Shown piece after piece: positions 1-64,000 of a stretch of DNA of 64,000 nucleotides. This DNA comes from Orbicella franksi (taxonomy: Eukaryota), in the NCBI GenBank assembly GCA_964199315.1, contig OZ116705.1, positions 31,124,001-31,188,000 of the forward strand, given 5' to 3'. The notes beneath the pieces were generated by a model. That model saw only the letters and a list, made by a program, of their open reading frames with translations, was not told the origin of the DNA and made no database searches. The translations under genes were made by a program, and so were the position numbers. The first letter of the stretch is position 1; the number at the start of each line of letters is the position of its first letter.

Positions 1-385
1 CATCAAAAACCACGGTAAATCGTAATCCCTACAACGACAACGGCAAAACATCAGCCAAGATCACCACTGCAAACCCGATAGCCTTCGAGTGCGGAAATAC
101 GTCTGCGTCCGCAGGCTACAAACCCGGGTAAGCAGCGCACAACTTCCTGCAAGTGCGCGCACGAGATAGAGGCGATTGATATTAGGCCCAAAAAATTTTG
201 AGGGCCGCCAAAGAGCACGTAACATAAAAAACAATATATTAAAAAAATTGTGTTGCGCACAACATGTAGGGATTTGCGCACATTTGGCGATCCCTTAACT
301 TTGTTATATGTTCCAATATATGCTGGCTGATGCAGCAGTGTAAACAAACGTGGGCAACTTGAGCGAAAAGTTGCTATGGCTTGAT

Positions 386-867
386 GGCTTGATAGCTCAG
401 TTGGTAGAGCACTGCACCCGTCCAAGCCTGATTTTTATTTCTTTTTCAGGCTTTAATTTCACAGCTGCATAAGTTTTGTTGGGAGCCTATCACCCGGAGT
501 GTCCATACGTCCTATAAGCTATAGTCAGCCCTTTCCCATATCATTCATTTTTAGAACTGCAGTTAATTAGCACAAGGGTCTCTTATGTCCCACGAAATAT
601 CTTGTTCCTACAAATGAAAAAAGCAAAATAAAGGCCAAAGGGGGCTCCTAGTCTTTGTTGTAACACTGAGAATGGTCTCAGCTCAGCCGGGTATCTTTGG
701 CTATTAAAGAGGGGTCATGTGAAAGCTCCTACAAGAGCTGTTTCTAAAAACAGAAAAAAACGGGATCCGGAAAGGGTTGACTCGCAGGGGTAATATAGAA
801 GACGGAGGCTCCGGTTAATGAGCTCCTGATGGTGTATATAACTGCGATGATCAATCATGTCTTCATA
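386..867 (+). mobile_element. tRNA-derived SINE (internally deleted head) interrupted by a ~350-bp MITE-like insert (481-827)
   Basis: GATAGCTCAGTTGGTAGAGCACTGCACC head plus TTCAGGCTTTAATTTCACAGCTGC body. The body resumes at ~832 (GTATATAACTGCGATGATCAATCATGTCTTCATA). The insert ends are imperfect inverted repeats (GGGAGCCTATCACCCGGAG / CTCCGGTTAATGAGCTCCT). Confidence 0.65.
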
Positions 868-1082
868 AAGTTGCAACATGTTGCCTTGAAATGCTGCGTG
901 TGGTTGGCCGGGCTTTTTTAACCTTTTATTTAGAGATATAATTATCCTTGTAGTCTGTCTATTGGCTGTTGTCCACGTGTGGTCAATTTTCTAAATTACC
1001 ATCTTTTAGCTAAACATTGACTTGTACGTCGTTTTGAGCTGAAAAGAGTTAAGCGAAAGATTTACTTGATTGAGAAACTTAC

Positions 1083-2642
1083 TTTTTCTTCTTTTACATA
1101 CGTCATGTTCATACAGACTAAAGGGACAACAAGAAAATCATGTCAGTGCACTGCAACAATTCCTTAGCAGTCATTACTGAAGTTTATCACGAAAACAAAT
1201 TTGTAATTTGAAAAAAAAAAAAAAAAACAGCAAAAACTAGGTATTAAGCTTGAAAAAAAGTGTTTAACTCCTTTCTTGCCTTGGCAGACGTTCCGCTATC
1301 TTCTCCTTTGTTGAATTATGAGAAAATTAGGCAATTTTTTAATGTTCTTTCCGTTTTTGACATAAACCAGCAACAGCAAGAAAATTTCAGAAGGCGAGAG
1401 TGAAGTGACCCAGTCCTCCGACTGCGCATTGTGTCAGAGTTGGCCTGGAGAAGATACAGCAACATTCGTTTTCAAATTGCTTACCTTTGTGGTCTTTTCC
1501 GTCAAATTCAAATTCATCACAGCAGCCACATTGGGGAACAGGTTCTTTGCTGCAGCCACAGAGGTTATTTCCAGCCAAACCTGGTTCTAAGGATACTATG
1601 TAGTAAAAAACATTACGAAAGATCAAACAACGACGACGACAATAAAGGAAGTAATTATTTTGAATGGAGTGTTTTTGCAATAATTTCTCCGATGATTTTA
1701 AAACGTAACCCAGCGCTGCACGCTGTGCGATAGACTTACTTGCCCTCCCCACTCCCTCTCCGGATCCTTATGACGTTTCTTATTTGTCTGTCACGTGAGT
1801 TGTCTCTCGTGATCACTGAACTACGACCTGTGATTTCAGAATCTTTGTTGCGTCATGATCAAGAGTGGGGTGGGTCGGGGAAAGGAGAATGATCTCACTT
1901 AGACAAACACTCGAAGAGATTGCGACTTGATGACGTTCACGATCGCTAACCAAAATATACTCATGCTCTCCTCTGCACCCGTTATTTGATATGCAACGCT
2001 TCGAATTCTCATGACGACCCAGGTAATGGCTGCGAAAGATTAGAGACTATACTATAAGCACTACGAAAAGCAGCCCTGTCTTGCAGGAATATAATGTCCG
2101 CCTAGGGACCCGTTTCCCGAAAGACCCGGAAACTTTTCGGGCCCTATTTGTATCCAAAAACAGAGAGGCGTATACGCCTGAAACGTCTTCTATGAAGAGA
2201 ACCTCTGTTCATATTAAGAATATGTGAATAAAACAGCCCTGTAATCATAAGGTTTGAGATTTTGCTACGGCTTTATGGGTCGGAAAACTTTTGGTGACCT
2301 TCGAGAAACGGGCCCTTGGTCCCCGAGCTCCGAGAGTATGCATGAGGCATTCTGAAGACAACTGTAAAAAGATTGCAATCCACAGAAAACTTATCACGGT
2401 TCCGCCATGTTACGAACGTTGTTGCAAATCTCTGTTCAAAATGTTTTCCGCTTGAAGGTCATCTTAACTCCAAATGCCGTTTACTTCTCTCTCGTTGAAT
2501 ACGTTCATTAGTAAATGAGGGGCAAATTTCCTGATTTATGGTGGATTACGTTTGCTCGCTTACCTGCAGTTTGGATTTCATTAATTTGACTTGACGCTAC
2601 AAAGCCACTGAGACAAAAAGCGAGGAATACAGAGAGAAGCAT
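1083..2642 (-). CDS. Secreted DUF4773-type Cys-rich protein, paralog 2 (partial; 3' exons appear to lie left of the window)
   Basis: Exons 2642-2564 (MLLSVFLAFCLSGFVASSQINEIQTA, signal-like), 1586-1485 (EPGLAGNNLCGCSKEPVPQCGCCDEFEFDGKDHK) and 1117-1083 (VCMNMTYVKEEK). All have GT-AG ends and phases 1,1,0. Exons 2 and 3 (102 and 35 nt) match paralog 1 in length and phase. I found no matching exon 4 within 1-1082. Confidence 0.85.
2105..2315. mobile_element. MITE with GGG(A/C)CCGTTTC(C/T)CGAA terminal inverted repeats
   Basis: The left end gggacccgtttcccgaaag and the right end cttcgagaaacgggccc are inverted repeats. No ORF is present. Confidence 0.7.
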
Positions 2643-5246
2643 CGTCGAAAAATTTTCTTGATGATGTTCACTACGCCGAGATTATCAAAAGTGGCGAAAG
2701 ACAATATGATACGTATTGTATATCACATGGCCTAAGGGATCATATTCTTTGAGGCGAATAACTGTTATTTTTGCCACTGCAGGTTTGATAGAACCGGGGG
2801 GATACTCCCTAGTGTGGGCTTTTCAGGTTTGTGCGGCGGTCAGAGTATGGTTTTTTGAGCTGTTTTGGTCCGTAATAGGTTGTATATTTTAGCCAAGTTT
2901 TGCCTTCAAGAGGGTATGGTTTGTTCACTCTAGTTCTGATCAGAAGAAGCTATTTTATATCATTAGAATTAGGACGAAAACTTAAGCCCTTCTCGAATTA
3001 TGTTTACGCCATTTGTAGCTGTTTGTCTACATGCCGCGACGCTCCAGTCACGCGCAAGGTCGGGGGGGTACTCCCTATATTTACCTATACAGGGTGGCTG
3101 TGCCCCAAAGGAGTACCTATTTAGCTTTTCATAATAAAGGTATATTAAAGAGTAGCGATATTGAAAATTGAGGTATATCAAAGGTAGGAAAATCTGTCAT
3201 TTAGTTATTTAAAATTAAAGGGGGCTTTAATTAAGATACTGTTGGGACAGACGCACCTTATGCCGTATCATATAAAATGACATAAAAATGGATCATTTAA
3301 AATGACATGAAAATGACACAAAGATTTCCTTTTTTGACGATTTATTTACAATATGGGCTAGCCTGCGCAGGCGTTTCCAAAAAAAGCACGCAAGGGGAAC
3401 GAAACTGCGAGCGAGTGCAAAAAATAAGGAGCAGGGAGAGGAGGTGAGGCACACCCGACCAATGTCATGAGACGCGGTTGTTTGATGGCTGATTCGGGTT
3501 GCTCGCGCGGCATGCACGCATGCTTGGCTCCGCGCAAGCTCTTCGCGCGCTTGCTCTCGTTGACCTACTATAGATGAATGAAGAGTCATGGTAACTCATT
3601 TTGTTCACGATTTCTTGGACTCGATCGATATGCGATCGTTGTTGATTCCCCGGGCTTCTTGAAAAATTCTTCGAATGTTCTTACTGCATGGTATAAAAGC
3701 CGGCCGAATGTGAAATTTTAGGAGAACGCAGCCTAAGCTATCGGATGCACCCCAATGGCCTCGCCTGTATCTGTCCAGGGTTTGGTCAAAACAGATCGGC
3801 GTAAGAAAAAAATGCAAAAATGTCCGATGACAATACGTGTTGCAGTAACGTCAGTTTCATCAAACAAGTTTGTTCGTTTGTTTTTTTTATCCATTTGTTT
3901 ATTTTCATTTAAAAGCTCATACAAAGGTACTTAATGACCGCTAAGCTCGATATCAATATTGAATGCGTGACAGGATATCTTGATACATTCCTGGACGACC
4001 GCCAAACCTCTCCTTCCGGTGACCTATCTCAAATGTAACGTTGTTCAAACTATCAAATGAAGTCAATCGTATAATTCTAATCGTTAGACCCCAATATGTA
4101 CCGTCTCTTTAGAACCTGGGAATCTCATTTCATCTGATGACATTAGGTCGAACCAAAAAGAACTGATATCAATTATCTGCTCAAAGACTTACTTGAAGTG
4201 AACAAGTTTAGTTTAAGTTTCTTTCAGCGAGCTACTTTAATTTTCTGCTATTTACTTTTTCTCATTGTGTTAGCTCAGGTCTACATCTCCTACGCATTCA
4301 TTCATTCGCATCCATCGAAACTTGTGACTTTTCTCTATCTGTCACGTGCATTGTCTCATATCAATCATGATCACTGAACACATGACTTGAAATTTTGATA
4401 AAATGTCTATATTTGCCATTGTTTCGTTTTGAGAATCTCTTTTGCGTCAAGAGTGGGGTGGCTTGGGGAAAGGTGAAAGATTTAAAGAAAGATTTAACAA
4501 CACTCGAAAAGATTGCGACTTGATATCCACGATTGTTGAACAAAATATACTCATGCATGTTATTTTCAGGCTATTTGAAATCCAACAGCATAAGGTATTT
4601 CTAGTTACAGAAATAAAACCCCCTTACACCTCCCCCTCCCCTCGCAAACTTCCTTCTCCCCCTCCCAGACCAAATCCTGACGTGAAACAAACGAGGGAAA
4701 GTATTGTTTATTAATGTTTCAACTTATGACACCGGATTAGAAATGTCTTCTAAAATGGACGTGGATGTTCGTCGAATTATGACTGAAAGACATTAAGGGT
4801 GCCAGGTTAGCGTTTTGTGGGTGCGGCTCGAATGGAGTCAGTTTATATTTTAGCACTCTAGTAATCTTCTTTGCAGCCTTTATTTGGGTCGATATGCAAC
4901 GGTGTCTCGAGACGACCCACGTAACGGCTGCAAAAGATCGGACTTTACAGTCTAAGCGTTGAGACAAGCACCCCTTTCTCAACCCGCCACTTTCCAAGAA
5001 TGAAAGTTGTCGCGGACTCGTTAGACTCATTCTGAAAAAAACAGTGATAATGTTTCCAATGAACTTTTATCAGAATTCTCCCGCGATAAGAATGCTGTCA
5101 ATGAAAGAACTTATCTCTGAGCAAAATGTTCGGCTTGCGCGTCATCTACACACCAAACGGCGTCGACTTTTCTCGAGTGCACTATACGGTTATAATTAAA
5201 TGAACATAAGTTCCCGATTTACAGTGGATTAGGTTTGCTTGCTTAC

Positions 5247-5331
5247 CTGGAAATTGGACTTCATTATATTGGCTTGACGTAGCAAAGCCACCAAAGCAAA
5301 ACGCGAGCAATACAGACAGAAGCATCGTCAT
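5247..5331 (-). other. Orphan duplicate of the signal-peptide exon of DUF4773 paralog 2 (alternative first exon or gene relic)
   Basis: (MT)MLLSVLLAFCFGGFATSSQYNEVQFP+G|gtaagc. It is 79 nt from the ATG at 5325, with the same length, phase and donor as 2564-2642. The flanks ~4330-5470 are visibly homologous to ~1765-2790. Confidence 0.75.
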
Positions 5332-6276
5332 TAAACTGATTTCTCTGACGATTTTCATCAAATGTAAACCAAGTCCACAATAATCACGCGGAGATCGTGA
5401 AAGACAACGCGTACATCACATGGCCTGGTGTGATACTTAATGAAGTTTTGCTTGTGCAGGTCTGATTAAACTGCCAGATATTGAAGTGTATAGCTATGGC
5501 CTTTAAAATACATTGTCTTTGACTCAAACAATTATTTTACATTTAAAACATAGTTAGGGACGAGCCATTTCTTTTTCTGAGGCAAGGAGGAGGGAGGGTT
5601 GTGGGTAGGGAAATTTTCTGGGGCATTATATTTTTTTCCTCACCTATGGGTTGTAAATGATTTTTTTTCTGGTGGGCAATAGCTTATGCAAGATTGTTTT
5701 CCAAAAGTGAAGTATATGACCTGGAGAGCAGAAAGTGCTTTTTTTGTTTTGTTTTTTGTTTTGTTTTTTTTTTTCTCCATTGCTCCCCTGGCACGATTTG
5801 TTGTGGTTTTTTTTTGGAAATTTCCCAACCCTCCCCTTAGCAAAGAGACTGGTTATGAAAACCGGCGAACTTCAAAGGACTGTCTATCGTAATCGCGGCC
5901 CTGCATACTCAAAACAAGATGGTGACTTGTGAGTAGTCTTGATTTATATCTCAGGGTTTAAGTTTAAAATAATCGATATTTATCATCCGTGAGACACGAG
6001 AAAAGTCGCAAATTAAGTAAAGTCGCGCGAGTAGAAATGACGTAAAGTCACGCGAGTTGTAAACGAACTGAAAATCATTTTCACTAGGGAAACTGAAATC
6101 GTGTAAGTCGCGTGTGCCTGGCTTGTTTCTATTTGCCAGGAGTCTCCTGTTCTGTTATTTTCTTGTACTCCTTTTAAAAAATTCTTTCGAAGTTTTCTTG
6201 ATTTTTAGTGTCCTTAAAATGTTAAAATTTTCATTAGGAGAATTAGATTACGAATCAATAAGTTCTTTGAAATTGA

Positions 6277-6391
6277 TTTTGTGATAAAAAATTAACGCTA
6301 TAAGCGAACGACGTTTATTCTACCGAACTTGAAAATGACCGTTGAACGGTCCAAACGTCGTTCGCTTATAGCGTTAATTTTTACCACAAAA
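6277..6391. repeat. Near-perfect inverted repeat (hairpin)
   Basis: 6287-6316 (AAAAATTAACGCTATAAGCGAACGACGTTT) is the exact reverse complement of 6353-6382. The stem extends ~9 bp further with one mismatch and a 1-nt bulge; the loop is 36 nt. Confidence 0.9.
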
Positions 6392-6553
6392 TTAGATTAT
6401 CAATCAAAACAGTTTGTTTTTCATCAGTTGTTTATTCTCATTTCTAGCTCATACAAACGAGACACAAGGACTGTTTGACTCTACCCAATTTAAGTATCTA
6501 TTACCTTAAAGCCTTAAAAAAGACGCCTTCCATGCAGTTCTTTGCACCTGATT

Positions 6554-7242
6554 TTAATTTTCCTCAACGGTCTCTAACAGTGACTCAACAGGAAAGCCAT
6601 CCTCCCTGCGGTGATAAATCTTGTCGAGATCACCATCCTTGTGGGACCATTTGTGCATCTCATCCAGTATGAGATCCTTTGCGTTGTTGCCGATTTGGAA
6701 AAGCGAATGCACCAGGGCCTGCTCATCCACAGCAGTCTCAATCAGCTCGCCGTCAGAGAGCGGCACGTAATAACAGCCAAGCTCGATGTCAAGAACACGT
6801 GTCACCACATCGCCATAGATTCTCAAACAACCGCCAAACTTCTTCTCCTCATAAGACATGTTGTATACCTGCACGCAGATATCAGCAACGTCCCTCAGTC
6901 CTTCACACAGGGCTGGGGGATTCCTGCCTGTGCAAGAAAACAAGCATTCTTTTGTATTTTCTCAGCTTGGTCAGCGGCTTGGTGAAACGCTCGGGCTTGG
7001 GTCGAGGGACGAGGAAGAACGGTGCGCATTGAACATTGGGACTTTGCGATATATATGGCGCTTACTACATTCGGATAATTCGGGGCTTTCGCTAATTCAG
7101 AAAAATCATAATCTCAAAGTGATAGCAACAATACGGTAAAAACCCGCATAAAAGAACAAGTGGATTAAGAACACTCAGGCTGAAATTTGGTCAAAAAAGT
7201 ACCATATACATAAGAACACATTCAGCCTGGATGAAAATTATT

Positions 7243-7307
<65 letters not shown>

Positions 7308-9413
7308 GGCTGCCAGTTAGATTAGAATAACCTACTAGGGTACAGTACTAAGTACAGTACTGAGTACATCAATATATGTGCTAGACCATTGCACACAGAG
7401 TTTCACAGCAGGTATGGGAATTTCCAAGGTACATTTAGCAATTGTTCTTAGACTTGGCTAATTTATGTAATCGAATCACATTCTTTTTTGCTGCAGACAC
7501 AACATGCTGACCCGAAATCCATTAATTAATTAAAACGTTGTGCTTGCACATTGATTTCATCTGTTGGTAGTCTATTCAGTAATTAATTGTTAGAAACAAT
7601 TTTAAGAACACCTTAAGAACATTTTCAGGCTGATTTTGCAGAAAACACCCAATATATAAGAACAAAATCAACCTGAAACCCCAAAACACGTGTTCTTTTA
7701 TGCGGGTTTTTACTGTAATCAAAACTCAGTTTAAATATCAACATCACTCTCTCTTTTCCTGTCGGAGTCAAGTAGCACAAGCCTTCTCAAATAACCTTTA
7801 GCTACTGATTTTAGTTTGTCTATCTAGCTCAGTTTCAAATAAGCGATTCTTTGCTGGTCAAGAGTGCAGACGTTAAATATTTCCGCTGTCAGGTGTTCTT
7901 CGAGAGAGGCGCTCAATCGATGACAGCACTTATTCGAGTAAATATGGTAATTGCTTCACTCGGAGAAGGAGAGGGGTCTAGGACGGATTAGTGCAAAGTT
8001 ATGACTTACCAGAGATGGTCTCGTTCAAAAGAACTTCACCATTAATGGTCAAGGTAAACCGTACTCCCTGAAAATACAGAAACTCGATAAATAACCCATG
8101 GGCTACAGAGGTTTGCAAATAGTTTCTTCAAACTTTGTTATGCTTACACCACAGCAAGTGATCATGAGTACACGATCCCTCTACGCTGACAAGGAAACAT
8201 GCTGGCTCTGGCGGTTACTGGAGATTGGTAGTAAAGGAGCCATGTATATGAAACAATTTTTTTTTTGTATTCTGCATTTCGACTTACTTTTTTAAATTTG
8301 GGCTTAAAATAACTCCGAGAGGGTGGTTATAAGTTCTTCAGACAAATTTGGGTTTGTGACTTTCAAATGTGTACAAATGAGTTCATTGATCGATTTTCCT
8401 TATCGCGGTAAATGTAAACAACACACTGTATACTCACATATTCGGCCTCCACGTAAGTCAAGTTTGTGCACACTGCAAAAAAAGACAACACGCAATTTGT
8501 ACGATTCGCATTGGCTCAAACCATGCGATTTTAATGATAATTAATTACGCTTAGAAACGACTTAATGAAGTGAGCCAGGACAGAGGTGGATACAGACATG
8601 ATGATGACACAGTGATAATGGTACGACCCATAACAAAGATAGGAAAAAATAATGAGCCTATTCTACGGTCGACAAATGTAAGTTCTCTAAAGATTCCACT
8701 TGGCTGCAAGTCAAAATGTAAATTCTCCTCAGTGAAGGTCAGTTCTATGCTGTTGTTCTAAGGATCCCAGTGTCGGGACATCGAGGTGACATCCCCTAGT
8801 TGATCATGTTCGTTGTTCTCATCACCTGTTTGCTTATGTAAGGAGAAATAAGTTATGGGTCACCCTTACGAATTTATACCTGTATAATTCTCTTGGATGA
8901 TTTCTTCAAGGTCCACACAGCAGCCGCATTGAGGCATGTCCACGGTGGAACAACCACAGTACTTGCTGGGGTCAATATCAACTATGGAAAGAAAACGACC
9001 AAACGTCATGTCATTCTTAGAACGATCAACCCACTACACGCCACGCGAGGTCACGCGGCTTCAAGAATCGCGCGTGGTTTCCCTCGCGTCCTAGAATCTA
9101 GAGATCGTTTCTCCGCGAAGAAGATTTGTTCAGAATATATAGCTAATGCTTTGCATTCACTATCACCGTCACTTTTTTCAGGAAACACTGCTTGTCGTCT
9201 CCGGACCAGTTTTTAGCGGTTAAATCGCATTCAGAGGAGAAAGAGAAATCATTTCTAGTTTTCACGCAGACCATATTAAAGATTGGAATATCGGATAGGT
9301 TATTGAGAAATATTTTGCTGATTTTTCTAGTCCTTACCTATGGCTTTATCGCTTGGTCGTGAACTTGCAAGGCCAACAAATAATGCGAGAGTTAAAACGA
9401 GCAACATCTTCAT
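6554..9413 (-). CDS. Secreted DUF4773-type Cys-rich protein, paralog 1 (214 aa, 5 exons)
   Basis: Exons 9413-9338 (MKMLLVLTLALFVGLASSRPSDKAI), 8981-8880 (VDIDPSKYCGCSTVDMPQCGCCVDLEEIIQENYT), 8472-8438 (VCTNLTYVEAEY), 8067-8010 (GVRFTLTINGEVLLNETISG) and 6927-6554 (RNPPALCEGL...ELGCYYVP...EEN*). The 645 nt are in frame and all introns are GT-AG. The CxC..CGCC / CxNxTY / S-x2-NPP-x2-C pattern is what I recall for DUF4773 (PF15998); no HMM was run. Confidence 0.9.
7134..7715. mobile_element. Tc1/pogo-type MITE (582 bp, TA target-site duplication) containing a (TA)n microsatellite
   Basis: TA|CGGTAAAAACCCGCATAAAAGAAC ... GTTCTTTTATGCGGGTTTTTACTG|TA. (TA)n occupies ~7246-7304. The element lies in the last intron of DUF4773 paralog 1. 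Confidence 0.85.
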
Positions 9414-12400
9414 GCAAAAACTGCGTTGCGCTAAATGGAACGTGATCGTAGAAATCGAAGAACCGGAATGCCAAGATACCCGATATCTTTGTGTGACATG
9501 CTGATAGACAAAGTTAACAATAACAGGAAACTCTTCAGTGGAGATGCGCTGGGTTCCGGCTTAAAAATAACAACATTAAAACCAGGTACTGGCACTTTGA
9601 TAAGTCTCAAACTGTTACCTACATTCTTCAGAATCCCCAGGGGGGGGGGACTCCCAAATGAAAAGGTCGTGGATGCTTGTCGTCTCGCTTAGGGGTATAA
9701 ATCAAGGCTCTGGTCTCACTAAGAGCGTTGATGACGAAACGCCACCATTTTTAGCTGTCAAAGTATCTTTTAGGGTGCACTTGAAAAATTGATAATAAAA
9801 AACGCTTCTGTTACCAGTTTTAGGCTCAATTTCTGCCGGTCTCTTGAGTCCTGTCTACTGGCGCGGGCTCCTGTCCTGAAAAGCGGCTGCAGGGTAATCT
9901 AGCCTATTTCGTATTAGGTGGTGCCTTTTAAGAGATAGAGAGAAATGTTCATATTACAATCCGATGGAATATCAGCAGAACAAAATTCAGTTAAGACCAA
10001 AGCTATAACAATAACTTGAAGGTCAAATGGTCCTCCTTTCTTACCAATATGTCAGTGTTTCATGAAAAAGGAGACGCCATAATTGAATAAGTGAAATCCT
10101 ATATTGACACTGGGATGGATGGGGGGGGGGGGATTGTATTGTAATTCTAATAAGGGGGTGGGAGTTCAGATGAAGGAGGGTAGGGTAGTAAGTCACAGGG
10201 TGTCACATGGGGTGCATTACAGGCTATGACAGGGTATAGGAAGGAGTTTGTATTGGAACCCGGTGCCACTAAAATTTTTACGTTATTGCATATATAGAAT
10301 TCTCCTTGAACAAAACGAATCCACAAATATCTGGATCAAAATTACCGGCAGGAGAGGTACAAAAACACCAGCCTCGTTCCCAGGGCTTTCCCCAATCTCT
10401 AAGGGAAAGGTCCTGGGAACGAGGTTGCGAAGGCACCAAGGAGAGTGAGACCTTTTTAAAATTTCGCCGAAAGTTTTCAAGTTTGCGATTCTTAACCCAT
10501 CTCCAGTCCCCAAGTCTTGCCGACCTTGTACAATAAAAAAATTCTAAACTCGATTCAAGAGGGAAATTAAGAAAAAAGGTTTATGTTATGTATCTTCTAA
10601 GATATGATGCTTTTCTAGACAATTGTCATGGAGTGCTGTATTTATACACCTTCTTACGTTTGCGCTAAAGTGTGATTACCAGAAGCCAAGTAATCTGGTT
10701 TGTTTTGCTGTTTATGGAAAACTTAAAACCGTATTGTAGGCTTTCACAACACCTCTACAGTCCTAAGCATAATCGTCTAAAAGATCAAGACATATTAAAA
10801 TTTCACGAAAAGAAACCTTTCAGCATTCAACATTGCATTCAAGTCTGTATCTCACCAAGATCGCTTTAACGGTATCCTGGGACCGCTTAAACTTTCGATT
10901 AACTGTTTTAACCCGTTTCCTAGAGACCAAGATGTAGATGGTGGTGTTTCATTTTAGAATCCATACAAACTTGACCCACACAAAGTTTGCGGAAAGGTCT
11001 ACGTTGATATTTGAGCAGGGCAACTTCATCTCGAGAGAGATGCCTGCTTACAGTTTTTCAGGTTTAAGAAGTCAGAGGATTAGGGAGCTAACAACTTGGT
11101 ACAGGCCTAATAAGTCGGGACGGAATAAATCTAAACCGCGCCGCCATCTTGAAGTGGGCGTTAAGTGGAAAATTGTCACGAACATAAATGAAGCGCGCCA
11201 TCACACGGTTCTCGCTGTTTTGTAGATGTAAATTCTCGGGAAAAACATCCCAGAAAATGTATGCTGATTGTAAAATATCACATTCTAATTTGTTACACCG
11301 ATTGTACATATACATTTCCCAGAATGAAAAAGAGCATATATTATTTGATTTTTGCAAAGTTTGAGCTTGCTAGATTGACTGATAACGAAGAAGTATAATA
11401 ATTCTTACTCTAAATCGGCGAATTTTAAAGAAAGTTTATATTGCAAGTTTACATGGTTGAATAACGCTAGCTAGATAGGCAGCTTTCAGTGCAAAGCCGT
11501 TTTCGGTAAGATTCTACTTTCTGTCGAGCATTTTGTATTTTCACGTTCCTTCTGACTCCCAGAGTAATTTTGTCGTTGTTTTCCGTTTAAGGATAAACAA
11601 TTTCACGAGGCCACAACTTGCAGTGGACGAAGACAAAAATAAAGCAATTGAATGATTTGCAGATAATTCATGAGTAAAAATGGCGCTTCTAACTTAACAG
11701 TGTTGCACAATGTATGAAAGTCATGTAAGACAGGCCAAAGTACGTATATACCCAAGGACATCGGCGCAGTTCCCAAACATTATAACAAAGTAAAAAAAAC
11801 TGCAAAACCGTGAACGAAGATCGCTGCTTGATTGAACGTGGATCTCACAGGAGATCTAATCAGCCAAACTTGAAAAGTAAAACGATGAGAAGTCAAAGAC
11901 TAGTGCAAGCCTGACACAACGCCGTAGTGTTTAAAACAATATTTCGGCTGGCCAGACCAGTATGTCAGTTGATAACTGGTGATATAAATATATAGAAACA
12001 ATGATCGACATTTTGCGTCGTTAAAGGAATTAATCCAGGCAAAACGTTTGAGTTGTTCAAAGGAATTGGTTGCCAACGTTGTCAGGTTAGTTGTGGATGT
12101 ATAGCGACACTGGAAATTGTGACCAGTTTAACTGACCACTTGTTGAAACAGTATATAAGTGATTTATTTTTTTAAAACTTTAATTCTCTTAGATTACGCG
12201 TACCAAAACGTACAGAACATAACGAAAGAGGAGCTCGAACACAAGGTTGTTGTTCATTGATGCAGAACGAGCACAGGTGCAATATCACTTGACTGTGCAG
12301 TGGGCAGTCCGTGTAACCTTCGTCATTTCTCGGTTGGGTAGTGCAACGACCTTTCAAAATGTGTGAGGTTTTTTTTTTTTTTTGCTTGAATAGACAAGGT

Positions 12401-24831: not shown

Positions 24832-27800
24832 AATTATCTACACTCACTGTTTTCTGTAATTCTCTATTCTTGTGAGCTATCATGAAGTTTTCCCACTTCA
24901 CTTCCACGGACATCTCATGGGAGCTTATATTTGCCTAAAAGAAATTATGACACTTATAAGCGATGCATTTCTCTGATGTAAAATGCACAGTCGGATTGCT
25001 CAGCCCAGTAGCTCGTCAAGGTCAGTGTTGGTGGCGGAGGCAGCGAGGCCGAGTGGATTGGACGCCGCACTTGAAATGTGAAGGTCGCGGGCTCAAGTCC
25101 CGCTCTGACCACTAAGCTGGAGTTGTTTCTCTGTAGACCCTAGTTCAACTCCTCGGTCATGTTTGTAAATAGCCAACTGGTCTGCCTCCCACCAGTTGGG
25201 ATATTTAAGCCTACTATGTTTATTTGCGTTGTTTCTGTCTTTCAGTTTAAGTGACATGCCTGAGAACTAGCAAGCTAGGTGTAGCTAAGCGCATTTGACC
25301 ACTCAAACATTCCATTTTTTTTTCAGGTTTACCCATCATTGGTCCGAAAGTCCTAAAAATGGCGGCCATACCCATTTATACTGCTGGATTCAGAGAAACC
25401 GCACTATGATAGAACAGTGTGTGACCCTAGAACATTCACAGAAAAACCCGCCTAAGGTCCTAATGCCGAGGGGTCTATTAATATACCAACGCATTGAGCA
25501 TTAAAATTTCTTGCATCATGTGTGATTGCAGCATTAAAGAATGCTATTTTCAGAAGATTTGTTTACCCTGAGTTCCTCTGATCGTCTGTCCATCTTCTTG
25601 GCCATTGACAAGAATGCCTCTTCATCTTCACCTTCTAGATTTTGTCTGAAGCCCCAGCGGTCATATGGCTGGATACTGACACAAAAAAACAAAGCAGTTC
25701 TACACACCTCACAAAATGAATTCAACAAAATAGAACGAGAACCACCAGACCTACTGGCTTTGCCAACAAGACGCAAAAACCTAAAACATGTTTATCAAAC
25801 ACAGCGGATTCCACGCTCATAGCAAAACCTGATGATCTTTTGGATTGTTATTCAACATTGTGGACTTCTAAAGTTGTTACGTCATCATATCCTGTCTTGT
25901 TGCTGAGCAACGACGCTAACAAAAAACGCGCGCTCAGTTATTTGGCAGGTTCTAAACTCGTCTGTACAACACTTCATGTAGTGTACACTGACCTGGACCT
26001 GGACATCGTCAACACCTCACGTGACTCGCTGTCAATAGCGTCTTCCACCAGTCTACTGATAACTTCATCATCCATACCCCAGTTCTCACCATCTGTACAC
26101 AGCACACAATTACGTATTGACTAATTAATAACTGCACAATTACATGAAATAGACAAACTCTTCTTTGATTTTGAGGGTGTAATAAAAACGTTATTTGTAC
26201 AGTGGAGGTATAAATATAGCTTTTATTACCTTTTCGTGGTTTCTGGAATTCTCTTAATACAAGAAAGTACTTGCTTTTGCATTTACACATCTCGGCTTCA
26301 ATGGTGGCCAGTCGTCTGAAAAATACCAAGAGAAGTTCAACTCAAGCGCTGAAAAGGATGTACATTGAATTTTTACACAAAAAAATTAAAGCTGCCACTA
26401 GTGGTCAGTCTAAGAGGCATTTTACTGTATCATTGAAATGGAGTATTGGAGGGAAAGGATAGAAAAATGCTTATAAGTGAAGGGGTTTATGTTGCCATTA
26501 AAGAGCAATCGGGCTACAAAAGTTTTTCGTCCGCTTCTTTTCCAAGAAATTCTGTTCTGTAGAACCCTGCTCTATTTAACACCGGCAGGAATTGACAATC
26601 GTGTGAATACTTACATGGCCTGTGCTCTGAGTATCTGACTGTCGTGTGCCCTGAGCTTGTTAAACTCCAGAATCTCACTGTTCAAGAAGCGATTTTGAAG
26701 CACATAAGCTTGGCACGCTTCCTAAGTAGACAAAAAAAGGATGAAACGATAAGTAATTGGAGCGAGTGGAGTACAATCCAATCCCGTGAGTAAATTAAAA
26801 AAACCAAAGGCAAATATGTCAACTTCAGAAGCCGTTTGAAACAATCCTACTGGTAATTACCTTCAGTTTTCCTATCTCTTGTATTTCATCAATGCTTCTC
26901 TCTACAGACGAAGGGTCCGTGTCTTTGCACGGAGCCGTGCTGCAAGAAAATACGCGAAAAAGAATCTTACAATGCTCTATCAGTGAAATAAGCTGTTTTC
27001 TTTTGATGTTAGTACCGTAATTAACGTAGCATATCAGAGCTTCAATATGCAGAAAAGAAGTTCTCTCACCTTCACGGATTTCAATCAATTGACAGCAAGT
27101 GGTCATTTTTACTCCATTTTTCCCGTTTCAGTTGGATCTTACTAAGGTAGCAGCCTGAGCGAATGATTAGAGCGCTGGACCGGACATGCGCAGGACTGCG
27201 CAAGTTCAAATCTTGCTCTGAAACCCGGTTGGATTTGTTCTCGGTAGACTTGAGTTCAGCTCCTCGGTCACGCTTTGTAAATAATCGACCAAGTGCCTAA
27301 TCTTCTGCCAGGCGTGATTTTTTTTTTACGATATTTGTGTCATAAATTGTTGACATAAGTCCGACAAGCCCCACTGCTTTACTCTTTACTTTACGTTACT
27401 TGCTTTATTTTATCATATTATTTATATGTATCTTTGTTCCTTCAGTCGAACAGGAGATATATCTCAAAGGCCAGAGGTACTTTTTTCTTACTTTTCAATG
27501 GCACCATCATCTTCTTCATCAAACTCTTGTACTTCTACTCCTTCAACAGTGGACTTCTCTAACGCGTACAACTAATAACGACAACAAAGCACTCAGGCAA
27601 GATTTTGTGAGCTGAAAATTGTCATGTTAGCTCATGTTCTTCAAATGGTTTCGCCATTAATCTCTAATCAATAATCTTCCAATGCATTGAACTACGATAT
27701 CTATAACACTGATCAAGAACTAATGGAATACTTTACAGTCCTAACGGATTTTACCAATTTGCAATCATTGTTTACCTGGTTAGTGAGTGAGACCACAACC

Positions 27801-30800
27801 TGGTCCTTAACAGCAGTCATCTCCTGGTACATCTGAATTTGGTCCCTACACTCTCTCAGCTCCTTATCGTTGGCCCTGAAAGGGAAATGATACATCGATC
27901 ACAAACAAACAAGTAAACGACAAAAAGCAATTGATCAGTACAAAAAACAAAAAGAACAACAAAAGGAAAAACAAACTCTATTTTCAACCGCGCAGTTATC
28001 AGACTTTTTAATTAAGCTCTAAATGTGTTTTAAGCAAGTAGCTGTAAACAAGCTCGGTGAGAAGTAAATAAGTATCATAGGAACACTTTATAAAAGAAAC
28101 TAACATAACTGTTCGTGACATTTTAATTTAGACTTACTTAATAACTTTATCAGACTTCTCAAGCTCCTCAGTCAATTCCTTCAACCTCTCCTCAAGCTTC
28201 ACATTCAAGAAAACGAAAAAAAAAGTGTGAAAAGATATAAAACGGAAAAATAAGGAACAAATGTACTAATTTAAAATAATAGAGTATTGTTTTGGCGACC
28301 GATTGGAGTTCATGTCTGCTTCGTTAATGTTTGCAGTCTGCCATGATTCGAAAGTTTTTCGAACTCGAATAGCTCCTTTGTTAGTTACACTGGCATTGTC
28401 AAAATCAATCAAATGGTTGTTGGACTGTGACTGGACAGAAAGACCCACGTTGTTCAAGACCCACAGAGACATCAGATAGTTCCTCTTGCGAGTCTTTGCA
28501 AATTATCCTTCGCAGGTATAAAAACGGCCATTCTTCAAACCAACCTGTGAGATGTAAATTAATTTGTCTTTCATTTCTTCTGAAAGCGATCTCTGTTCTT
28601 CGTCTGAACTTTGTGTTCTAGGAAAAAGAAAACAGTCATTTGAATAACTTCGATATCCATTACACAAGAAAAGCAGAACACTTAAAGAAATCTCGTTCAC
28701 CCGGCGTCACATACAATTCGTCTTTGTGTGTTGAGATCTTGTTGTTCATGCAGAATATTTAACACCAAAAAAATTCAACGACATTCGGCCAGTGCAAACG
28801 ATTCACGTGTCTGTACACAAGCATTCCTGATCATTCTTGAGAGTTCTCTATTATAAAACTACATGTACCAATAGTGTTTAAGCTAACCTTTTGCTTTTCT
28901 CCAATTCAAATTGTCTGAAAATAAAGCAACATTTTCATAAGTGGTAGAATCAGCCATTCAAAATATACCCGCAAACTGCCGCTTATAAAATATTACTTCT
29001 GAATAAAGCCTCTCAACGCCCCCCCCGGCCCCCCGCCCCCCCGATATAAGCCTCTCTCGGGTAAAAAAATGGACTGAGTTCAATTTATTATGTTGTAAAG
29101 CTTAATTAAAAAGCACTATATGAAAAACGCATTTCGATCAACACTGCTGTAGCTCATTTCAAAAGGGATTGTTTATTCTGGTTATACGCCCCCCACCCCT
29201 ACCCCCTCCGCCGGATATAAGCCCCGCCCAAAGTCCGTTTACAAGCCCATTCAAAACCTATCACAAAGTTATGTAAGCCCAGGGCTTATAAGCTGAAGTT
29301 TACGATACAAGATAATTCAAAGGTGCATTCAAGCTCCTCAAAGTTTAGCATTCCACGAGGTCGTTAGTTTGGTTTCGTTTCTTACCTGAGATGCTCGTGA
29401 AGACTCTCTATCACATCTTGCCTCACTTGTATTTCACTGAGGAAAACAAAATATTAATAATACAACAGGCAAGCTCAGCACACCTGCATTGGGGAACTGA
29501 ATCGTCTCTAGTCAATCTTTTTCAGACCTTTCTTGTTCCTTTTTTTTTCATCATAACCTCTTAATTTGGTGTTTTCACAAACAACTTAATTTGAAAATTA
29601 ATTTTATGTTGATAACATGACTGAGCTGGAAGGCCGGACAGTAAAATCTTCAGCTCAAAATTTCACTTCAACTGTTCGCACATCAGTTCTGGCAATCTCG
29701 GAACAGTGCAGTTAGCAAGTCAGCACCATAGCAACTCAGCAGCATCTTGTGGGTATCGTCTGCCATGGTGCGGTGGGTCAGGTCTACGGCTGAATTTAAT
29801 AGGGCTCTTAGAATGGTTCGCATCCAGAATAACTGTGAACTGTGTAATCGTCACTAGGCTAATAGACACACCAGCTCTGATATGCACAAGTTAATGGCAA
29901 TCATTCATGGAAAAAAGAATCAGTGTATGACATAAACTCCATCAGAGCATCATCACACCAAATAACTTACTCCCTTGCAGATTTCAAGCTTGTTTCTGCA
30001 GCAGCTAGCGCATCCTGTAACTGAAAAAAAAAGACTTATTTTCAAAATGAGCTCAGTGATAGTCACAAATCTGCCTCGGCCAACTGTCTCCAAGCACTCT
30101 AATAGAAACTACATTTAATAGCATTTCTGAGCAAAAACTTCAGTTTCTCGACTAGGTAGTCATTTTGCCCTCAGTTTCCATGCCTAACTGTGCTTTTGTA
30201 TTTTAGGGTTAAGGTTCCTTGAAAAATTACTGAAAAATTACCCTTGAGACTTGATGAGTTAGTTTTAGAACCAAAACGATCTCATCTGTGGAGACCTTAA
30301 TTTTGGCGGTTTCGCTCTGTATAAAGAAACAACTCCTCTCACAAATCTTTCTGGAAGACCATTAAAAATACAATGATTGTCTGAAATAGACATTTTCCAC
30401 AAAAACTAGAACACCAAACCTCTCTGAGTTTGTTCATATTTACCTTTTCACATTCTGCACATCGAGACGTTGTTCTTCCACCTACTACTGGCTGACTTGA
30501 TGTTCGCGTACTGCCAAACTTCCTACAAAATATTTAGGTCTCTATCAAATGATAGACAATCGCAGACAATCACTAATGAAAAGTTAGTAAATAAAGGTAA
30601 AGAATGAAATAATAATATAACACAGAGATAGCAGCTGGACATAAACTCCTGTGCCCCCAATCTTAAGTCCTACTAGCCATGGACTGGTAAAAATGCCCCT
30701 CAAATGAAGCTTGATAAACTAACCTCCGAAGTGTTGTAGCCTTGAGAAAAGTGGAACTGAAATGAATAAGAACTACTATAAATGAATGTAAAACAACTCA

Positions 30801-33800
30801 ATAAGGAAGAAATAAACTTAGCAAAATATTAAGGCTGCTTGCAAATGATGAATGAAGTAGCTCTTGTAGAGAATCCCTGCCTGCAGAATTTGTATAATTG
30901 AAAATCCTAAATGGTATTGTCTACTCAGTCCATACAACCACAGCAGAGAATGGCCATGGTCAGTGACAAATCATATCAGTGACAACAGGGAAAAGTTCCA
31001 GGTATGAAAATAATTAAAGTTTTACACTTGTTTGCACATTGTTCTTAATGTAATTCCCAATTTCTGCATGAAACAAGACCATCTATCAGAGATCTGGCTG
31101 AGCAAACAATTTGTTTGCATATATACAGTTGTACCTGAATGGCTTTGCTTTTTCGTCCATGTTTTCTTGTTGGGCCTGGCAAGTGTCAGGTTTGGGACTC
31201 TCGATCTTGATGTGACTCTGAAACGAACTTGAGATTTCAAAGCAAAAGTTACCTAAAGAGACACACAGACACACCTTGAAAAAACCTAATTGGAATCAGT
31301 ATTCAGGACTTTCAGTTGTTAACTTAGCTAAAAACATCTAGTTTCATTTATAATGTAGGTACACCATTATCTGTTTGGATTTCTTCAGAGCAGGATGAGA
31401 AAATCTCACAGGGCAAGCAGCCCTCATAGCAGTTATACAATGTGAAGCTTATGTAACACTCTCTTTGAATAGGATACCAGTCCACTGCCCGCATACTTCA
31501 TCCAAGCATATTAAGCATGTTTTTCTTTGTCTCTCTCACCTGCAGTTCCCATTCTCAAACCAGCAAATAGATGTTATGAATTCTTTGATAACTGTTACCT
31601 CTTGCTTTCATCAGCTTCTTCATCATCATCTGGCATCAGAGGTGCTGATATTATGAGTGGTGGCTGTTGTGATAAGACTACTGATGATCTCTTTGCACTG
31701 ATGGAAAGGAAATATTTTAAATAGATAAATATACATGTAATAAATAAATGATATAACAAGGGATAAACAATGTCAGACAGTGCAATTTCTAGTATTAAGT
31801 TTACATTAAAAATTATTTTCAACAACGTTATGGATTCCTTGACATTTTCAGAACATTCTGTTGCAAAAGTTTCAGTTAACAGAGAGATATTTTGTGGCAA
31901 AAACTAACTAAAAATGCATTGTTACATATATGTGTATACTCCTGTAAAGATGCAGTATGTACTTTATGTTTTTTATTTCAGTCACAAGGTTTGTGAAAGA
32001 AAAGTTAGACAGGATTCCAGGTGATGTGGCTTTCATGGCAGCGGCTTCTTCTCCCACAGACTCAGGTGCTGGCACCGGCTCTATGATGGGGAGAGGTGCC
32101 TCATCTGTTGACGTCAAAAAACATCACACCAACTGTTACTGATAAATTGCATGCTTAAATAAGCGTGCTCTTAACGTTAAGTGTAAATAGTAAATAAAAG
32201 AGTTTTGTTATACTAATTAGATTATAATAGTACTGTGACAATCAGGAACAGTATACTGACTGACAGACTGACAGACTGGTCAGAAGTCTACTTCCAAAAT
32301 GCACGTGACTTCCTTGAGGTCTGAAACCTAAGCCCATGATATGGTCACACAGTACTGGTCAGTGGATTCCTTGCTAGGACCATTGTGAATTGACCCTAAC
32401 ACCGATGTGCAATATCAAAGATGTACTCTATAAACCTCAGTTCACCTATCAGCTGGAGCATAGCTGCCATGTTGCACGATATTGTCATTTTTCATTGTCA
32501 TAGGGCGCATGTGCCCGCGATCCATGCCGTTAGCCATGTTGACCACGAAAAAAGAGTTACATGCTTTTCTATTTCTATGCATGCATGTGGTTGTGTTCCT
32601 ATAGTTATGGTGCTCCACTTGGCAGCCAGAGATCTGCTACTAACAAAAAGACAGCAAGTTGACCATCCCTATCTAGATAACCTTTATTTTCCTCCTCTGT
32701 TTCCTCCTCCTCAGCCAGCAGGCCACATGTTGATTGCTGTAAAAGCAATGAACACTGGGTATCAGTGACAATTGTAATGGACAGTCAATACACTGTGGCT
32801 TATCAGTTTTGACTCTTAACCCAGGGGTATTGTATCTCCCCCTTAGCTGGGAAGCTAGTTTATCATAGGTTACTCCATCCACCCTCTCGGAATTTGCTAG
32901 GTTATCCCTGATTCAGTATGTGTGTGTGTGGGGGGGGGGGGGGGGGGAGGAGGCTTGGGACAAGGAGAGGTGTTGTTCTGGGCAACAATATACCATTTCC
33001 GAGTTGCCCCAAGCCTCTTATCACAGCAGGCCTGGTGCACCACCATTCATATGACAATGAGTTTAATTTGCATGTGAATGAAATCTCATTTTCATATGAA
33101 AGGATGAGCACCAAGACTCTCTTAAAGAAAGAAGCTAAAGGAGATTCGGAAATGGCCCTTTTAAATACACCAGAGTGAAGAAAGGCCTTGGGAGAGTGAA
33201 ATTTTGTACTTAATGAAACAACTTACGTAACCTTAGAAAATGCTACCAGTTTTAACTGTCAAACAACATCTTAGGACCTCAAGTCTGAAGGACTATACAC
33301 CTCTCACACAATGCTCAGGGCTGCCATTAAGGGTTGTCACCCATAGCAACTGTTATCACTGAGCATGCCTGATGGACCCTTGATGTTTCAGGTGAAATAG
33401 CTTATTGTTGATATAATTCACACACAATTTATTAATGTCACAAGTTTGTTACATATGTAGGGGTGTGAAAATCATGGCAACAGGTGACTCAAAACTTAAT
33501 GACAGCCCTGATGCTGAGAAGATCACTTTATTTTCAAACAAGAAACAGTCAAGCAGCTACTAACACCTCCTATCAAATTTATCAACATTTACTTAATAAA
33601 TTAAGTTCTTCCTCACCCCAAGAGCTGATATGTCTCCTTTGTTTTGAACAACAATGTTTGCTCGTTTTTTACTGTGTTCCCGCCTTCTTCCCTAAATATT
33701 TACACATAGATTAATTTACAGAAAACTGCGTTAATGCTGAATAAAATTAACTGTAATACTCTTCGCCAACTAAATATGTATGCATTATTATTATTTGCAT

Positions 33801-36800
33801 TATATTATTAACTTGATTTTCAACCTGATTCTACACTTTAGTATATTAATTTCTAAAAGTAATCAATAATGACTAATTATTATGAAACATTAAATAAGAA
33901 TGATAAGCAAGTGCTTCCACAGCTTTTTTTTTAGTTCTCCCAAACTTCCTCAAGTGTCTCTATAATTCAATAGAAACACCAAAAACATGTTTTCTATTTC
34001 TTTTAGAAAATTATGCAAAAACAAAAGAAAACAACTTGTTTACTTTGATCATCAAAATATAAATTATGTTTGCTAGTGCCATCATATGTCAACAGCTCGT
34101 GCTAGTTCTGTGTTCTTATTGAGTTATAGAAATGCAGTTTTAAACCAATCAGTGTACATATTTTCTTTTGGGATATTTTCTAATGAAACAATAATAAAAC
34201 ACCAACTAGCTTCACCACTTGTGTAATGTCAACAAAACATTTCAAAATGATATGAATGTTTCACCTGAAGCTCTTGAAGCCAAAACATCATAGTTTGCTT
34301 ATCTTTTGCTTGAAGCTGATAGATTCTTCCGGATGTACTAAACAAAATAATATTAAACAGTTTACTGCACTTCTACACATCCAAAGGAGCTGCCAAAGTC
34401 CCAAAATTTCTGGAAATCCAGTCTCATATAGACCTCCCAGTCTCATGCAGCCAACCCAGCCATATACAGGCACCCCAATCTCATTCAGCCAACCCAGACA
34501 TATACAGGCAGCCCAATCTCATTAAGCCAACGCAGCCATATACAGGCAACCCAATCTCATTCAGCCAACCCAGCCATATACAGGCAATCCAATCCCATTC
34601 AGTCAACCAAGCCATATACAGGCACCCCTATCTCATTCAGGTAACCCAGCTATATACAGGTACCCCAATCTCATGCAGCCAACCCAGCCATATACAGGCA
34701 AGCCAATCTCATTCAGCCAAACCAGCCATATACAGGCAACCCAACTACATATAGGCAACCTGATATACCACATTTACGCAACCCGAGTTACCTTTTGCCT
34801 CTTTTTCAAACAAATCTTTGTGCAAAACCTTTCATATGAAAATGAGTTTGATTTGTATGGAAATGAAGCTGTAGGCCAAATGCATTTTCATATGAATGGT
34901 TTCACATGTAGACTTGTTTTGATACCAAGGCTAAAGGCAACTCAGAAATGGCCTATCTCATACAGACAGTTCAGCCATATACAGGCAACCCAGCCATATA
35001 CAGGCAACCCAGCAATATACAAGCAACCCAGCAATATACAAGCAACCCAGCAATATACAGGCAACCCAGCCATACACAGGCAACCCAGCCATATACAAGC
35101 AACCCAGCTTTATACAAGCAACCCAGCCATATACAGGCAACCCAGCCATAAACAGGCAACCCAGCCATATATAGGCAACCCAGCTATATACAAGCAACCC
35201 AGTCATATACAGGCAACCCAGCCATATACACGCAACCCTATCTCATGAAGGAAACCCAGCCTCCCACAATGCAACTATATGCAGGCAGTTGGGCTTCATT
35301 TTAGCAAACTATGGATAAATTTGTCTTACCAAATCTTAAACCCATTCAGTCTATCCGCATCTTCTACATCAAAGGTGAAGGACGCGTTTGCCAAATCGAT
35401 ATGGCTGAAAGTACACAAAACAGTTATATGCATTAAAATATATATAGCACAATTTGATTGTATAATAATTTTATTTCAGTTTTTATTTGAGAATCTGATG
35501 ACTATGTGACTGGAGGCCAGCTCGAGCCAAAAAAAAGTAAAGCAAAGATCTTTATGGTACATTGTACATAACCACTTCAATTGTTAACAATACAATCACT
35601 CTCAATGGTACAATTAAAATATGTCCCAGGTGACCAGCTGTCAAGTGAGGGAAAAGTTAAGTACCAGCTAATGGTGAATTCTGGTTATTTCAATGCCATT
35701 CTGGTATTGCTTACAGTTCTTTCAAATTTATTTGTAACATCATACTCACAATAAAAACCTTACCCAAGAGGTGTGACATCCTGTGGAGTTCTGTAATAAT
35801 ACAGCTTGCACTTTCTTTCCTCATATACAAACCATCTTGTTTTCCATGTTTTTAATCCCTTTGCTAAATTTGTGATAAACATAAATCATACATGTGCTAT
35901 TGAAGAAGTGCTAGGTCTGTATTGAGAACATATATTGGTCTGACTACAGTGTAGTTCTTTGTCTGCTAGCCTGTGGACAGGCTCTGGATGGAAGGGTCTG
36001 ACCACAGCTCGAAGGGCCAAGAAGGAACTGGTCATAAGTAACGCGGTCCAAGGGGGATTGGGTGGGTGGTGGTCGTTGACTAGAGAGCCTTTTCTATGAT
36101 CCTTGACAAGACAGCCTGTTCACAAATGGAGCAAGCCATAGCTTGTTTTCCTAGCTAGGCGGACTCAGTCATTCACATGTTACCTCAAGTGCAATTAACT
36201 GAGCAACTATAACATTAGTGGGTATTTATTATGACTGAGAAAATTACTTCATTTTGATCGGCTTACTCCACTAGGCCTTCAAGTTAAACTCTGGCAACAT
36301 GATGTAACCTTACCTAATAAATGAATGCCAATATGTTTCTTATCCAATGTACATACTTTACTGGCTAATTAAAAGGTACACTTATGGATAAATTTACTTA
36401 CCTCCAAGCTTGTTCAGAAACCCACACAGCTTTGGAGTACCACTGGTGATTTTCTGACACGTTCAAAAGACACAACATATAAATTTACTACATATGTGTG
36501 AAAAAGGTCACCATGTCAAACATGCGTACTTCAATATTTATAAAACAAACGTTTTCAGCTACCACTCTGAGCAGGCAAACCTCAGAAAGTGAAATACACT
36601 GTACTTTATTGAAAGGTTCTACACATGTCCCTGGGATCGCTTCGCAGTAAAGAAAGCGAAATAATGAGCTTTCGATTGCTCACTTTTAATTTAACTTCCT
36701 TGTTGGCACTTGCTTTATATAACAGCTGTTTACTACACCCGATCTGCGGTTCAGTGCAGGTGAACAACAACTAAACCTCATTTGGACCTCTATAAGGGGC

Positions 36801-37124
36801 GCTACCTAATAATTTACCACGTAATTAATAATTATCAAAGCTAGACCAAGATTGATTAAGCTTCCCAAACGTTTATCCCTTGTACAATAGATCAATTATG
36901 CAGGAAACAAGGCTAGACATGGGTTTTAACAAATCACAACATACATTGTATCGATCGATGGAGCTCTCATCAAAGAATTTGCCGCGAATTTTAAATACCT
37001 TGGATTTGTTATTTCCGTCATTCTTTTCAAGAGAGGTCTCAGAGTCATCTTGAGGAGTTTCTTTACCAGCTGTGGAGTGCTGAATTTCCGCTGGGACAGA
37101 AACAAGCTCCCAAGAATCCTCCAT
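21303..37124 (-). CDS. TBC1D2B: TBC1 domain family member 2/2B-like RabGAP (PH + coiled-coil + TBC), multi-exon
   Basis: First exon 37124-36999 (MEDSWELVS...). PH exons: 36453-36402 (KLCGFLNKLG), 35863-35764 (KTWKTRWFVYEERKCKLYYYR), 35404-35330 and 34337-34265 (IYQLQAKDKQTMMFWLQELQ). TBC exons near 24.5 kb (IELDLLRT, R finger), 24.0 kb (LLAYSWHNLDVGYCQ, Q finger), 23.9-22.1 kb (GLNRLVAIALL, FNWFLTIF, LRVWDTFLFEGNKVLFRFAL) and 21785-21708 (IAFQLLNPFP). Last exon 21401-21303. Some coiled-coil exons (28-32 kb) were not fully traced. Confidence 0.93.
21789..21882. repeat. Short degenerate tandem repeat (AAAGCACATAATT-type) in a TBC intron next to an acceptor
   Basis: Repeated gcacataatt / gtacataa(t/g)tt / tacaaagca motifs. 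Confidence 0.6.
22322..22545 (-). mobile_element. tRNA-derived SINE (GGAAAACCGGAGAACCCGGAG family)
   Basis: The minus strand starts GGGATGGCGCAGTGGTGAGAGCGCTCGCCTCC...GGGTTCCATTCCG (A/B-box-like), followed by the typical body. It is intronic. Confidence 0.8.
24773..24829. repeat. (GA)n microsatellite
   Basis: Pure GA run in a short TBC intron. It explains the LSLSLS tract in the ORF track. Confidence 0.97.
25030..25300 (+). mobile_element. tRNA-derived SINE with central TAGCCAACTGG..CCTCC..CCAGTTGGGA domain; degenerate sister copy at ~27145-27380
   Basis: GGCAGCGAGGCCGAGTGG...GGGCTCAAGTCCCGCTCTGACCAC head and AGTTCAACTCCTCGGTCA body, shared with the 27.2-kb copy. Confidence 0.75.
34435..35240. 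repeat. Minisatellite: ~8 x 38-bp units, then a MITE (~34775-34956), then ~14 x 19-bp units
   Basis: The 38-mer CCAATCTCATTCAGCCAAC+CCAGCCATATACAGGCAAC has period 38 (TCTCAT at 34441, 34479, 34517...). The second array is only the 19-mer CCAGCCATATACAGGCAAC. The intervening element ends GGCAACTCAGAAATGGCCTAT and is related to 32990-33165. Confidence 0.9.
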
Positions 37125-37582
37125 GTTTTGGACACTGGAATATGGTGAACTGTCGGAGGAGGTCGGAAGGTTTCGGTTTTCGTAAAGTATGTTGAGTCCA
37201 ACACCAGAAAAAAAAAGCTACAGGTTTAAGCCAGTACCCTTTTAGGTTGAGTAGACCTAGAGGAAAACTTAGCTGAAAGGAACAAAGAAAGAGGGAAAAT
37301 GCCTTCTATACATGAGAAATCCGATTACCCGAGGATATCTGAAATTTCCCGACATCTCAGTATCTACTCGGGCCCAGTTTACGGTCTTCCTCTCCCCACT
37401 CGGCTACACTGAGTTCTGCTGCATGGTCGATGCATGTAAGCCTTTTATATTTAACGTTCATGGAAAGACGGGACTCCTAACAGCACTGAAACAATAACAC
37501 CAAGAAAGAAAAAAGAGCAGAAAAAGAAGAAAAAAAGGTATCTTTGCTTTATAGTTGGTGTTTCTTGGCGTCTTAGGGAAAC

Positions 37583-37606
37583 CACGTGACGGTACAAAAT
37601 GGCGGC
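37583..37606. promoter_or_regulatory. E-box plus YY1-like motif in the divergent TBC1D2B / DDX21-like promoter region
   Basis: CACGTG at 37583-37588 and CAAAATGGCGGC at 37595-37606, between head-to-head genes. Confidence 0.5.
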
Positions 37607-38536
37607 CACCGGCACATGAAGTTGTTGCGTCACATTTTGACCAGTGCTTGCTGTTGGTTTAAGTTTCTGACTTAAAATTAACGACAAGCCGTAAAAAAGT
37701 GATCCGTAAATGATGGAGATTTGTTAGTATCATTCAAGAGAATATCGTGATCAAGCAATTAGTGTGCTGTATGTAAACTGAACTTGCACGTGGAAAATCA
37801 TGTGTAAGCTTACCTGAAATCTGCGTGGAAATCAACTAAATCGATGAGGCCCATAGATTAACAATCTTTGTCAGCAACATTTTTAGTTGATAAATGCTTT
37901 CTATCGAATCCAGAACTGAGAAACCAAGTGGCATAGCACCAAACAACAGTTACTTGAAGAACTAATTTTTATATTGGGGACACTCACACCGTGAACACTT
38001 GACATTTAATTTTTTTGCACATTTTTTCAGCGACTATGGAATGAAAGTTTTTCGTATCATCAATAGTGTTTACTCAGTTTTTTATACACTATGAAAACAC
38101 TGGTATTGTATATTGCAGGAAGAGCCTTAATTCTGTAGTCACCAAAAAAATGCCCCAAAAGTGGAGTCTGCATAAGTGTCAAGTGTTTAAAGTTCAAGTG
38201 TCCTCACTAGAACTGTATTTAAAAAATTCTGGTATTTTTTTAATGCTATCTAAAAACATGCTTATGTTTAGTAAGACATGATTTTAAGTCATGTTGATAT
38301 GCTTGTAGCTTATTCTTGAGAATACAGTTGAACCCCTATTAAATGGCCACCCTCAGGGAAATGGACTGTGGCCGCTTAAAAGGGGTTGGCCGCTTAATAT
38401 AGGTAGAAACAATAGAAAAGCCATCATTGGGACCCATAACACCTGCTACGGCTGAGTATGTTTGATGGGCCCTGGATGTTATAGGCTAACTATAGTTGAT
38501 ATAATTCATCTTAAGTGTACACGTAAGAAGTTTGTT

Positions 38537-38589
38537 ATGTGAAGTATATATGAAATAATTCATATTTGAACTGTGGTTGTAGATGAAAA

Positions 38590-38634
<45 letters not shown>

Positions 38635-38880
38635 ACAAGAAGCCTGAAAAAAATCAGGGCTTCAATGGGACTCGAACCTGTGACCTCCACAATGCTGGTG
38701 CGATGCTCTACCAACTGAGCTATGAAGCCACACATTGAGAGCAAGGTCAATTAATTGAGTTCATATATTCCCGGGAGGAGTGAAATGATGTGAAGTATAT
38801 ATGAAATAATTCATATTTGAACTGCGGTTGTAGATGAAAGTGAAGAATGATCATTGCATTAAGTGAAGATCATTCTTCAC
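38537..38880 (-). mobile_element. Tandem ~251-bp tRNA-derived repeat unit (about 1.3 copies); tRNA-like core 38658-38729
   Basis: ATGTGAAGTATATATGAAATAATTCATATTTGAACTG occurs at 38537 and 38788. The minus-strand core is GGCTTCATAGCTCAGTTGGTAGAGCATCGCACC...GGTTCGAGTCCCATTGAAGCC. Confidence 0.8.
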
Positions 38881-39092
38881 TTTTAAGTTTGTTATGGGTG
38901 TGTAGATCAAGACTACAGTTGACTTAAACCTTAATGACAGCCCTGCTCTGTACATTGTCTATTTCAGTGCAGGTTAATCAGCGGTAGAAAAATGAATTGA
39001 TTTAATTTTAAATTGGTTGTTTGCTTCTTTTTCAAGATAAATATAAAAATAACTGGAAATTGTAAAAAGTGGTTCTTCCATCAAAGCTAAGG

Positions 39093-42000
39093 ATGTCAAG
39101 TTCAGTAAGAAGAGGCGGCATAATGCTGTTGAGGGGGATGAAAAGTCTTCCGCAAAGGAGCAGCGCAACACAACTAAGAACCATATATTCCTTAACAAAA
39201 AGGTACTGGTAAGGCAAATTTTGGTGTAAATATTGCAAATTTTTGCTAGTGAACTTTCAGTTAAAGTTTGCCCATATTTCTCAGATCTATTGTGCAAGGC
39301 TAAAAACAGTGCTGCTTTTAAACGTTTGCAAGGTTTATTTTGACTAAACAGGAACTTTCACTTGCACTAAATAAAAGTTAACTAGTACACTTGGCACATT
39401 TTTATTAAGAACATTCAGTCCAGTCTTCGTCTAAATTGTCAAGATGAAGATCAAATCAATTTTTTTTCTTGTAATATATTTGAAGGTACATTAAAAATAT
39501 ATGTGAACATGTAAGCACTAAAATACAGAATAATGGGAACACCCATAAAATAGCTAATCCCAACCCTGAATCTATTCCCCATTAATCTACAGAATGCTGT
39601 AATTCTTTATAATTATTAATAGTTACTATTACTTCCAAGGATATCCCAAACTATTTTATATCATTTTGTTCCAGATTTGAGTACACAAATTCTCAAATGT
39701 TGTGGCCTTAACATGTAGAAGACATAATATTTTGTTATTAGTTAGTGATAAGAGAAATAAATGTATTATTTACTTTACAGACCTACAGGCCTTTGCAATT
39801 ACCAGCTTCCTAGAGCATTATCTATCTTGAACCCTGAAATCAAGGTAAATAAATGTAGAAGAGCAGGAACTTGGCTTAATATTTTGATAGTTTTTAAGCT
39901 TTAAAAAGCTGCTTCATTAGGATGGTTGTGATAATTTTATATTGATTTTCTCACAATTTAGTACTTCTCTCTTTACCTCTGTTGAAATCACAATCTAGGT
40001 ATTACAAAGACTGTAGACCATGCTTGACTGTGTAGCCCATGTACATGTAAGTGACAAACTTAAACAAGACTTTTATTGTGTGTCCAGCAGGAAGCAGAGC
40101 AAGAAGTGAAAGATCAATCTGAGTCAGGAGAATTTTCTAAATTTAGACTCTCACAGGAGACGATAGAGCAGCTGAAAGGTTAGATTAATTTAATTTATTC
40201 TGTGGCTCAAAATTCTTCATTTGACTAATAAAATGTACTATTGATAACAAGTTCATCTTGAATCCTTATGTGTACACTGTAAATTATAATTAAATATTTA
40301 ATTAGTTAACATCTAGTCTTGATGTATAATTTTTTTTCTTCTTAGGAAAGAAAATCAATTACCTTTTCCCTATCCAGAGTGAAACATTTGATTACATATA
40401 CAACGGTGAAGATCTTATTGCACAAGCGAGTAAGTTTGTTATAGAAATATATTCACATGTCTCAGTCATGCTTATTGCAGATTCTCCTGTTCTTCCTCTC
40501 TGGCTACCTGTTCACAAGTCACACATTTTCATTAATTGTGTTTACTCTTCGCCTATACTATAAAGAAAGCTAAATAGCGTCCTAGGAATATACCTTCTTG
40601 CATTACTCAATTTGTATTCTAACCTGTTTCTATGATGTGGATAGTCTTGTTCCATTGGCTTTTACAACTTTTAACTAGTTTATAAGCAAAAATGTTTTCT
40701 GGATGCTCAAACCAGGTGGGCAAAATGTCTTACAGCTGGACAATTTGCCCAGTGCCCAGCCACTGATAGGACCCTGTTATACAGTACATGTCCCCCAACT
40801 TGCAGTCCCCTAACCCTGGCCTATGGGTGTATAAATATTACTAATAAAAATGATTTGTCTTTTTATAGGAACGGGCACGGGGAAAACGGTAAGTGGGCCT
40901 CGTTTTGTGAAACTGCATCATGCAGTTAACATGGGTATGAATGGACAGCATTAAAACTTAGTCAGCATACCTGTAATTGACTGCAATTCATTATTGTAAA
41001 TAACAACAATGATAATAAATTTATACAAATCTGCACAGAGGAAGTGTCCGTCATGTGAATAGTTGGAAGTTCTAACAATTCCCCTTCCCCACCCCATAAA
41101 GTTCAAACCCCTTTGATAACACAATCTTAGCTGCATTGTAAGTTTAGAACATTTGCCACTTAGGTTTTGTTTCATTTGCCATGGTTTTACACATATATGT
41201 TGTTTTTTTCAGCTGTCATTTGTACTGCCATTAATTGAAAAGCTTAAGTTACAGAAGCTATCTGTTAAGAGAGGAAGAGCACCCATGGTAGGTATCAAAG
41301 TTTTGTCAAGTTATTAATTATCTCCAGCTTTAGATTGATTTTTCAATTCAGGCAGAAGATATAAAAATGAAAGTCATCAACTTGAGAATGTTTTTTTTTT
41401 GACATCTTATTGTGTGTTGTATTGTGCAGGTTTTGGTCTTGACTCCAACACGAGAACTTGCTAAGCAGGTAAGAGTTCTTAAACTTGCTAAAATCCAAGG
41501 GCAGTTGCAAGTCAACCAGTCAATGTGCTTTGCACTGAATGTTTTAAGCAAATGGTGTACATGTACCTCATGAGCTGTGGATTCTGTGCTTTACATTAAC
41601 TTCACAGGTTAGTGATGAGTTTGATTATTTGAAGTCCGATCTTGCTATGCACTGTCTGTATGGAGGAGTGTCTTATGGACCACAAGGTATACATGTACAT
41701 TAATTATTATAGAACAGCCATCCTTTTCTGATCTACATTTTACTTCACAATTTGTTTGAAAAGTGACATCCTGATTTCTCTGGTTCCTGTTCATGCTAGC
41801 CAGATCATGTACAATGTGATTATAATCATGTAAGTTGTGGACAATATTCTCAACTCAGGCCTGCACAGGTAGAGAATAATCATGAAATCTGTAAAGGCCA
41901 TAAAGCTTGAGAGTGGCACCAAATAGATAGGGACGTGGCTTCAAGCCAAGGAAAAATTATGGAGAAGTCTATGAATAAATTTTTAAACAGAACACTGTCA

Positions 42001-45000
42001 GATTGTTGATTCTTGTTTGTTGTCACCCTCTCAGCTGGGGCAATCAGAAATGGACTAGACATTGTTGTGGGAACACCTGGAAGAATCATTGATCACATGG
42101 TTAATGGTACACTGGATCTTACACAGTTGAAGTAAGTGCTGTAGAATTTCTCTGTTCATACAAAACTGCAGCTTCAATTGACTTTACGGTGTATGTAAAA
42201 AGTTAATTTTAACACTTGATCTGTTTTTTTTTGTTTTTGTTTTTAATGAACATTTTATAATGTATGTGTGATGATGTAGTACAACACCGATTGTATCTAA
42301 TTAGTAGAAACTTTTCATCCATTGCAGACACGTGGTTATTGATGAAGTTGATAGGATGTTGGACATGGGATTCGCCCAGTCTGTTGAGGACATCCTTGAA
42401 GAATCATACAACCCTTGTGAGTAAACAAACTTCTCTGTCTAACACATTACCATAACAGGGATTAAAAAGTTGCAAACTAGAGTTATCTGGGCTGTCATGT
42501 AAATTGAAGACCCTGAATGCTGAATATGATTAATTTGGAACAAACATCAGAGTAACTGATGAACAAATCATTTTTTTGGGTTATTTTTTCTTAAGATGTA
42601 AAGTGAATCTTGGCTAAAATCAGTTTTGTGTGGTGTTGAATTATTTTTAATGTTGATAATTATTTGTTTTTTCAGCTAGGGAAGAGAAGCCTCAGACACT
42701 ACTGTTTAGTGCAACATTACCACCTTGGGTTGTCAAGACTGCTGAGAAATACATGAACCATGACAGGAAAATAGTGGACCTTATTGGAGAGCAGGAACTG
42801 AAAGCATCTGAAAGTGTGCAAGTAAGGCAAATCAGCAACTAACTAATAGATGATAAATTGATAGAGAAATGCTTTCAAAATTGAAGCTTTCATTTCTGTA
42901 CTCTGAGACATGCCGACCACTTACCGCACCATATGTTTTTCTTTGTTTGTTTGTTTTTGATAACTGTGTTAACTACTACCTGTTAACATCATCTGCTGAT
43001 ATTCGTATATTTGTTTGTTTACTTTCAGCACCTGGCCATCAGATGTCCGTATGAAGCTAGAGCCTCCACACTGCGTGATGTTGTACAGGTGGGGAAATAT
43101 ATCGATATTGTATTTACTTGTAAGCAGTTGGTAAAGTCTCTGTTCATGAGTCCATAACTCTGTTATCTCATGCATGAAGTAGCCAGGTGCATTGCTTCTC
43201 CAAATGAATGACATGCTGGTCTATTTCACACTGTCCCATGCAATTTTGGTCTGAAAGTAATTTAAAAGTGGTTACCATGTAAGGCTCAATCAATTCGCAC
43301 TTGCTTCTGTTGTGTCTGTTGTCCTTTCCTTTCTTGCCAGTTTAGTAGCTCCTCTTCTCCCCTTACCACCATCCCCGTGTGCAACTCTCTTGCCTTCCCC
43401 CGTAGTTGCCAGTTTCTGTCAGGTGGCTTAGCTTTCTTTGATGAGATGATATTGATGATGATGCTGATGTTGTTGATGACGACGACAATGATGATGATCA
43501 ACCACTAGATCAATTTTGATTCTTTGTATTTTTTTTTTTTTTTTGTCTTACCCAATTTCTTGTTTCTAGGTTTATTGTGGTGCCCACAGCAGAACTCTTA
43601 TATTTACTGACACAAAAAGAGAAGCAAGCAGTTTGGCCTTGAATTCTGTCTTAAAGCAAGTAAGTCACAGGCTGTTAGGCCTTACTGATCCAGTATCAAT
43701 TCAGTGAGAGTAATTTTAGCCAAGTTTCTGAACTTGGTGACTACACACTCACTAAGTGAGAGTTACATGTAGTTGTTCTTGATGTTTGTAGCTCTAAGTG
43801 CAGACTCTGGCTTCATCTACCTGGACACCATAAGATATCAATCTTCACCGGTTACTCATAACTTATACAAGTTACCTAATTACTGAACAATCTGTTCAAT
43901 AAAAAGATGTCTGTTTTCTGTTTTGTTCAGGATGCACAGGTTCTTCATGGAGACATTGCTCAGGAGCAGAGAGAGATAACTCTTAAAGTATGCCTTTGTT
44001 ACTTAATTATTTTCCCCTGATTTGCTAATTATGACAACCTACCCTCACCTCCAGTAGTTAATGTTGTACAGCTATGTTATATGAACAGTACAAAATGTAT
44101 TAATACGTGATTATTTTCATTAGGTTTGCCCTGCTTCTAAAAACTTATTCAAACAAGTCCCAATTCAGAGTTGACATATTTGCAATGTACCTTTAATTTT
44201 ACTGAATTTATGCTGTATTTTGGTTGATTAATGGAACCCCCTATATTCATTCATTCAATCTAATACATTCTAATTCATTCTGTGGTATTGGCAGAGTTTT
44301 CGTGATGGAAAAGTTCGTTGTCTGGTAGCCACAGATGTCGCAGCAAGAGGTTTGGATATCCCAGAAGTTGATCTGGTTGTGCTGACTGAACCTCCTAAGG
44401 TAGGCTTAAAAAAAATACTGCATGTCTCTTCTATTTTATTGAGTCATGAGAAGGATAGCTAGATGGACATTCAAAGTGTAATTCATCAACTTCTGCTACT
44501 CAGAAGAGTACAAAGCTAATTGAGGTATAGTCCTGTACTTCTAAATAATAAAATTTTGAACTACACATGATAAAGATTAGTATCAGGAAAATGCATGTAC
44601 CAGTAACCGTGCTTATGATTTAGGATCTTGATATGTACATTCATCGGTCTGGAAGAACAGGGAGAGCGGGCCGTGATGGAATGAGCATTGTATTTTACAA
44701 GTCAGGAGAGGAACAATTATTACGTGCAGTGGAAAGAAGAACTGTGAGTACTGGCAACAACACTCTTTTTGAAACATTTCAATATGTTTTAATTTGTAAT
44801 CCAAGAAGATATCTTTATCCACGTAGTGTACAGACTTACAATCATGGATATAATATATTTTTAATTATTTTATAGCAAGGTGTTCTTGAGGTAAATCCAA
44901 GCCTTTTGATTGTTTTTTACTATGACAGGATTTTACCATACAGACTGCTTCCATGGAAACGGTCATAAGCCATGTACATGTAGTTATTGTTTTCGAAATC

Positions 45001-47904
45001 AAGCAAGTACCATATATAATGCACTAGTATTTTTATTTTAATAGTAATTTTTAAAAAAAAATAATAAACTAGTAACTAATTTTTTTTTTTTTCTGCCACA
45101 GGGAATTAAATTCAAACACATTTCACCTCCATCAATAAATGAAATTGTCGAAGCTTCAGCAATGGATGCCCAGAAGTAAGAAATTTTGATGATGGTGATG
45201 ATAACAGTGTTAGAGCAACTTATTAATAATAATTTGACTACTGTTGTGTTAGGTATATACAGACGGTTTCACCTGAAGTTCTTGAGAAGTTCCGTGGTGC
45301 TGCTCAAGCACTGGTGGATAAACTTGGTGCAGTGGATGCTGTTGCAGCTTCACTTGCTCACATTTCTGGAACCAAAGAGATCAAGTCACGATCTCTCTTG
45401 ACTGGGCGAGATGTATGTATAAAAACATAATCATGTTCAACCTGGTTTGTGGCTAGATAGCATTTTAATCTAATGTGAAAAGATATTGTTTGGTGAAAAC
45501 TAGGCCAAAATATTGCTGGAATGTGTGTTATGAAAATTTGGTAGTACTGTACAGTACAACAAGAGAATGTTGCAAATTTCTTTCAAGTGATGTTTAGTAG
45601 CAGAAATAAATTAATATATTTTATCAAAGATAACTATAAAAAGCATTGAAGTTCTGGCTTTCAAACACCCTATAGCTGATCATTGTTTTTAAGGAAATGA
45701 GAAGTACAATGGAATCTAGATTTATGTTTTGGATTATCGTAAGTTGAACTTGTGATTGTCCTTGATGTAACCAGTGCTGCTAACAGCTGGTGAATAATGT
45801 CATGTCCTTATGACACAATACCAGTCCAAATATCCTGCATACCTGCCACAATCCCACAGGAAAGGACTGGCGATTTGTATCTTAAAATACAGACTAAGAA
45901 ATTGAGGTTAATGAGATTTTTATTATATCTCTTGCTTCGTAGAAAGGAAAACATTTTAAGTCATGGGTGTAGGGGTGGAACATACTGAGGAAATATCTAC
46001 CAATTTCGATATAATTATTAAGATTCAGCCTAAAACAATGCTGAAGAGACCTCAGTACAAGGCTCTGGGGAATAACTACAGAGTTTGCTGTATTTATTCC
46101 CCAGAGCCTCATGCTGAGGTCTATTGTGTTAGGCTGAATTTTGATAACTGACCATTTAGGGTCGTGGGTTCAAATCCCATCTGGAACTATAGGATTGTTT
46201 TCCAAGTTGATGTTATTTCTACGTTTAAAATTCCTCATATTAGTCACTTTGGAGGGTGGTCTATTATTGGCACTAAAGTTGACCAATCCACTGCATGCAT
46301 GTGTATGTGCATATTATGGACTATAATGATATCATTTATTGTATTCAGGATCACACCACCTACCTACTGAAGGCTCCTGTGGAGATCCGTGGAACAGGTT
46401 ACATGTGGCGTGCAATGGAAAAGACCCCAGAAGTGAAAGACAACGTGGCAGTTATGAGGATGTGTAAAGACAGACAGGTGAGATGTGATGTTATATATTA
46501 AATGCAAACTAATATTAGTTGAACGGTGCTTTCATTGTACAGAATTCTGTCTGATGTTGCATAGACACATAACGTGCTCTGGATTTCTTACTATTACTGT
46601 ATAACTTTTTTAAGGAGTTAATGTCATTGAGCATGCATATTCATGTAGCTGATAGTAAACCACACTTATTAATTGAAATTATTTTTTGTCGAAAAGAGGA
46701 TTCCTCCTTTTTCTTCCTGAGTGCACTTATGTTTATTCCGACAGTTGCTAAAATTTGGTTGATCACACATACTCCTTAAATCCCTGGTTGATGTATTTGT
46801 CATGCATGACAGACTGGCAGAAGCATATCACCTCTTCAAGGTGATATGCTTCTGAGACTGGTTAATATGACCTTTTGCTGACATTGGTCTGTTACCTCAA
46901 CAGAGTGTTGTATTTGATGTACCAAATCAACATCAAGAAAAATTAGAGGTATGGCATTTCATCTCCCTTGAAGTTAGGATGCATTGTGCATGGTTTTCCT
47001 TGAGAATAGTAGGTTTTTTTTACAATGTGATTTAATAACAGTTGGCCAGTAGGAGGACTTCGTTCTTGATTGCGGCTCCAATTAAGTACTTACAGGAGGT
47101 TGTGGCTGGGGACAGTGTGGAAATAGTCCTAAATTTCAAAGTAAATGTGGGCCTTTTCTTTGAAATAAGGAAAGCTGTTAAGTTGCATAAGAGAGGGCCC
47201 CCTCCTCTTGACCTAGCTAAGGTCACCTCAGGGTAAGTCTCAACATAGTGCTACAGCAGGGGTTTCATTGAGGGCCAGGCACTGGGTAAAATGACCACCA
47301 GCGAGGATGATTTTGCCAGCCTGGTTTGACCATCTAGAGGAAGGTTTTTCTTAGAATAAAGTTCTGTTCAAAAAGTTTTATCTGCCTGTGAGAACCAGTT
47401 GCCCTCTTGCTAAAAATGTCAATGAAACCCCTGGCTACAGTACGAACAAATTGTTAATTGAAAAAACTAGTCCAGTGTTGAGGGGTTAAACTATAATCTG
47501 TCCAGGTAAAAAGTTTTAGATGATGGGCAAAACTAGCTGAGCCCTAGCCCTGAGCTGGCCCTTCAGCTTAGCAAAGAGTACCAAATTGAATGGAAAAGTG
47601 TAAACAAGTTTTTGAATTATTTTCATCACAGGAATATTGGTTGGAAGGCAGAGGAGGAGTAATACTTACAAAAATAACTGAACTTCCAGAGCTGCTTGAA
47701 AGACCTCCGCGTGACCCAATGGGCGGTGACAGAAAACCAGGCTATAGAGACAGATATGATCGAGAGGGATTTGTGAACCAGAGAACTGGTCAAAGGGATC
47801 AATCTCGGAGTGGTTATGGTGGAAAGGCGTCATTTGAAAGAGGTTTCATTCCAGATCGTTACCGTGGAAAGGACTCTTACCGCAAAGGTTTCAATTTTGA
47901 TTGA
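39093..47904 (+). CDS. DDX21: DDX21/DDX50-family DEAD-box RNA helicase (DEVD motif, GUCT domain) with a putative mitochondrial presequence; 21 coding exons
   Basis: Motifs read across GT-AG exons: Q motif ([15 protein letters not shown]), AQARTGTGKT (40869-40888), [27 protein letters not shown] (42328-42416), [42 protein letters not shown]-like exons lie at ~46349-46950 and an R/G-rich tail runs to TGA at 47904. The first exons are 39093-39202 and 39781-39844. The symbol denotes family, not proven orthology. Confidence 0.92.
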
Positions 47905-50544
47905 TAAGTGCAAAAAGGAAATTGGACTGTCATCCTGTGACAAGAACGAAGAATTTAATGAGGAAGTTAGATAAGTAACCAAAAAGATTCAGATTCTCAA
48001 AAGAAGATATTAATAACTACTTACTAACTGAGTGACGTCTTTGGGGAAAATTCTCAAACCGAGGCCTAGCTTTATTGACTGAGCGATAGCGAGGTCAATA
48101 CTGCAAGGCCAAAGTTTGCAATTTTCCCGCAAAGACCAAACGTTCAAGGTAAATAAGTTGTCTATTATATGGCTTTTTGCTTTGTTTTTGCAGGTGCGTA
48201 ATCAGCCCATGCGCATTACAGGAGAATAATGCAATGCCCTAGAATTAGTTAGGCAGAGCACATGTTACATCGGCTGCAAACACAAGCCATATAATAGTAG
48301 TTATGATTTCGTATTAACAAGTATAATTATTATGCTTTCATAATCACCCATAATTTGTCTTTACCGATCGTCTCAAAATGTCATGTGCATATGTCACAAT
48401 ACAATATTTCATTTCTTATCTCTGTATGTAAGAGATTTAATTGTCAATTAACCCTGAACCCCCTCAAAAAAGAATTAGTAAATTTTGTCCGCCTTGACTT
48501 TTCACTTTGGAAAATTTTAGAAATAAACAGCACTACAGTAAGTTACTGCTGGTGAAACATTTTATGACATTTCAGTGGTCACCCTAGGATACGAGGATTT
48601 CTTCACCGTTGTTTTGACGTAAGAAGAAAAGAGGTCAATATTGTTTGTTATGATCAGTTTATTTACTGTATTTTTTATTTTATAATGCTGGGTTTCTCAT
48701 TCATGGTTTATCATTTATAGTTATGAACTGCTCACTAACGACATACACAGTATCTTATGCTTCTTTTGTTTTACATAATTTATTAGTTGCTGTAAGTAAA
48801 TGTTTAACTGAAGCAGGAACACACATGTAAGCTTCAGGGTCTTTGACTTGCCTGCTTTTTAAAGTTTTAATGGATCACGCTTGTTAATGGTACAAATTTA
48901 TGGTAAAATATGTTTATAGTTGAAGAGATTCAGGCTATAATAATGGTGAAATGCATTTTTGTTGTTATGTGAAAAGTCATGCTTTTGGTTCAGTTTTTTG
49001 CACATCTCTCTCTCGGTTTTCCAACTGCTCAGCTAATCAAGGAGTTTAGAAAGGCAAAGAGTAGTTTATCAATGAGTCTACCATATTTTGGTTTGAGATT
49101 ACTGGCTGGTAATGAAACCAATGGAAAGATGTTCAAAACAAATAATTAACAGCTTCATTTTTGCAATGTTAACTTGCATAACTGACTTGAGATCTACAAA
49201 ATGTTTCACTGCTATTTTGGTGTTAAAGTATCCAATTCAGTCATGTAAGTTAACATCTTCTAAGTGACATCTTCCAAGTCAGAACGGCTTAACCATAACC
49301 ATGTTAAAACCAGTAAACATATCAACTGAAAACAATGCTACGAACATCTTATCAAACTCAATACAAATTATTTAATTCTACTTCTTAGGATGTTTTCATT
49401 AAGTCCATATTTTTTACTGCTGGTTTTCACTAGGAGCGCATAGTACAGTAAGAAAGACACAATAAGATGTTAATAATCTGCAACTTTTTTTTTTCGAAAA
49501 TTTCCTAAGCAAAACATGCTACTTTACCATACTTCAGCTTTGAGTGCTGCTTTACTTATGCTTAGGCTAATGCACTAGTGAAACCAGCCACCACACCTCT
49601 TGCCAGGGCTGTCATTAAGTTTTCAATCACCTGTAGCCTTGATCTTCACACCTGTAACAAACTTGTCACTTTATGGGTGAATTGTACCAGCTACAGGCAA
49701 GTTCTTCCATACCATCAAGGGCCCATCAAGCATGCACAGCCATAACAGGTGCTATAGGTTACAGCCCTTATTGACAGCCCTGTCTTGCTGGCAAATAGAT
49801 TGCTAGAATAACCTTAGCATAAAAGTCAACACACACTGTGACACAAGTGTCTACTTCCTTAACAGTGTACTTTGAGCATTTTATGGAGCCAGGTTCACAA
49901 AAGTTTTAATTAAAAACCTAAATAAATTATGATATTTTCACTCCCCACATTTGTACTCTTACATTTTGACTCTATGAATGACTTTGTCTAAAATTTGCCG
50001 TCTGATTTACTGTCTTCCTGAGTATCAAAAACTGTCTTGGGTCAAGCTGGGATCAGGCCTATACTTGTTCTCATGTATTCAGGTACATTAAGCTCACAAC
50101 ATTTGGTGCTACATCAACAGCATGCCCCTTTGCTCTCTCCTCCACAGATATTCAGACATTTGTTAGAGAAATCTGCTGTGCAAGGCAAGTGCAGGCACAA
50201 AGTCAAGTGGATCGATCAGGTGCTGTCACTCTTCATGTAACATTTCACCTGCACTCACAATGCTCAGCAGATTCTCCCCACTCCAAAATCACATTTGACC
50301 CTCTTTGGAGTAGATCTATAGCCCCCTCAGTGGTGAATTTTTTTTTAACTCATCAATTGCCTATCTGCTTGAAACAAGAAGTTGATTGTTATTCGGTATC
50401 AAAGCATTAAGTTTTTACAACAAGTGTCATAGCCAGTTTTGGTTCCCATTTGATACCATAATTTTTTTTAATCTGTAATGCAATAGAAAACAGTTCGTTT
50501 ATGTCTGTTAGTTTGTGTGATGACAGTTAATGGCTGGTCTGGTA

Positions 50545-52036
50545 TCATCTTCTTTCCAACTTCTTGAATTTGGCTTCTGTAAACAGAATATAAATTGGAA
50601 TTGTTAATAATTATTAGCAGTTCCTGCATTACCTTCCTCCCCTAAAAGTTGCAACAACAAAAAAAAAAAAAAAAAATGATTTTTGAATATTCCCTAAGTT
50701 TAACCTTTACAATAAATCTGCTACCAAAAAAGTAAAATTCACCCGTGGAGTAATGCTGTATATGCACCTTGTGATTGTACAAAAAGAATGCACCCTACAT
50801 CTATCATGTCACATGCCTCAAAACTGTGTTATTATAAAAAGAATGTTGAACTACATGTAGTATGTGGTCAGAATGTAATTATGATACCAGGATTCAAGAC
50901 AACTTGAGTGTGGAATATGACTCACCTAGTCTCTTGGAATATGCATCTAATCTGTATGCAGCTTGTTCAAGGCTTGCAACACTGTCCTCTACTTTATCAA
51001 TCTGCTCCAAATATGGCTCCAGGCTTTTATCTGAAGGCAATGATTATAGAAAACAGTTGCACTTTTTTTTCTACTGACTGTCACAGTGACTGTTTATGAC
51101 TCACTTAATAACATCAACAGCAATTTTTAGAGAGTTGATTAATTGTTTGTTTCTTTGGGATGATCCAGATAGAGCCCAATAATCCAAGATCTCTCGCAAT
51201 CATGGTACATCAAAGCAACCAGTGGATCCAGTCGGCAAGGATTCGTCAGTTCCTTTGATGCACCATGATCCAAGAATCCTCTCTCTTAACCTTTTCATAT
51301 TCTAAATTACCATACATTGATACAAATCCTTACATTTCTTGTCCAGCTCCCCCATGACTGTGATGAGAGTCTTTGCAGTGTCTGACATTTCACTATATTT
51401 TGTAACTGTCAACTTATTCAGCTTTTCAAGAAGAACATAGTCCTGTATTGAACCTGAAAATAACATCACAAGCTAGCAAGTGAATATATAATAATAAGCT
51501 CAAGTGACCACAGGATCAATGACAATGTTTTGTTGTCCCAGCTATAACGAACCCTGCCATTCCTCACACAATTACCAATACCACTTAAACTCAGCACATC
51601 ACATAAGACTTATATTAAAAGTATTATCTTATTCTCAGAATTAGCTAAGAAACTGGATTCGAGCGAAAATTTGACCATTTGATAATTGTTCAAACTCTGT
51701 ACCATTGGCAAAAGGAGGATTTAAACAACAAAGTCTATAACGTGGTTGCATCATAATTCATGCCCATCGAACACATAATCTACAACATTTCACGTGATTC
51801 TCACCAGCTAGTTCGCCGTTCAAGTACTCTGTTATCTTCTTGAACGCCTCCTTGCAACAATCTTTCAAAGACAGCACTTCGCCACCGGAAGCTTTGGGTT
51901 CATCTAATCCAGAAGGTTCTTCTAACACGGGCTCAGAAGAAACCTCTGCTGGATCTTTAACTATGGCTTTCCCTCCACTCATGGCTTCGTCTTCTTGTTC
52001 TAAACTCTGTGTATTTTGTTCTCTCGTCGCCGCCAT
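50545..52036 (-). CDS. BLOC1S2: Biogenesis of lysosome-related organelles complex 1 subunit 2
   Basis: Exons 52036-51805 (...[17 protein letters not shown]), 51453-51334 ([23 protein letters not shown]...), 51030-50926 ([35 protein letters not shown]) and 50576-50545 ([10 protein letters not shown]). The phases are consistent. Confidence 0.95.
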
Positions 52037-52339
52037 ATTGGATCTAACAGACTTGAGCCCAAATCCTACTCTAAAATAACTGCTCGTTCCCAGGCCCCCT
52101 GGGACTTATGAAATAAGAAAAAGAAGAAAAGAAAAAGTAGGAAATAGAAATGGGAATCAGATTTGTCTCTTTAAGGGACGGTAACTGGGGTTTTATGCGG
52201 TATTGCATCTGTCATTTGTCCCCAGTAACAACAATCAGTAGTGTTATGAAAATTATGAATTTCCACCTCAGTAGATGTTGTGATCCTACGGGTAGTGTAA
52301 AATCATTAAAAACAAGTTACTGCTTAGTCATATTGAATT

Positions 52340-52560
52340 GGGATTTCTGTTGGTTTAATTATTCAACCATATCATCATTTCGTGGTAAGAGTCCTCAGCA
52401 ACAGGGCAAGCCAAGAATGTGTGTTCAAGGGAATCTGGACCTTTGCAAAAAAAAAAACATTCATCATCCGGTTTAATTTTGTATCTTTTAAGTTCCTTTT
52501 TGGTTATTAGTATCCTATGAAGTAGTTTAAAAGAGAATAATATTATTGTCTTCATTTATT
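52340..52560 (-). mobile_element. Fragment of an L1/Tx1-type non-LTR retrotransposon (zf-RVT region)
   Basis: FKLLHRILITKKELKRYKIKPDDEC..FC..PDSLEHTFLAC matches the C-x2-C...H-x4-C zinc finger that follows RT in L1/Tx1 ORF2. No RT is present. Confidence 0.75.
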
Positions 52561-53076
52561 GTCTGCCAACATCTTTCAGATGTTCCAGTCCTTGTTGCAC
52601 TTCAGTTATGCTTAGAGAGTGCTGGTTGTCACACAAGCTGGATAAAATATATTCTGAGAACTTGTGACTAAATGAAGCTATGGAAAGATCATCGAAACAA
52701 ATTACTCAAACTATCAAACTTAACTGTATAAATTTGAAATGCATGTTGGCCAATCCAGTACCTAATAAGAATGTTTACATCAGAGTTCAACATTGAAACA
52801 TTATATTTGGGTAATGGAAGGGAGACACAATGAGGATGCTGGTGCAGTGTTAACTTGTATACCTTTATTTTGAACATGAACACATGTATTACTCTAGTAT
52901 TTTGTTTTCAATTTTCCAGTCTTCCATAAAAGACTTTGCTTGGGATAGTTTTTCCATTTTGTCAATAAAAGTGTCTTGAACTGTTCCTGGGATATATGTG
53001 GGTATTTTCTATCACAATATACCTAAAATATAATAATATATCGTAGCGCTTGAAGCTGTTAGACATTTTGTTTCTG

Positions 53077-55442
53077 TCAGGAAAACATGGAGTCATGAAG
53101 TGTTTCCACTCGAAACTGCTGGTCTTGCTCCTTAACCTGTGAAGAAAATTATATAAATGTAAAATACCACATATTATTTAAAGATACATCATGTTATGGC
53201 TATTTTTTAACTGATCAATGATTTATTATTTAAAAATTCTAACTTTCATAACAATACATATTTACTGACTGTAAGACTTTCATCAAACATCTAGATTCAT
53301 TGAATTAAAAAAAAGAAAAACACATTTGTGGAACTGCATACAGAATGATGTCCTAATACCTTTAAATTTTTCATTTCTTCATATTCAGGGTCGTCTGTAG
53401 GCAACTCATGTCTGCACAGAGGACAACTGTTAGTCTAAAAGAAAAAGCACAAGATTCAATGATCACAGTCTCATAGTAATATCTTATTTATAATATACAG
53501 ATTTAGCCAAGCCTATAAGTGGAGCTCCTGGGTCGGGTTGTTCAAACCCCAATTAAGCTAACCCAGGATAAGCGAGAATTTTGATTTGAGTTTTGTAACT
53601 TTACGGTGAGATTTACTGTTTACATGGTTTGGCCTTCTGTTCTGAGTTTCAATTATCTCAAACTGCACAAAACAAAAGCAGTGAAAAACATTTGTATACC
53701 TTCAGAACAACCCGGCCCTGATTAACAAGTTAACTTGACATGACCCTACGATCAAATTGAAAACCAGTGCTTGGTCAGTGGTCAACTCATGAGCTCTAAA
53801 CCTGAGTCTGTGATGTTCACGTCATACTAGTCAGCGGCTACCTTGTTTTGACAGCTGTCAATTGACCATAACATGGGTGTTCAAGGCTGCATGTTTCAGT
53901 CGACCTATTAGCTGGAGTATTCTATATATAACATTGTGGGAAGTACCTCGCATTGGTACTCCTGCCCCGTTCGTACTTTCTCTTTTGGGAATTATTCTCT
54001 TTTCTTTTCTTCCTCAATATATTCCCAATAAAACTCATCACATTATCAAATTATTTTATCTGTTTAGAATTTCCTGAATTTTTTTCCTAGTCTTGAAATA
54101 GTACTTATGCTTATGGCTGGTATCAAAGAACTGTTGTATTTCTCCGATCACAGAAATTTGGTCACTGATGTGTAGAGACCTGTGATTATTACCTTTGATA
54201 ACCAAGGTAGAATACAACTCTGATGGAACATATGGTCACATGGAAGCTGCTTGACATTTTCACCAATCTGACATCAAGAAACAAGCAAATATGCAGTCAG
54301 AAGATTGATAAATAAACCAAAACATGGAACTGTCTCCAAATAATATGGGAGCTAGTATAAATAACCACTGAGGGCTCAGAGGTCTGACTGTAACCATCCT
54401 TGTCTAAATGGTAATGCATTTAATACAATTCTAAATGGTTTAGGTGCATTGAAAATTGATATCAAATGGACTGAATGTGTGGATAGACACCTTTATAAAT
54501 CTATTAACGAGTTGTTGCAATAAGTGGAGACTTAAACTAGAAAAGATAAGCTAGCTAGGTGCCCAGTAAATAAGAGTTACTCACCTTATATTCTGCTTGA
54601 CAAATGGGACAGGAACAGCCTTTAACTAACAAACAACAAACAATTACAACCAAAATAATAACAGATATAATATACAAGATGACACAAGTCTACTTATAAG
54701 CCCCTGGGATGATGTAGTACCTGCATGTTTGTTCCAAGCTTCATAAGCATACATGTTACTTGCACTTGATTCATTAAGCAACTGACAGTGGATGTTGTTT
54801 TGTCAAAAATGCAGCTGCTTTTTTTCAAAAATCAAAGTCAATAATGAATGAAAAAGTAGTACGAAACGGTGCATGCAAACTGTTACAAGCATGGAGCAGA
54901 ATTGTTAGACATTGTGTAGTTGTGCACATAACATACCAATGTGTTCAGCAGTTATGGGTACAGCTGGTAGAGATTCTACAACTTCTTTGGAAGCTGGTGG
55001 TGCTTGAATTTGATCAAATGCTGCTCTTTAAAAAAGAAATTAATAAATAATGCACAATAATAAGTAACTGACAATACAGTTATTGATAAATTTTATTTGA
55101 CGAATACATACCTTGCAATGTCAAGCAGATCACTGGCAGACAGAAGCATCCTGAGAGATGAAACACAAGCCGTGTTATAGTGAAATAATTCATGATCAAG
55201 TTTCGGCTCTTTACCTTTCTATATAATTCAATTATTTTATTAGTCAAAATTAAGCTCAGTGAGATTACAGAATTTATCAACTCATCAAAAAACGTTCTGA
55301 CTGTTTTCCCACTCTGTTAGAAACGTATCCTAAAACTTAGAGCCTATTAAATAATAAATTTACTACACCTTGCGAGCTCAAGGAAGAAATCAGGATTGCT
55401 TGTTCGGTCTGTGAGTTCGTGCTCATCAAAATAAGATGCCAT
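53077..55442 (-). CDS. RNF181: E3 ubiquitin ligase RNF181 (RING-H2), 150 aa, 7 exons
   Basis: Exons 55442-55369 ([15 protein letters not shown]), 55150-55112, 55025-54937 ([13 protein letters not shown]), 54625-54585 (CPICQAEYK), 54267-54193 ([17 protein letters not shown]), 53434-53360 ([19 protein letters not shown]) and 53136-53077 (LHDSMFS*). The 453 nt are in frame. Confidence 0.95.
53508..53720. mobile_element. MITE with (C)TGGGTCGGGTTGTTC / GAACAACCCGGCCCTG termini
   Basis: Imperfect terminal inverted repeats and no ORF, in an RNF181 intron. Confidence 0.7.
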
Positions 55443-58400
55443 TTTATCGAGCTATGACACAGCAGAATTCTGCACCTCTATTAAAATGATGAAGGAATTG
55501 AACCTTCGGAGAAAAGAAATCTCTGCAAACTTTCAGTTTAGTATGAAATTCGAACTGTTGATCGAAAAAGAACCAAGCTTATTCCTGGCACCAAAGGAAT
55601 CAGCAAATACCCTTTAGCTAGAAAATTCATACGGCGGCCATCTTGTTCAAGTCATGTTTGTTCTTCATGTAATTCTTCATGTATGATACCTTCTTGGATT
55701 CTTTTCTTGTTCTCGTTACCAGATTCCGTGGGCCGGGTGGCTACGGAACGAGCGAAATGTGAATACTATATAAAGTCATGTATAAAGGTAACAAAGGTTA
55801 TCCGTTTATCTTAAACGACTCAATCAAGAGCGATTAAGATGTTCCCTCCTACTTGTGCGCCATTCTTTGAATTTTTAGACGTCGCGCCTTTGTAAACCTC
55901 TGTAAAGAAGAAAAGTTATGTTATTTCACGGCGGCGCTCAATAAAAGCTTCCAGGTCCAATATTGTACCTATGAAATCTGGCATTTAATTGTTCCTTTTG
56001 TAATCCCAATTCGATATTGGCAAAGTGAGGAGGCAGACGAAAACGCGCCGGTGTGCATGCATTCGTTCAAGCGAGTAGCTAGCAGTCGATTCTGGAAAAA
56101 TTCTTTCCATCGACCTCTCATGTCGATGTCCCGCTTTATGACTGTTCACGCCATGTCAACTGATCAGACTAAGTCTTGCTTGAAGACGAAATCTCAGTAT
56201 CATCTCTAGCCGCACTGTATACAATTGTCGAGTCATTTCCTGTTTCCTAGGACATTATTAGCTTGGGAGTCCAATTATTATATTCGCATTACCTGGGCCT
56301 TAATTTTATTGGGATTTCTTGATGACAAATTTGAAATTGATCTCTGAAGTGAGGCTAAAGACAGTCAAAGAAAGTTGCATTTAAAAATAATTTATATGTG
56401 AAACATCTTAGTTAAATTGCTTGTTTATTTTGGTGAGATCAGGGTTAAAATAAGTGAACTGTGCTAGTTATGGATTTTCCAACTATTGCGCGCGGGGTTA
56501 ATTGACTAAAAATACCAGCAGGTGCTATTGGCTTTTTCGTTGTAAGTTTATTCTTAATATGCAAAAGGTTAATGGTTTTGAAGTAAAGTGAACAAACGTT
56601 ATGAAATATTAATCGTCTTTCAATAGGAAAGAGATATTGGTTTTGGTTTTAAGCAGGCACGCAATGAAGACTTCAATACTTCGTTCGTTTTTGTCACTGT
56701 CACTACTTAACATTTCTGGTCACGTGATCTAACATATCATTTTCCTTGTTTATGGACTTACTACGTGTTTTGAAAAGAACCATGTCGCGTATATGATATC
56801 TGTATTATATTGAGTGGTGATTACGTACCAAACTATTGTTCTGTGTGAAACTTATCCCCCCCAAAAAACTGATCAATTCTCTTCCTTTCGAAAAGCCGAG
56901 GAGAATACGTCGATTTTAGTTCTTTAGTTCTGGTGGTAGAGAAAATTGTATTTGTGATACCTAATTATGATTAAGGACACCGGCCACTGCACGACAGATG
57001 CCAACTCTCACTATATTTTATGATAAAAAGATATAACGCATGGGGTAAAAGAGAATTATTTGAAGATACAGCATGCCGTTATATTTAGCTCAGTTGAATA
57101 TGAAGATTAAAGGATGTTCAATTTCGAGCTTATTCACTTTTTCGTTTTGTACCTGTTATGAACTTGCCCGACGTTTTCGCGAGTTCATTTACTAAATACA
57201 CCAGCTTTACCAAGTGCTTTTAGCCTTAGTTGAAGATTAACATACAAAAGTTAATGATCCCAGAGAAAGTTAAGAGGCTAATGACGTCATGAAATATTTA
57301 TATACCATTGGAGGCTAATGGACAAGATATCTTCGGTTAATATCTGACAGGTATTGCCTCCGGGCACGCAATTAGGAAGAAAATTTACACATAATGGAAT
57401 CTGTTTTCATTTTACTCTCCCAAACATTGAAAAAGGTTATTTACGTCAGGGTAAAATACGCAATCTGTCATAGAGGAGAGAAAAAAGAAAAACTCGAGGA
57501 ACAAACGATAAAACTGTGATTATCATTTTTCTATTGACATTGTGGGTACAAACGTCGAACTGACTTTTTAACATGCACATTTGTTTTAAATATATATTCA
57601 TTGCTATTACATTAAGTCTGCCAGTGTTACTGCTTTAGTCCACAGCTTTTCAGCTGCGCCTTTTCGTTAATCATCGGTGGATATCTAGGGAAATAATCGA
57701 CCTATTTTAATGACCAAATTGCTGCTGAGTTTTTTTTTTTTTTTCGCGGTTTATTCCCTTTGACCAAGGGAAGATTAAAACGACTCTTCCAGCAGGTACC
57801 TTGGAAAAGCAGTCCATATGGATCAACCATCATTTACTCAACAGTCTTTCGCAGCTGATCCCGGTTATTTCGGTCGCTTGGTCAGCTGATTCAACATTTG
57901 TGATATCGCGTGATATCGCGGGATTTTCTGGCGTGATCATAAAAAGAAAACGCAACATTAGGACAGGATTAGGACTATGAATTAATCCTCGTCACTGACA
58001 AAATGCAAATTAAAGCGAAATACTTCATCGTAGTATTTCCGACAGTGAATAATTTCCTTTCCGCAAGGTTTCGGAAGCTTTTATTTGCCATCCGACAGAA
58101 AGATCTCATCTTTGTATGTAGTCATTCAATTAATCTCTACAGACATCAGTATTGTCTCCGGTGTACTTTCGTACCGACTTCCCTCCTTGCTAGCGTAGCA
58201 TTCCTTGCTAGGACGGGGAGGGTGGCTGTGTGCATATTGAAGGTAGTGTAGGGGAGGGGTAAGGAGTGGAGTGGATCATGACTTATTAGTGAGATTGATG
58301 AGGACTTATTTCAAGAAATATCGCATTGTCTGACGACCCGTACCAATGTGTTTCTAGGACTATCACATAATCAGGAACAATGACAATTTTGCTGGTATTT

Positions 58401-61400
58401 TTTTTATTTGAGATTTCGAAATATATAAACGGTTGAGTGAAAACTGTCGCCTGGCAGATGGAACAATTAGCTTAGTTTACTCTGCTTTTCCATCAGGCCT
58501 TATCGCTCTTATATTTGATTGATAGAACCAAGAAGCCATTTGCACTGAAACACGTTGTATAAATGCTGCTTCTCTCGGTCACTAAATGTTTGATCGACCT
58601 TTGTCACTTTGTTGGCTTCCAAACTTCTCAGCCAATCAAACTGCTGCACGTGTAATTTATTGCTATTCATTAAGCTTCCTGTGCTGAATGCGTCTCGCTT
58701 TGGCAGGTGAAACTGAAACCTTGACTAAAACCGCCACTCTAATCCGCAGTTATTAGTTTTCCACAGTTCGTTTCTACCTGTATTCTACAGCGATATATTA
58801 CAGTGTTCATCAGAGTTAATTGGTGTGCCGCAAACGAGTCTCTTCTTTAAAACCACATAACAAAGTACAACGGAAGTGTTAGTAGTATCTGATAGCCATA
58901 TTTCACGTGAATGTTAATGGAATATTACTCACTAATTTATACCGGAGCTTTCTCTTCTAATTGACGTGATAAGAAATTGAAATGGTGCTGTGTCTATCTG
59001 TGATGTAAATTTGCTCTAGGTCTAGCTATGTTTTTCTGGCTTTGTTTCGAGATCTCCTTCACTGTCGATTATTTCAGGCCGGAGTCCGTGAGATACTTGT
59101 CTACAAAGCCGTCTTAAGACGCGATTAAAAATCAGTTGAACTCAAATCGATATTAACGAGCTCTTAACACTGCTTCACTCCATCAGTTTCGCGAAATTCG
59201 ATTGTTTATACCTCAGAATCTTTCTGTTTTGTTTTCAGTGTTAATTTTAATAGGGGAAGGGCGTGGCTGACATTGACGCGCGAAGTGTTGATCCATTCGG
59301 TCACGTGCTACGACTTTCAGTTCTCTACGTTTATAAATACATACTAAATGAACTTTTAAGTTATCCTAAAGACGAGTAAGGTAGTTCATATGCCACGCAG
59401 AAATTATTTAAGCAATACAAGGACATTTTTATCTTTAGCTATCTATCAGTAGAAAAATGATGTAAAGACATAATTTACAGACTGTTTAGCATGATGTCCA
59501 CATCTGTTTGCAGGATGTTCCAGATTGTTTAATATATATGGTTTGTAGAGCTCAGCGCGGCGACCTATCAGTGTTTGTCAGCCCGCATGTTTGCACCCAT
59601 GTTTACAAACAGGCTGTCTTTGGCTAGAAACTTCCTCAAGGCTGTAGTAATATAAGACTGAGAAAGAGTATGAAACTCAAAGACTGAACTTTGAGCTTTC
59701 AAGTGAACGTTAGTGTCAGAAGATAAGTGAATAAAAGCCCATCTCACTCGAGCCAGAGAATATATAATTGCATCGTTTCACAAACAGTAAACTAATTTAG
59801 TAACAATGTTCATAAAGATTAAAATTCATAGCTGAAAAGAATGATTCCTCAGAATATAACCCCATCATATTTAGTTTTAAGACCGCGACTGAACGAGATG
59901 TCTCTGCGAAGTCGGACAATGCGTCAGTATTATTTCAAATAAGCCATGTTTGTTGCGAACCGATCGATCTACATTTCGCCCCCTAAGAAAACAATCATGT
60001 CAGTTTAGATAACGCTATTGGAAGACAGGCTGCGTCAGAAAGTGAACCTAGCTGAAGTATGTCTCGAACCCGAATCTAAGATCGACCACGGGTGCTTTAT
60101 TTTTAGCACCTTTGGGTAGATCTTTCTCAGATTGTCCCACAGCAATTTGCTCTGTTAGCATCAGCCCTGGGGGCTCAGCGTCAGTGAACGTTTCGGCGGT
60201 AGCCATTTATACGCCGGTGAGGTAACGAGACAATCATTAAGGAGCATACTATCTTCACACGTTGAATACATCACAACGACCAGTTTGTAGCAGCTATTTG
60301 TACCAAGGCGACTCAAGGCCTGAAGAGGAATTAAAAAACACGAGGTCCAGTGAATTAATAGAATTACCTGGTTTTAAACCAGCTGAGGTTATTGTTCAAA
60401 CTGTCATGACAGCCCGACTGTTAGTCGCCGAATTTTAACTACTTCTATCGAAATATCACACGCTCATTTGATAATGCGGGTCTGGAAGATTTGTATTCTT
60501 CGCTCGGTCAAAGTTGTCTCTTTTCTTAATTATTTCATCAATTCTGTGTAACTGAATGCAAGGTTCAGAGAAGGCAAGGCCAGAGCTAAAAAAGAATAAC
60601 ATAGTCCGCAGGCGTTTACTGATCAATGTGTCTCCCATCACAGATCAAGTTCCACTGAGCTGGAAAGCTAGGCAAGTTAGAATTTAATAAATACCTTAAT
60701 TCTAAAAGACTGAAATTCACACTTGTGGCGTGGACAGTGATAACTGAGAAATATATTTAAGCATCGAAATTTTTAAGCTACTCTAAGATCAATAATTTCA
60801 CTATATTGTAAGAAATTATGACATTAGCTTTTTACTCTTGGCTTTTTATTTTTTTCAACTTATCCCACGAATGGCGGCTCTGCAGAGTAAATACTTTTTC
60901 CCGGCTTAACTATTTTTTCTGTAAATTTAGAGGTTTTAATTCGTCGAAATCAGAACTGAGATCAGAGACCTGCTAAAAACATATTCTTGAATAGCATAAG
61001 GCAGTGTCTTTTCTGTTTAATCCTTCACCCACTGTCATTTGGAAAGACAAACTACGACAACTATATGAACCTCGGTCGGCCGCCGATGATGAAACTATTT
61101 ACTGTTGTAAACATAAAATAAATGGCTTGCAAAACTACCTGAACTGTGAGATGGAGAATCATTTCCGAGGCAATAGCGAGGTTTTTTCAGTTTCTTCGCT
61201 GATTTTCGTGAAAAACGCGCTTTGAGGTAAGAAACAATGATGTGTCACAGTAAGAGAAACTGAAATAAAATGTCGGTCGATCGGCGCGCGCGGCCAGAAA
61301 GAAAAGTAATACACGTGCCGGAATAAGTTTTGCCTCCGGGCAAAACGATTTCTGTGGCCCAGGCGATAGATTTAATAGGCTAATGCTTTCCCAGATTGTT

Positions 61401-62724
61401 ATGAAATTTTACAGACAATTGTTTATCGAGAGCACAGTCCGCCTCAGTCAGACGCCGCTAGCAAGATTAGCTGGGTGAAATTTGAGTCCCCACGCACGGC
61501 TTACTTCATGGGAAATGCTATTAATGTCTTCTTTTACCCTTACATTAATTGTACAAGGGCCAGCATGGACATATGTGGTAAAGGAAGTCTAGATTATTCA
61601 TTAAAGTGCGTAGGAAGTGCATGAGTTTAAGCCGGTAAAAAATGAAAGGCTTCTTGACAATTTACAAGATTGTGGAAGGTGCGTCAGAACTTTGAGAACA
61701 CAGTAGCTATCGCACCTCTTGGCATAAATTACGATTCTGCTCTGATTATGCACGCTATGTCTGAATATAGCTGCGATGCCGACTGAATCTTTCAGGTAAG
61801 CCCGTATTGAGAAGATAACATTGATACCAGTAGATCGTAAATCGCCCAATTCTCTCAATTCAACATTATCCTAGCATCCGTAATGAAACTGAACTTCTTG
61901 CAACATTAAGAAGATTTTTACTAAGTAAATTACCACCATGAAAGAATTAAAAAAAACCCTCTTTTAATAACGTCAGAGTAGAGAGTGTTACAGGGTTATC
62001 AGTTTCTCCAAACGGGGCATTCTTCCCCGCTATAGAAAAACGCAGAGTCTGCTTCCGCTTTAAAAAGGTGTGCATCAGCTCACGAAACCAAACCCAGCCA
62101 AGCTTAGTAAATTGTTACAATTCTTCTAATATCTAAGGATATAAACTCCAAAATGCCCACCCTTTAAAGTACAAAGCCAGTGAAAATGTTGCTCCTTCAC
62201 TGAATTTGTGTTGGCGATTGACACTGTTGAGTTTTAGCGCTACGCAAAGACGGTGCGAAAGCTATTGTGAACGAGTTTGCTTTGCACTTTCTAATGAACA
62301 CAATGATGCGTGATGTACATACGATCGCGTGCTTTCCACCGATGATGTAAACATGCCAAAATTAGTCAAAAGTGAAAACATCGAAATTGAATAAAATGAG
62401 CATATATATCGATCCAAGTGTCAACTTGAGAGTCAACAAGTGTCTGACGCAAAGCAGCCAATCACAGGCGGATATTTTCCTCCCCAGGTTTCTCCGAGCA
62501 CACGTTCCAGTTATCTTGGCCAATCAGAGGAGTTCTTTTCAGCCGCATGTGATCACTTGCGGGTTTTCCCAGCATGCTCTTCATTGAAGCCGGAATTTGG
62601 AGCATTTGGCGCCTCGAGCTTTCAGTTTTGAAGAGAGTTGTTCGTGGTATGGCGGACATTTATAGTTGTAAGCGATGTTTATAAGTTAAAAATCAGCTTT
62701 GTAACGCTCCAGGGACCTTGCGCG

Positions 62725-63351
62725 ATGGCAACCAACAAAGTTGTCAATGGTATCACGAGCCAGACGGCCGAGGCGAAGAAGAGAATGACAAAAGAGGACG
62801 ATGAAGGGTAAAGTGACTTCTGAGTTTGTCAATATAACGCGCAAAATTCGCGAAATTATACGCGAAAATAATTTGTAATTTATTATGGGCACCACATAAA
62901 GGGCCAAGAACTTAACTGGTCTTAATTCTTGAGTTTGCCTGCTGAGTGCTAGTGTATGTTTAATCCTTTGTGAATATCTACGTGTATTTATACGCTTCAC
63001 GCAACTCTATTCGAACTTGTTTCGAATGCGTGGCGCGACCGTGTCTACCATCTCCTCACAACTTCCTTTCTTATTGTTTCTGTTTCACAGCAAGCTCTTC
63101 GTGGGCGGACTCAGCTATGAAACTACCAAAGGTAACTTGATGTTTTTTGGTTGAAATTTTTCTTTAAATATGAAAATACGCAAGTAGTAGATAAATTGTG
63201 AAAGTCTGTGCGAACCAGGTGTGTGTGAGTTGTTTACGACCTGCGGCTAACAATTCTCTTCTAATTCAGAAACTTTGACAGATTATTTTAAAACTTTTGG
63301 TGAAGTTATCGGCGTTGAAATAAAGATGGATGCCTTAACGGGTCGCTCAAG
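62725..63351 (+). CDS. hnRNP D/AB (squid-like) RRM protein, 5' part; continues beyond the window
   Basis: Exons 62725-62807 (MATNKVVNG..KEDDEG), 63091-63131 (KLFVGGLSYETTK, RNP2) and 63270-63351 (ETLTDYFKTFGEVIGVEIKMDALTGRSR). Phases 2,1,2 are consistent. I cannot separate hnRNPD/AB from DAZAP1 or Musashi with certainty. Confidence 0.88.
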
Positions 63352-64000
63352 GTTTGTAGAATCATTTATACTTTGTGTATGCTGTTGTCGCGAGACTTCA
63401 ACTGAATTAAATGGAGAAGTACTAGTTTTGTAATTTTTTAGCCCGACAATGTATTCTTTTGTAGTCGTCGCCCCACGTGCTCGGTGTCTCTCAGTTGACA
63501 TATATAATGTATGGAGAAATCAGCTTTAGATTTCGCAGCTTCGTGTGCCAACACACGTTTTCTTTTGTTTTTCTGTTAACTTTCTTAACGCCTTGGAGAA
63601 TGACTGCTAAGATTTTAGCCGACGTGTGAAAATAAAGCAATTGACCCGGATATAACAGGAGAAGTCGATTGATCTTGAGCGAGACGGGTTTCTTGTCTTG
63701 GTTTAAACAATTCAAGTGAAAAGAACAGTCTTATAAAAGGCGACTGGTGTCTTAATTCTCGTTATAAACAGCCCCCTGTAGAGAGCCATTTTTCGCGGTT
63801 ATTTTCTAGTATAAACACATGCATGCATAGAAGCACGCCATTAGCGTGCGCGAAGATCGAAAGACGATCAAGAACTCTAGTTGGCGCCGCAGATCGCTGT
63901 TTTGACTGAATGAATATCCTACTTTTATATTTGACGGCCTAGGCTGTGATCGATATTTTGGGAAAGCGATCAAAAAATTTATATTCTAGTTTAAACAAGG

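Follow-up and report, generated by a model that had tools for sequence, protein, structure and literature searches.

Is the acid-free N-terminus of a DDX21-family RNA helicase in the coral Orbicella franksi really expressed, where did it come from, and could it send the enzyme to mitochondria? The gene lies on the forward strand of a 64,000-nucleotide stretch of contig OZ116705.1, hereafter called the window. A first-pass annotation had taken it for a DDX21 paralog retargeted to mitochondria, and for a candidate host factor of hexacoral mitochondrial group I introns.

The window gene is the single-copy scleractinian DDX21/DDX50 ortholog

Using a cDNA-to-genome alignment, we delimited a coding span at 39093-47901 that comprises 21 coding exons, separated by introns that are all of the GT-AG type, and a 2001-nt ORF encoding a 666-aa protein with 99% identity to Orbicella faveolata DDX21. 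The earlier reading of this protein as a DDX21-family GUCT helicase with a DEVD core is borne out by the following lines of evidence. First, the translation contains the core motifs Q, I (AQARTGTGKT), II (DEVD), III (SAT) and VI and, C-terminal to the core, the DDX21/50 dimerisation domain, the GUCT domain and an R/G/Y-rich tail. Second, Pfam recognised the DEAD (1.9e-44), Helicase_C (8e-29) and GUCT (5.8e-23) domains in the 99%-identical sequence P0205, and precomputed annotation assigns PF26142 (DD_DDX21-DDX50) to every coral ortholog. Third, the core matched the human DDX21 structure PDB 6L5M with an E value of 1.6e-145. Fourth, the phylogenetic tree places the window sequence beside Orbicella, within a scleractinian clade (SH-aLRT 100) that lies inside animal DDX21/50, divides into the complex and robust groups and has the sea anemones (Actiniaria) as its sister. 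Searches with the family-specific exon 45260-45412 gave nothing useful against PDB, and mostly fragments with exhaustive phmmer, although the latter led to the family sequence P0009.

The tree contains one sequence per coral species, and its scleractinian stem branch is long (0.65). Together with the hit lists, which return one DDX21-family gene in corals, it rules out a retargeted paralog: the leader-bearing and lysine-rich (K-rich) forms found in Acropora, Montipora and Porites are isoforms of one gene. We also noticed that the name "nucleolar RNA helicase 2" is used in species without a nucleolar-type N-terminus.

The 5' end of the gene and its splicing

The features of the gene are as follows.

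37151..37537, + strand: 5' untranslated exon, spliced to 39037; the upstream limit is approximate, the coverage being mostly in the last ~100-250 nt
37455..37537, + strand: relic of an ancestral K-rich first coding exon; K frame ...ITPRKKKEQKKKKK(R), with no ATG past the last stop
39037..39202, + strand: dual-coding ATG exon; its live frame opens with ATG 39093 and ends with 2 nt over, and its second frame is the K-rich one, now decayed
39038..39052, + strand: TAA at 39038-40 and again at 39050-52, shutting the K-rich frame at the exon start
39053..39202, + strand: K-frame relic, homologous to genuine K-rich N-termini of complex corals
39063..39065, + strand: upstream in-frame TAA, in the same exon as ATG 39093
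39781..39844, + strand: 64-nt frame-switch exon (AG..GT, phase 2 to 0), which encodes the R-A-L|S motif
40088..40178, + strand: exon 3, where the conserved body begins (Q-motif region GEFSKFRLS); its acceptor is of the NAGNAG type
40346..47901, + strand: remaining 18 coding exons, from the onset of exon 4 (40346) to the end of the stop codon (47901), encoding DEAD, Helicase_C, dimerisation, GUCT and the R/G/Y-rich tail
40869..40888, + strand: 20-nt micro-exon with the Walker A core (R)TGTGKT, 18 letters between the joint 40430|41212

The occurrence of the splice joints was ascertained with stranded polyA RNA-seq of a congener (read sets X21 and X23) and two contig sets (X1 and X3). The ATG exon is preceded by a further, 5' exon that is not visible from the sequence alone. 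The joint between them, 37537|39037 (GT..AG), was crossed by 63 reads in X21, where its depth is similar to that of the next junction, and by 21 reads in X23; a contig of set X1 covers 37151-37534 and 39034-39200, and the read orientation matches the rest of the gene. In a three-frame translation of the spliced leader, no reading frame stays open through the opening 55 nt of the ATG exon, which makes ATG 39093 the first usable start. The upstream exon was also considered as coding and was ruled out, since every frame is closed at 39038-39090. The in-frame stop announced upstream of this ATG does exist, but it is the TAA at 39063-39065 and not at 39061.

The use of ATG 39093 and of the 64-nt exon, both predicted earlier, is confirmed by spliced reads. 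The joint 39202|39781 was found in 51 reads of X21, 25 reads of X23 and contigs of both X1 and X3, and the joint 39844|40091 was also observed, so that the exon is used as it had been described. Its downstream NAGNAG acceptor yields a major form (39844|40091) and a minor one (39844|40088, +Q), with 25 versus 8 reads in X21, which correspond to the Orbicella isoforms X2 and X1, respectively. RNA-seq also supports the joint 40178|40346 and confirms the exon structure as far as 42328. A stronger-looking donor at 39208|39209 (CTG|GTAAGG) was rejected: it creates a TGA with the next exon and is unused in the listed RNA-seq joints. The 64-nt cassette looks constitutive in the window species, among the RNA-seq joints listed, and in other robust corals.

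One exon read in two frames

In the window, only one frame of the ATG exon is live, the K frame having stops and no ATG. In tblastn, the K-frame relic matched residues 27-74 of Porites lutea isoform X1 (50% identity, E 3e-12), as well as sequences of Montipora (E 4e-8) and Acropora (E 4e-5); the part matching the Porites K-rich N-terminus (E 3e-12) is the alternative frame of 39062-39202. The relic at 37455-37537 is weakly similar to the K-rich N-termini of Acropora and Montipora. As the first-pass annotation had noticed, the expressed protein has no long K/E-rich region at its N-terminus; such a region remains only as this dead alternative frame. The K frame also lacks an ATG in merulinid cDNA and is decayed in Pocillopora.

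In complex corals, one gene produces two mRNAs, one of them longer than the other by exactly 64 nt. NCBI assigns the isoforms X1 (K-rich) and X2 (leader) to a single gene in three Acropora species, two Montipora species and Porites lutea, and independent Acropora transcript contigs (L001 and L002 versus L003 and L004) exhibit the 64-nt difference and a common 5' end. Skipping of the cassette yields the K-rich form, whereas its inclusion yields an acid-free, R/S-rich form with a conserved R-x-[L/F]|[S/A] motif; Acropora, Montipora and Porites each have two natural mRNAs in which one stretch of nucleotides is decoded in different frames. In Acropora, the first AUG has a weak context (-3 T) and the second AUG a strong one (-3 A, +4 G). 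Substitutions in the overlap occur mainly at third positions of the leader frame in complex corals (43 versus 25 and 23), the corresponding counts for robust corals being very small. A cassette of exactly 64 nt is also present in Acropora cDNAs and in the genome of Desmophyllum, which retains the leader ORF. The Desmophyllum gene model KAJ7323421 reads the dead frame, an annotation error.

Complex corals provided 15-16 K-type and 18 cassette-type sequences, versus no K-type among about 37 sequences of robust corals. One 522-aa candidate for a cassette-skipped robust-coral transcript (P0211) turned out to be merely a 5'-truncated contig. The Porites K-rich N-terminus retrieved no match in a region-restricted search, the isoforms being concealed within 90% clusters.

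The expressed leader has the composition of a mitochondrial presequence

The spliced translation is identical to the peptide that had been deduced from the genomic letters. Counting by hand from this peptide retrieved the composition noted before, namely no D or E, 7 R, 2 K and 12 S/T in residues 1-55. The first acidic residue is at position 56, and residues 1-40 have a net charge of +8, with 6 R, 2 K and 11 S/T. The proposed R-x-L/S motif is present as R48-A-L|S51, of the R-3 type. The leader is kept in ten scleractinian genera, with a conservation unusually high for a presequence. In most corals the first acidic residue occurs at 56-60, the net charge is +7 to +9, R exceeds K and the hydrophobic moment (muH) is 0.5-0.6, while R-x-[FYL][SA] is found at the equivalent place (residues 39-49) in eight of nine scleractinian sequences, the exception being Acropora (K-A-F-S). 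The maximal muH of the window leader, 0.59 (18 residues, 5-22), is not significant, as it was matched by 150 of 2000 shuffles. A feature search (Atlas) with residues 1-60 returned unnamed clusters only, with scores of at most 0.74. Composition alone is weak evidence, because frame-shifted K-rich sequence (AAG/AAA) tends to produce R/S-rich, acid-poor peptides. Altogether, the expressed N-terminus has a mitochondrial-presequence composition, and mitochondrial import is plausible from its sequence.

Proposed origin and destination of the leader

From the observed splicing, the two frames, their homology and their lineage pattern, we propose with moderate confidence that an overprinted frame and a 64-nt cassette gave the single-copy DDX21 a new leader, which would act as a mitochondrial presequence. 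In the scleractinian ancestor, a second frame of the K-rich nucleolar-type exon would have acquired its own ATG, and a 64-nt (3n+1) cassette exon would have arisen in the next intron. With the cassette skipped, the K-rich frame continues into the helicase body; with the cassette included, the K frame stops inside it (at a TAG in exon 39781-39844) and the overprinted frame continues instead, thereby producing an acid-free leader of 50-58 residues, in which R, S, T and L abound and which ends with a conserved R-x-[L/F]|[S/A]. Complex corals (Acropora, Montipora and Porites) still make both mRNAs, whereas in the robust lineage, including the window species, the K-rich start codon has gone, stops interrupt the K frame and the cassette behaves as a normal exon, apparently leaving the new N-terminus only. 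The leader would presumably be cleaved by MPP near L50|S51, and the helicase would then operate in the matrix as a general RNA chaperone, in mitoribosome or mt-RNA maturation, and not as a dedicated group I intron factor.

A bolder version of this proposal, which we regard as tentative, is that a single splice choice lets complex corals switch their helicase between nucleolus and mitochondria, and that robust corals fixed the mitochondrial form and gave up the nucleolar one. The timing would fit the giant ND5-717 expansion and the polycistronic mt-RNA processing of Scleractinia/Corallimorpharia, so the helicase could possibly be the long-range RNA chaperone of that system. For robust corals, a purely mitochondrial fate of the sole isoform of the sole gene would mean that the nucleolar function is lost, a point that may favour nuclear or dual targeting.

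We consider it unlikely that the new N-terminus is not an import signal but an alternative basic peptide serving nuclear or nucleolar localisation or regulation, the protein being nucleolar in all corals. This reading would suit robust corals, which have this isoform alone of their only DDX21-family gene whereas the conserved role of DDX21 is nucleolar, and it would account both for the basic composition, an expected by-product of a frame-shifted K-rich exon, and for a conservation beyond that of usual presequences. The leader has no NLS- or NoLS-type K/R clusters, however, and it combines 55 acid-free residues, R over K and S/T enrichment with an R-x-[L/F]|[S/A] motif just ahead of the acidic mature start. 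Furthermore, complex corals keep the classical K-rich form alongside it, which suggests that the two forms have different destinations, and unrelated MTS-like N-termini evolved on the same helicase in hydrozoans: Hydra carries a K-rich and an MTS-like copy that are sister paralogs, and Clytia uses alternative first exons that yield an MTS-like DDX21 variant.

Dual targeting, in which a weak or ambiguous presequence would let the one robust-coral product be shared by mitochondria and the nucleus or nucleolus, thereby replacing the splice toggle, also appears improbable. The single gene with its single isoform in robust corals is what it predicts, the in-frame Met11 and Met16 could yield shorter leaders, and the R/G/Y-rich C-terminal tail offers a possible nuclear route; against it, we identified no nuclear signal, and a change of function would account equally well for the long stem branch of the scleractinians.

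CYT-19 and Mss116 are DEAD-box chaperones of organellar introns. Hydrozoan mtDNA is not known to contain introns. The Nematostella and Actinia proteins have a K-rich N-terminus only, no leader form having been found in them, and the Nematostella locus contains no alternative-frame ORF. That the imported helicase is a dedicated chaperone of hexacoral mitochondrial group I introns (ND5-717 and COI), as initially proposed, is therefore very doubtful: DEAD-box chaperones of organellar introns do exist (those above and RH3), the leader resembles a presequence and the scleractinian ND5-717 carries a large P8 insert (PMC8146996), yet ND5-717 is obligatory in every hexacoral order (PMC8146996) and the leader distribution does not fit the link, anemones having the intron with, as far as found, K-rich proteins only and Hydra and Clytia having MTS-like variants with an mtDNA not known to contain introns.

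If the proposed presequence is genuine, the gene is a clear-cut case, found in nature, of a sorting signal arising anew. The K-rich coding exon would have been pre-adapted, its +1 frame giving an arginine-rich, acid-free peptide, and the 3n+1 cassette would have made this peptide usable with the enzyme untouched; one clade would contain both the intermediate stage, in which splicing still toggles, and the final one, in which the new frame is fixed and the old one has decayed. The helicase is also a concrete nuclear-encoded candidate for coral mitochondrial RNA metabolism, and the proportion of its two splice isoforms can be measured directly in Acropora and Porites. Cnidaria have reached an MTS-like DDX21 by three genetic routes (cassette, alternative first exon and duplication), which suggests a recurrent extra-nucleolar need.

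Comparison with known systems

Similarly to human DDX21 (nucleolar RNA helicase 2/Gu-alpha) and DDX50, the coral protein comprises the Q motif, DEAD with DEVD, Helicase_C, the dimerisation domain, GUCT and a basic tail, but the 180-220-residue K/E-rich N-terminal region of the human proteins is replaced in the window protein by a 55-residue acid-free leader from another frame. The coral form, as presumed here, would share with Mss116, CYT-19 and DDX28 an N-terminal presequence and a role as a DEAD-box RNA chaperone in the matrix; those proteins, of proven mitochondrial role, belong to other DEAD-box subfamilies and have no GUCT domain.

Plant GUCT DEAD-box helicases form nuclear and organellar clades, RH7 being nucleolar and RH3 chloroplastic (PMC8648619), and provide, as the coral gene presumably does, a case of one GUCT family serving nucleus and organelle. 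Plants, as Hydra, use separate genes for this, whereas stony corals have one gene with a frame-switch cassette, and RH3-type proteins have an additional Zf_CCHC domain. The earlier statement that plant GUCT helicases are organellar splicing factors holds for RH3, for which PMC8648619 cites a role with group II introns of the chloroplast, but could not be confirmed for PMH2/RH53 as GUCT proteins, as that source names RH3 and RH7 only.

Finally, like INK4a/ARF and human dual-coding regions (PMC13160074; bioRxiv 10.64898/2026.05.28.727796), the coral gene has one exon that is read in two frames in two splice isoforms, the frame being set by a 3n+1-nt splice event located upstream or downstream. 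In contrast to those regions, the two coral frames are alternative N-terminal leaders on the same enzyme body, one nucleolar-type and the other presumably organellar, and in one lineage the new frame became fixed while the old one was lost.

Splicing and start of the DDX21 transcript

Exon joints were determined from two stranded polyA RNA-seq runs of a congener (X21 and X23) and from the contigs of two metatranscriptomes, aligned to 36500-42400. As the first mates lie on the minus strand, the RNA is plus-strand. The features concerned, all on the plus strand, are as follows:

37537/39037: joint, 63 reads in X21; the 5' exon ends at 37537
39093: DDX21 start ATG (window sequence)
39202: 3' end of the ATG exon, donor AAG/GTACTG
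39202/39781: joint, 51 and 25 reads in the two RNA-seq runs, plus two contigs
39781-39844: cassette exon of 64 nt, flanked by AG and GT
39844/40091 and 39844/40088: major joint and minor NAGNAG form (RNA-seq)
40091: start of the exon after the cassette, with GAAGCAGAG (window sequence)
40178/40346 and junctions beyond: joints (RNA-seq)
40869-40888: micro-exon of 20 nt, encoding the Walker A core TGTGKT

These joints and the strand of the RNA confirm the splice model of the first-pass annotation, in which the ATG exon is followed by the 64-nt exon, and translation of the RNA-seq-supported exons reproduced its spliced peptide. This peptide has the composition it had described for the acid-free N-terminus (hereafter, the leader): the first acidic residue is number 56, residues 1-55 comprise, by hand count, 7 R, 2 K and 12 S/T, and R48-A-L-S51 is present. 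The ATG at 39093 and the presence of an in-frame upstream stop also stood, but not the position of that stop, the nearest TAA being at 39063-39065 and not at 39061.

The ATG exon is internal, being preceded by the 5' exon spliced from 37537 to 39037, which occurs in essentially every transcript since the X21 reads at this joint are about equal to those at the next junction. Within its first 55 nt the ATG exon has stops in every frame (TAA 39038 and 39050; TAA 39063; TAA 39088), so that no coding sequence enters from upstream; ATG 39093 is the first usable start, with A at -3. Through the tandem acceptor at 40086-40091 (cagcag/G), about one junction read in four gains a glutamine codon, and its two forms correspond to the Orbicella isoforms X1 and X2.

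Two expressed elements lie nearby. The repeat at 38273-38863, in the 5'UTR intron, is covered very deeply by RNA (contig depths sum to as much as about 68,000) with many loose ends, and contains on the minus strand a tRNA-Ala(AGC)-like unit (38657-38729; Rfam tRNA, 47.7 bits); this repeat probably represents a SINE of tRNA origin that is transcribed at many loci. A separate block at 36999-37136 is covered by a contig of set X1 (depth about 120), and since one contig runs on for 255 letters absent from the aligned stretch, this block probably belongs to a neighbouring transcript, as an exon shortly before the DDX21 5' exon. In Desmophyllum, the upstream neighbour is encoded on the opposite strand and gave a weak match to Rpn13/ADRM1.

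The protein and its orthology

Mapping a closely related merulinid transcript contig (L008) to the window, with exon ends refined to GT-AG, gave a gene of 21 coding exons (39093-47901) encoding 666 residues, 99% identical to Orbicella faveolata XP_020623257/8. The read aligner reported the micro-exon merely as 18 letters between the sides of a joint. DEAD, Helicase_C and GUCT were detected by Pfam, and all orthologs have a precomputed assignment of the DDX21/50 dimerisation domain PF26142. Among solved structures, the human DDX21 core ranks first (6L5M, E 1.6e-145) and Thermus Hera second.

The gene had been proposed as a possible retargeted DDX21 paralog. Two database searches returned one cluster per coral species, and in a maximum-likelihood tree of 44 sequences all scleractinians form one clade (SH-aLRT 100), sister to sea anemones and divided into complex corals (Porites, Acropora, Montipora) and robust corals (Desmophyllum, Pocillopora, Stylophora, Oculina, merulinids and the window); the window gene is therefore the ortholog. 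The scleractinian stem is about four times as long as that of sea anemones (0.65 vs 0.17), and Nematostella DDX21 is no more similar to stony-coral proteins than to bilaterian and octocoral ones, which suggests that evolution of the protein body accelerated when the new N-terminus arose.

An exon read in two frames

The N-termini of the homologs are of two kinds, K-rich or leader type, and both occur as NCBI isoforms of a single gene in Acropora millepora, A. palmata, A. muricata, Montipora capricornis, M. foliosa and Porites lutea: X1 is K-rich (e.g., MELQAVKKRKSAKKEKK...KNHVLVKDQE) and X2 is of the leader type (e.g., MASPVRRGAQTLLMGLKNLHQRSS...NYQLPKAFSLLKPAEK). Both kinds are also represented among independent Acropora transcript contigs, which have the same 5' end and are distinguished by an insert of exactly 64 nt. 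In contigs lacking the insert, a K-rich ORF of 691 codons begins at the first AUG, whose context is weak (T at -3). In contigs carrying it, this ORF terminates within the insert, and the leader ORF, of 676 codons, begins at a second AUG; this one is situated 110 nt further downstream, in the +1 frame, and its context is strong, with A at -3 and G at +4.

The non-live frame of the window's ATG exon (the K frame) matches the K-rich N-termini of Porites (50% identity, E 3e-12), Montipora (E 4e-8) and Acropora (E 4e-5). It ends exactly at 39202, so that skipping of the cassette would continue it in phase into exon 3; inclusion puts a TAG in it. In the 102-nt overlap of complex corals, most substitutions affect third positions of the leader frame (43 versus 25 and 23, as totals of three non-independent pairs), which is modest evidence for stronger constraint on the leader frame than on the other.

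Distribution among corals

Census of N-terminus types among cluster members (K-type; cassette-type)
Robust corals, about 37 sequences: 0; about 37
Acropora: 9; 4
Montipora: 3-4; 4
Porites: 3; 10

The K frame of the window is dead: two TAA stand at the exon start, and the K-rich relic in the 5' exon (...ITPRKKKEQKKKKK) lacks an ATG. The frame is still open in the merulinid cDNA L008, but without an ATG; in Pocillopora it has lost its lysines and acquired stops, while the leader frame is conserved. Desmophyllum retains the leader ORF (MLSLVRKGRVLRLMGMKNL...) and the 64-nt AG..GT cassette in its genome (D. pertusum MU827815.1, 4495-4605 and 5045-5108); the deposited model KAJ7323421 is wrong, as it omits the cassette and translates the K frame, which has decayed. 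Several core exons are missing from the Pocillopora damicornis model pdam_00002942 (490 aa). Actinia and three octocorals have the K-rich N-terminus only, and no open alternative frame was found in the K-rich exons of the Nematostella locus. From this census and these outgroups, the arrangement arose in or near the scleractinian stem. Judged from the sequences, the frame switch is a toggle kept in complex corals and fixed in robust corals.

A putative mitochondrial presequence

The leader is N-terminal, acid-free over 55 residues, of net charge +8, richer in R than in K, and S/T-rich. An MPP R-3-type motif, R-x-[F/Y/L]↓[S/A], is conserved in eight of the nine coral sequences and directly precedes the acidic start of the conserved body. 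Import is also favoured by the classical K-rich form that complex corals retain next to the leader form, and by the unrelated MTS-like N-termini that hydrozoans carry on the same helicase, as a sister paralog in Hydra and through an alternative first exon in Clytia. On the other side, a frame-shifted K-rich code yields such a composition by default, the hydrophobic moment of the leader is not significant, and robust corals would have lost the nucleolar form if their protein went to mitochondria only. Overall, we consider it fairly probable that the leader acts as a mitochondrial import signal, alone or in dual targeting.

Hydrozoans pair a K-rich or RRRPRTRS-type N-terminus with an MTS-like one (homologs P0098 and P0286 of Hydra vulgaris, P0145 and P0266 of Clytia hemisphaerica, and P0109); in Hydra these are two sister genes, the MTS-like copy lying on a long branch. 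P0139 and P0125, from unknown eukaryotes, have MTS-like starts too. Reptile and bird models annotated as 'nucleolar RNA helicase 2(-like)' (P0156, P0159, P0179, P0190, P0138) share a conserved, acid-poor stretch of 80-100 residues rich in R, A, L and P (motif PPHFLLRAAGAG) upstream of the usual MPA... start; it might result from translation of a GC-rich 5'UTR or serve as an alternative targeting extension.

Elsewhere in the window, open frames with a RING-finger-like piece (53300-53434, minus strand) and an RRM-like piece (63251-63430, plus strand; FKTFGEVIGVEIKMDALTGRSR) suggest further genes.

Function and comparison with known systems

The helicase had been put forward as a candidate host factor for mitochondrial group I introns; the distribution lends no support to this role. 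The leader isoform is scleractinian, and analogous variants occur in hydrozoans, which are not known to have mitochondrial introns. The intron ND5-717 is obligatory, vertically inherited and present in all hexacoral orders, including sea anemones (PMC8146996). A general role, in mitoribosome assembly or mt-RNA processing, is more likely than that of a group I intron factor; any tie to ND5-717, an intron that is enlarged in the coral lineage, is speculation. Regarding the organellar GUCT helicases of plants invoked as precedents, RH3 holds, being listed with RH7 (PMC8648619), and PMH2/RH53 has no mention in that paper.

Searches of the literature turned up no earlier description of a DDX21 that is mitochondrial or dual-coding. 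The coral isoform sequences are already in public annotation, where their relation is undescribed. Alternatively spliced dual-coding regions, as such, are a known class (PMC13160074; bioRxiv 10.64898/2026.05.28.727796).
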